Shown here: positions 1 through 64,000 of the stretch, piece after piece
Position numbering within the stretch: position 1 is the first letter of the stretch
Layout of the letters: every line of letters begins with the position of its first letter
Source: an uncultured archaeon
GTDB taxonomy: Archaea; Asgardarchaeota; Lokiarchaeia; Sigyniarchaeales; SOKP01
DNA: 64,000 nt
Direction: 5' to 3'
NCBI GenBank assembly: GCA_964447495.1
Contig: CAYUTF010000002.1
Location: forward strand, 37,288-101,287
The notes under the pieces: generated by a model
Database searches by the model: none
What the model was told of the DNA's origin: nothing
What the model saw: only the letters and a program-made list of their open reading frames with translations
Made by a program: the position numbers and the translations under genes

Positions 1-678
1 CAGAACCAATGATTTAAATGGTTCTAATTGAATGAGACTGTTTCTTTCATGATTAAGGCTTATTAATTTAATGGTATTGACAAAGCTTTTTTTGGTGTTT
101 TCACCAGTTATTATATTCTTCGGTGAACCATGTATTTTATAAATAGGTGCTTTTCCACTTTTTATTAACTTCTCAGGATCCGAGTATTTATTAAAATCTT
201 TTTCTGTGATTACAGGAATTATTTTTTTCTTTGGTAATTCTGATTTTAATAACGCTTGTTCGATTAGATTATCAAAATTAGTAGTTATAACATAATTACC
301 TTTCTTAAGCATTTCTGATAGAAAGAAATGAACGATATTTGGTTTATCACATTCAAGATAATAATCAACTATGTTTAAATCCTCATCAAGTATTTCACGT
401 ATTATCTCTAAAAGAACCTCAAATTTTAAATTCTCTATTTTTAATATATTATCAACTTCTGATTTTAAATTCTCTATTTTTAATATGTTATCAACTTCTG
501 AAGGAGAACATACATATTTAATTAATTCCTTCATCATATCACGAGCAATAGGTAATCTTGAAGGGGACTTAACTGAAATTCCTGCTCCTACGAGAAAAGT
601 GAGCCCTTGAGATTCATTTAATAATTGAGTAATATCTAAATCAGAAGGTTTTTTAATTGAACTCAAATAAATTCGCAC
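1..678 (-). CDS. SIR2-like (SIR2_2) domain protein, 3' end runs off the window
   Basis: Missing from the ORF track because no stop lies in the window. Hand translation from GTG at 678 gives MRIYLSSIKKP..TFLVGAGISVKSPSRLP..VITTNFDNLIE..IYKIHGSP, open to base 1. GAGxS, TTNFD and KxHGS are SIR2_2 motifs. Confidence 0.8.
   Translation of the reverse strand, partial: MRIYLSSIKKPSDLDITQLLNESQGLTFLVGAGISVKSPSRLPIARDMMKELIKYVCSPSEVDNILKIENLKSEVDNILKIENLKFEVLLEIIREILDEDLNIVDYYLECDKPNIVHFFLSEMLKKGNYVITTNFDNLIEQALLKSELPKKKIIPVITEKDFNKYSDPEKLIKSGKAPIYKIHGSPKNIITGENTKKSFVNTIKLISLNHERNSLIQLEPFKSLVL
423..500. repeat. 39-bp direct tandem duplication (2 copies, 1 mismatch) inside the SIR2-like CDS
   Basis: attttaaattctctatttttaatat(a/g)ttatcaacttctg starts at 423 and again at 462. 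It encodes SEVDNILKIENLK twice on the minus strand. Confidence 0.9.
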
Positions 679-792
679 CCTTAAAAATTATGTATTTAGA
701 TAAGAAGAGGATTTATTACTAATCTTAAATAATTTTGGTTTATAATTACAAAAAAGTTTGTTATAATAAATATCAGATCATAGGTTCTATTC

Positions 793-1611
793 CTAAAAAC
801 TGAAAAATAATTCAATTTCTTTTGTAATTTTAATGATATCTTCTACACTATACGGATCATGATCCATATTCTTAATGACAACTAATTCAAGATTAGGCAG
901 GTGATTTAGGATTTTTGCTCTTAATTCTGATAAATTTATTAACTTATCCTTATCACCCAAAATTATTTTTAAGTTTTTATAAGAGATATTACTTAAATTC
1001 TTTTCAATTTGAAATTCGTCCATGGTTAATTCCAATTTCACTTTTGAAATGAAATCTTCGACATTTTCAATACCATGAACGTTCCCTGGGAGAAATCGAT
1101 TTATATAATATAAGTTTCTCGCAAAATCGTTATTTAATACGATCTTTTCTATATTAAGGGTGGGGGATAATAGCAGAAGTTTGTTTATATAATCGGTCTG
1201 TGAGCATAATATTAGCGCGATGTAAGCCCCGAAATCATAAGCAAGAACGTTTAGTTCCGTATTATCGAAAATTAAATTTTGTTGCATGATTTTTACAAAC
1301 TCAATAACTTTTATAGCGTCTGAAACCTGATTATTAAGTGAAATTACTCCTTCACTATCTCTATACCCCCTAAAATTAAAAACTAAAAATGCATATCCAG
1401 AATCAAGAAGAAATTTATATGTCTTAACTATTTCGCTCAAAGTAAAGATTTGAGGAAATCCGGGGAAAAATATTATCAAAGGATAAGGCTTTTGATATAT
1501 CTCTGGAGGAAAGTAAAGGAGTCCACGAAAAATCTGCTCTTCGTTATGAATTTCAACAACTGACACTTCATAAGGACCATCAAATTGTTTTTCTTTAAAT
1601 TCCATGATCAT
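793..1611 (-). CDS. alpha/beta-fold hydrolase
   Basis: FPGFP oxyanion-type motif, FNFRGYRDSEG, nucleophile elbow A-Y-D-F-G, acid GDKD, and His in NMDHD. Confidence 0.75.
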   Translation of the reverse strand: MIMEFKEKQFDGPYEVSVVEIHNEEQIFRGLLYFPPEIYQKPYPLIIFFPGFPQIFTLSEIVKTYKFLLDSGYAFLVFNFRGYRDSEGVISLNNQVSDAIKVIEFVKIMQQNLIFDNTELNVLAYDFGAYIALILCSQTDYINKLLLLSPTLNIEKIVLNNDFARNLYYINRFLPGNVHGIENVEDFISKVKLELTMDEFQIEKNLSNISYKNLKIILGDKDKLINLSELRAKILNHLPNLELVVIKNMDHDPYSVEDIIKITKEIELFFSF

Positions 1612-1702
1612 TTTAATCTTATTTGATAAACAGATAACTTATTCTTTATTTATTAATTAGTTAAAAGTAAAGAAAAATTCATCATTTTTAAAGGGATAAA
1701 GT

Positions 1703-2566
1703 ATGAAATTCGAAGATTATCATACACATAATTCATTATGTCGACATGCGACTGGTACTCTTCAAGATTATCTAAATAAAGCATTAGAATATGATTTGGG
1801 CTTAATTGGCTTCAGTGATCATTTTCCGTATGATTATTTATGTGATTTTGTACCCGAATTTGAAACTATCCCTTACCAAGAATATTCTATGCGGTTATCA
1901 GAAGTTGACGGGTATATCTCTGAGCTAAAAAAGTTAAAAAAGAAACTAAAAGATAGAATTCAGATTAAAATCGGATTTGAACTCGATTATTTCGAAAATC
2001 AGGAAAAAAATACTATTAATGCTCTTAATAGTTATTTAAACGATTTAGATTATATATATGGTTCCGTTCATATATTACCTACTAAAACAGGCTTATTTGC
2101 TTTTGATGATAGTAGGTTTCTGCAGAAATATAATGAATTTGAAAATATAGATGAGATTTATTTGAAATATTATGATACTTTGCAAAAAATGATAAACTCA
2201 ACTACTTTTGTCTGTGATATTATAAGTCATTTTGATCTCCCGAAAAAATTTAATAAGCCATTTATCAATCAAGATTTAATCATGAATAAAGTTTCAGAAA
2301 CGCTTGAATTAGCTAAAAAGAAAAATTTGGTTATCGAAATTAATTCAAGCGGGTTAAGAAAAGAAGTTCACGAGCAATATCCTAGTAAGGAAATCCTTAA
2401 AATAATGTATGAATTAGATATTCCGGTAATATTAGGGTCTGATGCTCATCATCCAGATGAATTAGCATATGAGTTTAAGAGCATAATCACCTTATTAAGA
2501 GAAATTGGATATAATTATCTAGCTCATTTTGATAAAAGAAAGAGAAGCTTTATTGAAATATCATAA
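1703..2566 (+). CDS. hisJ: PHP-family histidinol-phosphatase (HisJ/HisK family)
   Basis: DYHTHNSLCRHA, GFSDHFP, IGFELDY, GSVH, SHFDLPKKF, EINSSGLRK and GSDAHHP motifs. Confidence 0.85.
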   Translation: MKFEDYHTHNSLCRHATGTLQDYLNKALEYDLGLIGFSDHFPYDYLCDFVPEFETIPYQEYSMRLSEVDGYISELKKLKKKLKDRIQIKIGFELDYFENQEKNTINALNSYLNDLDYIYGSVHILPTKTGLFAFDDSRFLQKYNEFENIDEIYLKYYDTLQKMINSTTFVCDIISHFDLPKKFNKPFINQDLIMNKVSETLELAKKKNLVIEINSSGLRKEVHEQYPSKEILKIMYELDIPVILGSDAHHPDELAYEFKSIITLLREIGYNYLAHFDKRKRSFIEIS

Positions 2567-2612
2567 TTTATTAAGAAAGAAATCTAAAATTTAATAACTA
2601 TCAGTAATATGT

Positions 2613-3443
2613 TTATTCAATTTTTCTGGAACGAAGCCATCCTTCCATTACGATACTTTTAAAGAATTTAACGTGTTTTGAGTCTTTTGTATGGATCACT
2701 AAATGATTATCTTCTGAATTTCCGATAACCGCAAATAACAACTCTTCCCCATCTCTATCCATTACGTATCTGTCTTTAGCTTCATACATTCTTATTGATA
2801 TATTATCAAGACTTTCAAATTCTTCTAACAATTCAGCGTCTTCTTCCAATCCTGGATCTATATAACAAGAAATTTTCATATTAACAGAAGACCGCACTTC
2901 ATATAATAACAAGTGTTGAAGATCTTTTATATTGGGTACAGCAATAGTGACATTGTGAAGAGCATTCATTAAAATTTCCTTCATTTTGGTCAATATTTTA
3001 CTTTTTGATATATCAATATTTGTCCAGTCAATAATTTTAGAACCTGAAGCTGCTGCTAATTGATTTCTTATTTTTTCATTTTCATTTTCCAATAATTCTA
3101 AGTCTTCATCCGCTTTTTTTAATTCTCCTTGTAAAATTTCAAGTTTCCCTTGAATATCAGCAATTTCCTTATCCTTCTCTTCAAGTTTAGACTTTTCAAC
3201 TCTCGTATCTAATAAAACTTTAATTTCTTTTCCTTTTAACTCCACCGATTTCTCTAGAGTGCTAATTTTCTCATCTTTAATTTTTAATGAGCTATCTAAT
3301 GTTTCGATTTGCTGACTTTTCAAGTTCATAGAATCTTTAATTGTCTTAATCTGATCTTCTTTAAGATTCATCGCTCGTTGTAAATTAACGATTAAATCAT
3401 CTTTAGTTTTTAGCTGTTCATCTTTAATTTCTTTATCATCCAT
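2613..3443 (-). CDS. Coiled-coil protein with a C-terminal TrmB/PLD-like alpha/beta domain
   Basis: N-terminal 14-aa periodic coiled coil. The C-terminal ~140 aa (VTIAVP..KISCYID..IRMY..RYVMDRDGEELL) resembles a PLD-like fold, by inference. Confidence 0.5.
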   Translation of the reverse strand: MDDKEIKDEQLKTKDDLIVNLQRAMNLKEDQIKTIKDSMNLKSQQIETLDSSLKIKDEKISTLEKSVELKGKEIKVLLDTRVEKSKLEEKDKEIADIQGKLEILQGELKKADEDLELLENENEKIRNQLAAASGSKIIDWTNIDISKSKILTKMKEILMNALHNVTIAVPNIKDLQHLLLYEVRSSVNMKISCYIDPGLEEDAELLEEFESLDNISIRMYEAKDRYVMDRDGEELLFAVIGNSEDNHLVIHTKDSKHVKFFKSIVMEGWLRSRKIE

Positions 3444-3688
3444 GTTTTCATTAACTTTCTTTTCATTGATTCTTTTAATAAATATAAAAAAATTCCTTTT
3501 TAATTGTTAGTTAAATAATATTGTTACTCTAATAAATATTAAAATATTTGAGTAAATTTATAATTTAAATTATAAAACTCATTTAATTATTTTTTATATA
3601 TTTGCTAAAGATTTAATTCTTTTTGCACATTAATAGAACGATTATTATTTAGAATAGTTTTAAATTTGAGTACTGTTATTATAATCTC

Positions 3689-4423
3689 ATGAGCTCAGAA
3701 CCAAATTTTAAAGATTTAGAAAACGATATTACAGAAATTCTCGAAAAAGAGATGAAAGAAAATGCGGGGATTCTTGGAATAACAATTTCTTCTCATGGAG
3801 GTACACACTTAGCTAGTAAATTTAAAAAAGATATCGCTATGAAAAGAACTGAGATTTCAGCAGCAAGTAGTAGTTTAGTATTTTTATCTTCAAAAATGTT
3901 ACAAGATGCATTAAATCAGAAAATTTCCTATAATTTGATTACTGGCAGTAAACGCATTATCCTATCAATCCTGACCGAAAATATAGCAATGATCTCATAT
4001 TTAAATCGAGAAATCGCTGAACTTGAAGGATTGGATACATATATCAACACTTTGAAAAAATTTTCCATGAAACTTTCCGCAATAATTGCAACATCAGATC
4101 TAATTAAAGAAGAGATTTTTGTTGCTATAAAGAGAGCAATTCCAAACGCTCTAGTAATAGCGATAATGACTAAAGATGGACTCCCCATTAAAATTCAATC
4201 AACGATGCCAGAACCGATACTTTCCGCCATGACATCCGCAATATATAATCTATCAAGTGTTTTATTAGAAGGTGGTTTGGAATTCTCAATAATTGGGGGT
4301 GAAAATGGATCTATCATTATCCATGAACTCGACAAAAATCGTATTATAGCAATTGCTGTACCTGAGGCGAATGAAAAAAAACTAGGAAGCTATATTGCTA
4401 AAATAAAAACTATAATCGAATAA
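3689..4423 (+). CDS. Tandem roadblock/LC7 domain protein
   Basis: Two ~120-aa units, GILGITISSHGGTHLAS..AASSSL and NALVIAIMTKDGLPI..SAMTSAI, typical of roadblock domains. Confidence 0.75.
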   Translation: MSSEPNFKDLENDITEILEKEMKENAGILGITISSHGGTHLASKFKKDIAMKRTEISAASSSLVFLSSKMLQDALNQKISYNLITGSKRIILSILTENIAMISYLNREIAELEGLDTYINTLKKFSMKLSAIIATSDLIKEEIFVAIKRAIPNALVIAIMTKDGLPIKIQSTMPEPILSAMTSAIYNLSSVLLEGGLEFSIIGGENGSIIIHELDKNRIIAIAVPEANEKKLGSYIAKIKTIIE

Positions 4424-4429
4424 GATACT

Positions 4430-5683
4430 TTAATTTCTAATTAGCTTTTCAATCTTGTCCACAACCTTTAGAGCACCAAAATAAGATTCTGCAAACGTGG
4501 TTCCATTATATAGTATTGTGCATAAAGGTTCATTCTTATAAATATCAAAATCAGGTGCTGATTTATCATGAACATAAGCCAATTTACTTATTTCATCTAA
4601 TTTGGAGCTTTTTATATCTTGAGAGGCAAATAAAATTAATTTTGTAGAAAAAGTATGGGTTTCAATAGTATCTAATCTCCTTAAGATAGTATTCCATTCA
4701 TCTTCAGAAAAAGATTGAATATGAAGATCCATTAAATTAATATTAAGTGCATTTTCTGACACCCTTAGAGAACCGGGGATTCTAGGATTAATTTCCATCA
4801 AATACGGATAATGATTTTTTAATACAAAATCAAATCCATTTATCCCTTTTAATTTTAATGTTTTAGTTAGAAAAAGAGAGATTTCTGTAATTATTTCATT
4901 ATCTATTTTAAGTAAATTTGCAGGTACAATATTTCCACAATAAGCAAACTGTTTAGGGGCATTTAGAAATTTTTCCCCAATTATTTGACGATTTATAGAG
5001 ATAACTTTAGTATTTACGCCATCAGAAATGATTGTGCAGCTTATAGGTAATCCTTGGATATATTCTTGAACTAACCATTCATTTGGTTGGAAGCCCTCAA
5101 CTCCAAGTAGCTTCATGAGAAAGAGATATTGGTCATATGTATCTATTTTATAAATATTTATACCTCCTGAACTCTTTTTCTTTTTCAAAATTAGCGGATA
5201 TTGTACATTTTGACTCTGAAAATCAAACTCATCAGCACTTATGCTAATAGGGTATTTATAGTTATATTTTTCTAATAAATTATATAATCCGTGTATATCT
5301 CGTGCTTTTTTTAATATTTCGATGTTGTTGTTCAAACTTTTTATGCCATATTTTTTATTCTTCAATTCTTGAAGAAATTGAGCTCTGTCATCAATGGCAT
5401 CATCTAATCCACTTCCAATAACGAGATTCTCTATTTTGGGATGCCTCTCTAACATTTTTAATGCGAATTTTAATAAATACTGACTATAAGAATTTTTTAA
5501 TACTTCATAATTTGCGCCAAGTTCCTTACTAATGATTAATGAATCTTTTACACAGGGAAATAAATCTACATCTCCAAAAAAATCCACAGCATATACCTTA
5601 TAACCCGCTAAATTTAAGGAAGTAGCTAATGGTCTAGTGTTAAAACCAACAACTAGTACAGAATTTTTATAATCACTCATCAA
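4430..5683 (-). CDS. ATP-grasp domain carboligase (COG2232-like)
   Basis: VLVVGFNTRPLA..AVDFFGDVDL, LKKKKSSGG, VQEYIQG, GFDFV and EINPRIPGS. Confidence 0.8.
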   Translation of the reverse strand: MMSDYKNSVLVVGFNTRPLATSLNLAGYKVYAVDFFGDVDLFPCVKDSLIISKELGANYEVLKNSYSQYLLKFALKMLERHPKIENLVIGSGLDDAIDDRAQFLQELKNKKYGIKSLNNNIEILKKARDIHGLYNLLEKYNYKYPISISADEFDFQSQNVQYPLILKKKKSSGGINIYKIDTYDQYLFLMKLLGVEGFQPNEWLVQEYIQGLPISCTIISDGVNTKVISINRQIIGEKFLNAPKQFAYCGNIVPANLLKIDNEIITEISLFLTKTLKLKGINGFDFVLKNHYPYLMEINPRIPGSLRVSENALNINLMDLHIQSFSEDEWNTILRRLDTIETHTFSTKLILFASQDIKSSKLDEISKLAYVHDKSAPDFDIYKNEPLCTILYNGTTFAESYFGALKVVDKIEKLIRN

Positions 5684-5722
5684 TCTAACAAATATTTCAA
5701 AAATTAAAACTTATTTTATATG

Positions 5723-7962
5723 TTAAAGAATCTTTTTTAACTCTAAAATTAGATTTTTGGGATTGACTCTGTCAAATTGATAAATTTCTGCTTTTCCGAA
5801 ATCTTTAAAATTCTCCTTTATCTTATTAGCAGCAAAAGTATTTACACCTAATCCTTGAGTGGCATAACTCTTTTTTGGTTCTAACACTACAAGATGAACC
5901 CCTTTTTTAGATAAAGCCTTTGTTAATTCTTTTAATTCATTGATAATCACATTATAATCACTTTGTACTTGGGCAATTAAATCAGGATATTTTACGGAAA
6001 TGTTTGCACCACAATCAGAACAAATAAAAATTACGGGGATTATATTTCTATTCTTTAATTTTTCTGCATTAATTAATTTAAGAGATTTCTTTAATGCTGC
6101 AGCCATTGGTGTATATGATTTTCCTTCAATATTTTTTACTTTATTGGCAGCATTCTTGAAATAAACCGTTGGTTTTTGAAGAACAACTGCATCTTTTCCT
6201 CGAAAAATTATCAGACTTATTTTGTCCTTCTTTCGATAACCTTCTTTTTGTAAAGATAAAATTACATCTGTCATTTGCTTTATTACATAGTACATCGAAG
6301 CAGAGCTGTCTAATACAAAAAATAAAACCAATGGTGCACGATATTCGTATATTTTGTCCATTAAATCATACTTATTGAATTTAATGGGAAAATCAATATC
6401 AGTTTGATTATATATTGTATTTTTCAAATAATTTCTGATAGTTGCATCTAATGCGATACTTTTGGGGTTATTAATTGGAGTTCGATATGATACGTACCTT
6501 CCTTTTTGTGAGGAAGAAATTTTGATTCTTCTTCCGATTCCTCTTCCACCATAGTTAGAAACTTTCCTTTCTTTTCGAATATTATCCAAAATCGAAGTCA
6601 TTTTTTTTTCCATTTTATAGATTAATGGGAGAGCATCGAAATCATAATCTAAAAAATCAAACAACTCCTCATTAAAGGGAATATCCTTTACTTTCCATCC
6701 TCCAGCCGGTGAAGGACTTCTTTTTTTATTATCATGATATTTTGGTGCCGGTAATTTCTGTTCTTTAGTTTCTGGTACATCAACCTTTTTTGGATCTATT
6801 GATTGCCGTTTAAATTCTTTCTGAGGGGCATCGTCATATTTCAGAGGACCTTCTGTGTCTTTATTCGGTTTATAGGTATTAGTATCTTCATATGCTTTCT
6901 GTATTTTTCCATATACCTCAACAATTTTAGCTTTTATCTCTTCCGGAGTCATCTCATAGTGAAGGGATTGAATACGATGTTCAAAAACTAAATCCATAGC
7001 TACATTCAAATCATCCTCAGCAACCATCTTTCTCCCGTTAAAAGCCGCATGAGCACGGGCACATCTGATAAAGGTAATATCTGCTCTTTGAGAAAAAATA
7101 CCTAATTCATTAACAAGCCTTGATACAAACTCATACACAGTAGAAGGAATTTGAACTTCTTTCATAATTTCACGAGCATTTTTTATTTTTTTCCTTAGCA
7201 TTTCCTGTTCTTCTTCATATAATTTATGAAATTCTTTTGGATTATCATCAAATTCTATAACTCGTCTTGAAATTTCTGCTCGTAATTTCGGATCACGAGG
7301 TGCTTTGATTTTAACTTCCAAACCTAGTCTGTCAGCTATCTGTGGGCGGAGTTCCCCCTTTCCGAATCCTAATTCGCTGTGAATATAGGATCTTCGGGGT
7401 TCATACTCCCGACCAAGATAAATCGCGAGGGATGAGATACAGAGATTCCTTCTCGTTCTATTATGTTAACACCTGATGCCGCTGAATCCAATAAAACATC
7501 TACGATGTGATCTTGTAATAGATTTATCTCATCTACGTAAAGAATTCCTCTGTGAGCTTTGGCAAGCAATCCAGGATGAAGACTGCGTATACCTTCTGTA
7601 AGTACTTTATCAATAGACAAAGATCCGCAGACCATATCTTCCGTAACTCCTAAAGGTAAGTCAATTATGCGCATGCTACGCCTTGCCCTTTCCATTGTTC
7701 CATCCTTAAGTTTAACACGACATTCATCACATAATTCATCAATTTCTGCGTTTGGATCACACGAAAACGTACAATCTTTCACCACTTCTATTTCAGGCAT
7801 CATTTCTGCCAAGCTTCTAACAGCCGTAGATTTTCCTGTTCCTTGTTGCCCAGTGAGTAATACTCCAGCAATTTGAGGGTCTATAACATTAAGAATTAGA
7901 CCCATTTTCATTATGTCTTGACCGAGTATTGCTGTAAATGGGAAACTATTCCTTTTTACCAT
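5723..7962 (-). CDS. Mg/Co-chelatase ChlD/ChlI-like AAA+ ATPase with C-terminal vWA domain; two exons (7962-7392, 7359-5723), 735 aa when spliced
   Basis: Walker A GQQGTGKS, Walker B LYVDEINLL, and vWA MIDAS DSSAS..T..SD. The two track ORFs join in frame (571+1637=2208 nt) and give MNPEEGELRPQIADRLGL when 7360-7391 is removed. Confidence 0.85.
7360..7391 (-). other. Putative 32-nt BHB-type mRNA intron (phase 1)
   Basis: AUCCUAUAUUCACAGCGAAUUAGGAUUCGGAA. Central helix CCGA/UCGG, bulges AG^A and AA^A, intron stems UCCU/AGGA and AUUC/GAAU. Contains an in-frame UAG. Confidence 0.8.
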
Positions 7963-8036
7963 AACTTGATGTTAAAAGTTTCATTTTTATTAAAAATTTC
8001 CCATTATAACAAAGTATTAGAGATATTATTACAAAG

Positions 8037-8432
8037 TTAGCAATTTGAATAATATTGCTTGAAGAATTTTATGATAGATAATGCTTCATAACCTTTTTTT
8101 GTTAATTCATACTTCCAAGAAATGTTTTTTTTATCAATTTTTATATAATATTCAGGGTAATCATTTCTATTAAAAAAACTGACTATCGTTCTCGGATTTT
8201 TAATATGTAGAGCATTGGCTAAGGCCTTGCTAGTTATTGATTCACCTGATTTGGACATTTTATAAATAGTTTTTAAATATTTAACAAAATTATCACTTAA
8301 TCTTTTAGGTAGTTTTAAGGGATCTTGAATTAAATTACTCTTATTTACAAATTTAAAATTTTTTTTCACCATATTTTTTTTTAAAGCTTCCCTTTGCTGA
8401 TTAAAAAGTTTTCCATTTAATAAGAGTTTCAT
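8037..8432 (-). CDS. Basic hypothetical protein with possible winged-helix C-terminus; may be a gene remnant
   Basis: ITSKALANALHIKNPRTIVSFF..WKYELTKKGYEAL is wHTH-like. The frame continues upstream to a TAA at 8478-8480. Confidence 0.45.
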   Translation of the reverse strand: MKLLLNGKLFNQQREALKKNMVKKNFKFVNKSNLIQDPLKLPKRLSDNFVKYLKTIYKMSKSGESITSKALANALHIKNPRTIVSFFNRNDYPEYYIKIDKKNISWKYELTKKGYEALSIIKFFKQYYSNC

Positions 8433-8509
8433 AGATTCCAGACCTTTACCCTCCGAATTTAATTTCCATTTTTTCGATTATTGTCTTAATTCTATAGTAT
8501 ACTTTCTTC

Positions 8510-8782
8510 TTATATAAGTAATTTCTTTAAATTATTATAAAATGCATCTGCTTCATGGAAGGCATCTTTAAAAGCCTTATTTCGCTTGTATGCTAATGCT
8601 TTCTCTATTTTAGAAGGTAATGATTCCACTTCTGCTCGATCACCAGTTAAAAATAGCCATCGTCCAAAAGTGTCAAACGATTGAGCGAACGTTCGTATTA
8701 CATCGAAAGGGATAGGAACGTCTTTCGCACGAGAAGTCTGAATGAAACTAGCAATCATGCTTCTTAAGCTCCACATCACCAT
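8510..8782 (-). CDS. Hypothetical protein
   Basis: 90-aa ORF with no recognised motif. Confidence 0.35.
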   Translation of the reverse strand: MVMWSLRSMIASFIQTSRAKDVPIPFDVIRTFAQSFDTFGRWLFLTGDRAEVESLPSKIEKALAYKRNKAFKDAFHEADAFYNNLKKLLI

Positions 8783-8864
8783 TGCGCCCCCTAAATTTTT
8801 ATTAAAAGTAGGATGGAATAGGAAAAATAAGTAGTTCTATAAACTGGTTTTGATTGTAAGAATG

Positions 8865-9044
8865 CTATGTGGGAAAAGTATCTTCGTGGAATTCATCTTC
8901 ATTTTCACCCATTTTCTCATCTTCATCATTTTTTTTATTCCAGTCCTTGTCTTCTTCTTCTGTATTGTCTTCCTCGCGATTTATACTCCTCTCATTCCAT
9001 TCATCAGTTTTAATTTTTCTTTTACCTTTATTTTTTTTCTTCAT
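8865..9044 (-). CDS. Small charged protein, 59 aa (basic N-terminus, acidic remainder)
   Basis: Hand translation: MKKKNKGKRKIKTDEWNERSINREEDNTEEEDKDWNKKNDEDEKMGENEDEFHEDTFPT. This explains the Ser/Phe-rich plus-strand shadow ORFs. Confidence 0.45.
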   Translation of the reverse strand: MKKKNKGKRKIKTDEWNERSINREEDNTEEEDKDWNKKNDEDEKMGENEDEFHEDTFPT

Positions 9045-9326
9045 GATAATATTATCTATTAAGCATTTTTTCCAGTATGTATTTCAAATTTCAATTCATA
9101 ATTTTAAATATTAGCGTTTTAAATTATAAAATCTCTAAAAATATTAATTACTCTTATTTAAAGAATGTTGTTCATATGATTTTATTTATTTTTATCTTAA
9201 CACTTAATAAAGGCAATAGATCATTCAATTCAAAATGCAAACCAATCTAAGAATTCAAACCTATAAACAAATAATTAATAGTAAGAAATGAAACGTTAAA
9301 AAAAAAGCATTTCGATAAGCTATTTT

Positions 9327-10277
9327 TTAGAATTTTTTAGAAATTTCCATTAATTTTGTGTCTAATTTGGTTACTTCTTCATCCCATTCGGATAAAATAG
9401 CCTCCACTTGGGGAATAATCTCTGTTCTTTCTTTATATTCAAGATAATCCATGAATTCTTTGATATTGGCAATTTTTATATAGGTTTCTGCTACAAACTT
9501 TCTAATTTCATGAACTTGATTATTTAATACCTCTGGGACTCTGTGAGATTCGCCTTTTCGAACTAATGTTGTCAAATATTCTTCAGTACCAAGTAATAAA
9601 GCTTTAAATTTAGTCAATTTATCTTGTATATATTTCTCGTATGTTTCAAAGAGATTGTCCTTAGGGAAGTAATTTGTCACATCAATTATGAATTTATGAG
9701 TTTGATTTACCAGTTGCTCCATACTTTCGTATCCTTCGATGCGGTAATCTACAGTATGATAAGATGCTTCAATTCCTCGAGATGTATCATCTAAGCTGAA
9801 TATTTTAAAGCCTGGATCATTTTTAAGAGGTTTTTCTGGATCTCCTTTCTTATCAGGCATTTCTACTTGACGAATTAACCTTTCAGGGTTAAAAACGAGA
9901 GTGAAATACAAAGGATTGGCCGTTTGATGAAAAGCAAGATGTCTAATATCAATATGACTTAACATCACTTTAAATCCGGGATGTGTATGCCACGCTCCAA
10001 CTGTGTATAAGCCCCTTGAAAATGCTTCATCATCAATTAAAGTATATGTAATGTTATCTTCTTCTGACCATTCATATTTATCTATAACAGCATCTTTATC
10101 CAATTTTTCATGCATAATAGGATAAGATTCTTTTATAATGATATCCTCTTCTTTTTTCTCACCAATAAAAACACCATTTACTTCTAACCACACATCTTTT
10201 GAGATTTTTTGATTGGCAAATCGTACAGCTGCGGCCACAATCGTTAGATAAACTTTTTTTGGTATAATTACCGTCAT
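9327..10277 (-). CDS. JAB1/MPN+ (JAMM) metalloprotease-domain protein
   Basis: LEVNGVFIG (catalytic Glu) and GAWHTHPGFKVMLSHID (H-x-H..S..D). Confidence 0.85.
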   Translation of the reverse strand: MTVIIPKKVYLTIVAAAVRFANQKISKDVWLEVNGVFIGEKKEEDIIIKESYPIMHEKLDKDAVIDKYEWSEEDNITYTLIDDEAFSRGLYTVGAWHTHPGFKVMLSHIDIRHLAFHQTANPLYFTLVFNPERLIRQVEMPDKKGDPEKPLKNDPGFKIFSLDDTSRGIEASYHTVDYRIEGYESMEQLVNQTHKFIIDVTNYFPKDNLFETYEKYIQDKLTKFKALLLGTEEYLTTLVRKGESHRVPEVLNNQVHEIRKFVAETYIKIANIKEFMDYLEYKERTEIIPQVEAILSEWDEEVTKLDTKLMEISKKF

Positions 10278-10453
10278 ATTTACATTGTCTAAATACTAAT
10301 ATTATTGATCAAGTTATACTAATCCATATATTTATGTTTTTTTTTGGGAGAAATATAAAATTATTTAAATTCAAAATTTACCATTATATTATTACTTAAA
10401 GTCATATTGAAACTGATTCCAATTAAATAATATTGATTAAATTGTGATTAAAA

Positions 10454-11074
10454 GTGAGCGATAAAGGGTTTGAACCATTAAGCAGTCAGTTAGGGATAGC
10501 AGGAACGTCTTATAGAATTCAATTGGGTCTTATAAATGGACGTTGGGCTTCGCGTTTATTAAAAGGGAATGATGTTATTGATTCTTATGTTTATAAGGAC
10601 GAGGATGTGCAAGGCGAATATCCGAATCAAAATATCATAGTAGGATGGGTCTTAAGAACCGTAGCAATTCCTAATATCAACCCCCATCAAGTAATGAAAA
10701 CAACTCAAGCATTAGTGAAGCAAGCTATAGAAAAGAAAGAACAAAAGAAAGTTATGGCCCCAATATCAGAAACCAAGGATGTTGAATTGGAAAAGGTACC
10801 CGATAGTCAATTGAAGAGATCACAACCCATGGGATGGGTGAAAGATGAAGGTGTAAAATCAGTACAAGAGCTTGAGGACGAAAAACGTGAAGCTTTTAGA
10901 GAAAGGATGAAATACAAACATGTAGAAGAAGAAGCCAAAAGAGTTTCTGCTGTAAAAACTACTCGAGAATTACCTTCAATCCCTAAAATGGGAGGAGTAA
11001 CTTCAAAAACTTGTCCAAGTTGTGGCAAAGATTTAGATTGGAAATTTTGCCCCTATTGTGGGGAAAAATTATAA
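10454..11074 (+). CDS. Zinc-ribbon domain protein
   Basis: C-terminal CPSCG..WKFCPYCG double CxxC; charged linker. Confidence 0.7.
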   Translation: MSDKGFEPLSSQLGIAGTSYRIQLGLINGRWASRLLKGNDVIDSYVYKDEDVQGEYPNQNIIVGWVLRTVAIPNINPHQVMKTTQALVKQAIEKKEQKKVMAPISETKDVELEKVPDSQLKRSQPMGWVKDEGVKSVQELEDEKREAFRERMKYKHVEEEAKRVSAVKTTRELPSIPKMGGVTSKTCPSCGKDLDWKFCPYCGEKL

Positions 11075-11479
11075 ATCTTATCACTATAACTTGATATCTA
11101 CGTTTCTATATAACAGAAAATTAGTTAAATATTAAATTTTATACTCTTTTCTTACAAAAGAAATTTATCCTTGTTTGCCAAATAGATATTGTAGTTTCTG
11201 GTTAAGAGCTTTAACAAGTTAGATTCCATAATTGTAATAAGCATTATATCTGTAAGGTTCCAATTAATAGACATCAAAGTAGATTCTAAAAAATTATTAT
11301 AACTGAATTATTAGTAACAATAATTCAGTTCAATATTATCTTTAATTAATATAAACTTAAAACCAAGATGATATAATTATCATAGAAGGATTTTTGATTA
11401 GTGTATCAAATTAAAATGCATATTATAAATGAGTTAAATTAATATATCTTAAAAATTAACTATATCTAAACTTATCAAA

Positions 11480-12985
11480 TTGAGTGATTTAATAATGGGA
11501 AAGTTTGTTGATGAAAGCACTGTGATAGTTAAGCCATTAGCATATTATAAGATGCTGGTACATGTACTTCGATTTGGTTCAAAAGCAAGGGATTTTAGGC
11601 AGTTTAGCGAAGTAATTGGAATGTTGGTGGGACATTTAGAAGGAGATGGAAAAATCAAAAATGTTATCGTGGAAGATGTAGTACCAATTTCACATGGGGG
11701 TTCTATAGAAGTCAAATTTACTGAAGAACAGTTAGGAGCATTCGGTGAGATTGATCTTCAGATATATAATGAGCATGGTATGAAAAATTGGTTCACAGTA
11801 GGTTGGTATCATTCGCATCCGGGCTTAAATATCTTTTTCTCATCAACTGATGTTTTTAATCAACTATTTTGGCAAGATAAAAATCCTAGTGGAGTAGGAC
11901 TGGTATTCGATCATACATATTTAGAGCGTGAAGGAGACATGGGTTTTCGAGCGTTTAGGTTGGATGATCCTTCGAAAAGTCTTAATTCTGAGTATCATGA
12001 AGTTAAAGCTATTGTAGAACCTCCAAAGGATAAGTCATTCTATTCTAATGTAATCACTTTAATTAATAATATTCAATCAAATCAGCCACCTTTATATGAG
12101 CTAAATGAAACTACAGATCTATTTAGTGAAGTATTTATCCCAGATCAAGAACAATTAGAGATTCGAAAACCTGAATTACATCTTCAGGAATTACTATCTT
12201 CATTAAAATCCGGTATAACTTCCTTTTTAGATTTATCAATGATCCCTCTAATTACGTCTCTTAATGAATGGAGTCAAAGGATTACCAACAAAACATATTA
12301 TAATAACACACAGATGAGAAAAGATTTGGTAAAGTTAAAACAAAATTTAAGTGATAGTCTAAATGATATGCAGAAAACTTTTAATTACACTTTGCAAAAT
12401 AATTTAAGCAAATTAGATGACTACATCTCAGATACATTTGATGAATTTGAAGAGGAACAAGAAAATATTCGGAAAATTTATAGTAATTTTAAAAATCAAA
12501 TCAATTTAGAAAAAGACACTTTATTTAATGAAAAATTAAAGTTTTCTGTTGAACAGATTTCTTTCATGTTTGATAATTGTCAGAAATTAATCTCACAAAT
12601 TGATGAGACTAATTCAAATTGTATCCAAATTTTAGAAAAAAATACTCAAATGATAGAAAGTTTATCGAAAATAATAATGCCCTCAGAAAAAAGAATTACT
12701 GGTAAATTGGATGAAAATAAGCAAAAAACTATAGAAAATTTCAAGAAAAAAATAATAAATCTCGACAATAATATAAGTAATTTAGATAAAGAAGCAAAGA
12801 AAATTATGTCGAACCTCAAGGCAGCTATTTTAGTACTTGAAGGCTCAAAAGACCCTATTTTCAATAAGATTGAAAAATTAGAAAGTGAAAAGAAGAATTT
12901 ACATACAACAATTAAGGACTTAAAAACCGATAAACAAGAACTACTGTCTCAAATTAAAGATTTAAAGAAAGGAGGAGGGAAATAA
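11480..12985 (+). CDS. JAB1/MPN+ domain protein with long C-terminal coiled coil
   Basis: SEVIGMLVG and GWYHSHPGLNIFFSSTD; heptad-rich C-terminal half. Confidence 0.85.
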   Translation: MSDLIMGKFVDESTVIVKPLAYYKMLVHVLRFGSKARDFRQFSEVIGMLVGHLEGDGKIKNVIVEDVVPISHGGSIEVKFTEEQLGAFGEIDLQIYNEHGMKNWFTVGWYHSHPGLNIFFSSTDVFNQLFWQDKNPSGVGLVFDHTYLEREGDMGFRAFRLDDPSKSLNSEYHEVKAIVEPPKDKSFYSNVITLINNIQSNQPPLYELNETTDLFSEVFIPDQEQLEIRKPELHLQELLSSLKSGITSFLDLSMIPLITSLNEWSQRITNKTYYNNTQMRKDLVKLKQNLSDSLNDMQKTFNYTLQNNLSKLDDYISDTFDEFEEEQENIRKIYSNFKNQINLEKDTLFNEKLKFSVEQISFMFDNCQKLISQIDETNSNCIQILEKNTQMIESLSKIIMPSEKRITGKLDENKQKTIENFKKKIINLDNNISNLDKEAKKIMSNLKAAILVLEGSKDPIFNKIEKLESEKKNLHTTIKDLKTDKQELLSQIKDLKKGGGK

Positions 12986-14389
12986 ATGCCTAAAGATTCT
13001 GCTAATAACTTAGATACTGGCTATGAAAATAAAGAAGTAGAAGTCTCAAAAGAGGGAAGAATTACAATTAAATATGATTGTTTTAGAAAGATGATATCTC
13101 ATATTCTTAGATTTGCTAATGAATCTGAAGAAATAAGCCAGCAAGCACTTGGTATTTGTGTTGGCGAATATTTAAGTGAAGATAAGAGTTTCATTATCAA
13201 CGATGCTATTCCAATTACGCATGGTGATATTGTAGAACTGGGATTTTCCCAAGAAATTCATGATACTATAGAAACAATTAAATCGCAATATTCAGAAACA
13301 AACAATAAAATAATAGGGTGGTATCACTCCCATTTAGGATATGGGTTATACTTTTCTAATTCGGATAAAGCAAATAATCAATACTTCCAAAATGACGATA
13401 ATCCTTATGGATTTGGGATTGTGATTGAACAAACATTAATATCAGAGGATCAAAATTTTGGAACTGAAATTTTTAGGTTAAAAGATTTTATTAAAGGCTC
13501 AGAAAGCGATTATGTTAAAGTTCAATTTGAAATTGAATCACCAAATACTTTAAAATACTTTAAATGGGTAAAGGAACTAATTGAATCTGCTCAAAAAAAA
13601 AATACTGCAATCATTCATGAAGTTGATGAGCTCGTGAAACCTTCTCCTGAAGTACTTCAAGAGATCCCCACATCTCCACAAGATGAGCCTGAATCCACAG
13701 AAAAAGAAGGGTTTTCAATACTATATGGAGTAAAAGATGGTATAGAAAAATTTAAGGATGCTTTTCTTAGTGTTTATGAACAAGAACTGAATATATGGAT
13801 GAATGATGTTTCTGAAGATGTATTAAAAGGCTCTGAATATATACGGAGTTCTATAAATAATATTAAAGAAACATTAGCATCAGGTTTAGTGGATGTTCAA
13901 CGCATCTTTAATAGAAGTTTTACCGATATTTCAAATCTTTTTATGAAAAATATAAAAACAAGTGTTGACACACGTTTAACCAATCAAATTGAGCTTAAAA
14001 ATGAAATCGAATCAAACTTTGAAGAGCAATTAAGTTATCTTTTTGAGAATTTAGAAAAAGAAATACGTGATATCACGAATTTAATTGAAGAAAAAATAAC
14101 AACTATTAAAAATGAATTAGATAAGATCACCCAAAATAATAACGTTATTGAACAGTCATTAAATCAGAATAACGAACTTTTGAATAAAGTTTATCAAGAG
14201 TCCGATAAATTATCAAATACAATTATTCAACATATCGAAAATTCGACTAAAGCATTTGAATTAAAATTATTTAATGAAATCGAAGATTTCTCATCGAAAA
14301 TGAATCCAAATAAAGAAACTTATCGTGAAATCGAAGATTTAATTGAAAGACTTCAAAAAGTAATATCAAGTTTAAGACAAGTAAAATAA
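12986..14389 (+). CDS. JAB1/MPN domain protein with coiled coil, catalytic Glu replaced by Gln
   Basis: QQALGICVG at the E-V-x-G position and GWYHSHLGYGLYFSNSD. Starts directly after the previous stop (TAAATG). Confidence 0.8.
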   Translation: MPKDSANNLDTGYENKEVEVSKEGRITIKYDCFRKMISHILRFANESEEISQQALGICVGEYLSEDKSFIINDAIPITHGDIVELGFSQEIHDTIETIKSQYSETNNKIIGWYHSHLGYGLYFSNSDKANNQYFQNDDNPYGFGIVIEQTLISEDQNFGTEIFRLKDFIKGSESDYVKVQFEIESPNTLKYFKWVKELIESAQKKNTAIIHEVDELVKPSPEVLQEIPTSPQDEPESTEKEGFSILYGVKDGIEKFKDAFLSVYEQELNIWMNDVSEDVLKGSEYIRSSINNIKETLASGLVDVQRIFNRSFTDISNLFMKNIKTSVDTRLTNQIELKNEIESNFEEQLSYLFENLEKEIRDITNLIEEKITTIKNELDKITQNNNVIEQSLNQNNELLNKVYQESDKLSNTIIQHIENSTKAFELKLFNEIEDFSSKMNPNKETYREIEDLIERLQKVISSLRQVK

Positions 14390-14428
14390 ACAAAGCTTTT
14401 TTTATATAAAAAGTACTTTTCCTGTAAA

Positions 14429-14743
14429 TTAAGAAAAATCCAGATGAGAAACCATAGAGATATGTAATTTATATTTGGGAATATTAGTTCTTAAGCGTTT
14501 TAATTGATTTCTTTTTGCTACATTACTTAAAATTCGTCCAATTCGATCAACCCTTATATTAATACCGAAGTTTTCTTTTAATACAGAATTAATCTTATAA
14601 GAAGAAAGAATTACCACATTAGATATATTTTTTTCACAAAGCATTTCAATAGCTTGTTTAACAAAATGAACAATATTCTCTCTATCTTGATTTGTTTCCA
14701 TACTCATATTAATAATATTTTTTAAAGTTTTTAAAACTTTCAA
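14429..14743 (-). CDS. Small hypothetical protein, possibly winged-helix
   Basis: 104-aa basic ORF; the true start may be a downstream Met (MSMETNQ). Confidence 0.5.
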   Translation of the reverse strand: MKVLKTLKNIINMSMETNQDRENIVHFVKQAIEMLCEKNISNVVILSSYKINSVLKENFGINIRVDRIGRILSNVAKRNQLKRLRTNIPKYKLHISMVSHLDFS

Positions 14744-14874
14744 ATGAGTAGTTAAATACGAATAATAGTGAGTAAAATTATTTTATATCACTTATTTACT
14801 AATTTATTTAAGAAAAAATTCATTTATAATAAGTCAAAGAATTGAATAAAATTAGTGTTGCTTGGATCTAACAA

Positions 14875-17196
14875 ATGAAAAAAATCAATTTATTATCAAA
14901 AATAAAAGGTTATTTAAAGCCAATCATCAAGAAAATTATTTTTAAGGAGATTTATATTGAGGGCAAAGAACCCCCTAAGTCATTTGCATTTGAGAAACGT
15001 TTTATAGGTATTTATTCGATATTTTTATTCTATTCATTCATCTTATTATTTGCAATTAATTTTCCAGATAATGTCATAATTTATATCGTGACTTTTGGGA
15101 ACCCCTTTGTGTTTGGAAATGCTATTGTGGCATTATTTTTATGCCTCTCAGTACTCTTCAGTAATGATAAAATAAGACACTTTATTTTCGAAGAACATAC
15201 TATGATCAAGCAGATAATTTTATATATTGGATTAACAACTGCGTTTTATTTCATATTTTTATCTCTAATAAATATAAATTTGATGAGTTATCTTCTTGGG
15301 TTATCTACGTTCTGGCTTATATTATTAAGTATTCGATTTTTTATGTATTCTCGCAAATTTGCTACTAAAATAGAAGCGCGTTTTATAGAAAAATATTCAC
15401 TAATGAGAAGGATAGGCGCATTTTTAACACCATATTTTATCTTAGCTCTTTTAGTTTTAATAGCTTTGATGTATCGAGGATTATTAGTCTTTATATCATT
15501 GGATATGTTTGGATCTTATGACCCTACTAGTGCTGTAAACGTATATAACATAGAAATGCGATTAATAATGCCTTTAATTTATTTTAGTTTAATACTTACT
15601 TTACTCTTTATTATTTTTGAATTTGTTTTTACTCGAAAAAAGGCTGAAACTAAAAGGGCAGGCTTATATGATAACTACACATTTTCTCTAATTGTATTAT
15701 TTATCTTTTTCTTTCAGGTTCTACAAGTCACAATTTTTCTTTTATTGAGTCCAGAAACGATATCTACTATAAAGGCCACTGTTAGTTCAACTGGTTCACC
15801 TGTTACTTATATCTTTATATTTGAATTCTTTATTTCAATGTTCTTTCTATATCGTATTGTTAAAAAATTAGGAAAATCAATTGGATGGCAATTATTAATC
15901 TTTAAGAGAGATGGGTTAATTATATTAATTTTAGGGTGTGTTTTTGCTCAAACTTTGAGCCGTTTTTCCTTACAAACCCAAATTCCAAATCAATCCATTA
16001 CGTTATTAGGAAATTTCTTTATGGCTGATAAGTATGTTGTGTCGATAATAATGATTATCTTTCTTGGGTTAACATTGCTGATATATTATCTAAAACCACA
16101 TGAAACTTCAATGTTTATTAGGCTGCAAAAAGAAACTATAAATAGAGAAGAGGAAAGCTTGGATATTATCTATAAATTAATAAAAAGTGAATATATAAGA
16201 AGAGCAGATGCGTATCCTATCGAAATTCTTGAACGAGAATTGATTAAAGCAACAAAATTACCAAAGAATGAAGTATACTCTTTAATTCAAAAACTTACAG
16301 ATGCAAATATGGACGTTTACTTAACTGAAAAAACAGATGATTACGGAATAAAACAAAAAATTATTGATTTTGTGTCTGTCACAGAAAAATTTGACAGTAA
16401 AGGAGTTGCGCAAAAAAAGGCTAAGAAGTTTCTTTCGCAGAGATTATACAAAACTATGGCAAAAAAAAGTCAAACTCATCTTGCATTAAATAATAATTTA
16501 AAATCAGAGAAAGCATCTGATAAATTTCTAAATTCATTAGCAACAGATTTTACTAAAAAACAAAAAGATGATCAAAAAATAAAGCTGAAACAAAATGAAA
16601 CTGAGATCTCATTTATTAGAAAAGATATTCCTGAATCATTGAAGGAGTCAATATTAAGTATTCTTAAAAAAGAATATACTTATCGTATTGAAAATGAAGA
16701 GAAATACCCTAATTTCCTTTTTACAATCTCAGAAATTGCACCTGAAATTCAATTGGAAACGAGGATTAACCCGGGAGAGCTTTATCCTATTTTAGAAAAT
16801 TTAAATCAAACAGATATTGAATTGAAACTTTTAGATAATCCAGAAGAACCAGAAGATAAGATAATTAGCTTTTTTCCTATAGCAGATGATGATTTAACTT
16901 ATGTCATCTCAAGTTTTAGACCTGAAGAATATAATAAAATTAAAATAGAAGTTATAAAGAACTTTATTAAGTATTTAGGACGAAAACGAGTAAAAGCTAC
17001 CCTATCAAAGATAAAAAAGGAGATATCGAATGATACAGAACAGCAAAAACAATGGAATTTTATATATAGAATTTTATTAGATTATTTCTCTAATTTTGCT
17101 GAGCAAATGGAAAAAGAGAAAAAAGGAGGAGATATTTTAAAGGTTTTTAAGGTATTCCCCTTAAAAGATATTGATATTTTTAGTATTGAACTCTAA
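14875..17196 (+). CDS. Polytopic membrane protein with large soluble C-terminal region
   Basis: About 11-12 hydrophobic segments in the first ~410 aa, followed by a charged helical domain. Confidence 0.7.
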   Translation: MKKINLLSKIKGYLKPIIKKIIFKEIYIEGKEPPKSFAFEKRFIGIYSIFLFYSFILLFAINFPDNVIIYIVTFGNPFVFGNAIVALFLCLSVLFSNDKIRHFIFEEHTMIKQIILYIGLTTAFYFIFLSLININLMSYLLGLSTFWLILLSIRFFMYSRKFATKIEARFIEKYSLMRRIGAFLTPYFILALLVLIALMYRGLLVFISLDMFGSYDPTSAVNVYNIEMRLIMPLIYFSLILTLLFIIFEFVFTRKKAETKRAGLYDNYTFSLIVLFIFFFQVLQVTIFLLLSPETISTIKATVSSTGSPVTYIFIFEFFISMFFLYRIVKKLGKSIGWQLLIFKRDGLIILILGCVFAQTLSRFSLQTQIPNQSITLLGNFFMADKYVVSIIMIIFLGLTLLIYYLKPHETSMFIRLQKETINREEESLDIIYKLIKSEYIRRADAYPIEILERELIKATKLPKNEVYSLIQKLTDANMDVYLTEKTDDYGIKQKIIDFVSVTEKFDSKGVAQKKAKKFLSQRLYKTMAKKSQTHLALNNNLKSEKASDKFLNSLATDFTKKQKDDQKIKLKQNETEISFIRKDIPESLKESILSILKKEYTYRIENEEKYPNFLFTISEIAPEIQLETRINPGELYPILENLNQTDIELKLLDNPEEPEDKIISFFPIADDDLTYVISSFRPEEYNKIKIEVIKNFIKYLGRKRVKATLSKIKKEISNDTEQQKQWNFIYRILLDYFSNFAEQMEKEKKGGDILKVFKVFPLKDIDIFSIEL

Positions 17197-17305
17197 TATT
17201 TCCATTAATATCTTAATAAAGTAATTAAAAGCAAAATTCAAGAAAGAAAAATAATTTATCTCTATCAATTTTTTCAGTATGATATGAAATTATCTCGTGG
17301 GATAA

Positions 17306-18577
17306 GTGATTAAAAAGCAATCTTTAAGAGTCTTTACAGGTATTTCTTCATTTCAATTCTTAGCAATGTTTAGAAGAGGCTTATTCTATACGTATCTGTC
17401 TATTTATTTAAGAGATTTCCTACACTTATCCGTTTGGCAGACGACCTTGTATGCCACTCTTCCCATGATTATGAGTGTCATATTTCAAAATTTTGCATGG
17501 GGTCCCTTAAGTGATAAGCTGCAAAAGCGTAGATCTTTTATTTTATTAGGAGAAGTTTTAGCAGGAATAGGTACAACTTTAGTGTGGTTTATACATTCAA
17601 TATTTATTGATTTTTTTGTTGCTGGTTTTGTAATTATTATAGGCTTATCATGTATTGAGATTTTCTGGAGCATGTCAAATATAGGATGGAGCGCCTTAAT
17701 AAGCGATCTTTACCCATTAAAAAAGAGAAGTAAAATCATGGGAGAGTTAACTAGTATTGGTGGTATAGGTCGTATTATTGGTATTTCCATTGGCGGATAT
17801 CTCTATGATAGCGGTTTTGGATTTCGAAATGGGCCCTTGTTCTTTATTGCATCCCTTATAATGTTCTTATCTACTATCCCAATGTTTTTCACACCAGAAG
17901 GAGGGATTAAGATTAGTAGAGATCCAATTTTAGAAGAGAATAATGTGAGTAACAATCATACTAATTACAAGACTATCTTTATCATTTTTATTGTCGCCTT
18001 AATTTTTGTAAATTTTGGCCGAAATTCTATTGCTACAATTTATAGCCAATATTTAATCTTAGATGGCGGGTTTAATGTCGATAGTATATTATTGAGTTAT
18101 ATCGCTAATACTCGATCAGTTGCGGTATTAATAATAGGAGTTAGTGCTGGAGGATTAAGCAAGAGATTTGGAGATTCGAAAACATTCATTTTGGGGATTT
18201 TATTTGCTATTCTCGCACTTCTCATTACTGGATTAACTCCTGAATTACTTTTTATTTTTATTGGGAGTTTTCTAATAGGTACTGCAGAAGTTATCATATC
18301 TGCATCATCATATACTATTGCATCCAACCTTATTCCACCAAAAATTCGCGGTAAATTATTTGGTGTATATAATGCTACTTTCTTCCTTTCTTGGGGCTTA
18401 GCTTGCACCTTAATATCGGGGCCTCTTATAGATTTTTTAATCAATCAAGGGATTAATGAAGTACTTGCCTATCAATCTGCCTTTATTGTAGGGGCATTAA
18501 TAACCTCAATTGGACTTATAATATATATAATTTTAGAAATTTGGCTAAATATTAGAAAGAAAAAGAAAGACCTATAA
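17306..18577 (+). CDS. MFS transporter
   Basis: 12-TM pattern, GPLSDKLQKRR and GGLSKRFGDSK loop motifs, ISDLYP..RSKIMG. Confidence 0.9.
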   Translation: MIKKQSLRVFTGISSFQFLAMFRRGLFYTYLSIYLRDFLHLSVWQTTLYATLPMIMSVIFQNFAWGPLSDKLQKRRSFILLGEVLAGIGTTLVWFIHSIFIDFFVAGFVIIIGLSCIEIFWSMSNIGWSALISDLYPLKKRSKIMGELTSIGGIGRIIGISIGGYLYDSGFGFRNGPLFFIASLIMFLSTIPMFFTPEGGIKISRDPILEENNVSNNHTNYKTIFIIFIVALIFVNFGRNSIATIYSQYLILDGGFNVDSILLSYIANTRSVAVLIIGVSAGGLSKRFGDSKTFILGILFAILALLITGLTPELLFIFIGSFLIGTAEVIISASSYTIASNLIPPKIRGKLFGVYNATFFLSWGLACTLISGPLIDFLINQGINEVLAYQSAFIVGALITSIGLIIYIILEIWLNIRKKKKDL

Positions 18578-18629
18578 CTTAACGAGTAAAATTAGATTAA
18601 ATTAAAAATAGAAATTAAAAAAAATATTA

Positions 18630-18800
18630 TTATTTACAACAATTTTCACACACATACTCATCTAATCGGATATATCCGCAAGTGGGACCCATATAACATT
18701 CAAATGCATTTGATTCCTCATTATAAGTCATAGTGTATCCACAGTGCATGGGTATTGTTTCGCTTACTTTTCCACATTTCGTACATTTTAACTCTGTCAT
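18630..18800 (-). CDS. Small Cys-rich metal-binding protein, 56 aa
   Basis: Hand translation: MTELKCTKCGKVSETIPMHCGYTMTYNEESNAFECYMGPTCGYIRLDEYVCENCCK. GAGGTGA RBS upstream; homologous to the CopA C-terminal tail. Confidence 0.75.
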   Translation of the reverse strand: MTELKCTKCGKVSETIPMHCGYTMTYNEESNAFECYMGPTCGYIRLDEYVCENCCK

Positions 18801-18821
18801 TATTTATCACCTCTCACAATT

Positions 18822-21821
18822 CTATTTAATGAGTTTCATGGGCTTTCCATGATGTTTTGGCACAGGTACATTACCACATGAAGCACCCATCCAGCAAACT
18901 AACTGATCTCCTTCCTTATGCATGGGTTTTCCGCAATGCATAGGCACATCTTGCTCAAGTCCACATTCTTCACATTTTAATTTTGACATACTTTTATCAT
19001 TCTCTTTTTTTTTATTTAGTTCAATATATTTTTCAGGATTGTTTTTAAATTCTGCTCTACATGATTCACTGCAAAAATAGTATTTCTTCCCATTTAATTC
19101 ATACTCAATCCAATCTTCTGGCTTCCCTTTCATGCCACATACAGGATCAGTAACTAATTCAGATTCCTCACTCATCATCTGCATTAATTTAGGATTCATG
19201 TTATCATAGTTTTTAAATTTCTCAGGCTCTCTTTTGAAATGTGCTTCACAATTAGGACTACAAAAATGATATAATTTATCCTCATATACGTATTCAATCG
19301 CACGGCGGGGCTCAATTTTCATACCACATACAGGATCAACAACCTTTTCTTGGGATAATAATATTCGTTCCTCTTCAACTTGTAATGGAGTCTTTGGTTC
19401 GTATCTTTTCAGAAGCAGCGCATTTGCTACTACTGAAACTGAACTGGAAGCCATAAAAACCGCTGCTAAATAGGGAGGCAAAAAGAATCCAGTGACATAA
19501 TATAAAACTCCTGCTGCAATTGGTATACCTATTAGATTATATATAAATGCCCAGAATAAATTGGTTAACATTTTCTTGTAGGTTTTTTTAGATAAATTAA
19601 TCGCAGCTACAACATTTCTTAAGTCTCCGCGCATTAAAACGATATCTGCTGTTTCTATAGCTATATCTGTACCTGAACCAATCGCAATCCCGACATCAGC
19701 TTGAGCCAATGCAGGAGCATCATTGATTCCATCCCCGACCATTGCAACTACTGCTTTTTTATATTCCTGCAATTTTTTAATAGTCTCGGCTTTTTCGTTA
19801 GGAAGAACTTCTGCTAAGATATTATTTTCTTCTATTCCTAGTTGCTTTCCAATGCTTAAACCAGTTTTTTTATTATCCCCAGTTATCATATAAATCTTAA
19901 GTCCCTTTTCCTTTAATTTTTCGAGTGTATAGAATGCCTGGTCTTTGATTTTATCTGAAATACCAATAACTCCCCGTAATTTATTGTCAACACTGATTAA
20001 AATTGAAGTCACTCCGTCTTCTTGGAATTCATTTAATTTTGAATGGTATTTATCTATGGAAACGTTATTCTCAAGCATTAATTTTTCATTACCGACAATG
20101 ACCTCTTCATCATTTATTTTTGCGATGATTCCTTTTCCCGGTTTCGCATCAAATTCATTAGGAGTTTCTAAGACTAATCCTCTTTGATTAGCTTCCTCTA
20201 TTATTGCACGAGCTAATGGATGTTCAGAACCCATTTCAGCACTACCCGCAGCGAATAAGACCTTTCGTTCGTCAAATCCGTCTCCATTTAATTCTTTCTC
20301 AGTGAAAATTTTTGAAACTCTTGGTTTCCCGACAGTTAAAGTTCCAGTTTTATCGAAAACAATGGTGTTAACCGAATTAATTGCTTCCAATGAGTCTCCT
20401 CCTTTGAGTAAGATCCCATTTTCCGCTCCTTTCCCTGTTCCCACCATTATAGCAGTTGGAATTGCTAAGCCTAGGGCACATGGACATGAAATTACAACAA
20501 CAGAAGTAAATACAAGTAAGGATAATTCTAAACGTTGGGAAAATTCCATATCGTTAAATGCTATAAAAAACCAATATAAAAACGCCCCAATAGCAATTAA
20601 AACTACAGTTGGTACAAAATAATTGCTAACTTTATCGGCGAGTCTTTGTTTTGCCGCCTTTTTACTTTGTGCTTCCTTTACAAAGTCAATAATTTGGAAC
20701 AGAAGAGTGTCTTTCCCTATTCGTTCAGATACTACATTTATTAGCCCAGTTTGATTCACTGTTGCCCCAATTACTTCACTATCAACTTCCTTTTTTACAT
20801 ATTGACTTTCACCGGTAATCATCGACTCATCAATTTTAGATTTTCCTTTTACTACTCTCCCATCGACAGGGATTTTCTCACCGGGTCTCACAATTAAAAT
20901 ATCTCCAACTTCAATCTCTTCTATAGGAATCTCTAATTCTTTTCCATCTTTTAACAACGTTGCTGTCTTAGGTTGTAAGCCAATAAGTTTTTTTATTGCC
21001 TCAGATGTTTGCCCTTTTGTCTTTTGTTCAAAATATTTCCCAATTAATAGGAATGATAAAATCATTGACATTGCTTCATAAAATGTTTTTCCATCAATGA
21101 AGAAAGTTGTTAATATTGAATAGACTAAGGCAGTAGTAGTTCCTAACGCAACTAAAACATCCATATTTGTTGATTTATTTTTTAATGATTTGTATGCTCC
21201 TATAAGAAAAAAAGAACCTGCAATACTATAATTGCCTAAAGCTAAGAAAAAAAGTACAATATTCCTAATAAAAGATTCTGCTACCCACCAGCTTATTGGA
21301 GTAATAACCAGAGTAAAACTTAAAGATATCAATAAGATTCGAAGCCTATATCTCATTTCTTTTTTATGTTTTTCAATTTCCTTATCAATAGCCCCTGCTG
21401 CTTTTTCGATATTATAACCCAATTTCTTAATATTCGTATATATTTTATTTTCATCAATTTTTAATTCATTGAATTCAATGAATAATTTAGATGCCACAAA
21501 ATTTCCTCGAACATTATATATCCCCTCAATTAATTTAACATTACTAATTAGTGAATTAAAAGCATTCTCATCAAGGGGATCATTAATTTTAATATCCACT
21601 TTTGCTAAAGTTGATTTATAACCTAAATCACGAATAGCTTTATCAAATTCTCCATAATTTGTTAATTTATCATTATATTCTACTGTCGCTTCCTCATTCG
21701 CGAAATTTACCACGGAACTAGAAACTCCTGGCATATCTTTAAGTTTTGTTTCAATTTTTAAAGCACATGATGCACAAGTCATTCCGCCAAGCTTGATTTT
21801 AATTTTTTCTGGAGATTCCAG
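18822..21821 (-). CDS. copA: Cu(I)-translocating P1B-type ATPase with HMA, two YHS domains and a Cys/His-rich tail; probable CTG start at 21821
   Basis: GMTCASC, TGES, CPCALG, DKTGT, GDGIND, YN and MxxSS Cu(I) signatures, and two DPVCGM..FCS..C YHS units. The ORF-track start (21782) cuts the first HMA strand; a GGTGA RBS precedes the in-frame CTG. Confidence 0.9.
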
Positions 21822-21981
21822 ATTTAATCACCTTATAAAATAATCCTACTCTAAAAATAGATAATACAATAAAAATAGCTATTGCTTATAATTTGAAATA
21901 CATCCGAATTATTTACAAATAATAAGTACTACTAAGGGAGAGATTTCATTTAAAGTATTACTATATTTAAAATAGAGACTC

Positions 21982-22368
21982 TTAGCTCTTATTTTGTTTA
22001 GAAAAATATTTCTGAATTGCATCATGTAAAGCATCAGCTGCTAAATTGCTGCAGTGGAGCTTTATAGGAGGTAATCCGCCCAATGAGTCAGCAACATCAT
22101 CTCTTGTTATTTTATTAGCTTCTTCTAAAGTTTTTCCTTTAGCTAATTCAGTAATCATTGACGATGTAGCTATGGCTGCGGCACAGCCAAATGTTTGAAA
22201 GGAAATATCATTAATAATTTTCTTTCCTTCCTTCTCTTTGACCTTAATATATATATACATAAGATCTCCGCAAACAGGGTTCCCAAACTCGCCCACAACA
22301 TCTGCATCCTTCATTTCTCCAATATTCCGAGGATTTTTGAAATGATCCAATACTTTATCTGAGTACAA
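21982..22368 (-). CDS. iscU: Fe-S cluster scaffold IscU/NifU
   Basis: YSDKVLDHFKNPRN, GNPVCGD, TFGCAAAIA and KLHCSNLA. Confidence 0.92.
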   Translation of the reverse strand: MYSDKVLDHFKNPRNIGEMKDADVVGEFGNPVCGDLMYIYIKVKEKEGKKIINDISFQTFGCAAAIATSSMITELAKGKTLEEANKITRDDVADSLGGLPPIKLHCSNLAADALHDAIQKYFSKQNKS

Positions 22369-22442
22369 TGTTGCTAACCTTCTTTAATTTAATGAATGTC
22401 AAATGTGTAATGTAAAATTCTAATATTATATTGATATTGTAT

Positions 22443-24725
22443 TTAATTTAAAATTAATAATTTTCTTTTCTGAGGTAATGATACCTTCTCTACACCTAAT
22501 TCTTTCACATAGTCTACAACGTCTATTAGATTTTTAGCAGACTGATGAAAAAAGCATACTTCTTTCGGTTCAAGGTTTTCAATCATTTTTGTGAGTTGTT
22601 TTTTATCAGAGTGTAGGATAATTTTTAACTGAGGAACAAAAGTATTTATTAATAGTGCTCTGAAGGGGACTTTCCATGTTTCTGAAAATGTAATTTCATC
22701 GCTTCCAGAAATTAAAGCTTGTCCAGGTTCTTCATGAATAGAGCCTGCGAGATAGACTAAATTATGTGGATTCCTTCCAATGATATTAATAATGTTTCGA
22801 ATAATCCCATAGGAGAGATCAGGAGGATGACTTATAATAATATTATTCTTTTTTCTTAAAAATTCTAAATCCGTTACGTCAAACCACCGAAATTTTATAC
22901 TATTAAAAGGATTCGCTTTATCTCGTATGAGGTTAGAAATTGGTCCGTAAATATATTCATAGCGATGATTTATAACTTGAATATTTTTCTTTACCATCAT
23001 ATCGACATAAATATTGGGTCTATTTTTAAAATTCTTTCTTATTTGTAGTTTTCTAAAATATCTCCAAAAGATTAACATGAAAGTAATTGCTAAACTTGAA
23101 GGGTCAGCTCCGATTAACACACTATCCTCATATTCTGCTTTTTGTTCCAAGAATAATATTAAACTGTGAAATGTTTCAGATATATCTCCGTAATCTTCCA
23201 TTGCACAGGTTCCATCTATTAGAAGATAATCAATAGGTTTCGAAATTTGTCCTAAAAATCTTCTTGTTCCAGCAAACGGGGTTATATCATAATAAGTGTA
23301 ATCCCCTGTATATAGAAAACGGAAATCCTTGACTTTTGCTAATATCATTAGTGCGCCAGGCATGTGACCCGCATGGTAGAAAGAAAGATAACATCCCTTC
23401 TCCTTGAATTTTACCTTCGAACCGTTTTCTACATAAATAACATTTCTAACTATATTTTGATATTCCTCTTCCTCTATATTTGTATGTGATTCTTGCTTCA
23501 AAAAGTTAGAATCGCGAAGTAAATATAAATCCAAAGTTATTCTTGAGCATAAAATTGGAATATCAGGAAAAGTTTTTATGAGTTGTTTTAATCCAGAGAT
23601 ATGATCGTAATGGCTATGTGATAAAAATATTGCATCTATCTCAGAATTTACTTGTTCAAAGTTAATATCTTTTTCTAGTTCCAATTGACTCCTTTTTTTC
23701 TCAGCATCAGCCAGAAGTTTTGAAAAATTAACTAAATATTCTTGTATATAGTTGAAATCACCTTCTTTATCCTCTTCTTCTTTTGGTTCAGAGAGACCGC
23801 AATCTAATAAAATATTGAGCTTTCCTAATCCTAAGATATGACAGTTATGATTTGGTTTCAATACAATAGGATATATTGTAACTCTTATCTTTTCAGAATC
23901 ACTTTCCCCATTATTTAAAGAAATATTTTCAAAGTATGATTCATTATATCTCTTCTCGATTTTATCAATAGCAAGTGAGATTTCACTACCTCCAACAGGG
24001 ACGCCTGTTATGTAAAAATACCAGCCATATTTATTTACTATCTCCTTTAAATTTTCATACATCACGTCTGCAATTAAAGATTTTACCACAATAACTCTTT
24101 TTTCTTGATAATATATTATTTTTTTTATTGATTTCTTCTCCTTTTCAGGAATAGTTTGGTTCTTATAAAAGAGATCATCGAGGACTTCTTTAATGGGCAT
24201 TTGAGGGATTTTTTCTGATTCTAAAACTCGTTTGTAAGCAAAATATTCTTTAGTATTGTATAAAGCCCGCATATTTCGTTTTTCTTTTAAACTAATTGTA
24301 TTATCGTTGAACTGGTATTTTTCGGTGAGTATAGTTTCTTCTTCTTTATGGATTTGAGCTTTTTTTTGCTTCTTCTTTTCAGCTTTTAAAACATAAAAAT
24401 ACCATCCATACATTTGAATTAATTTATCCCGATTATAGATGAAATCTTTTCCAGATTTAGTAATGGGTATAATAGTTCTATGTTTTTCTGAAAATATTAT
24501 TCTAGAAATTGATTTTTTTGTTTTTTCAGAAATAAGATTATTTTTTACAAAGAGATGTTCTATTACTTCCTTTATAGGTTTTTGAAGGATATTTTTTTGT
24601 TCCATTAATTTTAGTTTATTGGAATATGATTTAGTTTTAAAAGAGACATCAGATATGTCTTTTTCTTCTAAATTAATTGTATAATCCGAAAATTTTAATT
24701 CCTCACTAACCATTAAATAGATCAA
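22443..24725 (-). CDS. Metallo-beta-lactamase/beta-CASP ribonuclease-like protein with duplicated N-terminal domain
   Basis: LLDCG, SHSHYDH, AGHMPGA, YTGDY and LLIDGT motifs, as in the CPSF73-like family. Confidence 0.8.
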   Translation of the reverse strand: MIYLMVSEELKFSDYTINLEEKDISDVSFKTKSYSNKLKLMEQKNILQKPIKEVIEHLFVKNNLISEKTKKSISRIIFSEKHRTIIPITKSGKDFIYNRDKLIQMYGWYFYVLKAEKKKQKKAQIHKEEETILTEKYQFNDNTISLKEKRNMRALYNTKEYFAYKRVLESEKIPQMPIKEVLDDLFYKNQTIPEKEKKSIKKIIYYQEKRVIVVKSLIADVMYENLKEIVNKYGWYFYITGVPVGGSEISLAIDKIEKRYNESYFENISLNNGESDSEKIRVTIYPIVLKPNHNCHILGLGKLNILLDCGLSEPKEEEDKEGDFNYIQEYLVNFSKLLADAEKKRSQLELEKDINFEQVNSEIDAIFLSHSHYDHISGLKQLIKTFPDIPILCSRITLDLYLLRDSNFLKQESHTNIEEEEYQNIVRNVIYVENGSKVKFKEKGCYLSFYHAGHMPGALMILAKVKDFRFLYTGDYTYYDITPFAGTRRFLGQISKPIDYLLIDGTCAMEDYGDISETFHSLILFLEQKAEYEDSVLIGADPSSLAITFMLIFWRYFRKLQIRKNFKNRPNIYVDMMVKKNIQVINHRYEYIYGPISNLIRDKANPFNSIKFRWFDVTDLEFLRKKNNIIISHPPDLSYGIIRNIINIIGRNPHNLVYLAGSIHEEPGQALISGSDEITFSETWKVPFRALLINTFVPQLKIILHSDKKQLTKMIENLEPKEVCFFHQSAKNLIDVVDYVKELGVEKVSLPQKRKLLILN

Positions 24726-24776
24726 ATTATCTTAACAAAAAATTGTTACGAATTTTTCATATTTTTTATTTATCAC

Positions 24777-25355
24777 TTAAACCTTTCGTCTTTTAAATAA
24801 AAGCCAACGAGTTCTTTCTCTTGGAGGAAAATTACCTCCATCAACAGAACTTACTTGTTCAATAGAAATAAAAGCTTTGGGATTATTCTTTCTAATGATA
24901 CTTAAAACTTTGGGAAGATTTTTACGTTTAATAATTAACATAACTAATTTAACCATTCCCTTTGTCCCTTCAGCAGTCATAGTAGTTAATCCATATCCTT
25001 TTTCTCTTAAAATATTGATTAATTTTTCTGGATTTTCTTTAACTATTAAATGAAGATTTAATAATCCTAATGAAATTTTATTTTCGATCATTAAACCCAC
25101 ATAATTTCCCGTTGCAAAACCTCCCGCATATGCAAAATAATAGATTATATTTGTTAAATCGCTGAATATTTGTCCAATTGCTAGTAACCATATTAAAATC
25201 TCAAAAAATCCCACAATGGGAGCTAATTTTTTCCTACCTTGTGAAATAAACACTATTCTTAAAGTTCCTAATGTTACATCAGCAACCCGAGCGAAAAAAA
25301 TAAGTATTGGTAAAATAATCAAAGAAAATATTGGATTTTCAAATAAAAATAACAT
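24777..25355 (-). CDS. DUF2179/DUF5698 (UPF0316) membrane protein
   Basis: ARVADVTLGTLR, GFFEILIWL and YAGGFATGNYVG. Confidence 0.85.
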   Translation of the reverse strand: MLFLFENPIFSLIILPILIFFARVADVTLGTLRIVFISQGRKKLAPIVGFFEILIWLLAIGQIFSDLTNIIYYFAYAGGFATGNYVGLMIENKISLGLLNLHLIVKENPEKLINILREKGYGLTTMTAEGTKGMVKLVMLIIKRKNLPKVLSIIRKNNPKAFISIEQVSSVDGGNFPPRERTRWLLFKRRKV

Positions 25356-25434
25356 AAGTAATCAAATAATAACATCCTAATAGATATTAAATAAAAATTA
25401 TCAGGAAAAAAATACTTTATGAACAAAAAAAAGA

Positions 25435-25860
25435 TTATTTTTGCTTTGAAAAAACAGTATTTTTTAAGATTGTTTTTAATTCATTAAGAGGATAACCTTT
25501 ACTTTCTAAATCAGTTACAACATTAGCAGTACTAAGAGCGTTTAGCATCTCTTTTTGGTTTTCTTTTGAAAGTTCTACACCTATTTCAGTTGGTAATGAT
25601 TTCTCAGTATATGCTATTTCATTTAGTTCCATAAATCTAGGCATTATGAATTTCTCTAATTTTTCACTAAACTTTGATGATATAGTTGATGATACTGACA
25701 TTAAATCAATTGCTTCTACAAACACGTTAATTAGATTTTTGTTTACTTTAATAATTCCATATTCTTGCCCTTTTTTCTTAAATTCACTTTTTATATAAAT
25801 GATATCATTTACTATCGAATTATATTTATAAGTATATTGATTCATTTTTTCATCACCCAA
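25435..25860 (-). CDS. Hypothetical protein
   Basis: 141-aa ORF, co-oriented with its neighbours. Confidence 0.55.
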   Translation of the reverse strand: MGDEKMNQYTYKYNSIVNDIIYIKSEFKKKGQEYGIIKVNKNLINVFVEAIDLMSVSSTISSKFSEKLEKFIMPRFMELNEIAYTEKSLPTEIGVELSKENQKEMLNALSTANVVTDLESKGYPLNELKTILKNTVFSKQK

Positions 25861-25928
25861 GAAAATAGTTCTCTGGTTTTTAATAATAACATCTTTTTTT
25901 TAAAATTTTTTATTATAAAATTATTCTT

Positions 25929-26555
25929 CTATTTTTTTTGTGTTTTTTCTATCTCTTTTTTTAAATTATTCATTTCTAAATTAATTTTATTTATATCCTC
26001 GTTCAATTTAAGCCAATCTTGTTCTATTAAACTATACTCTTTTTTAAGCTTTTTTGCATCAGAATCAGAACTTTCTTGTTCCATTTTATTTCGTAACTCA
26101 TCTAATTCTTCTTTTTTTTTCGTTAAGTACGTTTCTAACGTTTTTGCTTCTTCTTCTTTTGTTAATATTTGCTTCAAAATTAATTCTCTTTTATCCATAT
26201 CAATTAGTTCTTCGATTCTAGTAAGATATCGTTTAATAAGAGTAAGGTTAATCTCTTTTGATTCTTCATTTTTAAAAAACAATGCGATATTACTCTCTTC
26301 ACCTAGTTTCAATAATATAATGGATACTTCTTCTGTTTCAAATATAAGTTTGATATAATCATTAGTTTTAAACTTACATAAACCATTAATTTTTCTTGCC
26401 TGATTTAATATTTTCGCTAAAACTTCACCTAATTTAGGGATATTAATATCTTGCTCAAATGTGGTTTGAAAAATAGTGCCATTATTATAAAACATTACTA
26501 TATGAATTACTTCGGGTAATGCTGCTTTTATACGATTGATATTTTTAAAAACCAT
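25929..26555 (-). CDS. Roadblock-like domain plus C-terminal coiled coil
   Basis: LPEVIHIVMFYNNGTIF..KLIFETEEVSIILLKLGEESNIALF, then a Glu/Lys heptad tail. Confidence 0.6.
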   Translation of the reverse strand: MVFKNINRIKAALPEVIHIVMFYNNGTIFQTTFEQDINIPKLGEVLAKILNQARKINGLCKFKTNDYIKLIFETEEVSIILLKLGEESNIALFFKNEESKEINLTLIKRYLTRIEELIDMDKRELILKQILTKEEEAKTLETYLTKKKEELDELRNKMEQESSDSDAKKLKKEYSLIEQDWLKLNEDINKINLEMNNLKKEIEKTQKK

Positions 26556-26561
26556 TTTATC

Positions 26562-28014
26562 TCACTCTATGAAAATATTTCTAAATCTATTTATAACTTT
26601 TTCAATTATGTTTTTTAACTTTTTAGGACCAATCTTAATTATAATAAAAAGTGTAATGATTAGGATAACAATAGATAAAGTAATCATTATTCCAATAAGA
26701 AACTTGAAGATTAGAGTATAATATATCGATGCTAGTGTTATCTGATAGAGTGTTGTTATAAAACCTATTTTGAAAAACTGTTTAAAACTGATAGGACGCT
26801 TATTTTGTTCAGCTATTTGGACTACTAATATGTTATCCCCAAGCGGTGTAAGATTATCTCCCCAATTAGCTCCAATAGCTAGACAAAAGAAAAATTGATG
26901 TCGCATAGCTGATGGGTAGTTATTTGAAATGGTATTTATGACAGGGATTAACAATTTAGTTATAGGAATATTATCAATAGCACTGCTTAAAAATGAAGAT
27001 ATCCAGAGAATAATAATGAGTTGAGAAAATATATCTCCTCCAGAGAGATTTGACATTATTTCTCCCAGGAATTGAACAACTCCCAGGATATCAAGAGCTC
27101 CAGCAATAATAAATATCCCCAAAAGATAGAGGATTAACTCAAAATCTATTTTAGAAATAATTTGTTTTGCTTCAAGTCTACTAATGATTATTAAAAATAA
27201 TGCCATAATTAACGCAATTATATCAGTAGGTAATATTGATGTAGGAATAATAATAAACAAGATAAATACAAGGATTAACGTAAATAGTGATTTTAATAAC
27301 AACATTTTATTAGGTACAAAATTCCATACATTAAATTCTCTTAAAATTTTAATACCTTCTTGGGGGATGTCTAGGGATTTCCTAAATATAAAAATAAAGA
27401 AGACAAGTGTTAAACAAAAATTATTAAAGAAATCGTTCCAACATTCAAAAAGAAATCAATAAATTGAATATCAGCATAAGTACTAATTAATATATTAGGT
27501 ATAGATGAAATCGTGAAAAAAGTTCCACCAATATTGACTAAAATTGCTTGAGTTAGTATATAAGCAGAAGGATTTACATTTAAAATACGAGAAACTGTTA
27601 TTGTCAGAGGGATAAGTATAATAACAGTCAGAATGTTGTTTAATATCGCAGAAATAAATATCGTAATTAAACAAAAAATTGACATTAGATAAAGTGGCTT
27701 TCCTTTTGATAGTTTAATTAAGTTTAAAGCGATATATTGAAAAAGCCCTGCTTCATTAGAAATTGCCACAATAAGCATCATGCTTATAATTAAAATAAGG
27801 GAGTGAAGATTTACAAAACCTTCACTTTCAGTTCCAAATAATAGTTCAATGATTACATTAAAGTTCATTCCTTCTAAGAACGTTCATACAAAATAAACAA
27901 TAACTGCTCCTGATAAAGCTGCTATTGCTCTATTTAATTTTTCTGTGATTATAAGAATTATTACTCCAATGAAACATCCTAAAGCTATAATTATACTAAG
28001 AATTTTATAATCAC
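26562..28014 (-). pseudogene. SLC13/ArsB/NhaD-family permease, disrupted
   Basis: Homology runs from ~28014 (DYKILSIIIAL..EKLNRAIAAL). There is no in-frame start, an in-frame TGA at 27884-27886, and a 1-nt frameshift in a T-run near 27410. SAILNN and SSAIDNIP motifs are present. Confidence 0.7.
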
Positions 28015-28109
28015 TATATCATCATCAATTTATATTAGAAATATATAGCGATTTGTTAAATAAAAAAAAATTTTTTATTTTAATTTTAAATAAGAGAAAT
28101 TTTTTGATT

Positions 28110-28775
28110 TTAATATAACTTGGACAATTTTACTAAATCTATTGGCCCCTTAATATTGATCAAACTAGTTAAATTTTGATCTAGAGGTTGTATCTTTTCC
28201 TCTACAGGCACATAATTAATTTTCCAGTTTTTATCAATTAAGTTTAGTAGTCCGTAATTCTCATTCATTAAGATTTCTTTTGCTTTTTGGAATCCTTTCT
28301 CCACGGGATAAATTGCAAAATATGGTTCTAAAAAACCATTTTTCCATTGGGGGATAACACAATCATAACCGATAGCTTGTTTTATCATAAGTTCAACAAC
28401 TTCTGGCTTAATTAACGGCATATCACAAGACAATACAAATGCTTTCTGAAAATTTTGTCTTAAGAGTTCTTTAAATCCAGAATATATGCCCAACATTGGT
28501 TGAAAAATTTTAGGATGATTAAAAATAGCTCGATCATCAACAATAAAAGTAATTTCTCTTGGAAATTCGATTTCTTTCCTATAACTAAATATTTGTTCAT
28601 CTGAATGGGCGACTAAAAAGATATCTTCATCAAATTTAGTTAGTGTCTCTATTTGGTGCAAAATTAGTGGTTTTCCTAATAATTGTATTACTGCTTTTTC
28701 AGTTCCAAAGCGAGTACTTTTTCCTCCTATTAGTATTAAAATAGCTAATTTTTTAGAATTCTCTTCGCTAGCCAT
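28110..28775 (-). CDS. mobA: Molybdenum cofactor guanylyltransferase
   Basis: ILIGGKSTRFGTEKA, VLSCDMP, LEPYFAIY and NIKGPID. Confidence 0.88.
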   Translation of the reverse strand: MASEENSKKLAILILIGGKSTRFGTEKAVIQLLGKPLILHQIETLTKFDEDIFLVAHSDEQIFSYRKEIEFPREITFIVDDRAIFNHPKIFQPMLGIYSGFKELLRQNFQKAFVLSCDMPLIKPEVVELMIKQAIGYDCVIPQWKNGFLEPYFAIYPVEKGFQKAKEILMNENYGLLNLIDKNWKINYVPVEEKIQPLDQNLTSLINIKGPIDLVKLSKLY

Positions 28776-28912
28776 ATAATCAATTATGATGAATTAAAAT
28801 ATATTTTTTATTAATAATGAGAAGTCGCTTTAAAAAAAATTTTCACTTATTTTGAATATCAATTATAGAATCGAAGAACGAGCATAGTAGAATTTGCAGA
28901 TTAGAGTAATAC

Positions 28913-29092
28913 TTAATCCTCATCTATGTCATCATCTATATCATCAAAATCGTCATCGTCCATATCCCAGTCCTCATCGTTTTCATCGGAATCTTCGTCA
29001 TCGAAGTCTCCATCGTTATCATCATCATCATCATCATCCCAATCTTCATCGTCCTCGTCTTTCTCCAACCCAATATTATATTCTAGGTCCAT
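28913..29092 (-). CDS. Hyperacidic 59-aa protein
   Basis: Hand translation: MDLEYNIGLEKDEDDEDWDDDDDDDNDGDFDDEDSDENDEDWDMDDDDFDDIDDDIDED, with GGAG upstream. This explains the poly-Ser and poly-His plus-strand shadow ORFs. Confidence 0.7.
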   Translation of the reverse strand: MDLEYNIGLEKDEDDEDWDDDDDDDNDGDFDDEDSDENDEDWDMDDDDFDDIDDDIDED

Positions 29093-29458
29093 ATCTTTCT
29101 CTCCTTTTTTTTTATTTATTTCATATTATTAAACTATATATAAACAATTACATTAAAAATCAATATGGATATTTAAATATTACTCTTTAAACCCGCTATT
29201 TTTAAACTTTACTCCAATTAATTTAATTGGAAAAAATTTATAAACTATTATAGGCATATTATTGTTTAAAAATCTAATAAAATTTCATAGATTTTATATT
29301 AAAATTTATTGCTAAAAAGGTCTATCTAGAAAGAATATTCGATGATAAAACTACTACCAATTAATTTAATTGGATTTAGATTTTCCCTACTCTATAGACT
29401 TTTTTGTAAAATGTTTATTTTTAATTCACATAATACATAATAAAATGTAAAAAGGAAA

Positions 29459-31396
29459 ATGCCAGAAAAATCGAACAATATTACTAATTCTAAAAAACAA
29501 AATATTCGTAATAATGTGAATAAACCCATTTGTTTAGGTCCTATAGCTGATTTAGAAGAATATGTAAAAAAAGATTGGTGGAAAAAAATCTTTAATGCCT
29601 ATTATTTAAAAACAGATGGGGATGTTGTGGATGATGATTTAATTACATCCCATGAAATAAATCTTTTTTCAGAAATTGTACAGCTTAGACCTGAGAGCCA
29701 TATTTTAGATCTTTGTTGCGGCCAGGGGAGGCATAGTATTGAATTATCAAAAAGAGGATTCGAAAGAGTCGAGGGACTGGATCGATCTCACTACTTAATT
29801 CAAAAAGCTCGAGCAACAATTAAGAAAAATGGTCTTCTATGTAAATTTCGGGAGGGTGATGCCAGGAAACTTCCTTATCCTTCAGATAACTTTGATAATG
29901 TTTTAATATTAGGAAATAGTTTTGGTTATTTTGAAACAATTAATGATGATTTACGCGTTCTTAAAGAGACATTTCGCACGCTAAAGCCTTGGGGGAAAAT
30001 ATTGATAGATATAACCGATGGGGGTTTTTTACGAAATAATTTTTTACCACGATCATGGGAATGGATTGATAAAGACTTCTTTGTTTGTAGAGAGCGATCC
30101 TTATCATTAGATAAACAACGATTAATCTCTCGAGAAGTAATTACCCATGTTAATAAGGGGGTTCTTGTAGATCAATTTTACGCCGAAAGATTATATTCAG
30201 TTGAAGAGATCACTGAAATTCTTGAGAAAGCAGGATTTAGTGATATTGTATTTCATGGGAATTTATCGCCCAATTCTCAAAAAGATCAAGATCTAGGGAT
30301 GATGGAAAGAAGAATTATTGTTACTGCAGTTGTTAAGAAAGAATGGACCCAAAAAACAAAACGATTAAAAGCAATAAATAAAAATATTATAGTATTACTT
30401 GGTGATCCGCATAAACCTGACTTATTAAAACCTTCAACCATTTTTGATGATGATGATTTTTATACAATCGCACAATTAAAGGCAGCACTCCAAGAATTGG
30501 AGGGATATAATTTCATATATATAGATAATCATGATACCTTGATTCAAGAACTAACAAAACTGAAAGGAAAAATTGATTATATTTTTAACTTATGTGATGA
30601 AGGATATTATAATGATCCTCGTAAAGAATTACATATTCCCGCAATTTTAGATATTCTCAAGTATCAATATACTGGTTCTGGACCTCAATGTTTAGCATTT
30701 TGTTATGATAAGTCGTTAGTTCGAGGCGTTGCTAAGGAGTTAGAAGTTCCCGTACCTGAAGCAATCTTTGTTAAACCTGAGGATAAAATAATTGATCTTC
30801 CTTTATATTTTCCTGCAATAGTGAAACCAAATTTTGGTGATTCAAGTTTTGCAATTACTCAGAATAATGTTGTATTTAATGGAGAGCAATTATTAAATGC
30901 GGTACGCGATATTCGTGAAAGATTCGGTTATAATAATTCAATACTAATAGAACAATACTTATCGGGAAAAGATTTAACATTAGGAATCATTGGGAATCCC
31001 CCATATAATTATATTGTTTTGCCAATATTAGAAGAAGATTATTCCGTATTACCCCCAGAATTGCCTAAAATCTGTGGTTATGAAGCAAAATGGCTTCCCG
31101 AATCACCCTATTGGAATTTAAAATCTATTCAGGCAGAACTAGACCCTGAAACAGTTCAAATTATCGAATCATGCTCATTAAAACTATTTGAAAGACTTGA
31201 ATGCAAAGATTACGCACGTTTTGATTGGAGACTTGATTCTGAGGGAAATCCTAAGCTGCTTGAGGTCAATCCTAACCCTGGTTGGTGTTGGGACGGACAT
31301 CTCGCTAAAATGGCTAAGCATGCAGGGCTTTCTTATAAAGAAATGCTCCAAAATATTCTTGAATCTGCGGAAAAAAGATATGGAATAGAGAAATAG
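29459..31396 (+). CDS. Class I SAM methyltransferase fused to a D-Ala-D-Ala-ligase-like ATP-grasp domain
   Basis: LDLCCGQGRH..GLDRS..GDARKLP in the N-terminal half. FNLCDEG, YTGSG, VKPNFGDSS, EQYLSG, YARFDWR and LEVNPNPG in the C-terminal half. Confidence 0.85.
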   Translation: MPEKSNNITNSKKQNIRNNVNKPICLGPIADLEEYVKKDWWKKIFNAYYLKTDGDVVDDDLITSHEINLFSEIVQLRPESHILDLCCGQGRHSIELSKRGFERVEGLDRSHYLIQKARATIKKNGLLCKFREGDARKLPYPSDNFDNVLILGNSFGYFETINDDLRVLKETFRTLKPWGKILIDITDGGFLRNNFLPRSWEWIDKDFFVCRERSLSLDKQRLISREVITHVNKGVLVDQFYAERLYSVEEITEILEKAGFSDIVFHGNLSPNSQKDQDLGMMERRIIVTAVVKKEWTQKTKRLKAINKNIIVLLGDPHKPDLLKPSTIFDDDDFYTIAQLKAALQELEGYNFIYIDNHDTLIQELTKLKGKIDYIFNLCDEGYYNDPRKELHIPAILDILKYQYTGSGPQCLAFCYDKSLVRGVAKELEVPVPEAIFVKPEDKIIDLPLYFPAIVKPNFGDSSFAITQNNVVFNGEQLLNAVRDIRERFGYNNSILIEQYLSGKDLTLGIIGNPPYNYIVLPILEEDYSVLPPELPKICGYEAKWLPESPYWNLKSIQAELDPETVQIIESCSLKLFERLECKDYARFDWRLDSEGNPKLLEVNPNPGWCWDGHLAKMAKHAGLSYKEMLQNILESAEKRYGIEK

Positions 31397-31427
31397 TTTA
31401 ATTTAATCATGTTTTTTTTAAGGTTAT

Positions 31428-32726
31428 ATGAATCTAATTCTAATAATTTTTGTCTTTATTATATTTGGAATAATTTTGGTGAGTTACTCATCCAAAAATT
31501 TAGATTTTGTCGCTATTTCATTATTTGGTTGTTTTACGGCAGCATTTGTTACCGGTGTTGTTAATAATTTAACTTTTTGGGATTTTATTGATTATATTGA
31601 ATTTGATGCCATTATCATTATTTTAAGTATGAGTATTATCACTAAAATCGCGCAAGATTCAAACATATTAGAATATTTAGCAGTTAAGCTTTTCAAAATC
31701 TCAAAAGGAAACCGAAGAACCTTTCTTTATTTAATATGCATTATAACAACTATTTTAGCAGCTATTATTAATGATGTTATTGTTGTTTTGATTTTAGCTC
31801 CTGTTGTAATACGATTATGTCGATTTTTAAAAATTAGATCGGGTACCTATTTATTGGGAATGACTATTTGCATAAATATTGGTTCGATCATCACCCCTTT
31901 TTCTAGTGGTGAAAATATTATTATATCGACAGCATTTTCCTTAGATACTGCATATTTTATTACAAATTATTGGATTTTTTCCTTTTTCCTCTTATTTATA
32001 ACTATTTACCTTATAGACAGGTTTATCTTAAAAAAGGAACCAGAAATAGAAGAACAACAGAAGAATTTTGTCCTAGAACTAGTTGATACAGATGTTATGA
32101 TTTCAAATCGTAAAATGTTTTATGTTAACAGTATTGGAATCATAATTACAATTGCTCTTTTTGCAGTTTTACCTTTATTATATTTAACAGCTGCATTTTC
32201 TGCTTTTACCTTAGTATTGATTAATACGAAATTTACTAAAAAAAAGACTATCGATATATTAAAAGATGTAGAGTGGGAAATTATATTTTTCTTTATCGCT
32301 TTATACGTGGTTATTGGGTGTTTATTGGAAGCGGGGTTCAAAGATCTTTTTATAAATATTCCCTTCGAAGTTTTAAGCCCTTTTATGGTTAGTTTTATTA
32401 TCTTATTACTTGTAAGCTTAATCTCTGGTTTTGTAGCAAACACTCCAACAGCATTAATTTTTATTCCAATCATATCATTGTTGATTGATACATTTCATTT
32501 TCCCTCTATTCCCTTATTTTTCGCTTTTATAATTAGTATTAATATTGGAGGTAATTTGATACCTCAAGGAGCCGCATGTGATATGATGACGCTGAAAATT
32601 GCTCAGAACAATGGTGTAGAAAATTTAAATTTTAAAAGATTATTAAAAGTAGGAGCAACATTCGCGGTCATTCATATTGGTTTATCTATTGGATATTTAT
32701 TTTTATTATCGTTATTCACACTCTAA
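31428..32726 (+). CDS. SLC13/ArsB/NhaD-family permease
   Basis: AAIINDV, INIGSIITPFSSGENII, SGFVANTP and GGNLIPQGAACD. Confidence 0.85.
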   Translation: MNLILIIFVFIIFGIILVSYSSKNLDFVAISLFGCFTAAFVTGVVNNLTFWDFIDYIEFDAIIIILSMSIITKIAQDSNILEYLAVKLFKISKGNRRTFLYLICIITTILAAIINDVIVVLILAPVVIRLCRFLKIRSGTYLLGMTICINIGSIITPFSSGENIIISTAFSLDTAYFITNYWIFSFFLLFITIYLIDRFILKKEPEIEEQQKNFVLELVDTDVMISNRKMFYVNSIGIIITIALFAVLPLLYLTAAFSAFTLVLINTKFTKKKTIDILKDVEWEIIFFFIALYVVIGCLLEAGFKDLFINIPFEVLSPFMVSFIILLLVSLISGFVANTPTALIFIPIISLLIDTFHFPSIPLFFAFIISINIGGNLIPQGAACDMMTLKIAQNNGVENLNFKRLLKVGATFAVIHIGLSIGYLFLLSLFTL

Positions 32727-32740
32727 AAAACAAGTATTAC

Positions 32741-33934
32741 CTATTCTTTTTTTGTAAGAGGGGATAGCTTTCTTAATCGTTCCACGATAGGAGGAAGCTT
32801 TTTAAGAAAATAATCTACCTCCTTATCAGTAGTAAATCTTCCTAAAGTTATTCTTAAAGATCCATGTGCATCTTGAGGTTCTATACCAATAGCTAATAAT
32901 ACATGAGAGGGCTCTAGTGATTTAGATGAGCATGCTGAACCAGTAGATACACCAATGCCCTCAAAATCTAAATCTAAAACCATTGATTCACCTTCAATAT
33001 ATTTAAAACTTAAATTTACATTGTTAGGAAGGCGTTGAGTAGGGTGCCCATTTAAGAAGCAGTCTTCTATATTTTCAGATACATTATTTATAATTTTATC
33101 TCTAAGATGAGTTAGTCTTTTAATTTCATATGGCATCTCTTCACCAACTAATTCTACGGCTTTTGCAAATGCAGAAATTCCCGGAACATTTACGGTACTC
33201 GGTCTCATATCTCTTTCATGACCTCCTCCATACATTAATGGTTTAATAAATTTCCCCCATCCCTCCCGAAATCCCTTATTTCGGATATAAAGCATTCCAA
33301 CTCCTTTAGGACCATACAGTTTATGGGCAGAAGCAGATAATAAATCGATATTTAACTCATTTACATCAATTGGAACTTTACCAAATGCTTGAACCGCATC
33401 TGTATGGAAAACAATATCATGCTCCTTTGCAATTGCTCCGATCTCTTTAATAGGTTCAATTGTCCCAATTTCATTATTTGCAAACATAATACTGATGAGA
33501 ATAGTACTTTCAGTAATATTACTTTCTAATGTGTTAGGATCAATTAGACCATATTTATCAACGGGTAAGAAAGTAATGTCAAATCCATTCTTTTCTAAAT
33601 ACTTACAAGGGTTTTCTATTGCATGATGCTCAATTGCACTTGTGATAATATGATTTCCACGCATTTTATTTTTTAATGCTACTCCCATAACTGCTAAATT
33701 ATCTGATTCTGTTCCTGAGGAAGTAAAAAATATATCATCGCGATCAGCATTTATTAATGAGGCGACGGTATTACGTGAATTAACTAAAGATCTTGCCGCT
33801 TTTTGTCCAATTGTATGGAGACTTGAGGAATTACCGTAATTTTCATTCATACTTCTATTATAAACTTCGATAGCACGAGGATCCATTGGTGTTGTCGCAG
33901 CGTAATCTAGGTAAATATATTTTGATTCCTTCAC
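32741..33934 (-). CDS. iscS: Cysteine desulfurase IscS/NifS
   Basis: YLDYAATTP, FTSSGTES, HTDAVQ, SAHKLYGPKG and STGSACSS. Confidence 0.93.
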   Translation of the reverse strand: MKESKYIYLDYAATTPMDPRAIEVYNRSMNENYGNSSSLHTIGQKAARSLVNSRNTVASLINADRDDIFFTSSGTESDNLAVMGVALKNKMRGNHIITSAIEHHAIENPCKYLEKNGFDITFLPVDKYGLIDPNTLESNITESTILISIMFANNEIGTIEPIKEIGAIAKEHDIVFHTDAVQAFGKVPIDVNELNIDLLSASAHKLYGPKGVGMLYIRNKGFREGWGKFIKPLMYGGGHERDMRPSTVNVPGISAFAKAVELVGEEMPYEIKRLTHLRDKIINNVSENIEDCFLNGHPTQRLPNNVNLSFKYIEGESMVLDLDFEGIGVSTGSACSSKSLEPSHVLLAIGIEPQDAHGSLRITLGRFTTDKEVDYFLKKLPPIVERLRKLSPLTKKE

Positions 33935-34074
33935 AATTAATCATAAATAGTATTACTCAATTTAAAACAATTTCACTTATGTTCTTAAAATTAATAAGTC
34001 TTATAATTAGATTTTATATATAAAGAATAATTCTTAAAAAGTTAATTTTATATCTAATTAGAGAGGAAAAGTAA

Positions 34075-34629
34075 ATGTTTAAGCTTTTATGGGGTATAAC
34101 TGGGACAGGTTTCGTGTTGGATGAGTCAATTGCTTTGATGGAGGACCTTCAGCTTAATTATGAAGTAGATCTTACAGTTATTCTGACGAAAGAAGGAGCT
34201 GCGGTCGTTAAATGGTACAAGAAATGGTTAAAATTAAAAGAAGTTGTTAAAAAGGTAAGTATTGAAAAGACCCCTAATATTCCTTTTTATGCTGGACCAT
34301 TACAAATAGGAAAATTTGATGTATTTATTGTATGTCCTGTATCAGCAAATAGTGTGGCAAAAATTGTATATGGCATCGCAGATACCCTTATCACAAATTG
34401 TGTTGCACAAGCTATTAAGGGAGGGCAAAAAGTATATATTTTTCCTTCTGACCAAGACACAGAACCAATTGTTACCACTAGACCTGATGGAAATCCATTA
34501 GTTTTGAAAATTAGAGATATAGAATTAGAAAATATAAAGAAATTACATCAATTAGAAGGTATATATGTGATCTCCAAGTTCTCTGAAATTAAAGATCTTA
34601 TTTTAAGTAAAATGAAAGAAAAAGAATAA
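34075..34629 (+). CDS. Flavoprotein (AfpA/dihydromethanopterin-reductase-like, HFCD superfamily)
   Basis: WGITGTG and CPVSANSVAKIVYGIADTLITN. Confidence 0.75.
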   Translation: MFKLLWGITGTGFVLDESIALMEDLQLNYEVDLTVILTKEGAAVVKWYKKWLKLKEVVKKVSIEKTPNIPFYAGPLQIGKFDVFIVCPVSANSVAKIVYGIADTLITNCVAQAIKGGQKVYIFPSDQDTEPIVTTRPDGNPLVLKIRDIELENIKKLHQLEGIYVISKFSEIKDLILSKMKEKE

Positions 34630-34638
34630 TAATCCTTA

Positions 34639-35079
34639 TCATAACTCATATTTAACAGGTTTTATTGCACCTGTAGGACATGATAACTCACATTTCAAAC
34701 ATCCTTGACACTTTGCGATCTCTTTATACTTAAATCTTATTCCAATTTCTTCTTCATCTCCTTTATGAACTTTAGCTTTATAGAAAAGGTTTTTAGGACA
34801 AAATTTCCCATTATCCTCCAAGCACATTTCACACATATTACATAATTCATGATCTATCTTAATACTTACAACTTGATCTGGTTGTGTTATTGAAGATACT
34901 TCGATCGCATTTCGAGGGCAGACAAGGACACAGTTAAGGCAAGCCTTACATTTAGCATAATCAACTCTTCTAATACCATGATCGAAGTAGATAGCATTTG
35001 CTTTACAGGCTTTAAGACAACGCTCACATCTTAAACACATTTCTTGGTTTATCTGAACGGGGATAAATTTTTCTCTAAT
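34639..35079 (-). CDS. Polyferredoxin (four 4Fe-4S motifs); probable ATT start
   Basis: CLRCERCLKAC, CKACLNCVLVCP, CNMCEMC..CP and CQGCLKCELSCP. An AAGGAGG RBS precedes in-frame ATT codons at 35082 and 35079. Confidence 0.85.
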   Translation of the reverse strand: MREKFIPVQINQEMCLRCERCLKACKANAIYFDHGIRRVDYAKCKACLNCVLVCPRNAIEVSSITQPDQVVSIKIDHELCNMCEMCLEDNGKFCPKNLFYKAKVHKGDEEEIGIRFKYKEIAKCQGCLKCELSCPTGAIKPVKYEL

Positions 35080-35221
35080 AATAATAACCTCCTTATACAG
35101 CTAATCCATTTTAGGAAATGAACTAAGAAAAATAAAGGTAGGTTTAATAAAATATTAATTCAAAAACTTAGATAAAAATAAAAAGTAGATAAAAATAGAA
35201 AATTTTGGTAAATTCATTAAA

Positions 35222-36022
35222 TTATTGAAAATATTGAGTATAGCGTTCTTTAGGTTCTTGAGGTAATTGTTGTCTTTGATATTGTTGAGCTTTTTCTGCT
35301 AACTCTAACATTTTTGCTTTTATTTCTTTTCCTTCTTCTATAAGCTTAGATGTTTCAATCTTTAGATTATAGATTTGGTTTAGGACTTCTATAATAGAAG
35401 CGGCTCCTTCAGGAGTAGGGATTTCCAATACTGGGGTAAACAAAGCATAGGCTTTCAATTTACTAGTTAAAGCTTCATTAAGAATTGTACTCTCAGGACC
35501 AACTATGATTCCTTTATCAAGTTTTTCCAGACCATATGTCTCTAATTTTTCAATCATCTCTTCCTCTGCAGCGTAATACACCGGATAATCATCGATTATA
35601 CCTCTTTGAGGAATTCCTTGAAAGATTAAAACCTCTTTAGCCTTAACATCGTCCGATAATAACCAGTTTGTGATTGTTTTGCTAAGATCATTATAAGCTG
35701 CCGAAACTTGAAAAGGAACTTCAACTATTCCAATTATCAGATTATGCTGAGGAGAGTAATATATTCTGAAAGGATGCTTTAATACTCCTTGATAGAATAC
35801 AGATATCGGAGGAAGATACTCAGATGTAACAAAACCAATTTCTTTTATATCAGGTATCTGCTCAATTAGAGCATTGGCTACAATAGGACCGATTAAACCG
35901 ATTCCTGCGAATCCTAAAATCATTGTAGCTCCCTCTTTTATTTCAGTATGCAGATCCTCGATTACAAGAGTACTTCTTTTCCCTTTGGAACATATATATT
36001 CTTTTTTAACCATGAATATCAC
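35222..36022 (-). CDS. PAC2-family proteasome assembly chaperone
   Basis: GFAGIGLIGPI, YLPPISV..HPFRIY and PTPEGAAS. Confidence 0.85.
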   Translation of the reverse strand: MIFMVKKEYICSKGKRSTLVIEDLHTEIKEGATMILGFAGIGLIGPIVANALIEQIPDIKEIGFVTSEYLPPISVFYQGVLKHPFRIYYSPQHNLIIGIVEVPFQVSAAYNDLSKTITNWLLSDDVKAKEVLIFQGIPQRGIIDDYPVYYAAEEEMIEKLETYGLEKLDKGIIVGPESTILNEALTSKLKAYALFTPVLEIPTPEGAASIIEVLNQIYNLKIETSKLIEEGKEIKAKMLELAEKAQQYQRQQLPQEPKERYTQYFQ

Positions 36023-36238
36023 CTTTTTATTTAGAATTATAATTTATTGAATTTTAAGATACAACATTATTATACTTTTTTTTTAATTATTATATTTAGT
36101 GAACACTACACTATAAAAGTTGATCTGTTATAAATTTTCAATTATAAAATAAATTAGAATAAGAATGATAAAATAAACTATTAAAAAATCTAAGAATTAT
36201 AAATAATAGTAGAATATAACTAATTAAAAAGAAGAAAA

Positions 36239-37036
36239 ATGCTACTAGAACTAAAGAACGTAACTATTCCTACTTTTGACCAAAAATGTGTAATTGTAAA
36301 CAATATTTCATTTGGAGTCAAAGAAAATTCCATACATGCCGTTATTGGACCTAATGGTTCAGGAAAATCCACATTGGCATATACCATAATGGGATTAGAG
36401 TTATATAAAATAAAAGAGGGTAATATCATATTCGATGGAAAGGATATTACTAATCTTTCAATAACAGAACGGGCAAAGTTAGGAATAACTTTAACATGGC
36501 AAGAACCAGCGAGAATAGAAGGATTATCTGTTTTCAAATATATAACACTTGGAATTAAAGATAAGACTATTTTAAAAGAGAGAGTTGATGAATCATTAAA
36601 AATAGTTAATTTAGAGCCTGAAAAATATATGAATCGAAAGATAGATGAGACACTTAGTGGTGGAGAACGCAAAAGAATTGAATTAGCTGCGGCAATCGCG
36701 ATGAGACCAAGATTAATCATTTTAGATGAACCTGATAGTGGATTAGATATGATTGTTGTGGAGGATTTCTTAAATATTTTTAATAGAATAAAAGCTTTGG
36801 ATATGACAATTTTACTCATCACTCATCGTGAGGATATAGGGATGGTAGCAGATTATGGAACACTTTTATGGCGAGGAGATGCATTATTAACAGATGAATT
36901 CCCTAAAGTGATGCTTAAATATTGTGCTAAGGCAGGACTGAAAGAATTCTGTAAAAGAACCCTCTATAAGAATGGAGGAGTATGTTTTGATAACGATTAT
37001 ATCGATAAAATTTTCAGAGAGGAAAATATGTCATGA
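36239..37036 (+). CDS. sufC: SufC-like ABC ATPase (minimal Suf/Sms type)
   Basis: GPNGSGKST, LSGGERKRIE and LDEPDSGLD; overlaps a SufB/D-like gene. Confidence 0.85.
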   Translation: MLLELKNVTIPTFDQKCVIVNNISFGVKENSIHAVIGPNGSGKSTLAYTIMGLELYKIKEGNIIFDGKDITNLSITERAKLGITLTWQEPARIEGLSVFKYITLGIKDKTILKERVDESLKIVNLEPEKYMNRKIDETLSGGERKRIELAAAIAMRPRLIILDEPDSGLDMIVVEDFLNIFNRIKALDMTILLITHREDIGMVADYGTLLWRGDALLTDEFPKVMLKYCAKAGLKEFCKRTLYKNGGVCFDNDYIDKIFREENMS

Positions 37037-37995
37037 GTAAAACTGGCTATCCTGAAGAAATATTGCAAAGTCTTGAAGATTATAACATCGATATTCGAGA
37101 TTTTATGCCTGGTCATGGTAAGGGTGCAAAATTATTATTGAATTTTAATAAAATTTCAGGAATAGAACAAGTAGAGGGTGTTATTTTACAAGGAAAAGAA
37201 ATTCCAAATGGTATTATTGCTGATGTGATTATTAAAGAGGGAACGGTTCATGAAGAACCGATACATCTATGTTTTGGAGTAAACAAAGAAACGGGAATTC
37301 AAGAAATCTTTCCTAGGATTATTGCAGAGGATAATACTGATGTAAAAATACAAGCACATTGTAGTTTTCCTAATGCAGATGGTTTAATCCATAAAATGTT
37401 CGGTCATTTTTATATAGGAAATAATTGTAATTTCGAATATAGCGAAACTCATTACCATGGAGAGAAGAGTGGTGCTTTAGTGGCTCCTGTAGCCTATATG
37501 TATATAGGAGAGAATAGCGTTTTCGAAAATAATTTCAATTTAACTAAGGGAACTCCTGGTAAGGTTAAAATTTTAATTGATATTTATGCGATGAAAAATA
37601 GTGTAATTAAGTCAAATATAAGAGCATTTGGCAAAAGTAGGCGTGATTCGATCAGAATTAAAGATTCTGTGTTTCTTGAGGGGGAAAAAGCAAGAAGTAT
37701 AATAAAAATGAAAGCTGCAGCTCGAGATGGTGGAGAGGTTTTAATGTTCGGCGTTACTGAAGGGAATGCTCCATATTGTAATGGTCATGTAGAATGCAGC
37801 GAAATAGTACTTGGAAAAGGCTCAATCTGCAGAGCACGTCCATTTATTAGGGCAACAGACCCTACATGTAGTGTTTCACATGAAGCTTCTTTAGGAAGAT
37901 TTCCGCAAAAATGGTTAGATGAAATTCAAGCAAAAGGTTTGACAGAAGCAGAAGCAACAGATATCCTAATAGAAGCAATGCTTAATGAAGATTAA
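37033..37995 (+). CDS. sufB: SufB/SufD-family Fe-S scaffold protein
   Basis: IHLCFG, AHCSFP, GHVECSEI and VSHEASLG. Confidence 0.8.
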   Translation: MSKTGYPEEILQSLEDYNIDIRDFMPGHGKGAKLLLNFNKISGIEQVEGVILQGKEIPNGIIADVIIKEGTVHEEPIHLCFGVNKETGIQEIFPRIIAEDNTDVKIQAHCSFPNADGLIHKMFGHFYIGNNCNFEYSETHYHGEKSGALVAPVAYMYIGENSVFENNFNLTKGTPGKVKILIDIYAMKNSVIKSNIRAFGKSRRDSIRIKDSVFLEGEKARSIIKMKAAARDGGEVLMFGVTEGNAPYCNGHVECSEIVLGKGSICRARPFIRATDPTCSVSHEASLGRFPQKWLDEIQAKGLTEAEATDILIEAMLNED

Positions 37996-38050
37996 TAATA
38001 TTAAAAATGAGAATTAGAGAGGAAAATTAAAATAGAAAAAGTGAAAAAAA

Positions 38051-38569
38051 ATGGGAAAAAATAAACTAAAAGTGGGAGAGAAAGCTCCTTTATTTCAAAT
38101 AAATTCCTTTAATATGGGCAATATTGTACTAAAAGATTTAATAGGCAAACAAAAAATAGTAATAATCTTTAGTAGATACTTCGGATGCCCGATATGTCAG
38201 TTAGATTTGAACATTTTACTTGAGAGTGTTCCAAAAATACGAGAAAAAGGAGCAATATTGTTATATATAACACAATCAGGGGAAGAAGTGGCTAATCAAT
38301 TTATTAAGAAATATTCAATTGATTTCCCTGTAATATCGTCTACAAAGGAAGAATTATATGCCGAATATGGGTTAGGAATGATGACTGCGGGTGCATTAAC
38401 GAAAATTCCGGGAAAATTAAAAGAAGCAAAATCTAAGGGAATAGAGCATGGTGACTATGAAGGTTGGGAAAAACAAGGCCCAGGACAGTTTGTAATAGAT
38501 GAGAATGGAATAATTATCCATGCAGAAACAGGTTGGTTATATCTTCCTGGAATATTTGAAGTTTTATGA
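38051..38569 (+). CDS. Redoxin (AhpC/TSA, peroxiredoxin-like) protein
   Basis: LKVGEKAP, RYFGCPIC and GQFVIDENG. Confidence 0.8.
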   Translation: MGKNKLKVGEKAPLFQINSFNMGNIVLKDLIGKQKIVIIFSRYFGCPICQLDLNILLESVPKIREKGAILLYITQSGEEVANQFIKKYSIDFPVISSTKEELYAEYGLGMMTAGALTKIPGKLKEAKSKGIEHGDYEGWEKQGPGQFVIDENGIIIHAETGWLYLPGIFEVL

Positions 38570-38624
38570 TTCAGTCAAATAGATAAAATGTAGAAGTGAA
38601 CAATATATAAGTTTGGAATGATAA

Positions 38625-39269
38625 ATGAAAGAAAATACGAAATACCATGATTATCTTTTCAATGGTAAGATTGTAGTTGATGAAATCCAACCTTGGTTTG
38701 AGTTTGGAACCGGAAAACCGTGGGATGATTCTGAAATACCATGGGTTTTGGATAATAAAGTTCGGAGAGAAATTTTAATAATTCTTTCAGATGGATCTAA
38801 AACGCTAAAGGAAATACGGGATAAGATACATTTTTCGCCAAAACCATTGTTGATTAATCAAGAAAAATATAATCCTAAGATAAAATATCAGTGGGATGAG
38901 GCTACTATTCAGAATCATTTAATGAATCTGGAATGGTATAATCTCATTAAAGTTAAAGATAACAAATATGAATTAACCTTTCCGATCTTTAAAAAGAAAG
39001 ATATGTCCAATTTAGAGCAATATATATTACAGTTTGCTAATAATTGGATAAAAGTTATTTTAAATACAAAAGAGCATCTGCAGAAAGCTTATGCAAATTC
39101 TGATAATTACCCAGAAATATTAGAAATTTTGATAGATAAAGCAGTTGGAAAACTCTATGAACTTCTAAAAGAACAAAATCTGCTTCCAAATGAACCCAAT
39201 TTAAAAGCATTATGGGCGGAGCAAATAAGAGCTATTAAATTTGAAGAGTGGCTTAAAAAAGCTTTTTAA
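38625..39269 (+). CDS. Winged helix-turn-helix protein
   Basis: VRREILIILSDGSKTLKEI..IQNHLMNLEWYNLIK. Confidence 0.65.
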   Translation: MKENTKYHDYLFNGKIVVDEIQPWFEFGTGKPWDDSEIPWVLDNKVRREILIILSDGSKTLKEIRDKIHFSPKPLLINQEKYNPKIKYQWDEATIQNHLMNLEWYNLIKVKDNKYELTFPIFKKKDMSNLEQYILQFANNWIKVILNTKEHLQKAYANSDNYPEILEILIDKAVGKLYELLKEQNLLPNEPNLKALWAEQIRAIKFEEWLKKAF

Positions 39270-39445
39270 ATTTCACCAATGGGTTCTTTTTCAAATTTTT
39301 TTCTTTTTTATATTACCTGCATATCACTTAATTTCAAAAGAAAATCTCATATTTTTTTAATATATATATGTGGATATTTCTCTGCTATTATAAGCTTATC
39401 CATAGATAATTTTCATAATATGAAAACCTGTGTAGGAATCAAATC

Positions 39446-39709
39446 ATGATGATTAGTTCGGATCTAAGTGAATCGGAGCCCATTTTAAATTTAAAAGATT
39501 TATTTTATGATATTGCCGTTTTTGAAGATATTAAACAAAAGATTGAAAATATTCCTAGAAATTCAATAAATGAAAACTTCAAATTGCTTCAACAGATTCA
39601 AAACATTCTTCAAAAGTGCTCTCACCTAACCGATAAACAAAAATTTTTATATTGCGAAAGTCAAAGATATTTTATGAAATTATATTTACGGGATGTTAAC
39701 AGCCAATAA
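39446..39709 (+). CDS. Small hypothetical protein
   Basis: 87-aa helical ORF. Confidence 0.4.
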   Translation: MMISSDLSESEPILNLKDLFYDIAVFEDIKQKIENIPRNSINENFKLLQQIQNILQKCSHLTDKQKFLYCESQRYFMKLYLRDVNSQ

Positions 39710-39753
39710 ATATGATTATCCTCATTTTATTCCCTAAATTTATTCCTAATGAT

Positions 39754-41454
39754 TTAAAAATAATACTTTCTTACTTCTCTGATTACTAAATTAATCAAAT
39801 CACTATCTTTCTTGATAGGATATAAGTTCACTTTTTTAGAGAGGTCCTTAAACTTATTTTTAGGAATTTTAGAGGATCCAATGAAAAACCCAACAACATG
39901 ATGCCCTTGGTCTGTTAAAGTTAGGAACAACTTTTTGGAAGCATTCCAATTATAAATTCCAAAATCAGTAATAATAAAGACCAAAACATTATTAGTGGCA
40001 ATTTTACATTGATTAGAAATTGCTTTCAGTGGGAGTTGAGTGCCTCCACCTTGATATCTCAGTAAAGTTTCTTCTGCTAAATGATAATTTGATGTCCAAT
40101 TGCATGTATCTGCTATGTTAGAAAAATTAATTACGCTAAATTTTATTGCTTTTTGCGCAGCAAAGTGAAGTGCCGCAAAAGCTGCAATTAATGCAGTATG
40201 ATAAGTTCCTGTGGGATGCTTTTTATTATAATTCCAATTCATTGAACCTGAAGAATCAATAACAAGTAAAAGATCTGGTATTTGTACTTCACGAATTATT
40301 CCATCATGTTCTCTCTTTACCCATTTTCGTGTTGTAATATTTGGTATAATAATTGGACTGTTTAGTAGAGTTTGAGTTATATCTAATTCCTCTATAGGAT
40401 CCCCTAATCGCCATGTTTCTGGAAAAATGGGCAATTCTTCTCCCTTTTTCTCTTCATATATTTTAATTTGGATTAAATCTTTAGCTTTTCCTCTATACCA
40501 TGTAGCTAAAGGATTCAAATCTAAGAGAATTCCTGCTTGACTCGCAGGAGCTCCAAATTCTGAATAAGGTGTTTCTTTTGCAAAATCCTCTGCTTTTTGA
40601 GTTAAAGTATCCTTATTATCGGGTTTTAATTTATCAATATTTCTACTTTCGATGGGATTATCCATTATTTCTATAATATCTTCTGGAATTTCAATATACA
40701 TATTTTCTTCTGCAGGAGATTTCTTATTAACGAAATTTTTTCTTTTTTTGTGTTTGATGTCGACTAGATTAAATGTTACATTTATTAATGGCTGTAAAAT
40801 TAAAGCGAGTTTTGATACTTTTTTCTCCCATAAAGATTCATCTTCAAATTTATTAGAGATAATCTCTTCTGCCCTCTCTGCTAGAAGATTTAATTCATCA
40901 GGTATTTTACTCTTTAGAAGTGTGATTTTTAACAATTTTTCATAAACACAAAAAAGAAATATGGAGAAATCACTCATTCTTTTATGATGAGCTTCTAATA
41001 TATGATTGTAAGTGGTTTTAAGTTCCCAAGATATAAGTTTAGGGTGTTTTGCGTATAACTTTGTATCAATAATTAAATCGGAAAACAAATTTACTACGAT
41101 TGGAGCAAAAGTTTCATTAATATGTTTCATTGCTGCTTTTAATAACTTAGCATTAGTGAATCCATCATAAGGAATGATCTGATAATGAGATACTTCGTGT
41201 AATGTAATAGCATAAAAAAAATTAATATAATCGTCATCGTTTAAAAAAACCGGACAATTTGCTAAATTCATTGTAATTTGCCATCTATGAATAGGATCTA
41301 TATAAAATCCTTCTCTATTTGAATAATCAAATACGAAATTTGGTTCACTTAAAGGAGGAAAGTAAAATTCAGCAAGAGTTTTATTAAATGCTACTTTGGC
41401 AAATGTTATGACTTTTTTCTCTTTATCGTTTAAGTCTCTATTTTTAGCGCTCAT
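39754..41454 (-). CDS. vWA domain protein with N-terminal HExxH metallopeptidase-like motif
   Basis: LHEVSHY; MIDAS DSSGS..GGT..ITD. Confidence 0.8.
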   Translation of the reverse strand: MSAKNRDLNDKEKKVITFAKVAFNKTLAEFYFPPLSEPNFVFDYSNREGFYIDPIHRWQITMNLANCPVFLNDDDYINFFYAITLHEVSHYQIIPYDGFTNAKLLKAAMKHINETFAPIVVNLFSDLIIDTKLYAKHPKLISWELKTTYNHILEAHHKRMSDFSIFLFCVYEKLLKITLLKSKIPDELNLLAERAEEIISNKFEDESLWEKKVSKLALILQPLINVTFNLVDIKHKKRKNFVNKKSPAEENMYIEIPEDIIEIMDNPIESRNIDKLKPDNKDTLTQKAEDFAKETPYSEFGAPASQAGILLDLNPLATWYRGKAKDLIQIKIYEEKKGEELPIFPETWRLGDPIEELDITQTLLNSPIIIPNITTRKWVKREHDGIIREVQIPDLLLVIDSSGSMNWNYNKKHPTGTYHTALIAAFAALHFAAQKAIKFSVINFSNIADTCNWTSNYHLAEETLLRYQGGGTQLPLKAISNQCKIATNNVLVFIITDFGIYNWNASKKLFLTLTDQGHHVVGFFIGSSKIPKNKFKDLSKKVNLYPIKKDSDLINLVIREVRKYYF

Positions 41455-41800
41455 CCCTATTAACTGAGTTATATTTATGATATTTTGTAGTTAAATCATT
41501 TATTCTTATTATAAGAGGATATTTATTTTTTTTATTCCTTAGACTTATATAAGCAATAATATAATAATAATTTATAATTACAATAACTCTTAGAACTTTT
41601 AAATTTAAAAGGTTTGCAATAAGATTATCCAATCCAAATTTAATAATAAAAGATTATAGAAAATTTCTCTTTAAGATCACCTATTAAAATTGACATAATA
41701 AAAGTAGTAAATAAGCAATCACTTGAATTTGCCCATTTTGCGAGTATTTGGAAGAAAAAGCCATCCATGGAAATAAAGAATAATAAAATATTGATGTGTT

Positions 41801-42487
41801 TTGGTAATTTTAGATATGTCGTATGTTTATATGAAAGCATTGGAAAAAAAGGCGAAAAAATATGATAAAGGAATAAGATTTTTAACGTTAGGACGACTTC
41901 CGAAAATCAAAAGTTATATTTCAGATACTATAGTTCAGAAGAATGATACTATTTTAGATATCGGCATGGGCACGGGAACATTCGCAATTTTATGTGCAAA
42001 AAAAGGAGCAAATGTTATTGGTATTGACAATTCAGAAAAAATGCTGGAAGTGGCAAAAAAAAATATTGAAGTAAAAAGATTAATGCATAGGATCCAAATC
42101 ATTAAAATGCCAGTCATTGAATTAGATCACCAATTTTCTGATAATTCATTTGATAAAATTACTGCTATATTAGCATTTAGTGAACTTTATCAGGACGAGC
42201 AAAATTTTTGCTTGAAACAGATAAATAGAATATTACGCGATGATGGTGAATTTATTTTAGTTGATGAAGTTAAACCTAAAAAAATTTTGAAAAAAATTGC
42301 ATATCTTATTATTAGACTACCTTTAGTGTTTATCACATATCTAAAATCTCAATTAACCACTAAATCTTTAAAAAACATTGAAGAGAGACTAAAAAATTAT
42401 AATTTTTCTTTAATTGAAGAAAAATATTTTTTATTAGATACTTTAAAATTATTTAGGTTGAAAAAGAGGATTAACACTGAGATGTGA
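41801..42487 (+). CDS. Corrinoid-protein-associated SAM methyltransferase (CpaM-like)
   Basis: LDIGMGTG..GIDNSEKM; overlaps an HgcAB-like gene. The start may be MSYVYM (41816). Confidence 0.7.
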   Translation: MVILDMSYVYMKALEKKAKKYDKGIRFLTLGRLPKIKSYISDTIVQKNDTILDIGMGTGTFAILCAKKGANVIGIDNSEKMLEVAKKNIEVKRLMHRIQIIKMPVIELDHQFSDNSFDKITAILAFSELYQDEQNFCLKQINRILRDDGEFILVDEVKPKKILKKIAYLIIRLPLVFITYLKSQLTTKSLKNIEERLKNYNFSLIEEKYFLLDTLKLFRLKKRINTEM

Positions 42488-43584
42488 GAAAAATGAGGAT
42501 AAAAGATAGAGTAAAATTATTTTTTAGCTTTTTTTTTAGATGGACTGGTTTCCCTATAGAACCAACCCTTATAAAAGTTGGAAACCCTACAAATGAAAGT
42601 CCAGTTCTGCTTACATGTAATTTCATTTTAACAGTTAGGCGAGTTTTAAAGGCAATTAAAAAGCTTGACTGCTTTTTATTAATCGCTCCTTCCAAAGGAA
42701 TTAATGTATGGTGTGGAGCGTGTGGAGATGATTTTCATACAGATTCAGTCTTATCAATTATAAAAACCAGCGGGATTAACGATGTTGTGTCTAATAGGAC
42801 TTTAATTTTACCTCAATTAAGCGCTCCTGGAATAGATCCAACAATTATTAAAAAAAAATCGGGATGGACAGCAATATTTGGACCAGTTTATGCAAAAGAT
42901 ATTCCATCATTTATTAATAGTAAACTTAAAAAATCAGAGTCACAAAAAATAGTTAGATTTCCGATTTCTCATAGAGCTGAAATGGCTACATTATATTTCT
43001 CTATTTTAATTCTTTTATTTTCAATTATCTTTTGGATTGTTGCCATTTTTTTATCAATCTTGAATCTAATACTTTATTTAGAGACCGTCTCAATTTTAGC
43101 GATTATTATTTATGGCTCTATGCTGATTTTACCCAGTATTCCCTTTAAATCTGGAAAAATAATGGTATGGATTTATGAGGGTTTTGTTCTTCTCTTAATA
43201 GTACTATTCAATCTATTCATAATGGTTAGTATTTTTCATCTAATATGGAACATAATCTTTTCTTTTTTAATTTCAATGATTATGGCAGAAGATTTCCATG
43301 GGTTAACCCCAATTTATAAAAGTGAATTAGGTGAAAAAACTTGGAAGAAAGGTAATGAAAAAATGAGATTTTTATTTGGTGAATACAAATTACAGCCATA
43401 TGGTCAGATTGCTATTATGAGAGATAAATGCATTGGATGTAAAGTATGTTTAGAAGTCTGTCCGAGAAGTTTATATGTATATAATGAAATTGATAAAAAG
43501 GTTGATTTAAGAACTCCTGAAAAATGCATAAATTGTAATGCTTGCGTTAAAAGATGTTTAGCCCAATGTCTTGAAATAAAGTAA
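42484..43584 (+). CDS. HgcAB-like fusion: corrinoid-binding domain, TM helices and 2x[4Fe-4S] ferredoxin
   Basis: SPVLLTCNF, GINVWCGACG cap-helix-like motif, LILPQLSAPG, FGPVYAKDIP, 4-5 TM segments, CIGCKVCLEVCP and CINCNACVKRC. Confidence 0.8.
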   Translation: MRKMRIKDRVKLFFSFFFRWTGFPIEPTLIKVGNPTNESPVLLTCNFILTVRRVLKAIKKLDCFLLIAPSKGINVWCGACGDDFHTDSVLSIIKTSGINDVVSNRTLILPQLSAPGIDPTIIKKKSGWTAIFGPVYAKDIPSFINSKLKKSESQKIVRFPISHRAEMATLYFSILILLFSIIFWIVAIFLSILNLILYLETVSILAIIIYGSMLILPSIPFKSGKIMVWIYEGFVLLLIVLFNLFIMVSIFHLIWNIIFSFLISMIMAEDFHGLTPIYKSELGEKTWKKGNEKMRFLFGEYKLQPYGQIAIMRDKCIGCKVCLEVCPRSLYVYNEIDKKVDLRTPEKCINCNACVKRCLAQCLEIK

Positions 43585-43661
43585 GTATTAATGAAATACA
43601 TTGTCATATGCTCACGTTCATAATATATGTTGTATTAATCTAAAATAAAAATGTTCATTCG

Positions 43662-44234
43662 ATGGTTATAATGCCTAATTCAAACAATACAAAAATGAAT
43701 GATGGGGAATTACCACGCTCTGGATCGGTTATGTTTAATTTTCATTTTCAAAATGAAGAGGATAAGAAAAAGGTTTTAAAGCGATGGCAAAAAATAAATA
43801 AATATTTAATGATTCCATTGTATAGAGTGAAATTGCTACCGTTATTAGGATTTGGGAAAATTTTTTTGATTTTAAAGACAAAAGGAAGGAAAACGGGAAA
43901 AATAAGAAGAACTCCATTAGAATATAGACGATACAACGATACTATTACCATTTTTGCTTCAAGAGGGGAAGATACAATGTGGGTAAAAAATCTGCGTTCA
44001 CATCCAGAGGATGTGTCAGTAATGTATGGATTCCATCATTTTAAACCTCAAATAGAATTTATTGAAGATAAAAATCAAAAACTTACAATTATGAAATGGT
44101 ATGTAAAGAATTTTGGAAAAGCAGCAAAAATGCTTTTTGGATGGGATCCAAAAAATGATGATCCTGAAACAATTGATTTTACAAAATTAATAAATTTGAT
44201 ATCTATTATCTTACTTCATAAAATTAGTAAATGA
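43662..44234 (+). CDS. Deazaflavin (F420)-dependent nitroreductase-family oxidoreductase
   Basis: LILKTKGRKTGKIRRTPLEY..ASRG..WVKNLRSHP. Confidence 0.8.
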   Translation: MVIMPNSNNTKMNDGELPRSGSVMFNFHFQNEEDKKKVLKRWQKINKYLMIPLYRVKLLPLLGFGKIFLILKTKGRKTGKIRRTPLEYRRYNDTITIFASRGEDTMWVKNLRSHPEDVSVMYGFHHFKPQIEFIEDKNQKLTIMKWYVKNFGKAAKMLFGWDPKNDDPETIDFTKLINLISIILLHKISK

Positions 44235-44255
44235 ATTATTAAAGTAGTTGAAAAA

Positions 44256-46043
44256 TTATCCTTCTTTTTCAATATATTCTAAATTTTCTAAAAGAGATCT
44301 TAACTTTAAGGCATTTGCACCTCCAGATACCTGTATATTAACTATTGAATCCTCATCCGTACCAGTAACATTGGTTTCGATTAATACCTTTTCTGCTCGT
44401 ATCTGTTTTGTTTGCCGTTTACTTAATGCTTCTTTTAAGGGTTGATCCAAATTTGGAAATTCAGCAGCAATTTCTACCCAGACTTCTTTTTGATGAGAAT
44501 ATTTAAACGTAAAATCTGAGACTGTTTGTTTATAAAGTTCTTGATCGCACCAATTAATTAGATAGGCTCTATTAGGAAATTCAAGATCATCAATTAAATT
44601 ATTCCTAATTTCAGATAAACTTTTAATATCTCCATTCTTCACAGCGATATCTATTTTTCTAGCTAATTTTGAATACTTTTTTGCTTTTACTGATTTTATA
44701 AAAGAGATCAGATCAAATTTAACTATTAAATCGTTCATTGCATAATTATCGAGCATTTTTAAATCATTTACTTCTGGAGTTCCATCACGAAAACGAGTAG
44801 CTATTTCATAACAGGGCTTTCGATTAATATATCGTTTCTTAATTTCTTCTAAAACATGTTTAGTAAACTCATATTTATTACCCCAGAATGGTGCTTTCTC
44901 CAATTCTCGTGATGTATATTTCACGCGATGGGATATTATGTAAGGTGCAATTGTATTTACAATATTAATATCAACTATATTCAAGTTTAATAACCATGCT
45001 AAAGCTTTAGAATATCTAAGAAGATCTTTTGCTACTCTTACACTTAGAATGGAATCAATTTTATTGCAAACGCTTTGTTCGGTGTTGAAATGACATCCAG
45101 AACACAATCCAGAACTGGGTTTGATATTTTCAGAATTCCCCTTATCTACGCGAGCACATAAAGTATATTCTCTTATTATTGCATGAATATAATTATTCAC
45201 TTCTGTTTCGAATTTCATCTTGTTTACATGGTACCAAATTTCCATGAGACCATCAATATGTAAGATTTTAGGTACTTCAATCAATTCATCATATCCAGAA
45301 TATTTTTCGTCCTTTCCTGTAAGTATTAATGATAAATCATTACTTGTTGGCATTGAGATAGGAACTGATATTCCAAAACGATCTAGAAACGGTTGAGACA
45401 GTTTTCGAATAATTTGGAAATCAAATTAAATTTCGAATGTCCCAACATCTTGTGGATTTATAGTAGCATAAAGCGTGTATTTTTCTATAGTATTAATGGC
45501 ATCGTAATATTTTACTTTTCCTTCAGCTAATAAGGATAAAAGAATATCTTGGGCATATGGTGTCAATCTGTTGACCTCATCGATAATTTTCCAAAATCCA
45601 GTTACAAATTGCCTCCAAACGACTACTTCTTCCCCGTCTTTCATTAACTTTCCTAATTTTAAAGTCCCTGTAAGTTTTTCTTCTGTGAGTTGCGGTTAGC
45701 CGTTAAACGCTGAGAGCGATTAACTATGACCCCTTACAATGGAACTTTCAATTTGATCCAATGTCATACCAGTGAACATCCTACCTAATAGTTTAACTAA
45801 AGTAGTTTTACCCCCACCATGTCCTCCAACTAATAACATAGCAGAGTTTGGTACTAGCGCATTTAAAACACACATAGATAAAATTTCAGGCAATGTATTT
45901 GTTATAAGCTTCTTCTTATCCTCATTAAAATATTTAACTTCCAAATTTTTAGAATGAACAAATAATTGATTTGCTTGGATGAGGTTAATAGTGTTCCATA
46001 CTTTTTTTCTTAATGATTCTTCTTCTCCTAATATATTTGACAT
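44256..46043 (-). CDS. MoxR-like AAA+ ATPase; three exons (46043-45726, 45695-45432, 45401-44256), 575 aa when spliced
   Basis: Walker A GGHGGGKT and Walker B IIDEVNR. The three track ORFs share one frame. Removing two 30-nt inserts (318+264+1146=1728 nt) gives RGHPQLTEEKL and NPQDVGTFELSQPFLDRFG. Confidence 0.85.
45402..45431 (-). other. Putative 30-nt BHB-type mRNA intron (phase 0)
   Basis: AUUUAAUUUGAUUUCCAAAUUAUUCGAAAA. Exon stem GGGACA/UGUCUC, helix UUCG/CGAA, bulges AA^A and AA^C, 7-bp intron stem. Contains an in-frame UAA. Confidence 0.82.
45696..45725 (-). other. Putative 30-nt BHB-type mRNA intron (phase 0)
   Basis: AGUUAAUCGCUCUCAGCGUUUAACGGCUAA. Helix GGUC/GGCU, bulges AU^A and AA^C, stems GUUAA/UUAAC and CGCU/AGCG. 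Contains two in-frame UAA. Confidence 0.82.
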
Positions 46044-46156
46044 AAAGATTATCTTTCAAAGATTTTTATTATTATTTTAATTATGGTTCTATAGTATTTA
46101 TAAAATAGTATTACAAAATTAATAGAGAAGGGAGAATCAATTTAGTTATAAAACAA

Positions 46157-47749
46157 TTAAAACGTGTATTTTTTCCGTTTCTCGGGTAAAATAATGTTCC
46201 CTGAAAGTCCAAATTCAGTAAAGGTTTCTGCATGCTCAGTATGCACTGGAATGATATTATCGGCTTGAATTGTGGATAACGTAGAAATCAAGTCCTCTAC
46301 ATTAACATGTCCCGAGGAATGGATGGTTTCAGTCTTGATAACACCAAATTTATTCAACCATGCATTTAATTTTTTATCTTGAATAACCATTTCTTCATTA
46401 AATGGATCTGTTGTAGAATTTATGAATAATATAGAATCTTGTTTCTGATCTAAATCAATTAATTCGTTCATCATAAAATAATCAAGATACATTAGGTACT
46501 TATCCGGCTCAGCTTTAACATCTTTATAATTGATATAATTTTCTTCTTTTAAAATGATTCGTTCAAATTTTTTATAATCTTCTGATTCGAATTTACCCCA
46601 TCCTTTCCGTGGTAAATAAATCGATAAAAAGTCATCATTAAATTCAGGTAAATTGTAATCTCTATAAAATTCTTTAATATTTTCCTCCTCCATCTCATCA
46701 AGTTTTTTCTTTAATGATTCAATATACATATGAATTTTTGGAGTTATAGCAATAATACGGTTATTTTTCTTAGCCAAATTATAATATAGTAAGAGTCTAT
46801 CAAGATTTCTGGATGGATAATTGAATAAAATTAAACCATGATAGTTATTAATTAATTCTCCAGAAATCTCTTGGACATCTTTCTCCGATTGAGTATCATC
46901 TTTAAATTTTTCATTCTTAAAATCCTCAACAGAAGGCACACGTGTTCCTTCTGTGATTATTGTTATAGGATTAGACTTTTTAGCATTATTAATAAAAGTT
47001 CTTACCCAATCACTATGTAATCCATGTGTTCTAAAATCTCCGGTATAAATGATACTTCTTCCGTCGTGTTCTATAATATAGGAACATGCTCCTGGAATGG
47101 AATGGTCTACAGGATACTGCGTAATTTTAATCTCTCCATTAGATGTATTAAAGAAATAAGGCTTACTAGAATCCATCAGTTTAATTTTCCTTAAACAATC
47201 GTGTTTCTTATAATCAGTTCTCTTTGCTCTTTTATATTGAATTTCATCATTAGTTTTTTGCTTCTTTTTTGGAACTTGCTTGAATGCCTCATAAAAATGC
47301 AAAATCTCAGGAACTAATGGATCAGAAGAAATTTCATCTAAATAATTAGCAATTGCTTCTGTTATCCAATTCATATATATTGGGGTACTTTTCTTAAGGA
47401 AGCCTAAGAACTTACAATGATCTAAATGTGCGTGAGTTAGAAAACAAGCATCGATTAGATTATCATCAGAGGGCGTTATATTGTATCTTCCTGAACGTAA
47501 TTTTTCTTTAAATGGTAGAATAAAATCATTTCTGTATATTTTATTGATTGGAGGGATAAGTCCTAAATATAAATAGTCAATAACACCATTAAATTTTCGA
47601 GGATTGAGGAAATTTGAAAAATATTGATTCATATCTTTAAAGGATAATCCAAAATCAAAACAGAAGGTTTTATCTCCATTCTTTATAAAGATTTTATTTC
47701 CTCCAATCTCGTTTATACCACCATATATAGAAACTTGCATGAAAAACAA
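46157..47749 (-). CDS. MBL-fold metallohydrolase, RNase J-like
   Basis: GGINEIGGNKI, FDFG, THAHLDH, DHSIPGA, YTGDFR, IHSSGH and IIPVHTE. Confidence 0.82.
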   Translation of the reverse strand: MFFMQVSIYGGINEIGGNKIFIKNGDKTFCFDFGLSFKDMNQYFSNFLNPRKFNGVIDYLYLGLIPPINKIYRNDFILPFKEKLRSGRYNITPSDDNLIDACFLTHAHLDHCKFLGFLKKSTPIYMNWITEAIANYLDEISSDPLVPEILHFYEAFKQVPKKKQKTNDEIQYKRAKRTDYKKHDCLRKIKLMDSSKPYFFNTSNGEIKITQYPVDHSIPGACSYIIEHDGRSIIYTGDFRTHGLHSDWVRTFINNAKKSNPITIITEGTRVPSVEDFKNEKFKDDTQSEKDVQEISGELINNYHGLILFNYPSRNLDRLLLYYNLAKKNNRIIAITPKIHMYIESLKKKLDEMEEENIKEFYRDYNLPEFNDDFLSIYLPRKGWGKFESEDYKKFERIILKEENYINYKDVKAEPDKYLMYLDYFMMNELIDLDQKQDSILFINSTTDPFNEEMVIQDKKLNAWLNKFGVIKTETIHSSGHVNVEDLISTLSTIQADNIIPVHTEHAETFTEFGLSGNIILPEKRKKYTF

Positions 47750-47881
47750 CCAGATTATTAAGATGATGTAAATATCGCAATTGAATTTTTTCTTATAATA
47801 GTATAATACAAATATAGGTTTAAAAAATCGTTTATTATTGCGAGACTATGGAAAATTATTAGTATTTATACTAAAATAAAC

Positions 47882-48238
47882 TTAAAAATAACCTAAATGA
47901 CCCAAATTTTTTCCATTCTCGTCTAAAATATATACTATACCAAGTGAAAGTGAATCCGCTTCATTAGTAGATTTAGTGGGTTTTGCAACCTTTTTTAGGG
48001 TTTCAAGCTTTAATATATAAACTCTATTACACTTCTTGCATTTAATATATATTTTTTTTGTAATTTTTTCGTCGTCTTCAGATTCTTCGATTTTAAAAGG
48101 TTCTAATAATTTTATATCCTCATTATCACATCCTGGTAAGAAGCATGCATCTAATGATATCCGTTCCATTCCACGGCGAGCCAGAGATATGTATGCATAA
48201 CTAGGAATTTCTTGTCTTAAATCTTCATAATCATCCAT
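47882..48238 (-). CDS. Hypothetical protein with four Cys (possible Zn finger)
   Basis: CFLPGC..CKKC. Confidence 0.6.
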   Translation of the reverse strand: MDDYEDLRQEIPSYAYISLARRGMERISLDACFLPGCDNEDIKLLEPFKIEESEDDEKITKKIYIKCKKCNRVYILKLETLKKVAKPTKSTNEADSLSLGIVYILDENGKNLGHLGYF

Positions 48239-48381
48239 ATGCTAGAAAAAGAATTGAGTTTTTTAATTATTATTATTATTTTCTAAAATAAGTTTTTAAG
48301 ATATTAAGTAAGTGTATAAAAAACCTTATTTAAAATCGAGGATTAATTACTCTGATAAATATACCTAAATTCAAGAAAGAT

Positions 48382-48693
48382 ATGGCCCCTAAAAAGGAAA
48401 TTTCAAAAGAAATTTTAGATTATATATCTAAATTAGCCCTATTAGAATTAAGTGAGGAAGAACAAGAAGATTTTATAAATCAGTTAGAGAATATTCTAAA
48501 TTACTTTAAAAAACTAGAAGATTTAAACACAGAAAATATTGAACCTACACGTCATCCCATTGAGGGTTTAAAAAATGTTTTTCGAGACGATATTCCTTGG
48601 AAATCTCTTTCTAAGAGAGATGCTTTAAAGAATGCTAAATATACTAAAGATGGTTATTTTAAAGCTCCAAAAGTAATAAAAGATAAAAATTAA
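48382..48693 (+). CDS. gatC: Asp/Glu-tRNA amidotransferase subunit C
   Basis: ISKLALLELSEEE..ILNYFKKL..NVFRDD..GYFKAPKVI. Confidence 0.9.
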   Translation: MAPKKEISKEILDYISKLALLELSEEEQEDFINQLENILNYFKKLEDLNTENIEPTRHPIEGLKNVFRDDIPWKSLSKRDALKNAKYTKDGYFKAPKVIKDKN

Positions 48694-49688
48694 TCAGCAT
48701 ATTCCTTATTTAGGATTTCAATTGCTTTTTCCATATCTTTTAACGCTTTTTTTCTCTCTTTTGGAGTCATATTATAAAAATCATCTTCTGCGTTTATGCC
48801 AATTTTTTGAGATTCTGCTATAGGTTTAAATTTTTTATATACCAATGCTGTTATATAGCGCTCATAATGAGATAAAGCCTTATTAAGCTCAGGATTATCC
48901 TTAATTTTATCCCATAATTCTAAAGTCTCTAAAGATCTTATCCCTATATCAATACGAAACCAAGATATTGGAAAGAGTAGCTTCTTTTTAATACCATATT
49001 CGATAATTTTAATATTTTCACTATCAATATAAATCTCAGGTATTTCATCCTTACTAAAAACTATATTGTCGCTCATTATATAGAGGTTAGCCGCATTTCT
49101 GGAAGTACAGACTATACCAACCGCAAAGCCTTTTGCTAATCTTAATTTATTAATTAAATCTTCAAGATGGGTCCCTTTAATATGTAAATTATTTTTTTTA
49201 GTTCCCTGAAATTCGATTTTTATTTTTTTCGCTCCCTTATCCTCTAAAATCTTTGGGAATAACTCCTTTTCTCTAGAGTGTTTATGAGCTTCCATTAATT
49301 TATTGATAATGGAATAATCAAGTTTTAGTTCTGGAATAACCGTATGTTTTTCATCTAAAAAAGCATCGACTTCAAAATCCGCAATACCATAGAATATTTT
49401 TCGATTATTTATTATTTGATAAATGGTTTTGACAATAATGTCCACTAATGCTTCAGGATCTTCACGAATAGAGTCATATTCAGTAGTCATAAATGTGTCA
49501 ATTTGATCTTCAAGCCCTTCCTCTTCATAAAAGGCAGCCCAAGACATTTCGGTATAAATATTGCCTTCATTAAAGAAATTATGGAAGCTATCTATACTAA
49601 TTATTGACTTTGAACCTCCAATTTCTACTCCTTTTTTTGTCCCGAATGCTAGAATTGCAGAAGGAGGATTGAAGAATTCTATCGACAT
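48690..49688 (-). CDS. Hypothetical protein
   Basis: 332-aa ORF with typical composition and no recognised motif. Confidence 0.6.
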   Translation of the reverse strand: MSIEFFNPPSAILAFGTKKGVEIGGSKSIISIDSFHNFFNEGNIYTEMSWAAFYEEEGLEDQIDTFMTTEYDSIREDPEALVDIIVKTIYQIINNRKIFYGIADFEVDAFLDEKHTVIPELKLDYSIINKLMEAHKHSREKELFPKILEDKGAKKIKIEFQGTKKNNLHIKGTHLEDLINKLRLAKGFAVGIVCTSRNAANLYIMSDNIVFSKDEIPEIYIDSENIKIIEYGIKKKLLFPISWFRIDIGIRSLETLELWDKIKDNPELNKALSHYERYITALVYKKFKPIAESQKIGINAEDDFYNMTPKERKKALKDMEKAIEILNKEYAD

Positions 49689-49824
49689 AATTCTATCACA
49701 ATTTAAATAATTAATATTAGATACACATTTTAAATTTAGAGTTTTTGGAAAATCTAAATTTGAGAATAATGAATATTAAAAATTGTCGATATATTGTATC
49801 CCTTTATAATTTAGGCAATGTCAC

Positions 49825-52452
49825 TTAATCATTAAAAGGTAATCTCACAATGAATGTTGAACCCTTGTTTTTACCTTCAGATTCTGCCCAAATTTTTCCA
49901 CCATGTAGTTGAACGATTTCTTTCGCAATATGAAGCCCTAATCCAGTTGTACCTAACTGAATGTCTAAATCTTTATCTAATGGGGTTTGGATTTTGCCAA
50001 ATTTTTTGAAAAGTTTTCCAATTTCATTTTTAGTTAACCCAATACCAGTATCCTTGATTCGTATATCTGCATAATCATCGTATTCTTTTATAGTTATACA
50101 TATCGTTCCTTTTTTGGGTGTATATTTTATTGCATTAGTTAATAGATTTGTAATGACCAATTCTATTCTAGATTCATCTAAATTTAAAAAGAGATTCTCA
50201 GGTATATTTAATTCGAGATTATGATCTCCTCTTTTAAAGAAATAGGTTAATTCATTCACACATTTCAATATTAGCTTAGATAAATCAACATTATGTTTTT
50301 CTAGGGTAAACATTCTTGATTCCATTCTGGAGACATCTAAGAGATCATCGACTAATTTTTTTAATCTTTTTGTGCCATTTACCGCCATATCTAGTAATTC
50401 TTGAGCATCTTTACTAACTTCATTTCGATATTGGCTATTTAATAATTGATACGCGCCATAAACGGTTGTTATTGGTGTTTTTAATTCATGAGAGGCACGA
50501 TTTATAAATTCTTTTCTCATCTCATCCAATTCTTTCAATCCTTTTTCTGCTTTTTTCTTTTCAGAAATATCATGCCCCATTATAATAATGAATGGCTTAT
50601 TGTCTATTTTTACAAATGAAGATTCAATATTAGTCCATATTTTTGTTCCATCTTTCCTAATCAATTCAACATCCATAGGGGGGATAGAAATACCCTTAGT
50701 GATTTTCTCAAGTCTTTCTAATAGCTTTGATAAATACTCTTCAGGAACTATTAATAATTTTCTATATTTTTTTCCAATCAATTCATCTCTAGAATAACCT
50801 ATGAGTTTTTCCAAAGATGGATTGCAATCTACAATCTTTCCAGACTTTTCTATGAGTAAAATAGAGAATGGGGCGTTCTGAAATAAGAAACGGTATTTCT
50901 CCTCAGACTCTTTCAACTTTTCTTGTGTTGTCTTTCGATCACTTATATCAATAAAAGAAACAAGAAATGCCGGGTTTTCTTCAAATTCAATTTTTTTATA
51001 ATAGACATCTAACCAAATTATCTCTCCCTGTTTGGTTAATCCTCTCGCTTCGTAATAAATTGCTTTATTATTTTCATACTTATCAATGGATGTAGCTAAA
51101 CTTATAATTCTTTTTTTATCCTCAGAGTGTATCGTCTTAAAAAATTCTCCCTTTTTCCAATTGAGCATTTCTTTTGCAGTGTAACCCAGTAAATCGGCAA
51201 GATTTTGATTTACATACTTCACCTGCTCATCTTGAATAATACTAATACCCATTAACGATTGTTCTGCGATTGTACGGAACTTCTCTTCGGATTCTTTTAT
51301 TCGATTTTCAGCGATTTTCATATCAGTGATATCATGAATAACACTTCTAATTCCCACAATTTCTCCTTCATTGTAAATAGGAGTCGCATAAATTCTTGAG
51401 TAGAAGACGCTCCCATCTTTTCTTTTCAGCCTTAAAAGTTGGGGTTCAATTATTTCTCCCTTAAAAAGTCTTTTTAAAACGTCGTTTACGAAATTTCTCT
51501 CATCAGGAAGAATAAAATCATTGACATGCAATCCCTTTTTAAAATCTTCATGAGAGTATCCGAAGATCTTAGAAGCTATAGAATTTGTGTATACCAAATT
51601 GTAATCGGTGTCAATTTCAAAAATAACCTCGAGTAATGATTCTGCCAAATTTCTATATCTTTTTTTCGATTCGCTTAATATTTCTGCTGTTTTTTTTCGC
51701 TCTGTAATGTCTCTAGTTACTAATTGGATTTTTAAATTTCCATCACTATCTCTGAACATATTTCCATTAGTTTCAGTCCATACATAATGTCCATCTTTAT
51801 GTCTAATCCTCGCCTCGATGATTCTCTCTTCTCCTTCAATGGATTTTTTAAATTCTTGTAATACCTTCTCTCTATCATCGGGATGAATAAACTCTAAAGA
51901 ACTGCGACCAATTAAATCGTCCTTATCATAGTTCATCACTTTTTTATGTTTTTCCTCGTTAATATATTCTATTTGCATTTCAGTGTTGATGATGGTTATC
52001 ATATCGTTTATATTTTGAGTTAATAATCTATACTTCTCTTCAGATTCTTTGAGTTTGATTTCTAATGATTTTCTCGGAGTTATGTCCTGCGCTAAAACCT
52101 GAATTAGTAAATTATCGCCTACTTTGACTAATGAACCTATTACATTAATCCATAAAGCATCTTTGTGATTATTAGTAATTAGAATTTCTCCTGGACTGAA
52201 ATTTTCACCCTTTAATAGATTTGTAAAGACATTTTTCATTTTTGGTAGAGTTGAATCTGGAATAATCCCCAGTTTAGTAAAATGATATCCAATAAGCTGA
52301 GTCCTATCATAACCAGATAATTTTTCAGTTGCGGAGTTGACTTCTACAATTTGTCCATTTAAATCTAAAAGGGTAATTGAAATTGGAGATTTCTCAAAAA
52401 TCAACCTAAATGCTTCATTATGACCCTTTTGATATAATTGATTATTATTCAA
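49825..52452 (-). CDS. Soluble sensor histidine kinase with five PAS domains
   Basis: Five S(E)EK(Y/F)R..DIT/S-type PAS units, ASHELKTP H-box, NLLTNAIKY, DTGIG, GLGL and GSTF. Confidence 0.92.
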   Translation of the reverse strand: MNNNQLYQKGHNEAFRLIFEKSPISITLLDLNGQIVEVNSATEKLSGYDRTQLIGYHFTKLGIIPDSTLPKMKNVFTNLLKGENFSPGEILITNNHKDALWINVIGSLVKVGDNLLIQVLAQDITPRKSLEIKLKESEEKYRLLTQNINDMITIINTEMQIEYINEEKHKKVMNYDKDDLIGRSSLEFIHPDDREKVLQEFKKSIEGEERIIEARIRHKDGHYVWTETNGNMFRDSDGNLKIQLVTRDITERKKTAEILSESKKRYRNLAESLLEVIFEIDTDYNLVYTNSIASKIFGYSHEDFKKGLHVNDFILPDERNFVNDVLKRLFKGEIIEPQLLRLKRKDGSVFYSRIYATPIYNEGEIVGIRSVIHDITDMKIAENRIKESEEKFRTIAEQSLMGISIIQDEQVKYVNQNLADLLGYTAKEMLNWKKGEFFKTIHSEDKKRIISLATSIDKYENNKAIYYEARGLTKQGEIIWLDVYYKKIEFEENPAFLVSFIDISDRKTTQEKLKESEEKYRFLFQNAPFSILLIEKSGKIVDCNPSLEKLIGYSRDELIGKKYRKLLIVPEEYLSKLLERLEKITKGISIPPMDVELIRKDGTKIWTNIESSFVKIDNKPFIIIMGHDISEKKKAEKGLKELDEMRKEFINRASHELKTPITTVYGAYQLLNSQYRNEVSKDAQELLDMAVNGTKRLKKLVDDLLDVSRMESRMFTLEKHNVDLSKLILKCVNELTYFFKRGDHNLELNIPENLFLNLDESRIELVITNLLTNAIKYTPKKGTICITIKEYDDYADIRIKDTGIGLTKNEIGKLFKKFGKIQTPLDKDLDIQLGTTGLGLHIAKEIVQLHGGKIWAESEGKNKGSTFIVRLPFND

Positions 52453-52625
52453 GATTGCAGCATCAATATACTTTTTTTGAATCTCTAGATTTTATATTAC
52501 AAAAATGGGTTTTTTATTCATCTAATAGAATAAGAAAGAACTTTTTTTTTAATTTAAGTAATTTTTAAAAAGTTCGTACTACCATCTTTTAATCCAAATT
52601 TATAAGGATAAGTATGAAATTAGAT

Positions 52626-54152
52626 TTAAGGAGAAGCAAAAAGAGTAAGTCTATTTCTACGATATTCTGAATATTGGCATAGAATCTTAAGACATTTTGT
52701 TGGTAAATCCCATAGTTCGAATATAGGAATATCATATGAAAGAAATTTTTGAAACCATGGATATTTATATGGAAATGGCCCAGCATAAAATACAGGGATA
52801 GAATATTTCTTCATTAAGCGTTTTATTGGTTTTAATACTGCATTATCTATCATCATCTTTATATCCTTCATTTTATCATCTAATATCATCCCCGAGTTTT
52901 CCATGGTATCTAAAACTTCATCGAAATCAAAAACACCATATACTATAATTGCATTAACCTCCCCTGATTTCATAACGATTTTTGGTATTTTGTAGAGAAG
53001 ATTAACGAAGTTTACATCAAAAGTAACATCAATCGGATTGATTGCACTTGCGGTGGGAGGAATTATCTCAAATATACTTTTTTTTAATTCACTCGAAAAT
53101 TCTGGGACAATAAGGCCATTTAACTCTGCAGTTTTAGCCATCATACTTCCACTACCTCCTGAGTCAGTTATTATCCCAATCCTTTTGCCATTTGGAAAAA
53201 TATTATATTTTTGGGCAGCAGAAAAAGTACGAAGATAATGTAAAAATTCAATAATAGAATCGGTGTGGAAAATTCCTGTAGTATTGAAAACTGCTTTCAT
53301 CATTTTATTACTCCCTCCTATAGAGCCTGTATGGCTCATTATAGAGCGTGAGGCTGCTTTTGTTCCACCCGCATACATTGCAACAATTGGTTTCTTAGGG
53401 GTAATATCTTTTGCAATTTTTATAAATTCTTTACCCCGCTTAACTTCTTCAATATATAGCCCTATTACTTCAGTTTGATCGTCATTTTTAAAATATTCTA
53501 AAAAATCTACTAAATCGATGTTTCTCTCATTTCCAACAGATATCGATTTACTTATTTTAACACCTAATTCTTTAGCATGCCAGAATGTTTGAGCCGCAAT
53601 TGTACCGGACTGACTTATTAGAGAGATATTGCCTCTTTCCGGGATCATATATGGCCAAAAAGTATTAATATAGGCATCTTTTTTCTCAGGATAGCCATAC
53701 CACGCATTATAAAACCCTAAACAATTAGGTCCTATAAATCGGATATTGTATTTTTTGGCTAACTTGTCAAGTTTATTTGATAAATTAATACCTTCGGAAC
53801 CAATTTCTCTAAATCCACCAGATGTGATTAATAGATGTTTAATTCCTTTTTGTCCGCATTCTTCCATCACATCTATGACTGCTTTTGGAGGTAATATTAA
53901 AAATGCAAAATCAGGAGTAACTGGTATATCAAAAACAGATTCATAGGCTTTAAACCCTTGCACTTTCTCTAATCTTGGATGTACAGGAAAAATTTCTTCA
54001 ATTCCTTTTCCAGTAATAATATTTCGTAATTGCATGGATCCCATTGTACTTAAAAGATTATTATTAGCTCCAAATATTGCCATACTTCTTGGATTTAAAA
54101 AGGAATATAAAAAATGATCTTTATTAGGTGATTTTTGTTCAAACTTTGACAT
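52626..54152 (-). CDS. NDP-forming acyl-CoA synthetase alpha subunit (CoA-binding)
   Basis: LNPRSMAIFGA, RFIGPNCLG, SQSGT, SVGNERNID, SHTGS and NPIDVT. Confidence 0.87.
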   Translation of the reverse strand: MSKFEQKSPNKDHFLYSFLNPRSMAIFGANNNLLSTMGSMQLRNIITGKGIEEIFPVHPRLEKVQGFKAYESVFDIPVTPDFAFLILPPKAVIDVMEECGQKGIKHLLITSGGFREIGSEGINLSNKLDKLAKKYNIRFIGPNCLGFYNAWYGYPEKKDAYINTFWPYMIPERGNISLISQSGTIAAQTFWHAKELGVKISKSISVGNERNIDLVDFLEYFKNDDQTEVIGLYIEEVKRGKEFIKIAKDITPKKPIVAMYAGGTKAASRSIMSHTGSIGGSNKMMKAVFNTTGIFHTDSIIEFLHYLRTFSAAQKYNIFPNGKRIGIITDSGGSGSMMAKTAELNGLIVPEFSSELKKSIFEIIPPTASAINPIDVTFDVNFVNLLYKIPKIVMKSGEVNAIIVYGVFDFDEVLDTMENSGMILDDKMKDIKMMIDNAVLKPIKRLMKKYSIPVFYAGPFPYKYPWFQKFLSYDIPIFELWDLPTKCLKILCQYSEYRRNRLTLFASP

Positions 54153-54296
54153 AATTCTAAATTTAATGTCTATAATTGTTAAAATCTATTAGAATTTATA
54201 AGACGGTAAATAGTAAAATTAACTAAATAATTTGAATGTTTTTTTATTTCTAAATAAGTTATAGAGAAAAATTAGAGATTTTTTGATATTTCCCAA

Positions 54297-54827
54297 TTAA
54301 GATTTTCCAGTTGAACCAAAACCTCCTAATCCTCTGTCTGACTTCGGTAAATTTTCGGTCTCAATGAACTCATATTCATATAACTTTCCTAAGATTAATT
54401 GGCAGATTCGATCTTCTTTCTTGAGTATGACGTCTCTATTTGATAAATTAACGACAATCGCCATCCACTCATTTCTATACCCAGAATCAATTGTACCTGG
54501 ACTATTCACAATCGATATACCTTCCCAAAGGGCTAATCCACTTCTTGGAACCACCTTAAAATAATATCCTTCCGGAATAGCTGTTGAAAAGCCAAGTGAG
54601 CACCCTATTCTATCTAAGGGTTTTAAAACATAAGTATCTGATGCAACATCGATTAACTCTTTCCTTCCACCTTCAGAAACGATTCTTTTGAACCCCATAA
54701 TCCTGGCATCAGCCCCTGCATCCCCCGGTTTTGAAGGCTCTGGAATCTGTACGCTTTTATCCAATTTCTTTAAGGGGATTGATAATTTTTCTTGTACCAT
54801 TTGCTTAGAGTCTTTTTTACTATTCAT
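54297..54827 (-). CDS. dut: Trimeric dUTP diphosphatase
   Basis: AGADA, PRSGLA, GTIDSGYR, RICQL and RGLGGFGSTG. Confidence 0.93.
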   Translation of the reverse strand: MNSKKDSKQMVQEKLSIPLKKLDKSVQIPEPSKPGDAGADARIMGFKRIVSEGGRKELIDVASDTYVLKPLDRIGCSLGFSTAIPEGYYFKVVPRSGLALWEGISIVNSPGTIDSGYRNEWMAIVVNLSNRDVILKKEDRICQLILGKLYEYEFIETENLPKSDRGLGGFGSTGKS

Positions 54828-54980
54828 TTTATATCTATATCTATTATTATAAAAGATAATTAATAGTTTTTATTAAATCATAATTAATGGAATAAAGAAA
54901 AAACATTATAAAATCACTAATCATTAAGAAAATTATCAATTAATTCACTCTCTAAATTATTAGTTTTTAAATGAAAAATC

Positions 54981-55436
54981 ATGATTGTTATCGATAGATA
55001 CGATCCTCGTTTAGATCGGGATGCCTTAAAAGAAATTTTTGAAGATTTCATTGAGAATAAATCATTTTTCTTTTCTCACTGGCAGAAGTTTGAACAAGAA
55101 TTAAATAAGCGTGTTTTAGATTTACAATATAGGAACTCCATGATTGTAGCGAGGGAGGATGGAAAATTGGTTGGTTGGGGTACGTACACTTCTTTCAGAG
55201 ATTATCTGGGAAATGATAGAGCCATTATTCATCAAATTCTTACTAAAAAAGAGGATTCCTATAAAAAAGGTATCGACGAAATAATGATTCGCGAACTACA
55301 GTTATATATTAAGAAGACCCTTAAACTTGATAAAGTTTATTACTTTTGCCCCGATTCTGACGGAGCATTGCGAAGCGTGTTTATGAAGCTTGGAATTAAG
55401 AAAGCCAAACATTTCCTCTATGAAAATGATATCTAA
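54981..55436 (+). CDS. GNAT-family acetyltransferase-like protein
   Basis: MIVAREDGKLVGW..YKKGIDEIMI..FMKLG. Confidence 0.65.
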   Translation: MIVIDRYDPRLDRDALKEIFEDFIENKSFFFSHWQKFEQELNKRVLDLQYRNSMIVAREDGKLVGWGTYTSFRDYLGNDRAIIHQILTKKEDSYKKGIDEIMIRELQLYIKKTLKLDKVYYFCPDSDGALRSVFMKLGIKKAKHFLYENDI

Positions 55437-55513
55437 GTATGAAATTTATTTGTATTTGTATATAAACATAAATAATCTTAAAGAGAATTAAGAAATATCC
55501 AAATTGATGTTAT

Positions 55514-55621
55514 TCACTTTTTTAATAACCGATTATGAATAATACAGCATATAATAAATATCAATAAGATCACTATTCCAGCAAGAATATAACCACCAAA
55601 AGCCTCAATTATGTCTAACAT
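55514..55621 (-). CDS. Possible 35-aa single-pass membrane peptide
   Basis: Hand translation: MLDIIEAFGGYILAGIVILLIFIICCIIHNRLLKK. Confidence 0.4.
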   Translation of the reverse strand: MLDIIEAFGGYILAGIVILLIFIICCIIHNRLLKK

Positions 55622-55857
55622 GATTTGTTCTATCCATTATCGGATTTAGTAATAGCAATATGATCTAAACTATATTTCTATTTAAAATTTATCTGTAGAT
55701 AAGACTTGAATGCATAAACTATAAAGAAAAAGAAAAAAATAAAAATTAAATAGATTAACTTGAGCAACCTTTTCATATGCGCTAAAGGATCTCTAAGGCA
55801 TTTATCTTCTCATATGCTTGATTAGGCTATGTTATTGCGCTGAAATAATAAGATGAA

Positions 55858-56073
55858 TTAGCTTTTTTCAATTTGGAAATTTACTTGGACTCGGACTCGA
55901 TAGATTAATTTGTCTTGATCTTCCTTAACTTTAACATCGCTTTCAACGATCTGAATGTTCCTAATACCCCGTAATGTTTTCTTAGCTTCATCGTACGCGT
56001 TTCTGACCGCATCTGCCCAGTTCTTATCGCTCGTTGCTACTAGCTGAATACTTTTATACACTGGCATTTTCAA
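55858..56073 (-). CDS. Dodecin-family flavin-binding protein
   Basis: VYKSIQLVATSDKNWADAVRNA..TLRGIR..YRVRVQVNF. Confidence 0.88.
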   Translation of the reverse strand: MKMPVYKSIQLVATSDKNWADAVRNAYDEAKKTLRGIRNIQIVESDVKVKEDQDKLIYRVRVQVNFQIEKS

Positions 56074-56318
56074 TACACCTTTTAATTCAATAAATTTTCA
56101 TTGATTTCTTAAGTAAGTCATATTTTAATTATTTTATATTTAAATATTACGCTAATTTTAATGAAAGCTTTGATGATTAATAGATATAAATATAACTCTA
56201 ATTGATTTATGAGGCGTTTTTTGAGCGCTTTAATTCTTTTTATATAATTTAAGTTTTAAAAAGGAGTATATTAATTAAATGGAATAATTTAATTATCATA
56301 TTTAATCAAATTGATTTC

Positions 56319-56948
56319 ATGAAAATCTTGAATGGAAACAAAGATAAAATAAGTAAAGCACTTAAACTTAAGAAAGAGGAAAAATTTGAGGAAGCTTTAG
56401 AAATTTTGAATGATCTACATAAAAGCAAGCCTAATTCTAAAGATATAAAAAACGCTTTAATTGAGGTTTTGTTTGAGTACGGCGCGTACTTAAATGATGA
56501 TTGGGTTTCAGGCTATGAAAAAGCTGTTGAATGTTTTAACAGAATTATTGAAATTGATGGAAATCATTACAAAGCATGGTATAATTTGGGCATAGCCTTC
56601 TTCAAATTAAAAGAAACTGAAAAAGCATTAGAGGCATATAACCAAGCACTAAAGATAAAACCCGATTATGAATATATCTATTACAATATCGGATTGCTAT
56701 ATGAAGTTGATAAAGAGGATTTAGAGACTGCTTTAAAGTATTATGAAGAGGCTTTAAGATTAAATGAAAATTTTACATATGCCCTCCAAGCAATGAGAGA
56801 TGTCCGTCAGAAATTGGAGTATATTAAATTAAACAAGCAAAAAAAAGATGTTTCTGATTTTGAAACCCAAATTATTTGTAAAAAATGTGGGAATATAAAT
56901 AGAGCTAGTGCTAAATTTTGTGATGAATGTGGAGAATCGATACACTAA
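56319..56948 (+). CDS. TPR protein with C-terminal zinc ribbon
   Basis: AWYNLGIAF and IYYNIGLLY TPR units; CKKCG..FCDECG. Confidence 0.85.
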   Translation: MKILNGNKDKISKALKLKKEEKFEEALEILNDLHKSKPNSKDIKNALIEVLFEYGAYLNDDWVSGYEKAVECFNRIIEIDGNHYKAWYNLGIAFFKLKETEKALEAYNQALKIKPDYEYIYYNIGLLYEVDKEDLETALKYYEEALRLNENFTYALQAMRDVRQKLEYIKLNKQKKDVSDFETQIICKKCGNINRASAKFCDECGESIH

Positions 56949-57013
56949 AAGCATTGAATTAACTATCAATGAAAAATAAATAAAAAAAAGAATTACTTAA
57001 GAAATTAACAAGA

Positions 57014-58324
57014 TTACGCATCAAGGTTTTCAAGTAGTATAGCAACGCCCTGTCCACCACCACAACAGGCGTTTGCAACTCCATATTTCGCTTTTTTCTC
57101 CTTAAGAATGCGAGCTAATGTACCTGGTAATCGTACCATTGTAGAGCCTAATGGATGACCTATCGCTGTTGCACCTCCCTTGATGTTAACTTTCTCTTCA
57201 GGAATGTTGAAGTAATGCATGCATCCAAGTGTGACAATACAAAAAGCTTCGTTTATTTCCCAGAAATCAATTTGATCTGCTTTTAATCCAGCATGTTTTA
57301 AAGCCATTTCTGTTGCGGGTATTGGTCCCCATCCCATAATAGTAGGATCAACACCTGCCCATCCTATACTGACGACTTTAGCCATTGGTTCAAGTCCCCG
57401 CTTTTTAGCTTCCCCCGCTTCCATTAATACTGCTGCTGTAGCCCCAGCATTTAAAGGACTAGAATTACCTGCTGTTATGACTCCTTCTTTCGTTCCTTCT
57501 CTCTCAAGATATCCTTCCTTACCCCCAATATCCACACCTTTCCAATTCTTTTTGAGATAGAAAGGTTTTGAAAGTCTTCTCAATGCTGCAACTTTTTCTA
57601 GAACAGATTTTCTAGCAGCCATATCTTTAGTTATCATCATTTTCTCATCAGGATTGCCTTCAGCATGTCCTTCAATGGGGATGATTTCACCATCAAACCA
57701 TCCTTTTTCTTGATTTTCAACCGTTAGGTTATGACTTCTTACTCCAAACTTATCTAAATCTTCTTTAATAAACGCAGGAGTAATATATTCATATAATTTT
57801 TGAGCTGTCTGCAACATGTTTGTAGTGGTAAGTAAATCATATTCTGGTCGATACCATATACTATTTTTATTTATCATCAATAAGTTAGGTTTAATATGCG
57901 GATTATTTTTTAAATCCATACCTACACGAGTCATATGTTCAAAACCGGTGGCTAATGTGCATTTACTATATCCACACATGATTTCCATAGCACCTACATG
58001 AAATCCGCTACCTGCAGAACCACATTGTCTATCAACACATAATCCAGGAACAGTCACAGGAAAGCTTGCCATAAAAAGGGGTAAGCGACCCCCATAGGTC
58101 CAATTCTCTCCTACAGCCATCGCTGATCCAATAGTGTATTCATCAATATCTTTTTTTTCAATGCCTTTATCTGCTAATTTTTCATCAAAAAATTTCATTA
58201 ATAAATGAGCCATTAGTTCATCTGCACGTTGATCACCAAAAACATCTCGTTCAGGAGTATCTGGTCTTGAACGAGAAAAAGCAGTGCGTGCATAATCAAT
58301 AAGCCATACTTCTTTTGTTTCCAT
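57014..58324 (-). CDS. Acetyl-CoA C-acyltransferase (thiolase)
   Basis: DRQCGS, TAGNSS, EINEAF, GHPLG and ACCGGGQG. Confidence 0.92.
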   Translation of the reverse strand: METKEVWLIDYARTAFSRSRPDTPERDVFGDQRADELMAHLLMKFFDEKLADKGIEKKDIDEYTIGSAMAVGENWTYGGRLPLFMASFPVTVPGLCVDRQCGSAGSGFHVGAMEIMCGYSKCTLATGFEHMTRVGMDLKNNPHIKPNLLMINKNSIWYRPEYDLLTTTNMLQTAQKLYEYITPAFIKEDLDKFGVRSHNLTVENQEKGWFDGEIIPIEGHAEGNPDEKMMITKDMAARKSVLEKVAALRRLSKPFYLKKNWKGVDIGGKEGYLEREGTKEGVITAGNSSPLNAGATAAVLMEAGEAKKRGLEPMAKVVSIGWAGVDPTIMGWGPIPATEMALKHAGLKADQIDFWEINEAFCIVTLGCMHYFNIPEEKVNIKGGATAIGHPLGSTMVRLPGTLARILKEKKAKYGVANACCGGGQGVAILLENLDA

Positions 58325-58533
58325 ATTAGATTTTACCTCAATATTTTGAATGAATTTTTAATTTATTTCGAATAAGATTTTATTCTAGCTTAAGAAATCG
58401 TAAAAATATATTAAAGTTTTTGATAAAATAGAGTCTAGAGATACACAAACAAGTTAGCATTTTTGAAAATAAATAACGCGATTATGTTGTTTTTTTAGAA
58501 TTATTTTTATTTTTAGAAAATTTAAGATAAAAT

Positions 58534-58956
58534 ATGACCATTTCGCATGGAGAAAAAAATCATAACGCATTAATTTCTATAATTGCTGGTAGTACTTCAG
58601 ATAAAGAAGTATATGGAAAAGCTGAAGAAGTTTTAAAAGAGAATAAAATTGCTTATGATTTACAAATTATTTCCGCTCATCGTGATCCAGATAAACTTGA
58701 TAAATATTTAAAATCCTGTAAAAGTCTTATTTATATTGCTGTTGCTGGATTATCTGCGGCATTACCTGGGGTTATTGCTTCAAAAACAAACAAACCTGTG
58801 ATTGGTGTCCCTGTAAGCGCTAAATTGGGAGGTTTAGATGCATTATTATCAATTGTTCAAATGCCTCCAAGAGTACCAGTGGCCTGTGTTGGAATCGATC
58901 GGGGAGATAATGCTGCTTATTTAGCAATTAGAATTCTTAATCTTATAAACAAATGA
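58534..58956 (+). CDS. purE: AIR carboxylase / N5-CAIR mutase
   Basis: [26 protein letters not shown] and SIVQMP. Confidence 0.92.
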
Positions 58957-58969
58957 AAGGAGAGCAATT

Positions 58970-59680
58970 GTGAGTAATACTAAAGTAGAAATTGGGAAAA
59001 AAAATGCTGCTATAAAAGCGATTGATGATAATATTAAAGAGAATTTAGTTATAGGAATAGGCAGTGGCTCTACAATTGTATACGCAGTGAATCGAATTGG
59101 TGAATTAAATAAAAAAAGAGAATTAAATCTTAAATGCATACCCTCTTCATTTCAAGCTCGCCAATTAATCATAGATAATAATTTGAATTTAGTTTCAATG
59201 GAACAATATCCTGAAATCGATATAGATTTTGATGGTGCTGATGAGATTGATCAAAATCTTAACCTTATCAAGGGAGGTGGAGGATGCTTAGTTCAGGAGA
59301 AAATTTTAGCATCTAATTCGAAAGAGACGATAATTATAGTAGATTATAGAAAAAATTCAACCCATTTAGGAGAAAATTGGAAAAAAGGTGTACCGATAGA
59401 AGTTATTCCAATGGCATTTAATCCTTTATTAAAAAAATTTTCAAAGATGGGAGGTAAACCTATACTAAGAATGGCTCAAGCAAAAGCAGGACCGCTCGTA
59501 ACTGATAATAATAACTTCATTATTGATGTTAATTTTGGAGTGATAAAGAATCCATTAGAATTAAATAAGCAATTATTAAATATTCCAGGAGTAGTAGATA
59601 CGGGATTGTTTATAGATTTGGCTACAAAAGTCTATATTGGACAAGAAAATGGAGAAATTCTCATCTTAAAAGGTAAATAA
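58970..59680 (+). CDS. rpiA: Ribose-5-phosphate isomerase A
   Basis: GIGSGST, DGADEID, KGGGG..QEK and PGVVDTGLF. Confidence 0.95.
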   Translation: MSNTKVEIGKKNAAIKAIDDNIKENLVIGIGSGSTIVYAVNRIGELNKKRELNLKCIPSSFQARQLIIDNNLNLVSMEQYPEIDIDFDGADEIDQNLNLIKGGGGCLVQEKILASNSKETIIIVDYRKNSTHLGENWKKGVPIEVIPMAFNPLLKKFSKMGGKPILRMAQAKAGPLVTDNNNFIIDVNFGVIKNPLELNKQLLNIPGVVDTGLFIDLATKVYIGQENGEILILKGK

Positions 59681-59705
59681 AAAAAGAAAAAGAAAATACT
59701 TATTA

Positions 59706-62700
59706 TTATTCAAAATAAAGTGTTTTTCCGCAATTTGGGCAGAAATTTTTAGGACTTCCTATATTATATCCACAATATGGGCAATAAAAGCCAATTCTGT
59801 ATCCTTGAGATCCAGAAGGCTGTGTTTCATATGTTGTGTCTTGTTCCGGAGTCGTGTAATAATCTTGCGGATAGTATTCTGATGATTCTGCTGATCTCTT
59901 AGATCTTCTCGACTTTACTACTAATGTGATGATTACAATTGCTCCTATACCAATAATTAAACCCACAATTATTAATATTAGTACTAAATCTAATTGAAGT
60001 GAAGCTCGTATTGATAAAAGTATTAGGAAGTCTTCAGATCCACCTTCACTATCAATAAGAGTTATTAATAGTATCGCCAAGTACCCCTCATCTGTGGAAG
60101 TATCATAATTCGTTGCAGTAGAAATATATTTTATTCCCGAAATTGAATTATAAGCAATGGTATATGGTATAACAAATGTTCCTTGATGTGAGTTTGTTCC
60201 AGATTGATAACTGAGCTCTTTAAGAGGTAAAGACCTTGGATATATTATGTTTATATACCCATCAACAGTAGTGGAGACTATAAATAAATTTACTGAAATT
60301 CTCATATTTGCACTATTGATATCTTCATAAGAAACTGAATCAGCTGCAGCAACACTGAAATCTAAAGAAGAGCCTTGAGAAACAGGAATTAAATAAGAAC
60401 TTTCTCCTTCATAGGTTTCATCGAAAGCAAACGTTGTTTGACCATCTATGGTAATAAAAGAACTCGATTCTATAAATGTAGGAGGATTATTCCTCACTTC
60501 AAATGGAAAACGAGGAGAGTAAGGATTGGTATAATTTGTAGCTGTGTTTTTAGAAATAATATAAAATATCGCAACTCCAGAAGGATCCGACAAAGAAGGA
60601 TCAAAATCATATCTATATGCACTAAAAGGCATATTATAGGTCATAGAAAAGGTTTTATTCACCGTTTTTTTGGTATTGTAAAATGAATATGAATAAATTG
60701 AGAGATAAGCATTCACATCATATAAAGTATTATCTAAATCAGCGAGAAGCCACGTAGAGTCTCCTAGTTCTCGATATACTGGACTGGATGAAACATCTAA
60801 CGAATTAATCGATGGCATAGAAGCAGGATTGTAGTATAAAATTTTGGAATTCTTTTGATATATAGTTGAACCTAGAGTGAAGTTTAGAGAAATTGTATAA
60901 GGAGAATAATTTGTACTTGGTAGAGAAAAAGTGGTATTGTAGGCGATTCCATCTTCGATTGATGTTGTTGTAATTGTTTCAAAGTATCCAGTATTACTGA
61001 TAATAATACTTAAATTAGTATTTAATATACTCGAATCAATAGGCTTTCCTAGTTCTTTATCTTTGATATATATGCTCAAATTGATTTGGGCATTAGCAGT
61101 TCTTTCTGAATCGAGACCTATTTGAATAGAGATGTCGTCAGCGGAGAAAAAATAGTCCATTAAATTTTGAGCTAATTTTGCATGATCTAATTGATAATTA
61201 GTTGACGTATAAAATTCACTTGCCCAATATAAATCTCCGAAAGCAACTAATTTTCCTCCAAGATTAGTTTCGTTATACGTAGCAACTACTGTATTACCAT
61301 CGAGTGAAGCGATAGATTCAGATTTTACTCCTACATCAAACGTGTTTCCATAATTCCATTGAAATTTATCAACACCATTAAAAATTGGAGAAACACTAAG
61401 ATCAGTGACACTCTGAGAATTTATGCTAGCACCTATACCCAACCAATTCTCATTATATACATTTTCTTCATTTATTGTGATATCAGAGCCCAAAATCGAA
61501 AAGAGTGTATTTATATTATCGATACACAAATCTTGATATCTTGTACCTAAAAATAAGATATTTCCGCCATTTTCAAAATAGCTATTGAGATTTTTCATCT
61601 CCTCCAATGTATATGGCAAGATCGGATTCTGTAATACAATAAGATCATACTGGGCTAAACGTTCTTCGGTTAAGAGCGAATTATCGTAATCAACATTGTA
61701 ATATGGAGTCCAATATTGTGCGCTATAATCTACAGAGATATTTAACTCAGTCAAATCCTTCATGAAAGCATAAAAATCCATTTGATAAAATGAAATTTCG
61801 GGAAACCAATCATTTAACCCATGATAGGATTCCATTAGAACCTTATATTCAGGAAATTTGATATCGATGGTTATTATTATTGAATCGTATACGTTCGCTC
61901 CAATTGTGAGATTCATTTCAAAACTTCTTATACCGGGGTTCGCTCCCTGCTCAATTTCTATATCTAAGATTAAAAATTTAACATTTTCTTCACTAAAGGT
62001 AAGGGTAGTATGATCTAAATCTAATTTTAAACCGTTAATTTTGTTTGGAATGTTCACATCGTAAGAATTTGCTTTTCCAGAAATCACAGTAATATTAAAC
62101 GATTGGGCATCACCTGGAAAATTCAATAAATCAAATGGTTTAAGTGGAATTATATCTGGAAAGAATTTAGCAGTATCATTTACATCCAATGAAATACTAT
62201 CTAGATATTCTAAAGATGCTGACACATTTATTAAACCCGCCCCAAATTTAAGAGTATCATCACTATCATAGTTTGATAATGGTTTCGCTCCTTCTAATAA
62301 CGCAATCCTAGCCGTTTCAGGTGTAATTGAAGGGTATGCTTCTTTTAAAATGGCTAAGGCTCCAGCAACGATAGGACAGGCCATACTAGTTCCACTTAAA
62401 GGAATATAATCACCATCGTCAGGAAAATCAAAATAATCTCCAATATATCGTTTTTCATCTGAAATTACTGAACCTGGTGCCTCAGTAGAGATTACATTAA
62501 CACCAGGTGCAACTACATCAGGATAACCTAAATAAGTTAAAGTCGGACCCCAACTCGTAAAAGAAGCTAGGTAATTATTTTTATCTGTCGCTCCAACAGC
62601 AATTACATCATTACCCGAGGCAGGTGATCCCCCTGTAAGATAATCTGGTCCGGAGTTCCCTGCAGAAGATACTAATATGACGCCATAATCATTAGCTACT

Positions 62701-63695
62701 TTTGAGATAGTAAGGGTCATTGCATCATTGAAATCTGGCAACCCTCCACCAAAACTCATAGAAATGATATCTGCTCCTGGTCCTCCGCTTAACTCCGGCT
62801 TTACAGCCCATTGAATAGCAGCAATAATATCTCCATCACTTAAACCTGTAAAATTTCCTGCTCTAGCATTAATTAACGAAACACCTGGCGCGACACCTCT
62901 ATATTTCCCACTTGAAGAAATACCCGTGCTACCAATCAGACCAGCAGCATGGGTTCCATGACCATAATCATCATTTGAATTAAATAGGTCTCCTGTCACA
63001 AAACTTTCATTGGCAACGATATTTAAATCAGGATGTTCATATATACCCGTATCTACTACAGCTACTCTTACACCCGTGCCATCGTAAGTTAAATCATCAG
63101 CACCTATTGCAGGGATCCACCAATTTGGATAATCATTAGCATTTAAGCTACTAGAATTCGGAATTCCATCAGAATAATCTGGATTTTTATAAAATTGGGA
63201 TTTACATATTTTAGAAATTTCTGTTACTCCATTAAGAATCTCTTGTTTTGAAATTAATTCTGCAGATTTACATATTAAATATACTCCAGAGATGATATTA
63301 TAATTGCTAATAATCTCATAAAACTCGAATATATTATCAATAATATTGATTCGATCTTCCTTAGCTATTCCCTCTTTAAAAAGTATGATTACTTTTACCC
63401 TATCTGATGCTGATTCGTATCCTAAAGAATAATTTAAGAGAAATTCTGTGAGGGATTCATCAAAGATGGTCACTTCTTTGTTATTATTATAATTAGAATC
63501 AATATTAATTTCATCTTGGTCTGTTGAGATTAACTTGGTTAAATAATCATAATCTAGGTTAACATTCGTAGCAACATTCTTGTCAACGTTTAAATTGTAG
63601 CTATAGGCTATCAATGGGATGCTTAGTAAATTGATTAGGATGAATGTTAAGATTAAGGCTTTTTTGTATATTTCGAAATATTTCATAGCTATCAA
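59706..63695 (-). CDS. Membrane-anchored S8 subtilase with GATase-like domain, C-terminal TM and cytoplasmic zinc ribbon
   Basis: Signal peptide; triad DTG/HGT/GTSM; TM segment LVLILIIVGLIIGIGAIVIITLVV; tail CPYCG..CPNCG. Confidence 0.88.
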   Translation of the reverse strand: MIAMKYFEIYKKALILTFILINLLSIPLIAYSYNLNVDKNVATNVNLDYDYLTKLISTDQDEINIDSNYNNNKEVTIFDESLTEFLLNYSLGYESASDRVKVIILFKEGIAKEDRINIIDNIFEFYEIISNYNIISGVYLICKSAELISKQEILNGVTEISKICKSQFYKNPDYSDGIPNSSSLNANDYPNWWIPAIGADDLTYDGTGVRVAVVDTGIYEHPDLNIVANESFVTGDLFNSNDDYGHGTHAAGLIGSTGISSSGKYRGVAPGVSLINARAGNFTGLSDGDIIAAIQWAVKPELSGGPGADIISMSFGGGLPDFNDAMTLTISKVANDYGVILVSSAGNSGPDYLTGGSPASGNDVIAVGATDKNNYLASFTSWGPTLTYLGYPDVVAPGVNVISTEAPGSVISDEKRYIGDYFDFPDDGDYIPLSGTSMACPIVAGALAILKEAYPSITPETARIALLEGAKPLSNYDSDDTLKFGAGLINVSASLEYLDSISLDVNDTAKFFPDIIPLKPFDLLNFPGDAQSFNITVISGKANSYDVNIPNKINGLKLDLDHTTLTFSEENVKFLILDIEIEQGANPGIRSFEMNLTIGANVYDSIIITIDIKFPEYKVLMESYHGLNDWFPEISFYQMDFYAFMKDLTELNISVDYSAQYWTPYYNVDYDNSLLTEERLAQYDLIVLQNPILPYTLEEMKNLNSYFENGGNILFLGTRYQDLCIDNINTLFSILGSDITINEENVYNENWLGIGASINSQSVTDLSVSPIFNGVDKFQWNYGNTFDVGVKSESIASLDGNTVVATYNETNLGGKLVAFGDLYWASEFYTSTNYQLDHAKLAQNLMDYFFSADDISIQIGLDSERTANAQINLSIYIKDKELGKPIDSSILNTNLSIIISNTGYFETITTTSIEDGIAYNTTFSLPSTNYSPYTISLNFTLGSTIYQKNSKILYYNPASMPSINSLDVSSSPVYRELGDSTWLLADLDNTLYDVNAYLSIYSYSFYNTKKTVNKTFSMTYNMPFSAYRYDFDPSLSDPSGVAIFYIISKNTATNYTNPYSPRFPFEVRNNPPTFIESSSFITIDGQTTFAFDETYEGESSYLIPVSQGSSLDFSVAAADSVSYEDINSANMRISVNLFIVSTTVDGYINIIYPRSLPLKELSYQSGTNSHQGTFVIPYTIAYNSISGIKYISTATNYDTSTDEGYLAILLITLIDSEGGSEDFLILLSIRASLQLDLVLILIIVGLIIGIGAIVIITLVVKSRRSKRSAESSEYYPQDYYTTPEQDTTYETQPSGSQGYRIGFYCPYCGYNIGSPKNFCPNCGKTLYFE

Positions 63696-63831
63696 ATACC
63701 AATAGAGCTATTTATTTTTAATTTTAATAATTCAAAAACCATAATTTTTTTTAAAAACTGATTATTATTAAATTTACAGCTAACTTTCTTTATGTGTTTT
63801 GAAATGTTGATATATAGCTGTTATTAACATT

Positions 63832-63931
63832 GGGGCTGTGGATTAGTGGAAGATCGTTCGCTTGGCATGCGAAAGTTAAGGCACTTTTACCTAACCGTAA
63901 GAGGCCGGGGGTTCAATTCCCCCCAGCTCCA
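63832..63931 (+). tRNA. tRNA-Ala(GGC) with a 28-nt intron at position 43/44; CCA not encoded
   Basis: Acceptor GGGGCUG/CAGCUCC with G3:U70, anticodon arm UUCGC-UUGGCAU-GCGAA, T arm GGGGG-UUCAAUU-CCCCC. The mature form is 72 nt after intron removal. Confidence 0.93.
63874..63901 (+). other. tRNA intron with BHB motif at non-canonical site 43/44
   Basis: AGUUAAGGCACUUUUACCUAACCGUAAG. Helix UGCG/CGUA, bulges AA^A and AG^A, stem GUUA(A)GG/CCUAAC. Confidence 0.88.
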
Positions 63932-63965
63932 CTCTATCTTATTGTTAAATGATGAGTGAGAAGAA

Positions 63966-64000
63966 ATGGATAAAAAAAAATTGGATCATTTAGTGGAAGT
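63966..64000 (+). CDS. Possible start of a CDS running off the window
   Basis: ATG GAT AAA.. (MDKKKLDHLVE), open to the window end. Confidence 0.3.
   Translation, partial: MDKKKLDHLVE

Follow-up and report, generated by a model that had tools for sequence, protein, structure and literature searches.

How can a gene interrupted by both a stop codon and a frameshift yield one protein? An archaeon of the Promethearchaeota (Asgard) raises this question with an insert of 32 nt in one of its genes, which encodes a ChlI-like AAA+/vWA protein: the insert lies on the minus strand at 7360–7391 of the window (the whole stretch of 64,000 nucleotides that was analysed). The original prediction took this insert for a bulge-helix-bulge (BHB)-like intron. 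Sequence reading and ORF reconstruction confirmed that it splits the chelatase AAA-vWA gene and that the minus strand reads ...AAC CCC GAA G / ATCCTATATTCACAGCGAATTAGGATTCGGAA / AG GGG GAA CTC... at this point. Without splicing, the exon-1 frame runs into a TAG and the 32 nt shift the frame, as had been claimed. Deletion of 7360–7391 fuses the 197-aa and 532-aa ORFs into a single 2208-nt ORF (735 aa) and, again as foreseen, restores the usual motif, the product reading ...GSMNPEEGELRPQIADR... Placing the boundaries one base further 3′ (7359–7390) would give the same mRNA; BHB geometry fits 7360–7391 only. The gene is laid out as follows:

7392..7962, minus strand: exon 1, codons 1–190 and the first base (G) of codon 191
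7360..7391, minus strand: putative intron AUCCUAUAUUCACAGCGAAUUAGGAUUCGGAA, 32 nt, with an in-frame TAG at 7371–7369 and homologous inserts in 33 loci
5723..7359, minus strand: exon 2, AG followed by 544 codons and a stop
7369..7962, minus strand: 197-aa ORF of the program's ORF list
5723..7321, minus strand: 532-aa ORF of the same list

The insert is no assembly artefact, since four other samples (JGI 3300031551, JGI 3300031652 and runs SRR9710542 and SRR9707468) yielded assemblies of the identical sequence, with 0–1 mismatches over 1.4–2.6 kb.

Exon 1 bears the Walker A/B part of a ChlI-like AAA+ module and ends in ...GSMNPE plus G; it matches the Pfam families Mg_chelatase and AAA_5 and aligns to ChlI 6L8D. 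The exon 2 product comprises GELRPQIADR (the Arg-finger segment), the AAA lid, a linker and a C-terminal vWA domain. When the two are joined, PF01078, PF17863 and PF13519 (Mg_chelatase AAA+ core, AAA lid and vWA) all score above the Pfam cut-offs, the N-terminal 323 aa align end to end with ChlI 6L8D from the PDB (E = 7e-100), and the NPEEGELRPQ motif restored by removal of the insert is invariant in 29/29 relatives. Both exons are under purifying selection and clearly translated. Exon 2 is intact (544–546 codons) in 11 intron-bearing loci and strongly constrained (dN/dS 0.03–0.10, at saturated dS). Immediately 3′ of the insert, the first 12 codons draw on all six Arg codons and the encoded peptide is always GELRPQIADRLG. 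The exon-2 frame contains no ATG, GTG or TTG upstream of 7321, which lies 12 codons past the junction.

Full-length alignment of its N-terminal 323 aa likens the spliced protein to ChlI/BchI of Mg-chelatase (PDB 6L8D, 8OSF and 1G8P), and the C-terminal vWA domain recalls ChlD/BchD. Unlike Mg-chelatase, the window protein would have its I-like and D-like parts fused in one chain. It also carries a Cys-x3-Cys...Cys-x2-Cys insertion that ChlI does not have, and its gene neighbours are JAB/MPN, ATP-grasp and Roadblock genes, with no tetrapyrrole genes there, in contrast to the ChlI context. These three differences make a chelatase function unlikely, as judged from the sequence. No ChlH/CobN gene adjoins the gene in the window or at related loci.

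All the helices named in the original prediction are present in the window: CC/GG, CCGA/UCGG with its AAA bulge and AGA opposite one U, and GGAGU/ACUCC. The elements of the motif are:

7394..7397, minus strand: central BHB helix, 5′ strand CCGA, exonic (in codons CCC GAA), pairing with 7362–7365
7362..7365, minus strand: central BHB helix, 3′ strand UCGG, intronic, placed by geometry, alignment and RNAalifold
7391..7393, minus strand: 5′ bulge A-G/A, facing U7366, with the predicted cut directly following its second base, between 7392 and 7391
7359..7361, minus strand: 3′ bulge A-A/A, with the predicted cut between 7360 and 7359
7398..7399, minus strand: outer helix h1, 5′ strand CC, pairing with GG at 7357–7358
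7357..7358, minus strand: outer helix h1′, GG, in exon 2 as part of codon GGG
7367..7390, minus strand: inner stem-loop, UCCUA/UAGGA (7386–7390 with 7367–7371)
7372..7385, minus strand: remainder of the inner stem-loop, with bulged U7385, AUUC/GAAU (7381–7384 with 7372–7375) and loop ACAGC (7376–7380)

Set against the strict definition of two 3-nt bulges and a 4-bp helix, the window copy has the 4-bp helix and a clean AAA 3′ bulge together with a relaxed 5′ site. The core is flanked by at least 2 bp on each side (2 bp in h1, 5+4 bp in the inner stem). The 'extra' U7366, directly upstream of UCGG, is able to pair with A7393, and the 5′ site is thus either a 3×1 internal loop or, if the A-U pair forms, a 2-nt bulge. 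RNAalifold pairs this U and leaves the 2-nt bulge, which bears out the earlier description of the site as a relaxed BHL form. At the 3′ site, the three A columns of the alignment (56–58) have no partners in the named structure, nor in the one that RNAalifold predicts.

The region folds better than shuffled sequences (z = −2.8), but its unconstrained MFE structure is not the BHB: that of 7335–7420 pairs CCCC/GGGG round a hairpin, the BHB conformer lying 3 kcal/mol higher. We nonetheless retain the BHB reading because of the comparative evidence set out below. For BHB geometry, the frame-restoring pair of cuts ranks 2nd among ~4,100 pairs within ±30 nt, a match that is more than chance. A scan of 6800–8000 against Rfam returned no family, and the window contains no tRNA genes.

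Inserts of 30, 31 or 32 nt, which cover all three reading-frame phases, break the same codon at 33 loci, representing 22 distinct sequences from independent metagenomes (JGI, NCBI, ENA and Logan assemblies). Cuts that restore the frame and the EEG residues match BHB geometry in all 22, ranking between 1st and 23rd of ~4,000 pairs, and 1st or 2nd in 15. The central helix occupies three registers, namely CCGA/UCGG (31–32 nt), CGAA/UUCG or UUUG (30 nt) and GAGG/CCUU or ACUU (30–31 nt), and across them the canonical rule of cutting after the second base of each bulge gives the frame-restoring junction in 22/22 sequences. Two inserts (L113 and L125) are strict BHBs with a 4-bp helix, two 3-nt bulges and a 9-bp inner stem; in L125 the unconstrained MFE fold is itself the BHB. 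The 31-nt class is less canonical than the window copy, with a 3′ bulge of four A and a BHB-constrained energy 7 kcal/mol above the MFE. In the 30-nt class both exons share one frame and are parted by stop codons only, two in-frame TAA in the case of L122.

Within the 32-nt class, 86% of cells pair overall, compared with at most 56% in slid controls, and the observed covariation score was reached by 0/500 shuffles. The inner stem pairs in 90% of cells and has three compensatory pairs (for example, CG in six sequences and UA in six). The central CCGA/UCGG helix, also found independently by RNAalifold, pairs in 98% of cells and h1 in 100% of those of 12 sequences, with C-G changed to U.G in three, although half of each helix is exonic and coding-constrained, so that its invariance is no independent evidence. 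At 2 bp, h1 is not selected by RNAalifold. The loop bases vary freely, and among the 22 sequences the position of the insert is kept and its sequence is not; what is conserved is structure rather than sequence. The outermost GGAGU/ACUCC pairing, proposed alongside CC/GG, is present in the window, but relatives do not keep it (it pairs in 63% of cells, and the window alone forms pair 9-68), and we rejected it as part of the motif. This pairing was the one detail of the original prediction that failed; the checkable parts of its intron reading all held, and the related sequences strengthen that reading.

The nearest species representatives (L003–L005) are intron-free in a contig scan that used the peptide pattern GSMNPEE and hence skipped interrupted genes. 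In a test for retro-processed intron loss, the junction codons proved to be a mixture of GAA and GAG, which speaks neither for nor against such loss. A search of database proteins turned up no captured spliced transcript, the closest intron-free relative being at most 92% identical; this, like the relaxed motif of the window copy, counts against the intron reading. One further locus (L129; tail NPRA*, 61% identity) was rejected as intron-bearing, its Arg-finger segment being deleted.

Several explanations other than splicing have to be weighed against these data. A stop codon together with a frameshift, in a gene that annotators show as truncated, might mark a pseudogene that an insertion has inactivated, or else an error of assembly. 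We regard this as exceedingly improbable, given that the sequence is identical in five assemblies and that the interruption persists across lineages whose synonymous divergence is saturated; the exons there remain intact at dN/dS 0.03–0.10, and the stems of the insert are conserved while its loop drifts. A genuinely split gene, with 197-aa and ~530-aa products translated apart and then associating non-covalently, would accord with the two ORFs that gene callers annotate in every database and with the separate I and D subunits natural to Mg-chelatases. The break, though, separates NPE from the Arg-finger segment inside the AAA+ core and is not at the I/D boundary; the exon-2 frame offers no start codon before 7321, yet the 12 codons between the junction and that position are under extreme purifying selection; and the exons of the 30-nt class share a frame with only stop codons between them. 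This renders separate products very unlikely. That orthologues are also split at this site had been named in advance as evidence against an intron: the split is there, the separately translated halves are not, and because the break lies within the AAA+ core and no start codon follows it, the split in orthologues supports the intron.

Translational recoding, by programmed frameshifting, stop readthrough or a gene-60-type bypass, would require no cutting of the RNA. Both exons are clearly translated, and a short insert with a hairpin and a stop near its start superficially resembles the gap in phage T4 gene 60. But no single recoding mechanism can serve insert lengths of 30, 31 and 32 nt, one per phase: three would be needed, a double readthrough for L122 and separate frameshifts for the 31-nt and 32-nt inserts. 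Moreover, GAA GAU CCU AUA UUC ACA GCG AAU UAG holds no slippery heptamer, the take-off and landing codons are unmatched (GAA as against the AAG before GGG in the exon-2 frame), and a frameshift product would add 10–11 residues to a motif that 29/29 relatives keep unchanged. Recoding is accordingly a highly improbable account. The relaxed motif of the window copy and the distinctly non-canonical 31-nt class might instead point to splicing by machinery other than EndA and RtcB, whether another structure-specific nuclease with a ligase or a self-processing RNA. We give this little credence: the EndA rule predicts the correct junction in three registers, the family includes strict BHBs, and 30–32 nt is below the size of known ribozyme introns, in keeping with the empty Rfam scan.

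The comparative data strongly support the intron reading, and we conclude that the 32 nt at 7360–7391 are very probably an archaeal endonuclease-type (BHB) intron in the coding sequence of the ChlI-like AAA+/vWA gene. That the RNA is in fact cut and ligated, and by which enzymes, we infer. In the pre-mRNA, exonic CCGA would pair with intronic UCGG, flanked by the A-G-A loop on the 5′ strand and the A-A-A bulge on the 3′ strand, with CC/GG closing the motif on the outside and the intron's own hairpin on the inside. EndA, the tRNA-splicing endonuclease, would cleave both bulges directly behind their second base, and an RtcB-type ligase would join ...CCCGAAG to AGGGGGAA..., recreating codon GAG and an unbroken 735-aa frame through NPEEGELRPQ. 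The predicted spliced junction is ...AACCCCGAAG / AGGGGGAACUCC..., and the 32-nt deletion is predicted to leave ...AACCCCGAAG joined to AGGGGGAACTCC... on the exon-2 side.

A sister lineage (L130–L134) has a stop-containing insert of its own, 30 nt long and 150 codons farther downstream (site 2), where a strict BHB search fails and only a mismatch-tolerant drawing works. A scan of the whole window for other BHB-split ORFs yielded 27 candidates, 7360–7391 included. Twenty-five of them were rejected as AT-rich helices at ordinary gene boundaries, and 27375–27415 was rejected because it is a 1-nt frameshift and no intron; TAGAATTCGGAA at 63152, considered as the 3′ end of a second intron, lies antisense inside an intact 1,329-aa ORF and was also discarded.

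Public databases hold at least 25 protein clusters annotated as truncated 'ATP-binding proteins' of ~190–198 aa, plus separate vWA proteins; most likely these are one gene. If the intron reading is true, mRNA splicing of the EndA type is no crenarchaeal curiosity, and introns that are removed from protein genes by protein enzymes occur in Asgard archaea, to which eukaryotes are more closely related than to any other known archaea. The Asgard type of EndA is considered ancestral to the eukaryotic enzyme. The family would also be a natural collection of substrates, some strict and some relaxed, with which to gauge the tolerance of EndA outside a tRNA body. Because stop-containing mini-inserts occur at two sites in sister lineages (site 1 and that of L130–L134), we raise the possibility, on balance a doubtful one, that endonuclease-type mRNA splicing is a regular part of gene expression in Promethearchaeota and not the oddity of one gene. 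If so, many of the Asgard ORFs that databases list as 'split' or 'truncated' could be genes with unrecognized introns.

In the tRNA and rRNA of archaea, BHB introns are commonplace. Those introns share with the window insert the definition of the motif (two 3-nt bulges and a 4-bp helix) and the predicted enzymes. Relaxed hBH, HBh′ and BHL forms occur among them at non-canonical positions (PMC6379350, PMC5829648), and archaeal tRNA introns range from 11 to 175 nt (PMC2738675), a range that includes the window insert. Unlike them, the window substrate would be an mRNA without a tRNA body, in which the conserved codons for N-P-E-E-G dictate the motif's exonic half.

Among archaeal coding sequences in the searchable literature, cbf5 of Crenarchaeota is the only one reported with a BHB intron, as stated in 2020 (PMC7714728); the ChlI-like gene would be the second such family, in Asgard archaea. 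The cbf5 pre-mRNA intron (first described by Watanabe et al. 2002; Yokobori et al. 2009, PMC2738675) resembles the window insert in being short, of BHB type and inside protein-coding sequence; its cleavage motif is often relaxed as well, and its hosts have a hetero-oligomeric EndA of broad specificity (PMC2738675). Both families are spread patchily within one clade, a pattern that would fit a gain of the intron and repeated precise losses after it (PMC2738675). They differ in that cbf5 encodes a crenarchaeal pseudouridine synthase and the present gene an AAA+/vWA protein of Promethearchaeota, in the three helix registers and three lengths found here at one site, and in that cbf5 splicing was shown experimentally whereas that of the ChlI-like gene is deduced. 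In the mRNA of Haloferax volcanii HVO_1309, too, a BHB intron is a substrate of EndA, as proposed for the window, but it lies in the untranslated leader (5′ UTR), interrupts no reading frame and meets an α′2 EndA in its host (PMC7714728).

A further likeness is to HAC1/XBP1 of eukaryotes, where a protein endonuclease reads paired stem-loops in an mRNA and a ligase completes removal of a very short intron. There IRE1 cuts, RtcB (in metazoa) or Trl1 ligates, and removal of the intron changes the frame and the protein. IRE1 is unrelated to EndA, its motif is two 7-nt loops and the system is a regulated stress switch, so the resemblance is a mechanistic analogy only and implies no membership. By the same analogy, and as part of the doubtful wider reading above, splicing might turn expression of the ChlI-like protein on or off, since a message that keeps the insert codes for no more than a truncated Walker-A/B fragment.

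The insert that had been read as a bulge-helix-bulge (BHB) intron, the type cut by the tRNA-splicing endonuclease EndA, matches the window exactly as originally spelled out, the minus strand running ...AGT ATG AAC CCC GAA G / ATCCTATATTCACAGCGAATTAGGATTCGGAA / AG GGG GAA CTC CGC CCA CAG... It separates two open reading frames:

7369..7962, minus strand: ORF of 197 aa, ending ...GSMNPEDPIFTAN at a stop codon.
5723..7321, minus strand: ORF of 532 aa, downstream of the 197-aa ORF in a different frame.

Deletion of 7360-7391 yields the predicted 735-aa fusion, a 2,208-nt frame containing ...GSMNPEEGELRPQIADRLGLEVK... The joined protein comprises Mg_chelatase/AAA_5, AAA_lid_2 and C-terminal vWA domains. 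Its residues 1-323 and cyanobacterial ChlI (PDB 6L8D; E = 7e-100) align over the full length, and NPEEGELRPQ, which crosses the junction, is identical in the two. The best protein matches come from Promethearchaeota (Asgard archaea), and the G+C content of the window is ~30%. Assembly error is rejected, and the insert taken as real DNA, because four other samples assembled the identical interrupted sequence with 0-1 mismatches over 1.4-2.6 kb.

The nearest full-length homologues (75-84% identity) are uninterrupted at this codon (site 1). With the 197-aa ORF as query, ~25 more protein clusters of 188-198 aa were matched that stop shortly past MNPE with diverse tails (DPTFMSN, DSQFISN, VSFFN, VFLFN, EILN, ELLN, DS and others), one of them from the original Lokiarchaeum sediment metagenome. 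We scanned metagenome contigs with an insert-blind pattern (MNPE codons and G-E/D-L-R-P-Q codons with 18-48 nt between). Together with contig look-ups, this gave 33 loci, representing 22 different sequences, whose insert sits at precisely the site-1 codon and measures 32, 31 or 30 nt. JAB/MPN, split AAA+-vWA, ATP-grasp and Roadblock/LC7 genes surround the homologous inserts in the same order as in the window. Rough neighbour-joining analysis of the first 190 residues (a single topology) places all intron-bearing genes within one Promethearchaeota clade, interleaved with intron-free sisters; the insert is absent from remoter clades, Lokiarchaeum ossiferum included.

Exon 2 (5723..7359) is intact, at 544-546 codons, in each of the 11 intron-bearing loci whose length permits an assessment, with pairwise dN/dS of 0.03-0.10 and saturated synonymous sites. 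The first 12 codons past the insert always read GELRPQIADRLG (a few show D or F variants), yet they draw on all six Arg codons and on four codons each for Gly, Pro and Ala. Independent initiation fails to explain this conservation, since the window's exon-2 frame holds no ATG, GTG or TTG from the upstream stop (7465) to TTG 7321, which lies beyond the 12 conserved codons. Judged by its coding sequence, the gene appears to be alive and would need the insert removed. Recoding would require a separate mechanism for each insert-length class, because 30, 31 and 32 nt together span all three phases; the insert of one relative, L122, keeps the frame and contains two TAA codons, and neither a slippery heptamer nor matched take-off/landing codons occur in the window sequence. 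Removal at the RNA level, as we infer it, would account for all length classes together. The databases yielded no candidate for a captured spliced transcript, their intron-free entries being at most 92% identical.

A BHB is defined by a 4-bp helix between two 3-nt bulges on opposite strands, each cut after the second base, and by a further helix on each side (PMC6379350). We scored every cut-site pair within ±30 nt for this geometry, about 4,000 pairs per sequence in 22 sequences, and ranked the pair whose cuts restore the frame and the E-E-G codons. This pair came first or second in 15 of the 22 and 23rd at worst. The central helix is CCGA/UCGG in the 32- and 31-nt inserts, CGAA/UUCG or UUUG in the 30-nt inserts of L096, L099 and L113, where both cuts are displaced by one base, and GAGG/CCUU or ACUU in the EILN/ELLN-type inserts (L120, L122, L125). 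L113 and L125 form strict BHBs, each with an inner stem of 9 bp, and the unconstrained minimum-energy fold (MFE) of L125 is the BHB itself. The 31-nt class fits most poorly: its outer helix CC/GG (h1) survives only with a 3' bulge counted as 4 nt, and constraining the fold to the BHB puts its energy 7 kcal/mol above the MFE. That one structural rule predicts the correct junction for three lengths and three unrelated helices is the strongest single argument for the intron.

Twelve members of the 32-nt class, in a gap-free alignment, gave paired cells at 100% in h1, 98% in the central helix and 90% in the inner stem. Both sides change at three pairs; at column 28-49, for example, six sequences have C-G and six have U-A. 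Overall pairing is 86% of cells versus at most 56% with partners slid by 1-3 columns, none of 500 shuffles reached the observed covariation score, and the loop is where inserts of close relatives differ. The proposed outermost helix, GGAGU/ACUCC, is not conserved, with 63% of cells paired and one pair confined to the window. RNAalifold, run without a supplied structure, recovered the central helix and inner stem and paired the 'extra' U, so that the helix grows to 5 bp, and it did not select CC/GG. Hence the window copy is a relaxed motif, in agreement with the bulge-helix-loop-like form of the original prediction. Its BHB conformer lies 3 kcal/mol above the MFE, and the exonic halves of the motif are under coding constraint.

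Among lineages free of the site-1 insert, the one nearest the window (proteins P0001, P0002, P0003 and P0013) has an ORF that stops at 348 aa. The stop is due to an insert of exactly 30 nt, in frame, that separates YGK from IEKAYED ~150 codons downstream of site 1 and contains one or two stops (for example, ttacagagaattcctctttaagccggacaa):

Site 2 insert region: L130, 4930-5030; L131, 1505-1605; L132, 1275-1375; also L133 and L134.

Site 2 is uninterrupted in the window (6884-6913, minus strand) and in 16 of 16 other loci. The ~100 codons past the insert are conserved as protein and contain no in-frame ATG, GTG or TTG start. Gene fission at a natural domain boundary (AAA-lid/linker) is a possible alternative here; our search found no strict BHB at site 2, and a mismatch-tolerant one (CGG/CCG with an A.G mismatch as its central helix, and AAA and A-N-A as its bulges) falls at the right junction.

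Three further candidates were rejected as introns. One is a second split gene in the window:

~26.1-27.9 kb, minus strand: CitMHS/ArsB-type permease, split into 156-aa and 270-aa ORFs, with the Pfam domain spanning the break.

The break comes from a frameshift of 1 nt at five consecutive T near 27416-27420, be it a sequencing error, a pseudogene or slippage. Across the gap (27375-27420) the downstream frame has no stop, and it codes there for a transmembrane helix shared with the intact paralogue at ~31.5-32.7 kb (plus strand). In L129 (3540-3640), a remoter homologue with 61% identity and the tail NPRA before its stop, the whole EEGELRPQ...APRD segment is gone and the frame changed, a deletion or pseudogene that has nothing to do with the intron. 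Finally, TAGAATTCGGAA at 63152-63163 (plus strand), which is the same as the 3' end of an intron variant in relatives, lies antisense within an intact 1,329-aa subtilase-like ORF; the match, around an EcoRI palindrome, is due to chance.

Over a segment that contains no cysteine in cyanobacterial ChlI, four are invariant in the Asgard ChlI-like proteins: C64-x3-C68 ... C78-x2-C81. The segment, which P0013 lacks, resembles a small insertion of the zinc-binding kind within the AAA+ module. It and the conserved gene neighbourhood are placed as follows:

7720-7775, minus strand: cysteine segment, residues 64-81.
3689-10277: conserved neighbourhood, shared with L122, L125 and L127.

The neighbourhood holds JAB/MPN protein(s), a small wHTH-like ORF, the AAA+-vWA gene, an ATP-grasp ligase and, on the opposite strand, a Roadblock/LC7-like gene. 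The name 'chelatase' is probably misleading, because tetrapyrrole and ChlH/CobN genes are absent from the neighbourhood in the window and in all three relatives.

As of 2020, besides a Haloferax 5'-UTR intron, only the Crenarchaeota cbf5 mRNA intron had been reported (PMC7714728). Searchable full text, whose coverage of the literature is incomplete, holds no description of BHB introns in Asgard protein-coding or chelatase-like genes. The emergence of the cbf5 intron has been connected with cleavage of relaxed motifs outside the tRNA context (PMC2738675); no tRNA genes lie in the window. The candidate intron is of the same mechanism class as that of cbf5 but differs in gene family and phylum, both of which may be new for a cbf5-type mechanism, a prior description elsewhere being possible. 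The distribution of the chelatase-like insert, moreover, resembles the pattern of gain and loss described for cbf5 (PMC2738675).

Follow-up and report, generated by a model that had tools for sequence, protein, structure and literature searches.

The window is a stretch of 64,000 nucleotides of DNA from an uncultured archaeon, and four genes of interest lie in its first quarter. Gene A (9327-10277, minus strand) encodes an MPN+ protein of 316 aa whose JAMM site is intact and which carries a helical tail of ~130 aa. Gene Z (10454-11074, plus strand) sits between A and B and encodes a zinc-ribbon protein of 206 aa. Gene B (11495-12985, plus strand) encodes a protein of 496 aa with an MPN+ head, a conserved linker and a predicted helix of ~220 aa. 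Gene C (12986-14389, plus strand) encodes a paralogue of B of 467 aa that is likewise built from head, linker and stalk and whose catalytic site is degenerate. A is transcribed divergently from Z-B-C. The cut-off of the Pfam JAB family PF01398 was exceeded by A, B and C (E values of 1.3e-9, 8.4e-14 and 2.4e-8, respectively). The original prediction had described a third intact JAMM gene and a neighbouring zinc-ribbon gene beside the B-C pair, and both are present. Genes encoding a wHTH protein, an AAA-vWA chelatase-like protein, a membrane protein and an MFS transporter are the neighbours of the cluster. No Rfam elements were found within 8000-15000.

The cluster was compared across genomes of one GTDB Asgard (Loki-type) family. 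A was found in 41 of 41 genomes, B in 40 of 40 and Z in 38 of 40, and C co-occurred with B in every family genome searched. A was mostly located 1-3 kb upstream of B on the opposite strand. Z was directly upstream of B in 26 of 30 loci with identities of 49 to 77%. B and C were adjacent and co-oriented in 29 of 30 related genomes or loci. In G141, C is ~6 kb from B. A, Z, B and C are a conserved, chromosomal and lineage-specific module of this one family. It is extremely improbable that the cluster serves in anti-virus defence as a module of the CBASS Cap3 type or of another JAB-containing type. Weak JAB/Cap3 matches at the domain level were obtained for A and C, all below the cut-offs (NCBIfam E 0.002, by a wide margin; PADLOC JAB E 2.5e-7), but they cover the shared domain only, and CD-NTase, E1/E2 (Cap2) fusion and effector genes are absent nearby. 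In addition, every one of the 41 family genomes carries the cluster in conserved synteny whereas defence islands are patchy. PADLOC gave domain-level JAB and ZorA-tail-like helical matches only and assignment as a defence system was rejected.

The catalytic residues of A are E32...H97-T-H99...S107..D110. The EHHSD signature is intact in all 120 A orthologues. In alignment A3, a highly conserved N-terminal domain of ~100 aa in Z is followed by a linear region that is also conserved, by a charged linker and by a zinc ribbon with CxxC...CxxC at the C-terminus (Zn_ribbon_3, PF13248, E 1.2e-6). Residues 10 to 100 of Z were modelled by AlphaFold2 with a pLDDT of about 90. Foldseek returned no match for this fold in the PDB at E <= 0.001. 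The best hit in a wide VIA search was a designed protein with a Z score of 6.8, which is within noise, and a search of the ESM Atlas returned only the zinc-ribbon cluster of Z itself.

Gene callers started B at ATG 11495 and not at TTG 11480, and the TTG start is less likely. The full JAMM site originally read in B was confirmed, with the start moved from 11480 to 11495. Numbered from this ATG, the motif (11609-11851, plus strand) is E39...H106-S-H108-x7-S116-x2-D119, with E39 at 11609-11611, H106-S-H108 at 11810-11818, S116 at 11840-11842 and D119 at 11849-11851. HxHx7Sx2D is the spacing of the JAMM motif (PMC9313428). EHHSD is intact in 119 of 119 B orthologues and none of these positions varies within the B family. 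The best solved relatives of B found by phmmer against the PDB were CsRpn11 (2.3e-9) and yeast Rpn11 (1e-8), with BRCC36 scoring lower (3e-6). The top Foldseek match was BRCC36 by a narrow margin (6gvw_B, E 1.1e-9, 297 columns), with an alignment that extends into the helix. VIA gave Z scores of 16 to 17 for both model heads against Rpn11, CsRpn11, CSN5 and BRCC36. The B head scored 16.9 against both yeast Rpn11 and CsRpn11 (26 and 28% identity, respectively). Rpn11, CsRpn11, CSN5 and BRCC36 are the nearest to the MPN heads, in support of the original prediction. Judged from its sequence, B is probably a catalytically active isopeptidase that uses zinc and belongs to the eukaryote-like Rpn11/CSN5/BRCC36 type.

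B and C are full-length paralogues with 30% identity over 393 aligned positions (E 2e-39), covering head and tail. The two genes had been predicted to abut translationally and they adjoin directly, the stop codon of B (TAA, 12983-12985) being followed by the ATG of C at 12986. The coupling site (12970-12988, plus strand) comprises AGGAGGAGG, a Shine-Dalgarno-like sequence in the last codons of B, then the TAA and the ATG of C. The stop of B and the start of C were 0 to 9 nt apart or overlapping in 29 related loci. This abutment or overlap is kept across seven genera. No natural B-C fusion of about 950 aa was found among the best 150 of 456 matches in a library of 1.84 billion representatives.

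The degenerate JAMM site of C lies at 13142-13366 on the plus strand. C reads S-Q-Q53-A-L-G, and Q53 (CAA, 13142-13144) aligns with the catalytic Glu of yeast Rpn11. H114-S-H116-x7-S124-x2-D127 is kept in C of this genome (H114-S-H116 at 13325-13333, S124 at 13355-13357, D127 at 13364-13366), with both His, the Ser and the Asp present (QHHSD). The substitution of Gln for the catalytic Glu with retention of HSH..S..D was thus read correctly. EHHSD is complete in only about 25% of C orthologues (30 of 119 overall, 29 of 117 full-length) and at least one motif residue is missing in 88 of the 117 full-length members. The lesions are E to Q (53 orthologues), H to R (19), E to A, and loss of the first His or the Asp. 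The E to Q change arose twice, once in the 14 nearest orthologues of the window C and once in a second clade. Its conservation in orthologues, a question raised with the original prediction, holds within these two groups and not family-wide. Other C lineages retain the Glu and have a His or Asp broken instead, and the refuting condition set with the original prediction, retention of Glu in orthologues, thus gave a mixed outcome. In 11 of 29 species the C site is intact, giving an MPN+/MPN+ pair. A single genus holds five different C states and the C tree requires at least five switches between intact and degenerate. The dN/dS of the C head was 0.09-0.26 compared to 0.05-0.14 for the B head, and C is under purifying selection despite its broken site. 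The view of C as an inactive MPN- partner was upheld insofar as C is degenerate in about 75% of orthologues, but all zinc ligands are kept here, in contrast to the MPN- proteins of eukaryotes, and some C are intact.

Continued activity of C in this genome, with Gln53 or a neighbouring acidic residue as general base and hence two active isopeptidases, is very improbable. The zinc ligands and the Ser are intact, the C site is canonical in those 11 species, and in the second Q clade the -1 position is occupied by Glu or Asp (NEQVLG, NDQVLG). That position is, however, variable in the window clade (Q, T, I or E), and on a beta-strand its residue would face away from the site. A zinc-binding His or the Asp has been lost in other lineages of C, so catalysis is dispensable in the C family. 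JAMM enzymes use this Glu as their general base, and a form of AMSH-LP in which it is changed to Ala (Glu292) was crystallised bound to K63-linked ubiquitin (PMC9313428).

Both proteins are predicted to have a head-plus-single-helix architecture. The B stalk (12218-12883, plus strand) was modelled as one continuous helix spanning residues 242-463 (AlphaFold2 DSSP; pLDDT 70-91). The C stalk (13724-14377, plus strand) was likewise one continuous predicted helix, at C residues 247-464 (H744-961 of the read-through AlphaFold2 model). Each is a predicted single helix of ~220 residues and about 33 nm. The C stalk ends in the conserved motif P.KE...E.E.LIERLQK.I.DFR..K. Its C-terminal conservation was 0.71-0.75 compared to 0.41-0.5 in mid-stalk, and in the B stalk both ends are conserved and the middle poorly so. 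The "disordered" linker between head and stalk is conserved while the mid-stalk is not. The distance from HxH to the C-terminus is near-fixed at 352-362 in C and mostly 383-394 in B. The hydrophobic period was 3.63 residues in the B stalk (power 211 against a shuffled 99th percentile of 90) and also 3.63 in the C stalk (power 120 against 91). A classic heptad coiled coil with a 3.5 period was rejected for both. Of the long coiled-coil tails proposed at the outset, the very long helices were borne out and the heptad period was not. A period of 3.63 would also suit an amphipathic helix that binds a surface or membrane in place of a two-stranded coiled coil, which counts against pairing of the stalks.

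The stalks bear on a structural role for the module, in which the MPN heads would be binding knobs on rods, as in Prp8, eIF3 and EMC8/9, of a scaffold or cytoskeleton-like assembly, and the B site would be vestigial or metal-binding. Such a role is quite improbable. In its favour, the tails show a weak resemblance to models of SMC, Rad50, ZorA tails and apolipoprotein, EMC8, eIF3h and CSN6 fit the C head no worse than Rpn11 does (Z about 17), and the cluster lacks ubiquitin genes. The five catalytic residues nevertheless do not vary among 119 B and 120 A orthologues at identities down to about 40%, which together with the low dN/dS of the B head is hard to explain without catalysis.

Catalysis by B is retained in the explanation that best fits the locus, which is judged moderately probable. 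It comprises an active B, a duplicated non-catalytic C that would pair with B, and A and Z as candidate partners. C probably descends from a tandem duplication of B, its synthesis is tied to that of B by translational coupling, and the two may associate head-to-head and stalk-to-stalk. Only the active site of B would be needed in such a pair, leaving the C site free to break repeatedly and differently in each species. The remainder of C (fold, linker motif, stalk length and C-terminal motif) would be selected as a scaffold or regulatory partner. Since C of this genome keeps the zinc ligands and has no general base, it could hold a ubiquitin tail uncut. Docking of the pair to partners, for which Z and A are the prime candidates, probably takes place through the linker and the stalk ends, all of which are conserved.

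A read-through B-C fusion was modelled with AlphaFold2 (pTM 0.47). The model is tethered and its interface is not readable from pLDDT and secondary structure. Single BRCC36 and Rpn11 chains spanned both halves of it (5..695 and 7..531, first and last ranges only). This suggests that the two heads touch in the read-through model, where the tether biases the outcome and the ranges are no proof. Alignment A2 comprised 20 in-frame read-through pairs taken from related loci, headed by the pair of the window, together with 58 rows of C and 15 of B.

Pairing was weighed against the possibility that each protein instead forms a homodimer or filament through its stalk. Adjacency would then reflect tandem duplication and shared regulation, and C would often be an independent non-cutting binder of ubiquitin-like proteins, a reader or competitor. 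CsRpn11 crystallises as a homodimer (PMC6043591). The tail lengths of B and C, which are near-constant, showed no positive covariation (Spearman -0.57). The retained zinc ligands of C in the window lineage and the separated C of G141 also agree with independent proteins. The abutment or overlap of B and C is nonetheless retained in seven genera, B and C co-occur in every searched family genome, and the stalks share their period and have near-fixed lengths. Decay is also one-sided, having affected C repeatedly and B never, which is the pattern expected if one site of a pair is redundant. On balance independent action of B and C is considered unlikely.

In the favoured pairing of B with C, the likeliest substrates of B would be conjugates formed with ubiquitin-like proteins of the organism itself. 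Genes for ubiquitin, E1, E2 or E3 were not found within the A-Z-B-C cluster. A ubiquitin operon elsewhere in the genome contains three ubiquitin-like genes, E1, E2 and a JAB gene encoding a CsRpn11-like protein of 277 aa (contig C62). As the cluster lacks ubiquitin genes and the operon has its own JAB gene, the substrate of B is a guess. A bolder and doubtful reading is that A-Z-B-C is an Asgard-specific stalked deubiquitinase machine whose heads would be held ~33 nm from a docking point, with contact there made by the conserved C-terminal motifs of both stalks. The partner there might be a membrane, an ESCRT/Vps4-type or a proteasome-type assembly, and C might be a natural substrate trap whose zinc site grips the ubiquitin tail and is unable to cut it. 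With MPN+/MPN+ pairs still present in sister species and C broken in at least five independent ways in others, the family would show an enzyme/pseudoenzyme pair in the course of being born, convergent with the lid, CSN and BRISC.

Eukaryotes are credited with inventing the obligate pairing of an active JAMM isopeptidase and a dead paralogue, as seen in the proteasome lid, the COP9 signalosome, eIF3 and BRISC. According to one archaeal Rpn11 study such pairing is not known from archaea. No description of the B-C pair was found in the literature searched. In the pair the MPN+/MPN- design takes a new archaeal form, which partly supports the heterodimeric deubiquitinase-like complex of the original prediction. 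Among archaea, those most closely related to eukaryotes seem to have evolved the design on their own. Living species preserve all intermediates, from pairs in which neither site is damaged to pairs with one site lost, by at least five independent routes, which makes the evolution of a pseudoenzyme partner directly testable by comparing natural variants. The Asgard ubiquitin-related inventory gains a conserved four-gene module with Z of unknown fold and predicted rods of ~33 nm.

Among known systems BRCC36-Abraxas and BRCC36-ABRO1 (KIAA0157), the core of BRCA1-A and BRISC, likewise combine an active MPN+ protein with an inactive MPN paralogue, each running into a C-terminal helix. The B and C stalks are several times longer (~220 residues in one predicted helix with a 3.63 period), C keeps its zinc ligands in the window lineage, and by phmmer the B sequence is nearer to CsRpn11 and Rpn11, which gives no sign of specific orthology to BRCC36. 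The B/C duplication occurred inside one archaeal family and is therefore independent of that of BRCC36-Abraxas. Rpn11-Rpn8 and CSN5-CSN6 are also paralogous MPN+/MPN- pairs with one catalytic site. They sit in PCI complexes with helical-bundle tails, and no PCI gene was found among the cluster neighbours scanned. Rpn8 and CSN6 are without a zinc site altogether, whereas the window C keeps the ligands. AMSH and AMSH-LP (STAMBP) resemble B in joining a JAMM isopeptidase to a helical targeting region, and the ubiquitin-bound Glu to Ala crystal of AMSH-LP is a model for the possible role of Gln in C (PMC9313428). AMSH differs in acting alone, with an N-terminal MIT domain, a second zinc in Ins-2 and no dead partner. 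CsRpn11 of Caldiarchaeum subterraneum (PDB 6FJV, 6FNN), an archaeal eukaryote-like JAMM protein that cleaves ubiquitin, is the closest solved sequence relative of B. It is a short single-gene enzyme inside a ubiquitin operon, whereas B and C are stalked extra paralogues outside the operon.

Three genes encoding JAB/MPN proteins (A, B and C) and a zinc-ribbon gene (Z) form a cluster in the window. Gene A (9327-10277, minus strand) encodes a 316 aa MPN protein. Genes B (11480 or 11495-12985) and C (12986-14389), both on the plus strand, encode MPN proteins, that of C being 467 aa in length. All three exceeded the Pfam cut-off for PF01398 JAB in a profile search of the window ORFs, with E values of 1.3e-9, 8.4e-14 and 2.4e-8 for A, B and C, respectively. 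In public annotations, B begins with the ATG at 11495 and encodes 496 aa. Gene Z (10454-11074) lies between A and B and encodes 206 aa with a C-terminal zinc ribbon. The ATG of C is immediately 3' of the TAA of B, and AGGAGGAGG is found within the final codons of B. The JAMM motif of B is complete (E39...H106-S-H108-x7-S116-x2-D119), as is the equivalent motif of A. In C, the position of the catalytic Glu in yeast Rpn11 is occupied by Gln53 (CAA, 13142-13144), while H114-S-H116, S124 and D127 are retained. The original prediction of three MPN genes at these positions, an intact JAMM site in B, Gln for Glu in an otherwise preserved HSH..S..D site in C, and a zinc-ribbon gene beside an abutting B-C pair was thus borne out by the ORF listing, the Pfam matches and the Rpn11 alignment. 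The window has a G+C content of approximately 30%. The homologues recovered came from metagenome bins of Promethearchaeota (Asgard).

B and C shared 30% identity over 393 aligned positions spanning head and tail (BLASTP, E 2e-39) and are, by alignment, paralogues over their full length. A tree of 239 homologues placed the B family in one clade (support 99) with the C family on the other side. The five catalytic columns, Glu, the two His of HxH, Ser and Asp (E-H-H-S-D), were scored in 119 aligned homologues each of B and C and in 120 of A. The signature was present in all 119 B homologues, and JAMM was intact in all 120 A orthologues. A purely structural module, in which no member acts as an enzyme, is quite improbable. 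Only C has lost the site, with the signature complete in 30 of its 119 homologues. The altered forms included 53 with Q-HHSD, 19 with E-H-R-S-D and two with A-HHSD, and the first His and/or Asp was missing in a dozen. Among species-representative genomes B was intact in 29/29 and C in 11/29. That C is still an active enzyme in the window's genome is very improbable. A single genus contained five C states (QHHSD, EHRSD, EHHSD, EVHTD and EIHTD). On the C-family tree rooted on B at least five switches between intact and degenerate sites were required, well-supported branches forcing at least four, and 11 changes were required when the states were counted separately. The change of Glu to Gln had at least two origins on the tree. 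It had been expected to be conserved in orthologues; this held for the 14 nearest C orthologues, which keep Gln, but not for the C family as a whole. As read from these alignments, the change is lineage-specific and is one among several routes by which the C site was lost, the site being unbroken in a quarter of lineages.

Selection on the two genes was estimated by the Nei-Gojobori method in close genome pairs. The dN/dS of the heads was 0.05-0.14 for B and 0.09-0.26 for C. Values for the tails were mostly 0.06-0.4, reaching 0.51 in the most diverged pair. The C reading frame was unbroken in 28/28 complete loci. By these estimates C is about twice as relaxed as B, yet clearly under purifying selection, and is not a decaying gene.

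A search through 201 Asgard genomes in all six frames located B orthologues in all 40 genomes (8 genera sampled) of the window's own GTDB family and in one sister-family genome. Beyond these, the same search returned domain-level MPN matches only. Against 1.84 billion representative proteins B gave 456 matches at E <= 1e-3 and 52 at E <= 1e-30, and the B family is, on these counts, small. B was followed by C on the same strand in 29 of 30 fetched loci, with a spacing of 0-9 nt or an overlap. Z was immediately upstream of B in 26/30 loci (49-77% identity) and was found in 38/40 family genomes. All 41 genomes examined for A, which represent 13 genera, carried the gene, in most cases transcribed divergently at a distance of 1-3 kb from B. 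The order A-Z-B-C matches NCBI locus tags (e.g., ACFFFB_07590, 07600, 07605). PADLOC and NCBIfam gave nothing beyond domain-level JAB similarity for the cluster proteins. This likeness aside, an arrangement so universal and fixed favors a housekeeping module over a defence island, and a defence system is extremely unlikely.

B and C share a reading frame in 21/29 related loci (junction at 12983-12988 in the window), with only one to three codons between them, stop(s) included, such as TAA-ATG or TGA-TTG-TGA. This is above the one-third expected by chance; the genomes are related, however. Frame sharing could reflect tight coupling alone, or occasional stop read-through yielding a B-C fusion. 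No fused form of approximately 950 aa was present among the best 150 of the 456 B matches. The intergenic gap between Z and B (11075-11494) is AT-rich and approximately 420 nt long, compared to approximately 140-250 nt in most related loci, and had no Rfam match. A 773 aa polytopic membrane protein without a Pfam match is encoded just downstream of C (14875-17196).

Because B and C share a reading frame in the window, interrupted by only one stop, the pair was translated through the stop for modelling. This read-through sequence was aligned with 20 in-frame pairs taken from related genomes, along with 58 homologues of C and 15 of B. The AlphaFold2 model had a mean pLDDT of 72.5 and a pTM of 0.47. 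Each half was predicted to consist of an MPN head of approximately 195 residues, a low-confidence linker of approximately 45 residues and one unbroken helix (B 242-463, C 247-464) with mid-helix pLDDT of up to 91. A helix of 220 residues is approximately 33 nm long. The hydrophobic period was 3.63 residues in both tails (power 211 and 120, compared to a shuffled 99th percentile of approximately 90). This is nearer to 11/3 than to the heptad value of 3.5, so the tails are better described as hendecad-type or amphipathic rods. The long coiled-coil tails originally predicted for B and C were recovered in the model as long helices, with a period that is not that of heptads.

Heads and linker were strongly conserved and the mid-stalk poorly so (0.36-0.46), whereas the final 30-60 residues were once more well conserved. 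The linker (B 201-240, window 12095-12215; C 13580-13640) was predicted to be disordered (pLDDT below 50) and is among the best-conserved parts of B, with the consensus PPILELNETxDLFxDxFIP..QL..KKPEL. Glu residues E202 and E205 (B numbering) are invariant across B and C. The conserved linker is probably a short docking motif. The stalk ends (B 12800-12982, C 14306-14386), past a conserved Pro, were conserved far above the mid-stalk. The C consensus is P.KE...E.E.LIERLQK.I.DFR..K, in which we take LIERLQKxIxDFR to be a candidate, inexact likeness of the LxxRLxxL core of ESCRT-III MIT-interacting motifs. Between HxH and the C-terminus, C proteins have 352-362 residues and B proteins mostly 383-394, a nearly constant spacing. 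Fixed length together with conserved ends fits a fixed-length spacer with functional ends.

The top Foldseek match was BRCC36 in BRCA1-A (6gvw_B, E 1.1e-9, 297 columns including helix), followed by Rpn11, CSN5 and CsRpn11. In VIA-align the B head matched CsRpn11 and Rpn11 at Z 16.9 (26-28% identity), and the C head matched EMC8, eIF3h, CSN6 and Rpn11-type chains at Z of approximately 17. The nearest solved sequences to B were CsRpn11 (2.3e-9) and Rpn11 (1e-8), then CSN5 and BRCC36 (approximately 3e-6). Single BRCC36 and Rpn11 chains spanned both halves of the model (VIA-align first-and-last positions 5..695 and 7..531). Such spans point to packing of one head against the other in the tethered model, although first-and-last ranges are no proof. 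The model thus hints at an MPN-MPN dimer, though its artificial tether makes this hint weaker. Independent homodimers of B and of C are unlikely.

The original prediction was of an MPN+/MPN- heterodimeric deubiquitinase-like complex, which the analysis bears out in part. The pair of active and degenerate paralogues is, from the comparisons made here, real, conserved and under selection, while the substitution of Gln for Glu is not family-wide. We infer a B-C heterodimer acting on a ubiquitin substrate. B would be the catalytic subunit and C a paralogous partner, co-translated with B, whose own catalytic site would be redundant. The two would pair via heads and stalks, and the conserved linker and stalk ends would serve as docking sites for partners, for which Z and A are candidates. 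The same design is seen in Rpn11-Rpn8, CSN5-CSN6 and BRCC36-Abraxas, the last being nearest as both subunits have helical tails. Since the B/C duplication took place within one archaeal family it is probably independent of the eukaryotic pairs. Unlike these, B-C has stalks that are several-fold longer and not heptad-based, a degenerate C that retains the zinc site in the window's lineage, and both-active and one-dead versions side by side in sister species. No description of the B-C pair was found in full-text searches of the literature after Fuchs et al. JAMM catalysis requires Glu to take a proton from the water bound to zinc, and the Glu292-to-Ala mutant of AMSH-LP has been crystallised in complex with K63-linked ubiquitin (PMC9313428). 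By analogy, a C protein with zinc ligands but Gln might, speculatively, grip a ubiquitin tail without cutting it.

Z is a likely partner, judging by its conservation and position. Its residues 1-100 (window 10454-10760) are nearly invariant across genera and were modelled by AlphaFold2 with a pLDDT of approximately 90, as three beta-hairpin strands and two helices. In structure searches this domain gave nothing above noise among solved folds. Distant relatives (26-32% identity) are found at the start of 300-390 aa proteins in other Asgard families.

The same genome carries a canonical Asgard ubiquitin operon on a different contig (C62, L032:1285-6600), encoding three ubiquitin-like proteins, a ThiF-type E1 (411 aa), a UBC E2 (178 aa) and a JAB protein (277 aa). 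Ubiquitin-like substrates therefore exist in this genome, and A-Z-B-C lies outside that operon. A fifth MPN paralogue of 518 aa on a further contig (C3, L031:2424-4611) has an MPN head and TPR/SNAP-like repeats and directly follows a gene for a 174 aa TPR protein. An MPN size class of approximately 510-590 aa recurs in every family genome.

What the first reader, a model, noticed from the sequence alone, without database searches (positions are those of the whole stretch)
45696..45725. 30-nt canonical BHB intron 1 in the MoxR-like ATPase
The minus strand reads ..GGU CAU|AGUUAAUCGCUCUCAGCGUUUAACGGCUAA|CCG CAA CUC... The motif has two 3-nt bulges (AUA, AAC) around a 4-bp helix GGUC/GGCU (two G-U pairs) and a 9-bp intron stem with one U-U mismatch. 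Splicing gives IVRGHPQLTEEKL, just after Walker A. The insert is in frame but has two UAA stops, so the unspliced mRNA yields a 107-aa stub.
Basis: partly seen in the sequence, partly recalled or inferred. Interest (0 to 1): 0.9.

Follow-up and report, generated by a model that had tools for sequence, protein, structure and literature searches.

The report
tRNA-type mini-intron inside an archaeal ATPase gene
A 30-base hairpin with stop codons interrupts a conserved ATPase gene of a Lokiarchaeon (Asgard archaea). It has the shape and exact boundaries expected of an intron cut out by the tRNA-splicing enzyme, a kind of protein-gene intron confirmed so far only in one gene of a different archaeal group.

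Summary
Window 45725..45696 (minus strand) is a 30-nt insert with two in-frame UAA codons in a MoxR-like AAA+ gene (46043..44256). None of 120 homologues has residues there. Removing this insert and a second 30-nt insert (45431..45402) gives 575 aa, the length of 107 of the 120.

A bulge-helix-bulge (BHB) fold predicts cuts at AU|A and AA|C. These match, to the nucleotide, the only boundaries that keep the conserved His-Pro junction.

The insert sits at the same site, always 30 nt, in nine distinct sequence variants from independent metagenomes. The central helix pairs in all nine, and the inner stem shows compensatory changes. Codons downstream stay under strong purifying selection, so this is not a pseudogene.

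A third such insert (7391..7360) splits a ChlI-like AAA+ gene. A tRNA-Ala in the window carries a BHB intron of the same build.

Caveats:
- "Canonical" is overstated. The outer helix is only 1-2 bp, and the single-sequence minimum-energy fold is not the BHB.
- No RNA evidence could be obtained.

Verdict: most likely an EndA/RtcB-spliced pre-mRNA intron. It is a new member of the kind known from crenarchaeal cbf5, in a new gene and lineage.

The parts
44256..46043 (-). MoxR-like AAA+ ATPase gene (AAA_5/AAA_3). One reading frame, interrupted by two 30-nt inserts. The spliced product is 575 aa.
   Evidence: The spliced protein hits AAA_5 (E=1.3e-13) and is 70-85% identical over 100% of its length to 575-aa Lokiarchaeota/Promethearchaeota proteins.
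45726..46043 (-). Exon 1 (codons 1-106, includes Walker A GGHGGGKT). Ends ...AGG GGU CAU.
45696..45725 (-). Intron 1, the finding: AGUUAAUCGCUCUCAGCGUUUAACGGCUAA, 30 nt, with in-frame UAA at 45722..45720 and 45698..45696.
45728..45731 (-). 5' strand of the 4-bp central BHB helix (GGUC, exon 1). Pairs with 45701..45698 (GGCU, intron).
   Evidence: Paired in 9 of 9 variants. Changes seen are U.G to C-G and G-C to G.U. Predicted independently by RNAalifold.
45725..45727 (-). 5' bulge AUA. Predicted cut between 45726 and 45725.
   Evidence: Read directly. The cut after bulge nucleotide 2 follows the rule stated in PMC2738675. Invariant in all nine variants.
45702..45724 (-). Inner stem-loop of the intron: GUUAAUCGC / UCUCA / GCGUUUAAC.
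   Evidence: 91% of cells paired across nine variants. Four pairs show changes on both sides.
45695..45697 (-). 3' bulge AAC. Predicted cut between 45696 and 45695.
   Evidence: The variants read AA|C or AU|C.
45432..45695 (-). Exon 2 (PQLTEEKL...NPQDVGTFE).
45402..45431 (-). Intron 2: AUUUAAUUUGAUUUCCAAAUUAUUCGAAAA, 30 nt, with an in-frame UAA. Same 1+9+5+9+4+2 layout as intron 1. Central helix UUCG (45437..45434) / CGAA (45407..45404), 3' bulge AAC, 9-bp outer helix. The boundary could slide 0-2 nt to the left.
   Evidence: Nine variants. The central pair covaries as C-G, U.G, U-A.
44256..45401 (-). Exon 3 (LSQPFLDRF... to the stop codon).
7360..7391 (-). Third BHB-type insert (32 nt, shifts the frame): AUCCUAUAUUCACAGCGAAUUAGGAUUCGGAA. 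It lies in a ChlI-like AAA+/VWA gene (7962..5723). Central helix CCGA/UCGG, 3' bulge AAA.
   Evidence: The spliced MNPEE|GELRPQIADRLGLEV is contiguous in 117 of 120 homologues.
63874..63901 (+). 28-nt intron in tRNA-Ala(GGC) (gene 63832..63931) at a non-canonical position (43/44). BHB with central helix UGCG/CGUA and bulges AA|A and AG|A. Serves as an internal positive control for BHB splicing in this organism.
   Evidence: Rfam tRNA, 56 bits, with a 28-29 nt insertion after the anticodon arm. ARAGORN misses it.

Best explanation
The 30 nt at 45725..45696 are an archaeal bulge-helix-bulge (BHB) intron in the pre-mRNA of a MoxR-like AAA+ ATPase of a Lokiarchaeon (Promethearchaeota, Asgard).

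Proposed steps:
1. In the transcript, the last exon-1 bases GGUC pair with GGCU near the intron's 3' end.
2. This places the bulges AUA and AAC on either side of a 4-bp helix, above a 9-position intron hairpin.
3. The tRNA-splicing endonuclease EndA cuts after the second nucleotide of each bulge (AU|A and AA|C). Asgard EndA is reported as the broad-specificity (alpha-beta)2 type.
4. The RNA ligase RtcB joins CAU to CCG and probably circularises the 30-mer.
5. With removal of the second 30-nt intron, this restores one 575-codon frame.
6. Unspliced mRNA terminates at the UAA that is the second codon of the intron, giving a 107-aa stub.

Shown here: the insert, its exact boundaries, its conservation and covariation, and selection on the downstream codons. 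Inferred: the enzymes, and that splicing actually takes place.
For: 1. Boundaries. 0 of 120 homologues have residues in the insert and 107 of 120 are 575 aa. The DNA alignment with intronless relatives gives a clean 30-nt gap, GGTCAT|CCACAA. Shifting by one base would change the invariant His, so the boundaries are unique, and they equal the BHB cut sites.
2. Register. Only 7e-5 of window positions meet the same helix criteria at that fixed geometry.
3. Not an assembly artefact. The split gene is 100% identical in three other assemblies from different samples.
4. Conservation. The insert lies at the same site, always 30 nt, in nine distinct variants from NCBI, ENA and JGI contigs whose proteins are 68-98% identical to the window's.
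5. Structure. The central helix is 100% paired and the inner stem 91% paired, with four pairs changed on both sides. Slid controls give 19-50% paired. RNAalifold recovers the central helix, the 3-nt 5' bulge and the stem without constraints.
6. Non-coding insert. Its translation is not conserved and always contains a stop (HS*SLSAFNG* versus HS*LKLSINGY).
7. Selection. dN is 0.10-0.21 with dS saturated, both upstream and downstream of the insert. Spliced ORFs are stop-free in L029, L030, L007 and L025.
8. Exon synonymous sites facing the motif are biased in intron-bearing genes. Arg is AGG in 8/9 versus 2/20 intronless genes (hypergeometric p about 9e-5, my own arithmetic, ignoring phylogeny). 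Gly is GGY in 9/9 versus 14/20. His is CAT in 9/9 versus 11/20.
9. Same build elsewhere. The window has two more inserts of this kind, at 45431..45402 and 7391..7360, both confirmed by homologues. It also has a tRNA-Ala BHB intron.
10. Literature. Asgard EndA is (alpha-beta)2 with the L1 loop that allows relaxed BHB motifs (PMC5829648). cbf5 pre-mRNA introns of 16-44 bp are cut at the same bulge positions (PMC2738675).
Against: - No RNA evidence. No junction-spanning protein fragment identical to the window's is in the 5.8-billion-protein database, and no transcript data could be queried.
- The single-sequence MFE is not the BHB: -13.0 versus -9.1 to -9.9 kcal/mol.
- The outer helix is 1 bp with a 3-nt bulge, or 2 bp with a 2-nt bulge. 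Two of the four central pairs are G.U.
- EndA and RtcB genes were not seen in the window.
- The metagenome pattern fixed the first 6 and last 11 intron bases, so conservation of those columns is partly ascertainment. Only the middle 13 columns were free.
- The shuffle controls are only moderately extreme (9-22 of 500), and the variants are phylogenetically related.
Confidence: 0.87

Rival explanations
1. Translational bypassing (ribosome hopping). The insert stays in the mRNA and the ribosome takes off at CAU and lands at CCG, as in phage T4 gene 60 or the 'byp' elements of yeast mitochondria.
For: A short hairpin with a stop codon one codon after the take-off site sits in an otherwise intact, selected ORF. 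That resembles bypass elements (my own knowledge of T4 gene 60).
Against: There are no matching take-off and landing codons: CAU before the gap, GGC UAA before the landing site. The covarying pairs include exon-intron pairs placed exactly where a BHB needs them. The boundaries equal EndA cut positions. The same organism has a tRNA intron of the same build. Bypassing is not known in archaea (my own knowledge).
Confidence: 0.03
2. The gene is dead, or it is expressed as separate pieces (107 aa, about 72 aa and 365 aa) that either do nothing or assemble without covalent joining.
For: Gene callers and public annotation treat the pieces as separate hypothetical proteins.
Against: dN/dS is far below 1 on both sides of the insert at saturated dS. 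The frame is intact over about 570 codons in several divergent intron-bearing lineages. The 17 codons between intron 1 and the next Met (PQLTEEKLTGTLKLGKL) are conserved although no piece would start there. The cut falls inside the AAA+ core fold.
Confidence: 0.04
3. The insert is removed from the RNA, but by another route: an unknown nuclease and ligase, or self-cleavage.
For: EndA action is inferred, not shown. The outer helix is weak.
Against: 30 nt is far too small for a group I or group II intron, and Rfam finds no family there. The geometry is exactly that of a BHB.
Confidence: 0.05
4. Assembly or sequencing artefact.
For: None found.
Against: The sequence is identical in four independent assemblies. 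Diverged copies occur in at least 11 further contigs from other samples.
Confidence: 0.01

Closest known systems
cbf5 pre-mRNA BHB intron of Crenarchaeota (Desulfurococcales, Sulfolobales): Watanabe 2002, Yoshinari 2006, Yokobori 2009 (PMC2738675)
   Same: A short intron (16-44 bp there, 30 nt here) in a protein-coding gene. It is bounded by a (relaxed) BHB motif and cut between bulge nucleotides 2 and 3. The host has a hetero-oligomeric EndA. It is too small to encode anything. Its distribution is patchy, implying lineage-specific loss or gain.
   Different: A different gene (MoxR-like AAA+ ATPase, plus a ChlI-like AAA+ gene) and a different phylum (Lokiarchaeia/Promethearchaeota, Asgard). 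There are two introns in one gene, and the length is strictly conserved at 30 nt. Splicing is not shown experimentally here, whereas cbf5 splicing was.
Archaeal tRNA introns at non-canonical positions (abundant in Thermoproteales and, per PMC11291895, in Asgard archaea)
   Same: Same motif and the same presumed enzymes. The window's own tRNA-Ala(GGC) intron (63874..63901) has the same layout and even starts AGUUAA, like intron 1.
   Different: The host RNA is an mRNA. The exon half of the motif is built from codons (AGG GGY CAU / CCN), whose synonymous positions appear constrained.
HAC1/XBP1 unconventional mRNA splicing in eukaryotes (IRE1 cleavage, ligation by tRNA ligase or RtcB)
   Same: Non-spliceosomal removal of a short intron from an mRNA by an endonuclease plus a tRNA-type ligase. 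The intron changes the reading-frame outcome. (My own knowledge; RtcB's role is cited in PMC5829648 refs 5-7.)
   Different: The nuclease is IRE1 and it cuts in the loops of twin stem-loops, not in a BHB. That splicing is regulated by stress, and no evidence of regulation exists here.

Membership tests
Archaeal BHB (EndA-dependent) intron | Two 3-nt bulges on opposite strands, separated by a 4-bp helix at the exon-intron junctions | tested here: met
   GGUC/GGCU lies between AUA and AAC. The central helix is paired in 9 of 9 variants. RNAalifold finds it unconstrained, though it draws the 3' bulge as 2 nt.
Archaeal BHB (EndA-dependent) intron | Flanking helices h and h' on both sides (strict hBHBh' form) | tested here: inconclusive
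   The inner helix has 8 of 9 pairs. The outer helix has only 1 G-C pair with a 3-nt bulge, or GG/CC with a 2-nt bulge. This fits a relaxed (HBh'-like) motif, which (alpha-beta)2 EndA accepts (PMC5829648).
Archaeal BHB (EndA-dependent) intron | Cutting between bulge nucleotides 2 and 3 yields the functional exon junction | tested here: met
   The cuts AU|A and AA|C give CAU|CCG, that is RGH|PQL, identical to 120 of 120 homologues. A one-base shift would destroy the His codon.
Archaeal BHB (EndA-dependent) intron | Structure, not coding sequence, conserved in orthologous copies | tested here: met
   Nine variants, all 30 nt. Four stem pairs changed on both sides, and the insert's translation is not conserved and always carries a stop.
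Archaeal BHB (EndA-dependent) intron | Host encodes the splicing endonuclease EndA and the ligase RtcB | not testable with these tools
   Neither gene is in the 64-kb window and the rest of the genome is not held. The literature reports (alpha-beta)2 EndA with the L1 loop in Asgard archaea (PMC5829648). A tRNA in the window needs BHB splicing.
Archaeal BHB (EndA-dependent) intron | Spliced RNA and excised (circular) intron observed | not testable with these tools
   No RNA data were available. No identical junction-spanning product is in the protein database.
Translational bypass element (T4 gene 60 / mitochondrial byp type) | Matching take-off and landing codons flanking the gap | tested here: not met
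   The take-off codon is CAU. The codons before the landing site are GGC UAA, with no CAU or CAC.
Pseudogene | Relaxed selection and decay of the frame downstream of the first stop | tested here: not met
   Downstream dN is 0.10-0.22 with saturated dS. There are zero stops in the spliced ORFs of four divergent lineages.
Group I / group II self-splicing intron | Ribozyme core of hundreds of nucleotides | tested here: not met
   The insert is 30 nt, and there is no Rfam hit in the region.

The most novel reading that the evidence does not exclude
Lokiarchaeia may carry a population of strictly sized (about 30-nt) BHB mini-introns that colonise and are lost from protein-coding genes as well as tRNAs. 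At least three lie in two AAA+ genes within 64 kb here, with a patchy distribution across MAGs. If so, the closest archaeal relatives of eukaryotes routinely splice mRNAs with the tRNA-splicing machinery. The always-present stop at intron codon 2 could then act as a safeguard or a switch, so that unspliced mRNA gives only a harmless stub of a hexameric ATPase.
Probability: 0.3. Interest if true: 0.85.

Novelty: new member of a known kind. Interest (0 to 1): 0.72.

Why it matters
The held literature records experimentally confirmed BHB splicing of a pre-mRNA for only one gene, cbf5, in Crenarchaeota. PMC2738675 states that no other gene had been confirmed.

Here the comparative evidence is strong: exact boundaries, nine variants with covariation, and selection on the downstream codons. 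It points to such introns in two other genes of an Asgard archaeon, with two introns in one gene. If RNA data confirm it, three things follow.
- mRNA splicing by EndA/RtcB would extend to the archaeal lineage closest to eukaryotes.
- Some 'split' or 'hypothetical' ORFs in Asgard MAGs would be annotation errors. Public records call this gene as three separate proteins.
- It would give a tractable case of intron gain and loss in a prokaryotic protein gene.

In eight full-text searches of the held library I found no paper describing BHB introns in Asgard protein-coding genes. Subscription journals are not covered, so prior description cannot be excluded.

Tried and rejected
- Single-sequence folding does not return the BHB, so MFE prediction is not a usable detector here.
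- A relaxed BHB scan of the window gives 3120 hits. Adding an 'excision restores a long ORF' filter still gives 1765 hits or 32 hits, mostly at operon junctions. It missed intron 2 and the ChlI-like intron because of small departures from the template.
- A 74-nt BHB-like candidate in the CitMHS transporter gene (27449..27376) was rejected. A frameshift-corrected protein matches Pfam CitMHS continuously (171 bits, profile 37-319). The 'spliced' version gives 151 bits in two pieces.
- Candidates at 36983, 41641 and 52986 are an operon overlap, an intergenic region and the wrong strand.
- Comparison with the syntenic relative L001 shows no other insertions in 14 further genes between about 36 and 54 kb.
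- A search for a repeated AGTTAA...TTAAC element family in the window found no significant enrichment: 5 matches against 1.9 expected, reached by 7 of 100 shuffles.
- A search for database proteins spanning the junctions at about 100% identity, which could reveal a spliced transcript or an intronless strain, found none. The best was 84-85%.
- The second insert of L029/L033 at the intron-2 site cannot be fitted to a BHB in any 30-nt register. This is left unexplained.
- The rough NJ tree rests on partial sequences and is used only to say that the distribution is patchy.

Full report
**What is there.** The window is AT-rich (29.8% GC). Its proteins are closest to Lokiarchaeota/Promethearchaeota (Asgard) MAGs. 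On the minus strand, 46043..44256 is a single reading frame for a MoxR-like AAA+ ATPase (Pfam AAA_5 E=1.3e-13, AAA_3). Three in-frame stops break it, so ORF finders report pieces of 107, 72 and 365 aa. The stops lie in two 30-nt inserts: 45725..45696 (the finding) and 45431..45402.

**Boundaries from homologues.** Removing both inserts gives 575 aa. The 120 best homologues (70-85% identity, 100% coverage) are almost all 575 aa (107 of 120). None has a residue in either insert. DNA alignment with intronless relatives at 79-81% nucleotide identity gives clean 30-nt gaps, GGTCAT|CCACAA. The intron begins with A and is followed by C. It ends with A and is preceded by U. The boundary therefore cannot slide without changing the invariant His-Pro. 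These unique boundaries are exactly where a BHB motif is cut, after the second nucleotide of each 3-nt bulge (rule as stated in PMC2738675).

**Is it more than chance?** The motif alone is not. A relaxed BHB scan gives 3120 hits in this window. The coincidence of register is another matter. At a fixed length of 30, only 9 of 127,890 positions (7e-5) have 4/4 central pairs and at least 8/9 inner pairs, and one of the nine is this site.

**Not an artefact and not a pseudogene.**
- The split gene is 100% identical in three other assemblies from different samples.
- Diverged copies of the same insert, at the same RGH|PQL site and always 30 nt, occur in L024, L025 (NCBI GCA_004524705.1) and L026, and in eight metagenome contigs found with a degenerate pattern. 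That makes nine distinct variants, from genes 68-98% identical in protein.
- After removal of the inserts, the ORFs of L029, L030, L007 and L025 contain no stops.
- dN is 0.10-0.22 while dS is saturated, both upstream and downstream of intron 1.
- The insert itself is not conserved as protein and always contains a stop: HS*SLSAFNG*, HS*TGLAFSG*, HS*LKLSINGY.

**Structure conservation.**
- On the nine variants the central helix is paired in every sequence. The changes are U.G to C-G through a synonymous GGU to GGC in the exon, and G-C to G.U in the intron.
- The inner stem is 91% paired. Four pairs changed on both sides, for example C-G to U-A and C-G to A-U or U-A.
- Sliding the 3' partners by 1-3 columns drops pairing to 19-50%.
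- RNAalifold, unconstrained, returns the central helix, the 3-nt 5' bulge and the stem. It draws the 3' bulge as 2 nt with a GG/CC outer helix.
- Ascertainment caveat: the search pattern fixed the first 6 and last 11 intron bases. The covariation I rely on is in the 13 free columns and in the three variants found through proteins.
- Exon synonymous positions that face the motif are biased in intron-bearing genes. Arg is AGG in 8/9 against 2/20 intronless orthologues. Gly is GGY in 9/9 against 14/20. His is CAT in 9/9 against 11/20. This suggests selection for the outer GG/CC pairs and the AU|A bulge, although relatedness inflates such counts.

**Weak points of the motif.** For the single sequence the MFE (-13.0 kcal/mol) pairs GGU with ACC instead. 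The BHB conformations score -9.1 to -9.9 kcal/mol. With a 3-nt 3' bulge the outer helix is one G-C pair. 'Canonical' is therefore too strong; it is a near-canonical or relaxed motif. According to PMC5829648, Asgard archaea have the (alpha-beta)2 EndA with the L1 loop, the type that accepts relaxed motifs.

**Context that supports the mechanism.**
- Intron 2 has the same 1+9+5+9+4+2 layout, a 9-bp outer helix and an AAC 3' bulge. Only a 4-bp central helix (UUCG/CGAA) gives the 30-nt excision that the homologues require. In nine variants that helix is always paired, and one pair runs C-G (2), U.G (1), U-A (6). This involves a synonymous TTC to TTT in the exon.
- Many 194-197-aa fragments in the protein database show that intron 2 is widespread in Promethearchaeota MAGs.
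- A third insert (7391..7360, 32 nt, frame-shifting) splits a ChlI-like AAA+/VWA gene. Its BHB (CCGA/UCGG, bulges AG(A) and AAA) predicts GAAG|AGGGG, which restores MNPEEGELRPQIADRLGLEV. That stretch is contiguous in 117 of 120 homologues. The same 197-aa stub recurs in other lineages.
- The window's tRNA-Ala(GGC) (63832..63931) carries a 28-nt intron after the anticodon arm, with a BHB of the same build (UGCG/CGUA; AA|A; AG|A). It begins AGUUAA like intron 1. ARAGORN misses it and Rfam finds it.

**Distribution.** Intron 1 is present in the window's clade (window, L024, L026, L025) and in a more distant group (L028, L029, L030, L034, L035). It is absent from several closer relatives (L001, L006, L007, L027, L036-L039) and from all 120 top database homologues. 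Intron 2 has a different, overlapping distribution. This implies repeated precise loss, gain or transfer, as described for cbf5 (PMC2738675). The tree is rough.

**Rivals.**
- Ribosome hopping lacks matching take-off and landing codons, and it does not explain exon-intron covariation placed as a BHB requires.
- A pseudogene or a protein made in pieces conflicts with the selection data and with the conserved codons between intron 1 and the next Met.
- Group I or II introns are excluded by size.
- An artefact is excluded by independent assemblies.

**What is missing.** There is no RNA evidence. No junction-spanning product identical to the window's is in the protein database. EndA and rtcB are not in the window.

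**Comparison with the known.** This works like the crenarchaeal cbf5 pre-mRNA intron and like non-canonical tRNA introns. It meets the testable defining features of a BHB intron: bulge-helix-bulge geometry, correct cut sites and structural conservation. The outer helix is only marginal. I file it as a new member of a known kind: a new gene, a new phylum and two introns per gene. Eight full-text searches found no report of BHB introns in Asgard protein-coding genes. PMC11291895 reports only the abundance of tRNA introns in Asgard genomes.

Noticed in passing
window 45402..45431 (-): A second 30-nt insert in the same gene, with the same 1+9+5+9+4+2 layout as intron 1, a strong 9-bp outer helix and one in-frame UAA. 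It is present in nine variants, and its central-helix pair covaries as C-G, U.G, U-A. The MFE fold shows a 6-bp central helix that would give a 28-nt excision and the wrong frame. Only the 4-bp version fits the homologues.
   Followed up: yes
window 7360..7391 (-), gene 7962..5723: A 32-nt BHB-type insert splits a ChlI-like AAA+/VWA protein into ORFs of 197 and 532 aa. The spliced junction MNPEE|GELRPQ matches 117 of 120 homologues. The same 197-aa stub occurs in other lineages (P0203, P0213). Both intron-bearing genes in the window are MoxR/ChlI-type AAA+ ATPases, and both this insert and intron 2 lie just upstream of the (L/A)DR(F/L) motif.
   Followed up: yes
window 63832..63931 (+), intron 63874..63901: tRNA-Ala(GGC) with a 28-nt intron at the non-canonical position 43/44. 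ARAGORN misses it and Rfam finds it. The intron starts AGUUAA, like intron 1, but a search for an AGTTAA...TTAAC element family in the window was not significant.
   Followed up: partly
window 27410..27455 (-), gene 27868..26562: A CitMHS/ArsB-family transporter gene is split by a frameshift near a T-run. Removing 2 nt restores a continuous Pfam match. A 74-nt BHB-like motif spanning the site is a false positive. Whether this is a real mutation, an assembly error or programmed frameshifting was not resolved.
   Followed up: partly
L029 and L033 (metagenome contigs SDBT01304074.1, SDBS01121502.1), intron-2 site: These distant orthologues carry intron 1 with a perfect 9-bp stem. They also carry a different 30-nt insert (TGAAGTATTCCATCTCGGATTTCTTACGAA) at the intron-2 site, which I could not fit to a BHB in any register that removes 30 nt.
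   Followed up: partly
intron 1 and intron 2 variants (alignments A1, A2): In every variant of both introns the second in-frame codon of the intron is a stop (AGU UAA/UGA; NNN UAA). Unspliced mRNA therefore always terminates at once instead of making an ATPase with a 10-aa insertion. These bases are also part of the inner stem, so selection for the stop cannot be separated from selection for structure.
   Followed up: no
exon codons flanking intron 1 (window 45733..45726 and 45695..45693; loci L001-L039): Synonymous positions next to the intron differ between intron-bearing and intronless orthologues (Arg AGG 8/9 versus 2/20; Gly GGY 9/9 versus 14/20; His CAT 9/9 versus 11/20). This is consistent with the exon bases being part of the splicing motif.
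   Followed up: partly
loci L001, L006, L007, L024-L039: Introns 1 and 2 have different, patchy distributions among close and distant orthologues. Some genes have both, some only intron 1, some only intron 2 and some neither. This implies repeated precise loss or gain.
   Followed up: partly

What the first reader, a model, noticed from the sequence alone, without database searches (positions are those of the whole stretch)
45402..45431. 30-nt BHB intron 2 in the same MoxR-like gene (a two-intron archaeal mRNA)
The minus strand reads ..GGG ACA UUC GAA|AUUUAAUUUGAUUUCCAAAUUAUUCGAAAA|CUG UCU CAA... A 6-bp exon-exon stem (GGGACA/UGUCUC) stacks on the helix UUCG/CGAA with an exact 3-nt 3' bulge (AAC). 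The intron stem UAAUUUG/CAAAUUA follows a U-U internal loop. Splicing gives GTFELSQPFLDRF, restoring the Arg-finger segment. Two introns 264 nt apart in one CDS goes beyond the single-intron cbf5 case as I recall it.
Basis: partly seen in the sequence, partly recalled or inferred. Interest (0 to 1): 0.9.

Follow-up and report, generated by a model that had tools for sequence, protein, structure and literature searches.

The report
Two-intron mRNA in an Asgard archaeon
A 30-base insert that breaks a MoxR-like ATPase gene of a Lokiarchaeia (Asgard) archaeon has the shape and conservation of an archaeal tRNA-type (bulge-helix-bulge) intron; this kind of intron was previously reported inside a coding sequence for only one gene, cbf5 of Crenarchaeota.

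Summary
Window 45402-45431 (minus strand) is a 30-nt insert with an in-frame TAA. It sits in a bulge-helix-bulge (BHB) fold: a 9-bp exon-exon helix, a 4-bp helix UUCG/CGAA, the bulges AA|A and AA|C, and an intron hairpin.

- **The product.** Removing this insert and a second 30-nt insert (45696-45725) gives a 575-aa MoxR-like AAA+ protein. More than 100 uninterrupted Asgard homologues have that length, and the junction GTFELSQPFLDRF is identical in 45 of them.
- **Conservation.** The same 30-nt intron sits at the same codon in eight other Lokiarchaeia lineages. Its sequence has diverged but the BHB is kept, with compensatory changes. Intron 1 recurs in seven lineages, and three other lineages carry both introns.
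- **Selection.** All three exons are under strong purifying selection (dN/dS ≤ 0.12). The introns change more slowly than third codon positions. Intron-less sister genes carry exactly the predicted junction.
- **Not an artefact.** The window's sequence of this gene is identical in three independent samples.
- **A third intron.** A putative 32-nt BHB-like intron splits a ChlI/ChlD-like AAA+-VWA gene at 7360-7391.

Pseudogene, artefact, ribosomal bypass, read-through and mobile-repeat readings are contradicted. Splicing itself was not observed: no spliced sequence was found. The best reading is a new member of the rare class of archaeal pre-mRNA BHB introns, in Asgard archaea, with two introns in one coding sequence.

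The parts
44256..46043 (-). MoxR-like AAA+ ATPase gene (exon 1, intron 1, exon 2, intron 2, exon 3). The spliced product is 575 aa.
   Evidence: Pfam AAA_5 residues 69-203 and AAA_3, contiguous across both junctions; more than 100 homologues of 574-577 aa, up to 85% identical, 100% coverage.
45726..46043 (-). Exon 1 (codons 1-106; Walker A GGHGGGKTT; ends ...IVRGH).
   Evidence: dN/dS is 0.05-0.09 against relatives.
45696..45725 (-). Intron 1, 30 nt (AGUUAAUCGCUCUCAGCGUUUAACGGCUAA). It is a relaxed BHB: H GGUC/GGCU, 5' bulge AU|A, 3' bulge AA|C, h' GUUAA/UUAAC plus CGCU/AGCG, and an exon-exon helix of about 1 bp.
   Evidence: It occupies the same site in L028, L030, L031, L032, L033, L034 and L035. 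89% of cells are paired, against 13-47% in the slid controls, and 4 pairs show double changes.
45432..45695 (-). Exon 2 (codons 107-194; PQLTEEKLTG..., Walker B IIDEVNR, sensor-1 ATINP; ends ...GTFE).
   Evidence: dN/dS 0.02-0.12.
45402..45431 (-). Intron 2, 30 nt (AUUUAAUUUGAUUUCCAAAUUAUUCGAAAA), with in-frame UAA as its second codon. This is the finding.
45438..45446 (-). 5' strand of the exon-exon helix h (GUUGGGACA).
   Evidence: It pairs with 45392-45400, with 94% of cells paired across 7 lineages.
45434..45437 (-). Exonic strand of the central 4-bp helix H (UUCG).
   Evidence: 96% of cells paired. The third pair is C-G in 4 lineages and U-A in 3 (compensatory).
45431..45433 (-). 5' bulge AA|A. 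Predicted cleavage is between 45432 and 45431.
   Evidence: The cleavage rule (after the 2nd bulge nucleotide) comes from PMC12397907.
45408..45430 (-). Intron hairpin h': UU UAAUUUG / AUUUC loop / CAAAUUA UU.
   Evidence: Three pairs show changes on both sides across lineages.
45404..45407 (-). Intronic strand of helix H (CGAA).
45401..45403 (-). 3' bulge AA|C. Predicted cleavage is between 45402 and 45401.
45392..45400 (-). 3' strand of the exon-exon helix h (UGUCUCAAC).
44256..45401 (-). Exon 3 (codons 195-575 plus stop). It begins LSQPFLDRF (Arg-finger segment). The first ATG is 16 codons in.
   Evidence: dN/dS 0.06-0.11.
7360..7391 (-). Putative third mRNA intron, 32 nt, in a different gene: a ChlI/ChlD-like AAA+-lid-VWA gene at 5723-7962 on the minus strand. 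Relaxed BHB: H CCGA/UCGG, bulges AG|A and AA|A.
   Evidence: (AAA_5/Mg_chelatase and AAA_lid_2/VWA_2 fall on two ORFs in different frames), (more than 100 uninterrupted 734-735-aa homologues at 100% coverage; restores LVGSMNPEEGELRPQIADR).
63832..63931 (+). tRNA-Ala(GGC) gene with an intron of about 28 nt at a non-canonical position (variable region). It shows that this genome uses the endonuclease pathway at non-canonical sites.
   Evidence: Rfam tRNA, 56 bits, 29-nt insertion. ARAGORN misses it unspliced and finds tRNA-Ala once about 24-31 nt are removed.

Best explanation
Window 45402-45431 is a genuine archaeal bulge-helix-bulge (BHB) intron inside the coding sequence of a MoxR-like AAA+ ATPase mRNA of a Lokiarchaeia/Promethearchaeota (Asgard) archaeon. 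It is the second of two such 30-nt mini-introns in this gene.

**Shown.**
- The pre-mRNA can fold so that exon sequences GUUGGGACA and UGUCUCAAC pair (helix h).
- Exon UUCG pairs with intron CGAA (helix H, 4 bp).
- Two 3-nt bulges, AAA and AAC, lie on opposite strands.
- The rest of the intron forms a hairpin.
- This architecture, the 30-nt length and an early in-frame stop are kept in nine lineages.
- The gene is under purifying selection in all three exons.

**Inferred.**
- The tRNA-splicing endonuclease EndA cuts after the second nucleotide of each bulge. EndA is (alpha-beta)2 type with the broad-specificity loop in Asgard archaea according to PMC5829648.
- An RtcB-type ligase joins GAA to CUG.
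- The 30-nt intron is released, probably as a circle.
- This restores ...NPQDVGTFE|LSQPFLDRF..., which is the sensor-1 to Arg-finger segment. Only the doubly spliced mRNA encodes the 575-aa ATPase; unspliced mRNA terminates two codons into the intron.
- The introns are old and have been lost precisely many times. Carriers are scattered among intron-less sisters, and intron copies from distant carriers are still alignable.
For: 1. **Exact restoration.** Removing both inserts gives 575 aa, the length of more than 100 homologues at 100% coverage. The junction peptides GTFELSQPFLDRF and IVRGHPQLTEEKL are identical in 45 and 9 homologues. Pfam AAA_5 aligns contiguously across both junctions.
2. **Geometry.** H is 4 bp, both bulges are 3 nt, h is 9 bp and h' is 7 bp. 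The register-predicted cuts (after bulge nucleotide 2; rule from PMC12397907) coincide with the homology-defined boundaries. The per-site chance is about 2 in 127,850. Fold z = -5.9.
3. **Recurrence.** Intron 2 is at the same codon in L002, L019, L023, L027, L028, L029, L030 and L031, always 30 nt and always with a stop within the first three codons. Intron 1 is in L028 and L030-L035.
4. **Covariation.** For intron 2, 91.6% of cells pair, against 26-53% when partners are slid, and 4 pairs change on both sides, for example H C-G to U-A and h' U-A to C-G. For intron 1 the figures are 89.3% against 13-47%, also with 4 such pairs.
5. **Selection.** dN/dS is 0.02-0.12 in each exon of intron-bearing genes while synonymous sites are saturated. 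Introns are more conserved (p = 0.13-0.37) than third codon positions (0.44-0.58).
6. **Natural spliced alleles.** The intron-less gene L001, nested in the intron-2 clade, reads TTTGAA|TTGTCT, exactly the predicted junction.
7. **Frame.** Intron 1 of L028 is 31 nt and the ChlI/ChlD intron is 32 nt, so translation through them is impossible.
8. **Independent assemblies.** The window's sequence of this gene is identical in three samples.
9. **Same genome.** It also has a non-canonical tRNA intron and a third split AAA+ gene that a BHB-like 32-nt excision repairs.
Against: - No spliced RNA or protein was observed. Exact look-up of six predicted spliced proteins in a 15-billion-protein collection found none.
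- EndA and RtcB genes are not in the window, so their presence in this genome is taken from the literature on Asgard archaea.
- In the window's own sequence the minimum-energy fold uses a 6-bp central helix, and the canonical 4-bp conformer is 3.1 kcal/mol higher.
- Next to the 5' bulge, h' begins with two U-U oppositions.
- In several relatives the AU-rich helix H is not part of the predicted minimum-energy fold. L028 and L030 have one mismatch in H, and L027 and L028 use a register shifted by 1 nt.
- A blind BHB scan of the window is not significant on its own.
- The covariation rests on only 7-9 related sequences.
- One carrier (L029) also has a 1-nt deletion in exon 2 and may be a pseudogene or an assembly error.
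Confidence: 0.85

Rival explanations
1. The gene is a decaying pseudogene. The two 30-nt inserts are random insertions that introduced stop codons.
For: There are in-frame stops in both inserts. Gene callers split the locus into 107, 72 and 365 aa with no Pfam hit on the fragments. One relative (L029) carries an additional 1-nt deletion.
Against: - dN/dS is at most 0.12 in all three exons, including those downstream of the stops.
- The same inserts at the same codons persist across lineages whose third codon positions differ by about 50%.
- The inserts keep length and base-pairing through compensatory changes.
- The window gene has no other lesion.
Confidence: 0.03
2. This is a split gene. The three ORFs are translated separately and the pieces assemble into an ATPase, with no RNA splicing.
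For: Each downstream piece contains an internal ATG (M124, M211) that gene callers use. Split genes are known in some archaea (own knowledge).
Against: - The 17 codons of exon 2 and the 16 codons of exon 3 that precede those ATGs are among the most conserved in the family: PQLTEEKLTG and LSQPFLDRF, the latter holding the Arg finger. They would not be translated.
- There is no start codon at the exon starts. The window has CUG at the start of exon 3.
- This reading does not explain why the inserts keep a BHB fold, a constant 30-nt length and compensatory changes.
- The breaks fall inside the AAA+ core fold.
Confidence: 0.05
3. The insert is handled by translational recoding. Either the ribosome bypasses (hops over) the 30 nt as in phage T4 gene 60, or the stop is read through and a 10-residue insertion is translated.
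For: The insert is a multiple of three. It has a stop close to its 5' end and a hairpin, features that superficially recall gene 60 (own knowledge).
Against: - Bypassing needs matching take-off and landing codons. The only GAA near the 3' end of the window's insert would land out of frame, and L002, L019 and L023 have no GAA there.
- Intron 1 of L028 is 31 nt and the ChlI/ChlD insert is 32 nt, so neither is frame-compatible.
- The insert's codons are not conserved as amino acids but are conserved as base pairs.
- Intron-less homologues function without the 10 residues.
Confidence: 0.02
4. The insert is an assembly or sequencing artefact, or a small mobile DNA repeat (MITE-like) that landed in the gene.
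For: The insert is short, AT-rich and palindromic. TTCGAA occurs on both sides of its core in the window.
Against: - The sequence is identical in three independent samples.
- Diverged copies sit at the same site in eight other lineages.
- The TTCGAA repeat is the palindromic helix H, is absent in relatives (TTTGAA...CCAAAA) and would leave a +2 frameshift if it were a target duplication.
- A covariance model of the element finds no other copy in the window or in 29 loci, 238 kb in total.
Confidence: 0.02

Closest known systems
BHB intron in the cbf5 (pseudouridine synthase) pre-mRNA of Crenarchaeota (Watanabe 2002; Yoshinari 2006; Yokobori 2009, PMC2738675)
   Same: - A short intron inside a protein-coding sequence, bounded by a (often relaxed) bulge-helix-bulge motif.
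- Removal restores a conserved reading frame.
- Patchy distribution explained by gain and loss.
- The host has a hetero-oligomeric, broad-specificity splicing endonuclease.
   Different: - Different gene family: a MoxR-like AAA+ ATPase, plus a ChlI/ChlD-like gene.
- Different phylum: Asgard/Lokiarchaeia rather than Crenarchaeota.
- Two introns in one coding sequence instead of one.
- The length is fixed at 30 nt across all nine carriers of intron 2.
- cbf5 splicing has been shown experimentally, whereas here it is inferred.
BHB intron in the 5' UTR of Haloferax volcanii HVO_1309 mRNA (PMC7714728)
   Same: An mRNA substrate of the archaeal splicing endonuclease outside tRNA and rRNA.
   Different: That intron lies in the untranslated leader and does not interrupt a reading frame. 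The organism is a euryarchaeon with a strict-specificity enzyme.
Non-canonical and multiple tRNA introns of Asgard and TACK archaea (PMC11291895; PMC5829648)
   Same: - The same motif, the same presumed enzymes and the same small size (tens of nucleotides).
- Asgard genomes are unusually rich in such introns, and one is present in this window (63832-63931).
   Different: The host RNA here is an mRNA, so the exonic halves of the motif must also encode conserved amino acids, and splicing decides whether a full-length protein can be made.
HAC1/XBP1 unconventional mRNA splicing in eukaryotes (Ire1 cleavage, RtcB/Trl1 ligation)
   Same: Non-spliceosomal, protein-enzyme splicing of an mRNA at stem-loop-defined sites with tRNA-ligase joining. 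Splicing changes the translated product.
   Different: The endonuclease is different (Ire1, not EndA) and so is the motif (twin 7-nt loops, not BHB). HAC1/XBP1 splicing is a regulated stress response, and no regulation is shown here.

Membership tests
Archaeal BHB intron (substrate of splicing endonuclease EndA) | Two 3-nt bulges on opposite strands, separated by a 4-bp helix | tested here: met
   UUCG/CGAA with bulges AAA and AAC. It is kept in 7 in-register relatives, with 96% of helix-H cells paired. Caveat: the window's own minimum-energy fold extends H to 6 bp.
Archaeal BHB intron (substrate of splicing endonuclease EndA) | Flanking helices: exon-exon helix h and intron-side helix h' | tested here: met
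   h is 9 bp (GUUGGGACA/UGUCUCAAC). h' is 7 bp after two U-U oppositions. Both are conserved.
Archaeal BHB intron (substrate of splicing endonuclease EndA) | Cleavage after the second nucleotide of each bulge yields a functional joined RNA | tested here: met
   The predicted junction GAA|CUG gives GTFELSQPFLDRF, identical to 45 intron-less homologues. The cleavage rule is from PMC12397907.
Archaeal BHB intron (substrate of splicing endonuclease EndA) | Structure, rather than sequence, is conserved among homologous introns (covariation) | tested here: met
   There are 4 pairs with changes on both sides. 91.6% of cells pair, against 26-53% in the slid controls. 0 of 500 shuffles reach the observed covariation score. 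The sample is small, at 7 sequences.
Archaeal BHB intron (substrate of splicing endonuclease EndA) | The spliced RNA exists, and the substrate is cut by EndA and joined by RtcB | not testable with these tools
   No transcript data are available. Exact look-up of six predicted spliced proteins found none.
Archaeal BHB intron (substrate of splicing endonuclease EndA) | The host encodes a splicing endonuclease able to accept motifs outside tRNA (broad-specificity type) | not tested
   No EndA or RtcB gene lies in the 64-kb window (Pfam survey). Asgard archaea are reported to have (alpha-beta)2 EndA with the L1 loop (PMC5829648). The in-window tRNA with a non-canonical intron argues for it indirectly.
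MoxR-type AAA+ ATPase (host gene) | AAA_5/AAA_3 domain with Walker A, Walker B, sensor 1 and Arg finger in one polypeptide | tested here: met
   This holds for the spliced product only: AAA_5 at 1.3e-13 over residues 69-203 and AAA_3 at 8.9e-07. The motifs are GGHGGGKTT, IIDEVNR, ATINP and LDRF. Homologues are named MoxR-like ATPase by their sources.
Programmed translational bypassing (T4 gene 60 type) | Matching take-off and landing codons that restore the frame | tested here: not met
   The only downstream GAA lands out of frame in the window and is absent in L002, L019 and L023.

The most novel reading that the evidence does not exclude
Protein-coding genes of Lokiarchaeia (Asgard archaea) commonly carry ancient BHB mini-introns of about 30 nt, sometimes several per gene, amounting to tens to hundreds per genome. 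If so, mRNA splicing by the tRNA endonuclease/ligase pathway would be a routine step of gene expression in the closest known archaeal relatives of eukaryotes. Current Asgard annotations would then systematically mis-call such genes as fragments.

The hint comes from this window: three such introns in two of roughly 55 genes, all conserved or repaired exactly by excision.
Probability: 0.35. Interest if true: 0.92.

Novelty: new member of a known kind. Interest (0 to 1): 0.8.

Why it matters
**Rarity.** Enzymatic (BHB) splicing of an archaeal coding sequence has been documented for essentially one gene, cbf5 in Crenarchaeota. Reviews up to 2025 still cite only that case (PMC7714728, PMC12397907).

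**What is new here.** A second and third host gene, in Asgard archaea, with two introns in one reading frame, conserved across many lineages. This would show that interrupted mRNAs are not a crenarchaeal curiosity.

**Practical consequences.**
- Gene callers split these genes into 107-, 72- and 365-aa "hypothetical proteins", so Asgard proteomes and presence/absence matrices are distorted.
- The 56-nt element is a ready-made minimal substrate for testing Asgard EndA specificity.

**Conceptual consequences.** It gives a testable case of intron gain and loss at the scale of a gene family. It also raises the question of how splicing competes with coupled transcription-translation. The stop codon kept at the 5' end of every copy suggests that unspliced messages are made harmless.

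Tried and rejected
1. **Blind BHB scan.** I scanned both strands of the window for introns of 14-120 nt and found hundreds of weak hits. Markov-randomised sequences reach the same helix totals, so the motif alone cannot be used as evidence. Only the homology-fixed site test is meaningful.
2. **BHB plus ORF-joining scan**. It flags nearly every intergenic gap between same-strand genes and is not informative.
3. **Strict BHB search in the in-window tRNA intron**. It found no canonical motif, and trimming trials with ARAGORN do not fix the exact boundaries. This shows only that an intron of about 28 nt exists in the variable region.
4. **Covariance model of intron 2** searched over the window and 29 loci. 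It found no additional copies, so the element is not a dispersed repeat.
5. **Exact look-up of six predicted spliced proteins**. None is in the collection, so there is no transcript-level support.
6. **Literature.** Eight searches found no report of BHB introns in Asgard protein-coding genes. This is an absence in the held library, not proof of absence elsewhere. Marck and Grosjean 2003 could not be opened.
7. **The adjacent CitMHS-transporter ORFs** at 26562-27305 and 27410-27868 (minus strand) looked like another split gene. They are joined by a 1-nt frame change, not by an excisable segment, so I rejected them as an intron.
8. **Target-site-duplication reading of the flanking TTCGAA.** I rejected it because the repeat is absent in relatives and gives the wrong frame.
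9. **Pattern scan of metagenome contigs**. It gave three chance matches (L020-L022, unrelated genes) besides the two real ones.
Full report
**What is at the coordinates.**
- On the minus strand, an ORF that starts at 46043 runs 107 codons to a stop. A second frame-continuous piece follows, then a third that ends at 44256.
- All three pieces are in the same frame. Two 30-nt segments interrupt them, each with an in-frame TAA: 45696-45725 and 45402-45431.
- The second segment is the finding.
- Deleting both segments gives a 575-aa protein with Pfam AAA_5 (1.3e-13, residues 69-203) and AAA_3. The domain alignment is contiguous across both junctions, which fall at residues 106/107 and 194/195.

**Organism and gene family.**
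- A search of 5.8 billion proteins with the spliced product returned more than 100 full-length homologues of 574-577 aa at 100% coverage. The best is 85% identical.
- Their sources name them MoxR-like or AAA family ATPase of Lokiarchaeota, Promethearchaeota, Thor-, Hod- and Hermodarchaeota. The window therefore comes from an AT-rich (30% GC) Asgard archaeon of the Lokiarchaeia.
- The junction peptides produced by excision, GTFELSQPFLDRF and IVRGHPQLTEEKL, are identical in 45 and 9 of the 120 listed homologues. A further 95 read IIRGHPQLTEEKL.

**The fold.**
- The 56 nt around intron 2 fold at -19.9 kcal/mol, with z = -5.9 and no shuffle folding as well.
- Read as a BHB motif, the layout is:
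  - helix h, GUUGGGACA/UGUCUCAAC, 9 bp, exon with exon;
  - helix H, UUCG/CGAA, 4 bp, exon with intron;
  - the 5' bulge AA|A;
  - two U-U oppositions;
  - hairpin h', UAAUUUG-AUUUC-CAAAUUA;
  - the 3' bulge AA|C.
- The archaeal endonuclease cuts after the second bulge nucleotide. The 2'-OH of the central bulge nucleotide attacks the adjacent phosphate (PMC12397907). Those two cuts are exactly the boundaries that homology requires.
- Two caveats apply.
  - The window's own minimum-energy fold extends H to 6 bp with an AUU bulge, and the canonical conformer is 3.1 kcal/mol higher. In the relatives the extra pairs are impossible.
  - A blind scan for BHB geometry over the AT-rich window is not significant, because randomised sequences score as high. 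The meaningful test is at the site and spacing fixed by homology. There, 2 of 127,850 positions reach h>=6 and h'>=5, and one of those two is this site.

**Related loci.**
- One scan of reference genomes, one pattern scan of metagenome contigs, and a protein search with the 365-aa C-terminal fragment were followed by retrieval of the encoding contigs. Together they gave the comparison set.
- Intron 2 is present at the same codon in L002, L019 and L023 (about 80% protein identity to the window).
- It is also present in L027, L028, L029, L030 and L031 (67-70% identity).
- In all nine carriers it is exactly 30 nt and has a stop within the first three codons.
- Intron 1 is present in L028, L030 and L031, which also carry intron 2 and so are two-intron genes like the window. 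It is present alone in L032, L033, L034 and L035. It is 30 nt in all of these except L028, where it is 31 nt.
- Further fragment proteins with the same start points (364-365, 376-385 and 452 aa) show more carriers that I did not fetch.
- L001 and the great majority of homologues lack both introns.
- The window's sequence of this gene is 100% identical in contigs from three independent samples.

**Structure conservation.**
- On seven in-register intron-2 sequences, 91.6% of cells form standard pairs, against 26-53% when the 3' partners are slid by 1-3 columns.
- Four pairs change on both sides. Examples are the third pair of H (C-G in four lineages, U-A in three) and h' pairs going from U-A to C-G and from A-U to G-C. 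No shuffle reaches the observed covariation score.
- L027 and L028 keep a BHB shifted by one nucleotide, which still yields GTFELS.
- For intron 1, H is paired in 100% of cells, with the third pair varying among U-G, C-G and U-A. Four h' pairs change on both sides, including G-C to A-U next to the bulge. Overall 89.3% of cells pair, against 13-47% in the slid controls.
- Intron 1 has almost no exon-exon helix (about 1 bp). It is a relaxed motif of the kind that broad-specificity endonucleases accept.
- The 9-nt exon segments that form helix h pair at 7-9 of 9 positions in carriers but at only 4-7 of 9 in six intron-less genes. This suggests selection on synonymous sites, though the sample is small.

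**Selection.**
- In pairwise comparisons of intron-bearing genes, pN is 0.04-0.23 and pS is 0.57-0.84 (saturated). This gives dN/dS of 0.02-0.12 in each of the three exons.
- The introns differ by 0.13-0.37 (intron 1) and 0.20 (intron 2, window against L002) where third codon positions differ by 0.44-0.58.
- The segments downstream of the stops are therefore translated in frame, and the inserts themselves are constrained.

**Distribution.**
- In a neighbour-joining tree of the exon-3 region, carriers of intron 1, intron 2 or both are scattered through the family next to intron-less sisters.
- Copies from distant carriers remain alignable. Intron 1 reads AGUUAAU.CG...UUAACGGCUAA throughout.
- The simplest reading is old introns with many precise losses. 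L001, nested in the intron-2 clade, carries exactly the predicted spliced junction.

**Rivals.**
- A pseudogene is contradicted by the selection data and by persistence across lineages.
- Separate translation of three pieces would discard the best-conserved codons at the start of exons 2 and 3, including the Arg-finger segment. It also does not explain the conserved RNA fold.
- Ribosomal bypassing fails because there is no in-frame landing codon and none is conserved.
- Read-through fails because one copy of intron 1 is 31 nt, and because the insert's conservation is of base pairs, not amino acids.
- An artefact is excluded by the independent assemblies.
- A dispersed mobile repeat is not supported: a covariance model finds no other copy in 238 kb, and the flanking TTCGAA is the palindromic helix H, not a target duplication.

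**A second interrupted gene in the window.**
- While annotating the window with Pfam, I found that ORFs 7369-7962 (AAA_5/Mg_chelatase N-terminal part) and 5723-7321 (AAA_lid_2 plus VWA_2) lie in different frames.
- Removing 32 nt (7360-7391) joins them into a 735-aa ChlI/ChlD-like protein.
- This matches more than 100 uninterrupted Asgard homologues of 734-735 aa at 100% coverage, up to 87% identical. It restores LVGSMNPEEGELRPQIADR, identical in 37 of them.
- The boundaries fit a relaxed BHB: H CCGA/UCGG, bulges AG|A and AA|A, and h' UCCUA/UAGGA. The fold z-score is -2.4.
- The same split is seen in an independent assembly.
- The window thus holds three putative mRNA mini-introns in two AAA+ genes. 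Each lies within a conserved AAA+ motif region, and two of them sit a few codons before the Arg finger.
- It also holds a tRNA-Ala gene with a non-canonical intron.

**Comparison with what is known.**
- The papers held here describe BHB introns in tRNA and rRNA, in one coding sequence (cbf5 of Crenarchaeota, a single intron, often a relaxed motif) and in one 5' UTR (Haloferax HVO_1309) (PMC2738675, PMC7714728, PMC12397907).
- Asgard archaea are reported to have the (alpha-beta)2 endonuclease with the loop that confers broad specificity (PMC5829648) and very many non-canonical tRNA introns (PMC11291895).
- Eight searches found no report of BHB introns in Asgard protein-coding genes.
- The present case therefore works like the cbf5 intron and passes every sequence-level test of membership. 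It is a new host gene, a new phylum and, with two introns per coding sequence, a new arrangement.

**What is not shown.**
- No spliced transcript or protein was found.
- The endonuclease and ligase genes of this genome were not seen.
- Any regulatory role of splicing is speculation.

**Verdict.** The finding is a new member of a known but very rare kind. Confidence is 0.85 and interest is 0.8.

Noticed in passing
window 5723-7962 (minus strand); putative intron 7360-7391: A second interrupted gene. A ChlI/ChlD-like AAA+-lid-VWA gene is split into ORFs of 197 and 532 aa in different frames. Excising 32 nt with BHB-like boundaries gives a 735-aa protein that matches more than 100 uninterrupted Asgard homologues and restores LVGSMNPEEGELRPQIADR.
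   Followed up: partly
window 45696-45725 (minus strand): Intron 1 of the same MoxR-like gene is a relaxed BHB with almost no exon-exon helix. It is conserved in seven other lineages with compensatory changes, and one copy (L028) is 31 nt.
   Followed up: yes
window 63832-63931 (+): A tRNA-Ala(GGC) gene has an intron of about 28 nt in the variable region, a non-canonical position. Rfam finds it (56 bits), while ARAGORN misses it unless 24-31 nt are removed. No strict BHB was found and the exact boundaries are unresolved.
   Followed up: partly
window 26562-27305 and 27410-27868 (minus strand): Two adjacent ORFs both hit the CitMHS/ArsB transporter family and look like one gene broken by a single-nucleotide frame change near an AATTTTTG run (about 27395). 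This is a frameshift, pseudogene or sequence error, not an excisable intron. An intact paralogue lies at 31428-32726.
   Followed up: partly
L028, L029, L030, L031, L032, L033, L034 (downstream of the MoxR-like gene): In most relatives a gene for a protein of about 563-578 aa follows the MoxR-like gene directly; two of these (L028, L029) carry faint or weak VWA_2 hits, which would fit the usual MoxR-VWA pairing. In the window's lineage the next gene is a convergently oriented F420H2-dependent quinone reductase-like ORF (43662-44234), so the partner gene is elsewhere or lost.
   Followed up: no
L029 (ENA k141_308237), exon 2 of the MoxR-like gene: This intron-2 carrier also has a 1-nt deletion (AAATA-TACGAT) that shifts the frame about 20 codons before the intron. 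It is either an assembly error or a true pseudogene in that lineage.
   Followed up: partly
window 46157-47749 (minus strand): The gene immediately upstream of the MoxR-like gene encodes a 530-aa metallo-beta-lactamase-fold protein (Lactamase_B_2). In another copy of the locus the truncated product has a weak RMMBL (RNA-metabolising MBL) hit. This is a possible RNA-processing nuclease next to an intron-bearing gene, and no link is shown.
   Followed up: no
window 9327-14389: Three genes for JAB/MPN-domain proteins cluster here (9327-10277 on the minus strand; 11480-12985 and 12986-14389 on the plus strand). A Roadblock/LC7-domain protein lies at 3689-4423. These are eukaryote-signature-type families typical of Asgard genomes.
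   Followed up: no
window 46817-46860 (+ strand, antisense to the MBL-fold gene): The second-best BHB-like geometry in the window (h 8 bp, h' 7 bp, 44 nt) lies inside an uninterrupted ORF on the opposite strand. I take it as a chance hairpin, and it illustrates why motif scans alone are unreliable here.
   Followed up: no
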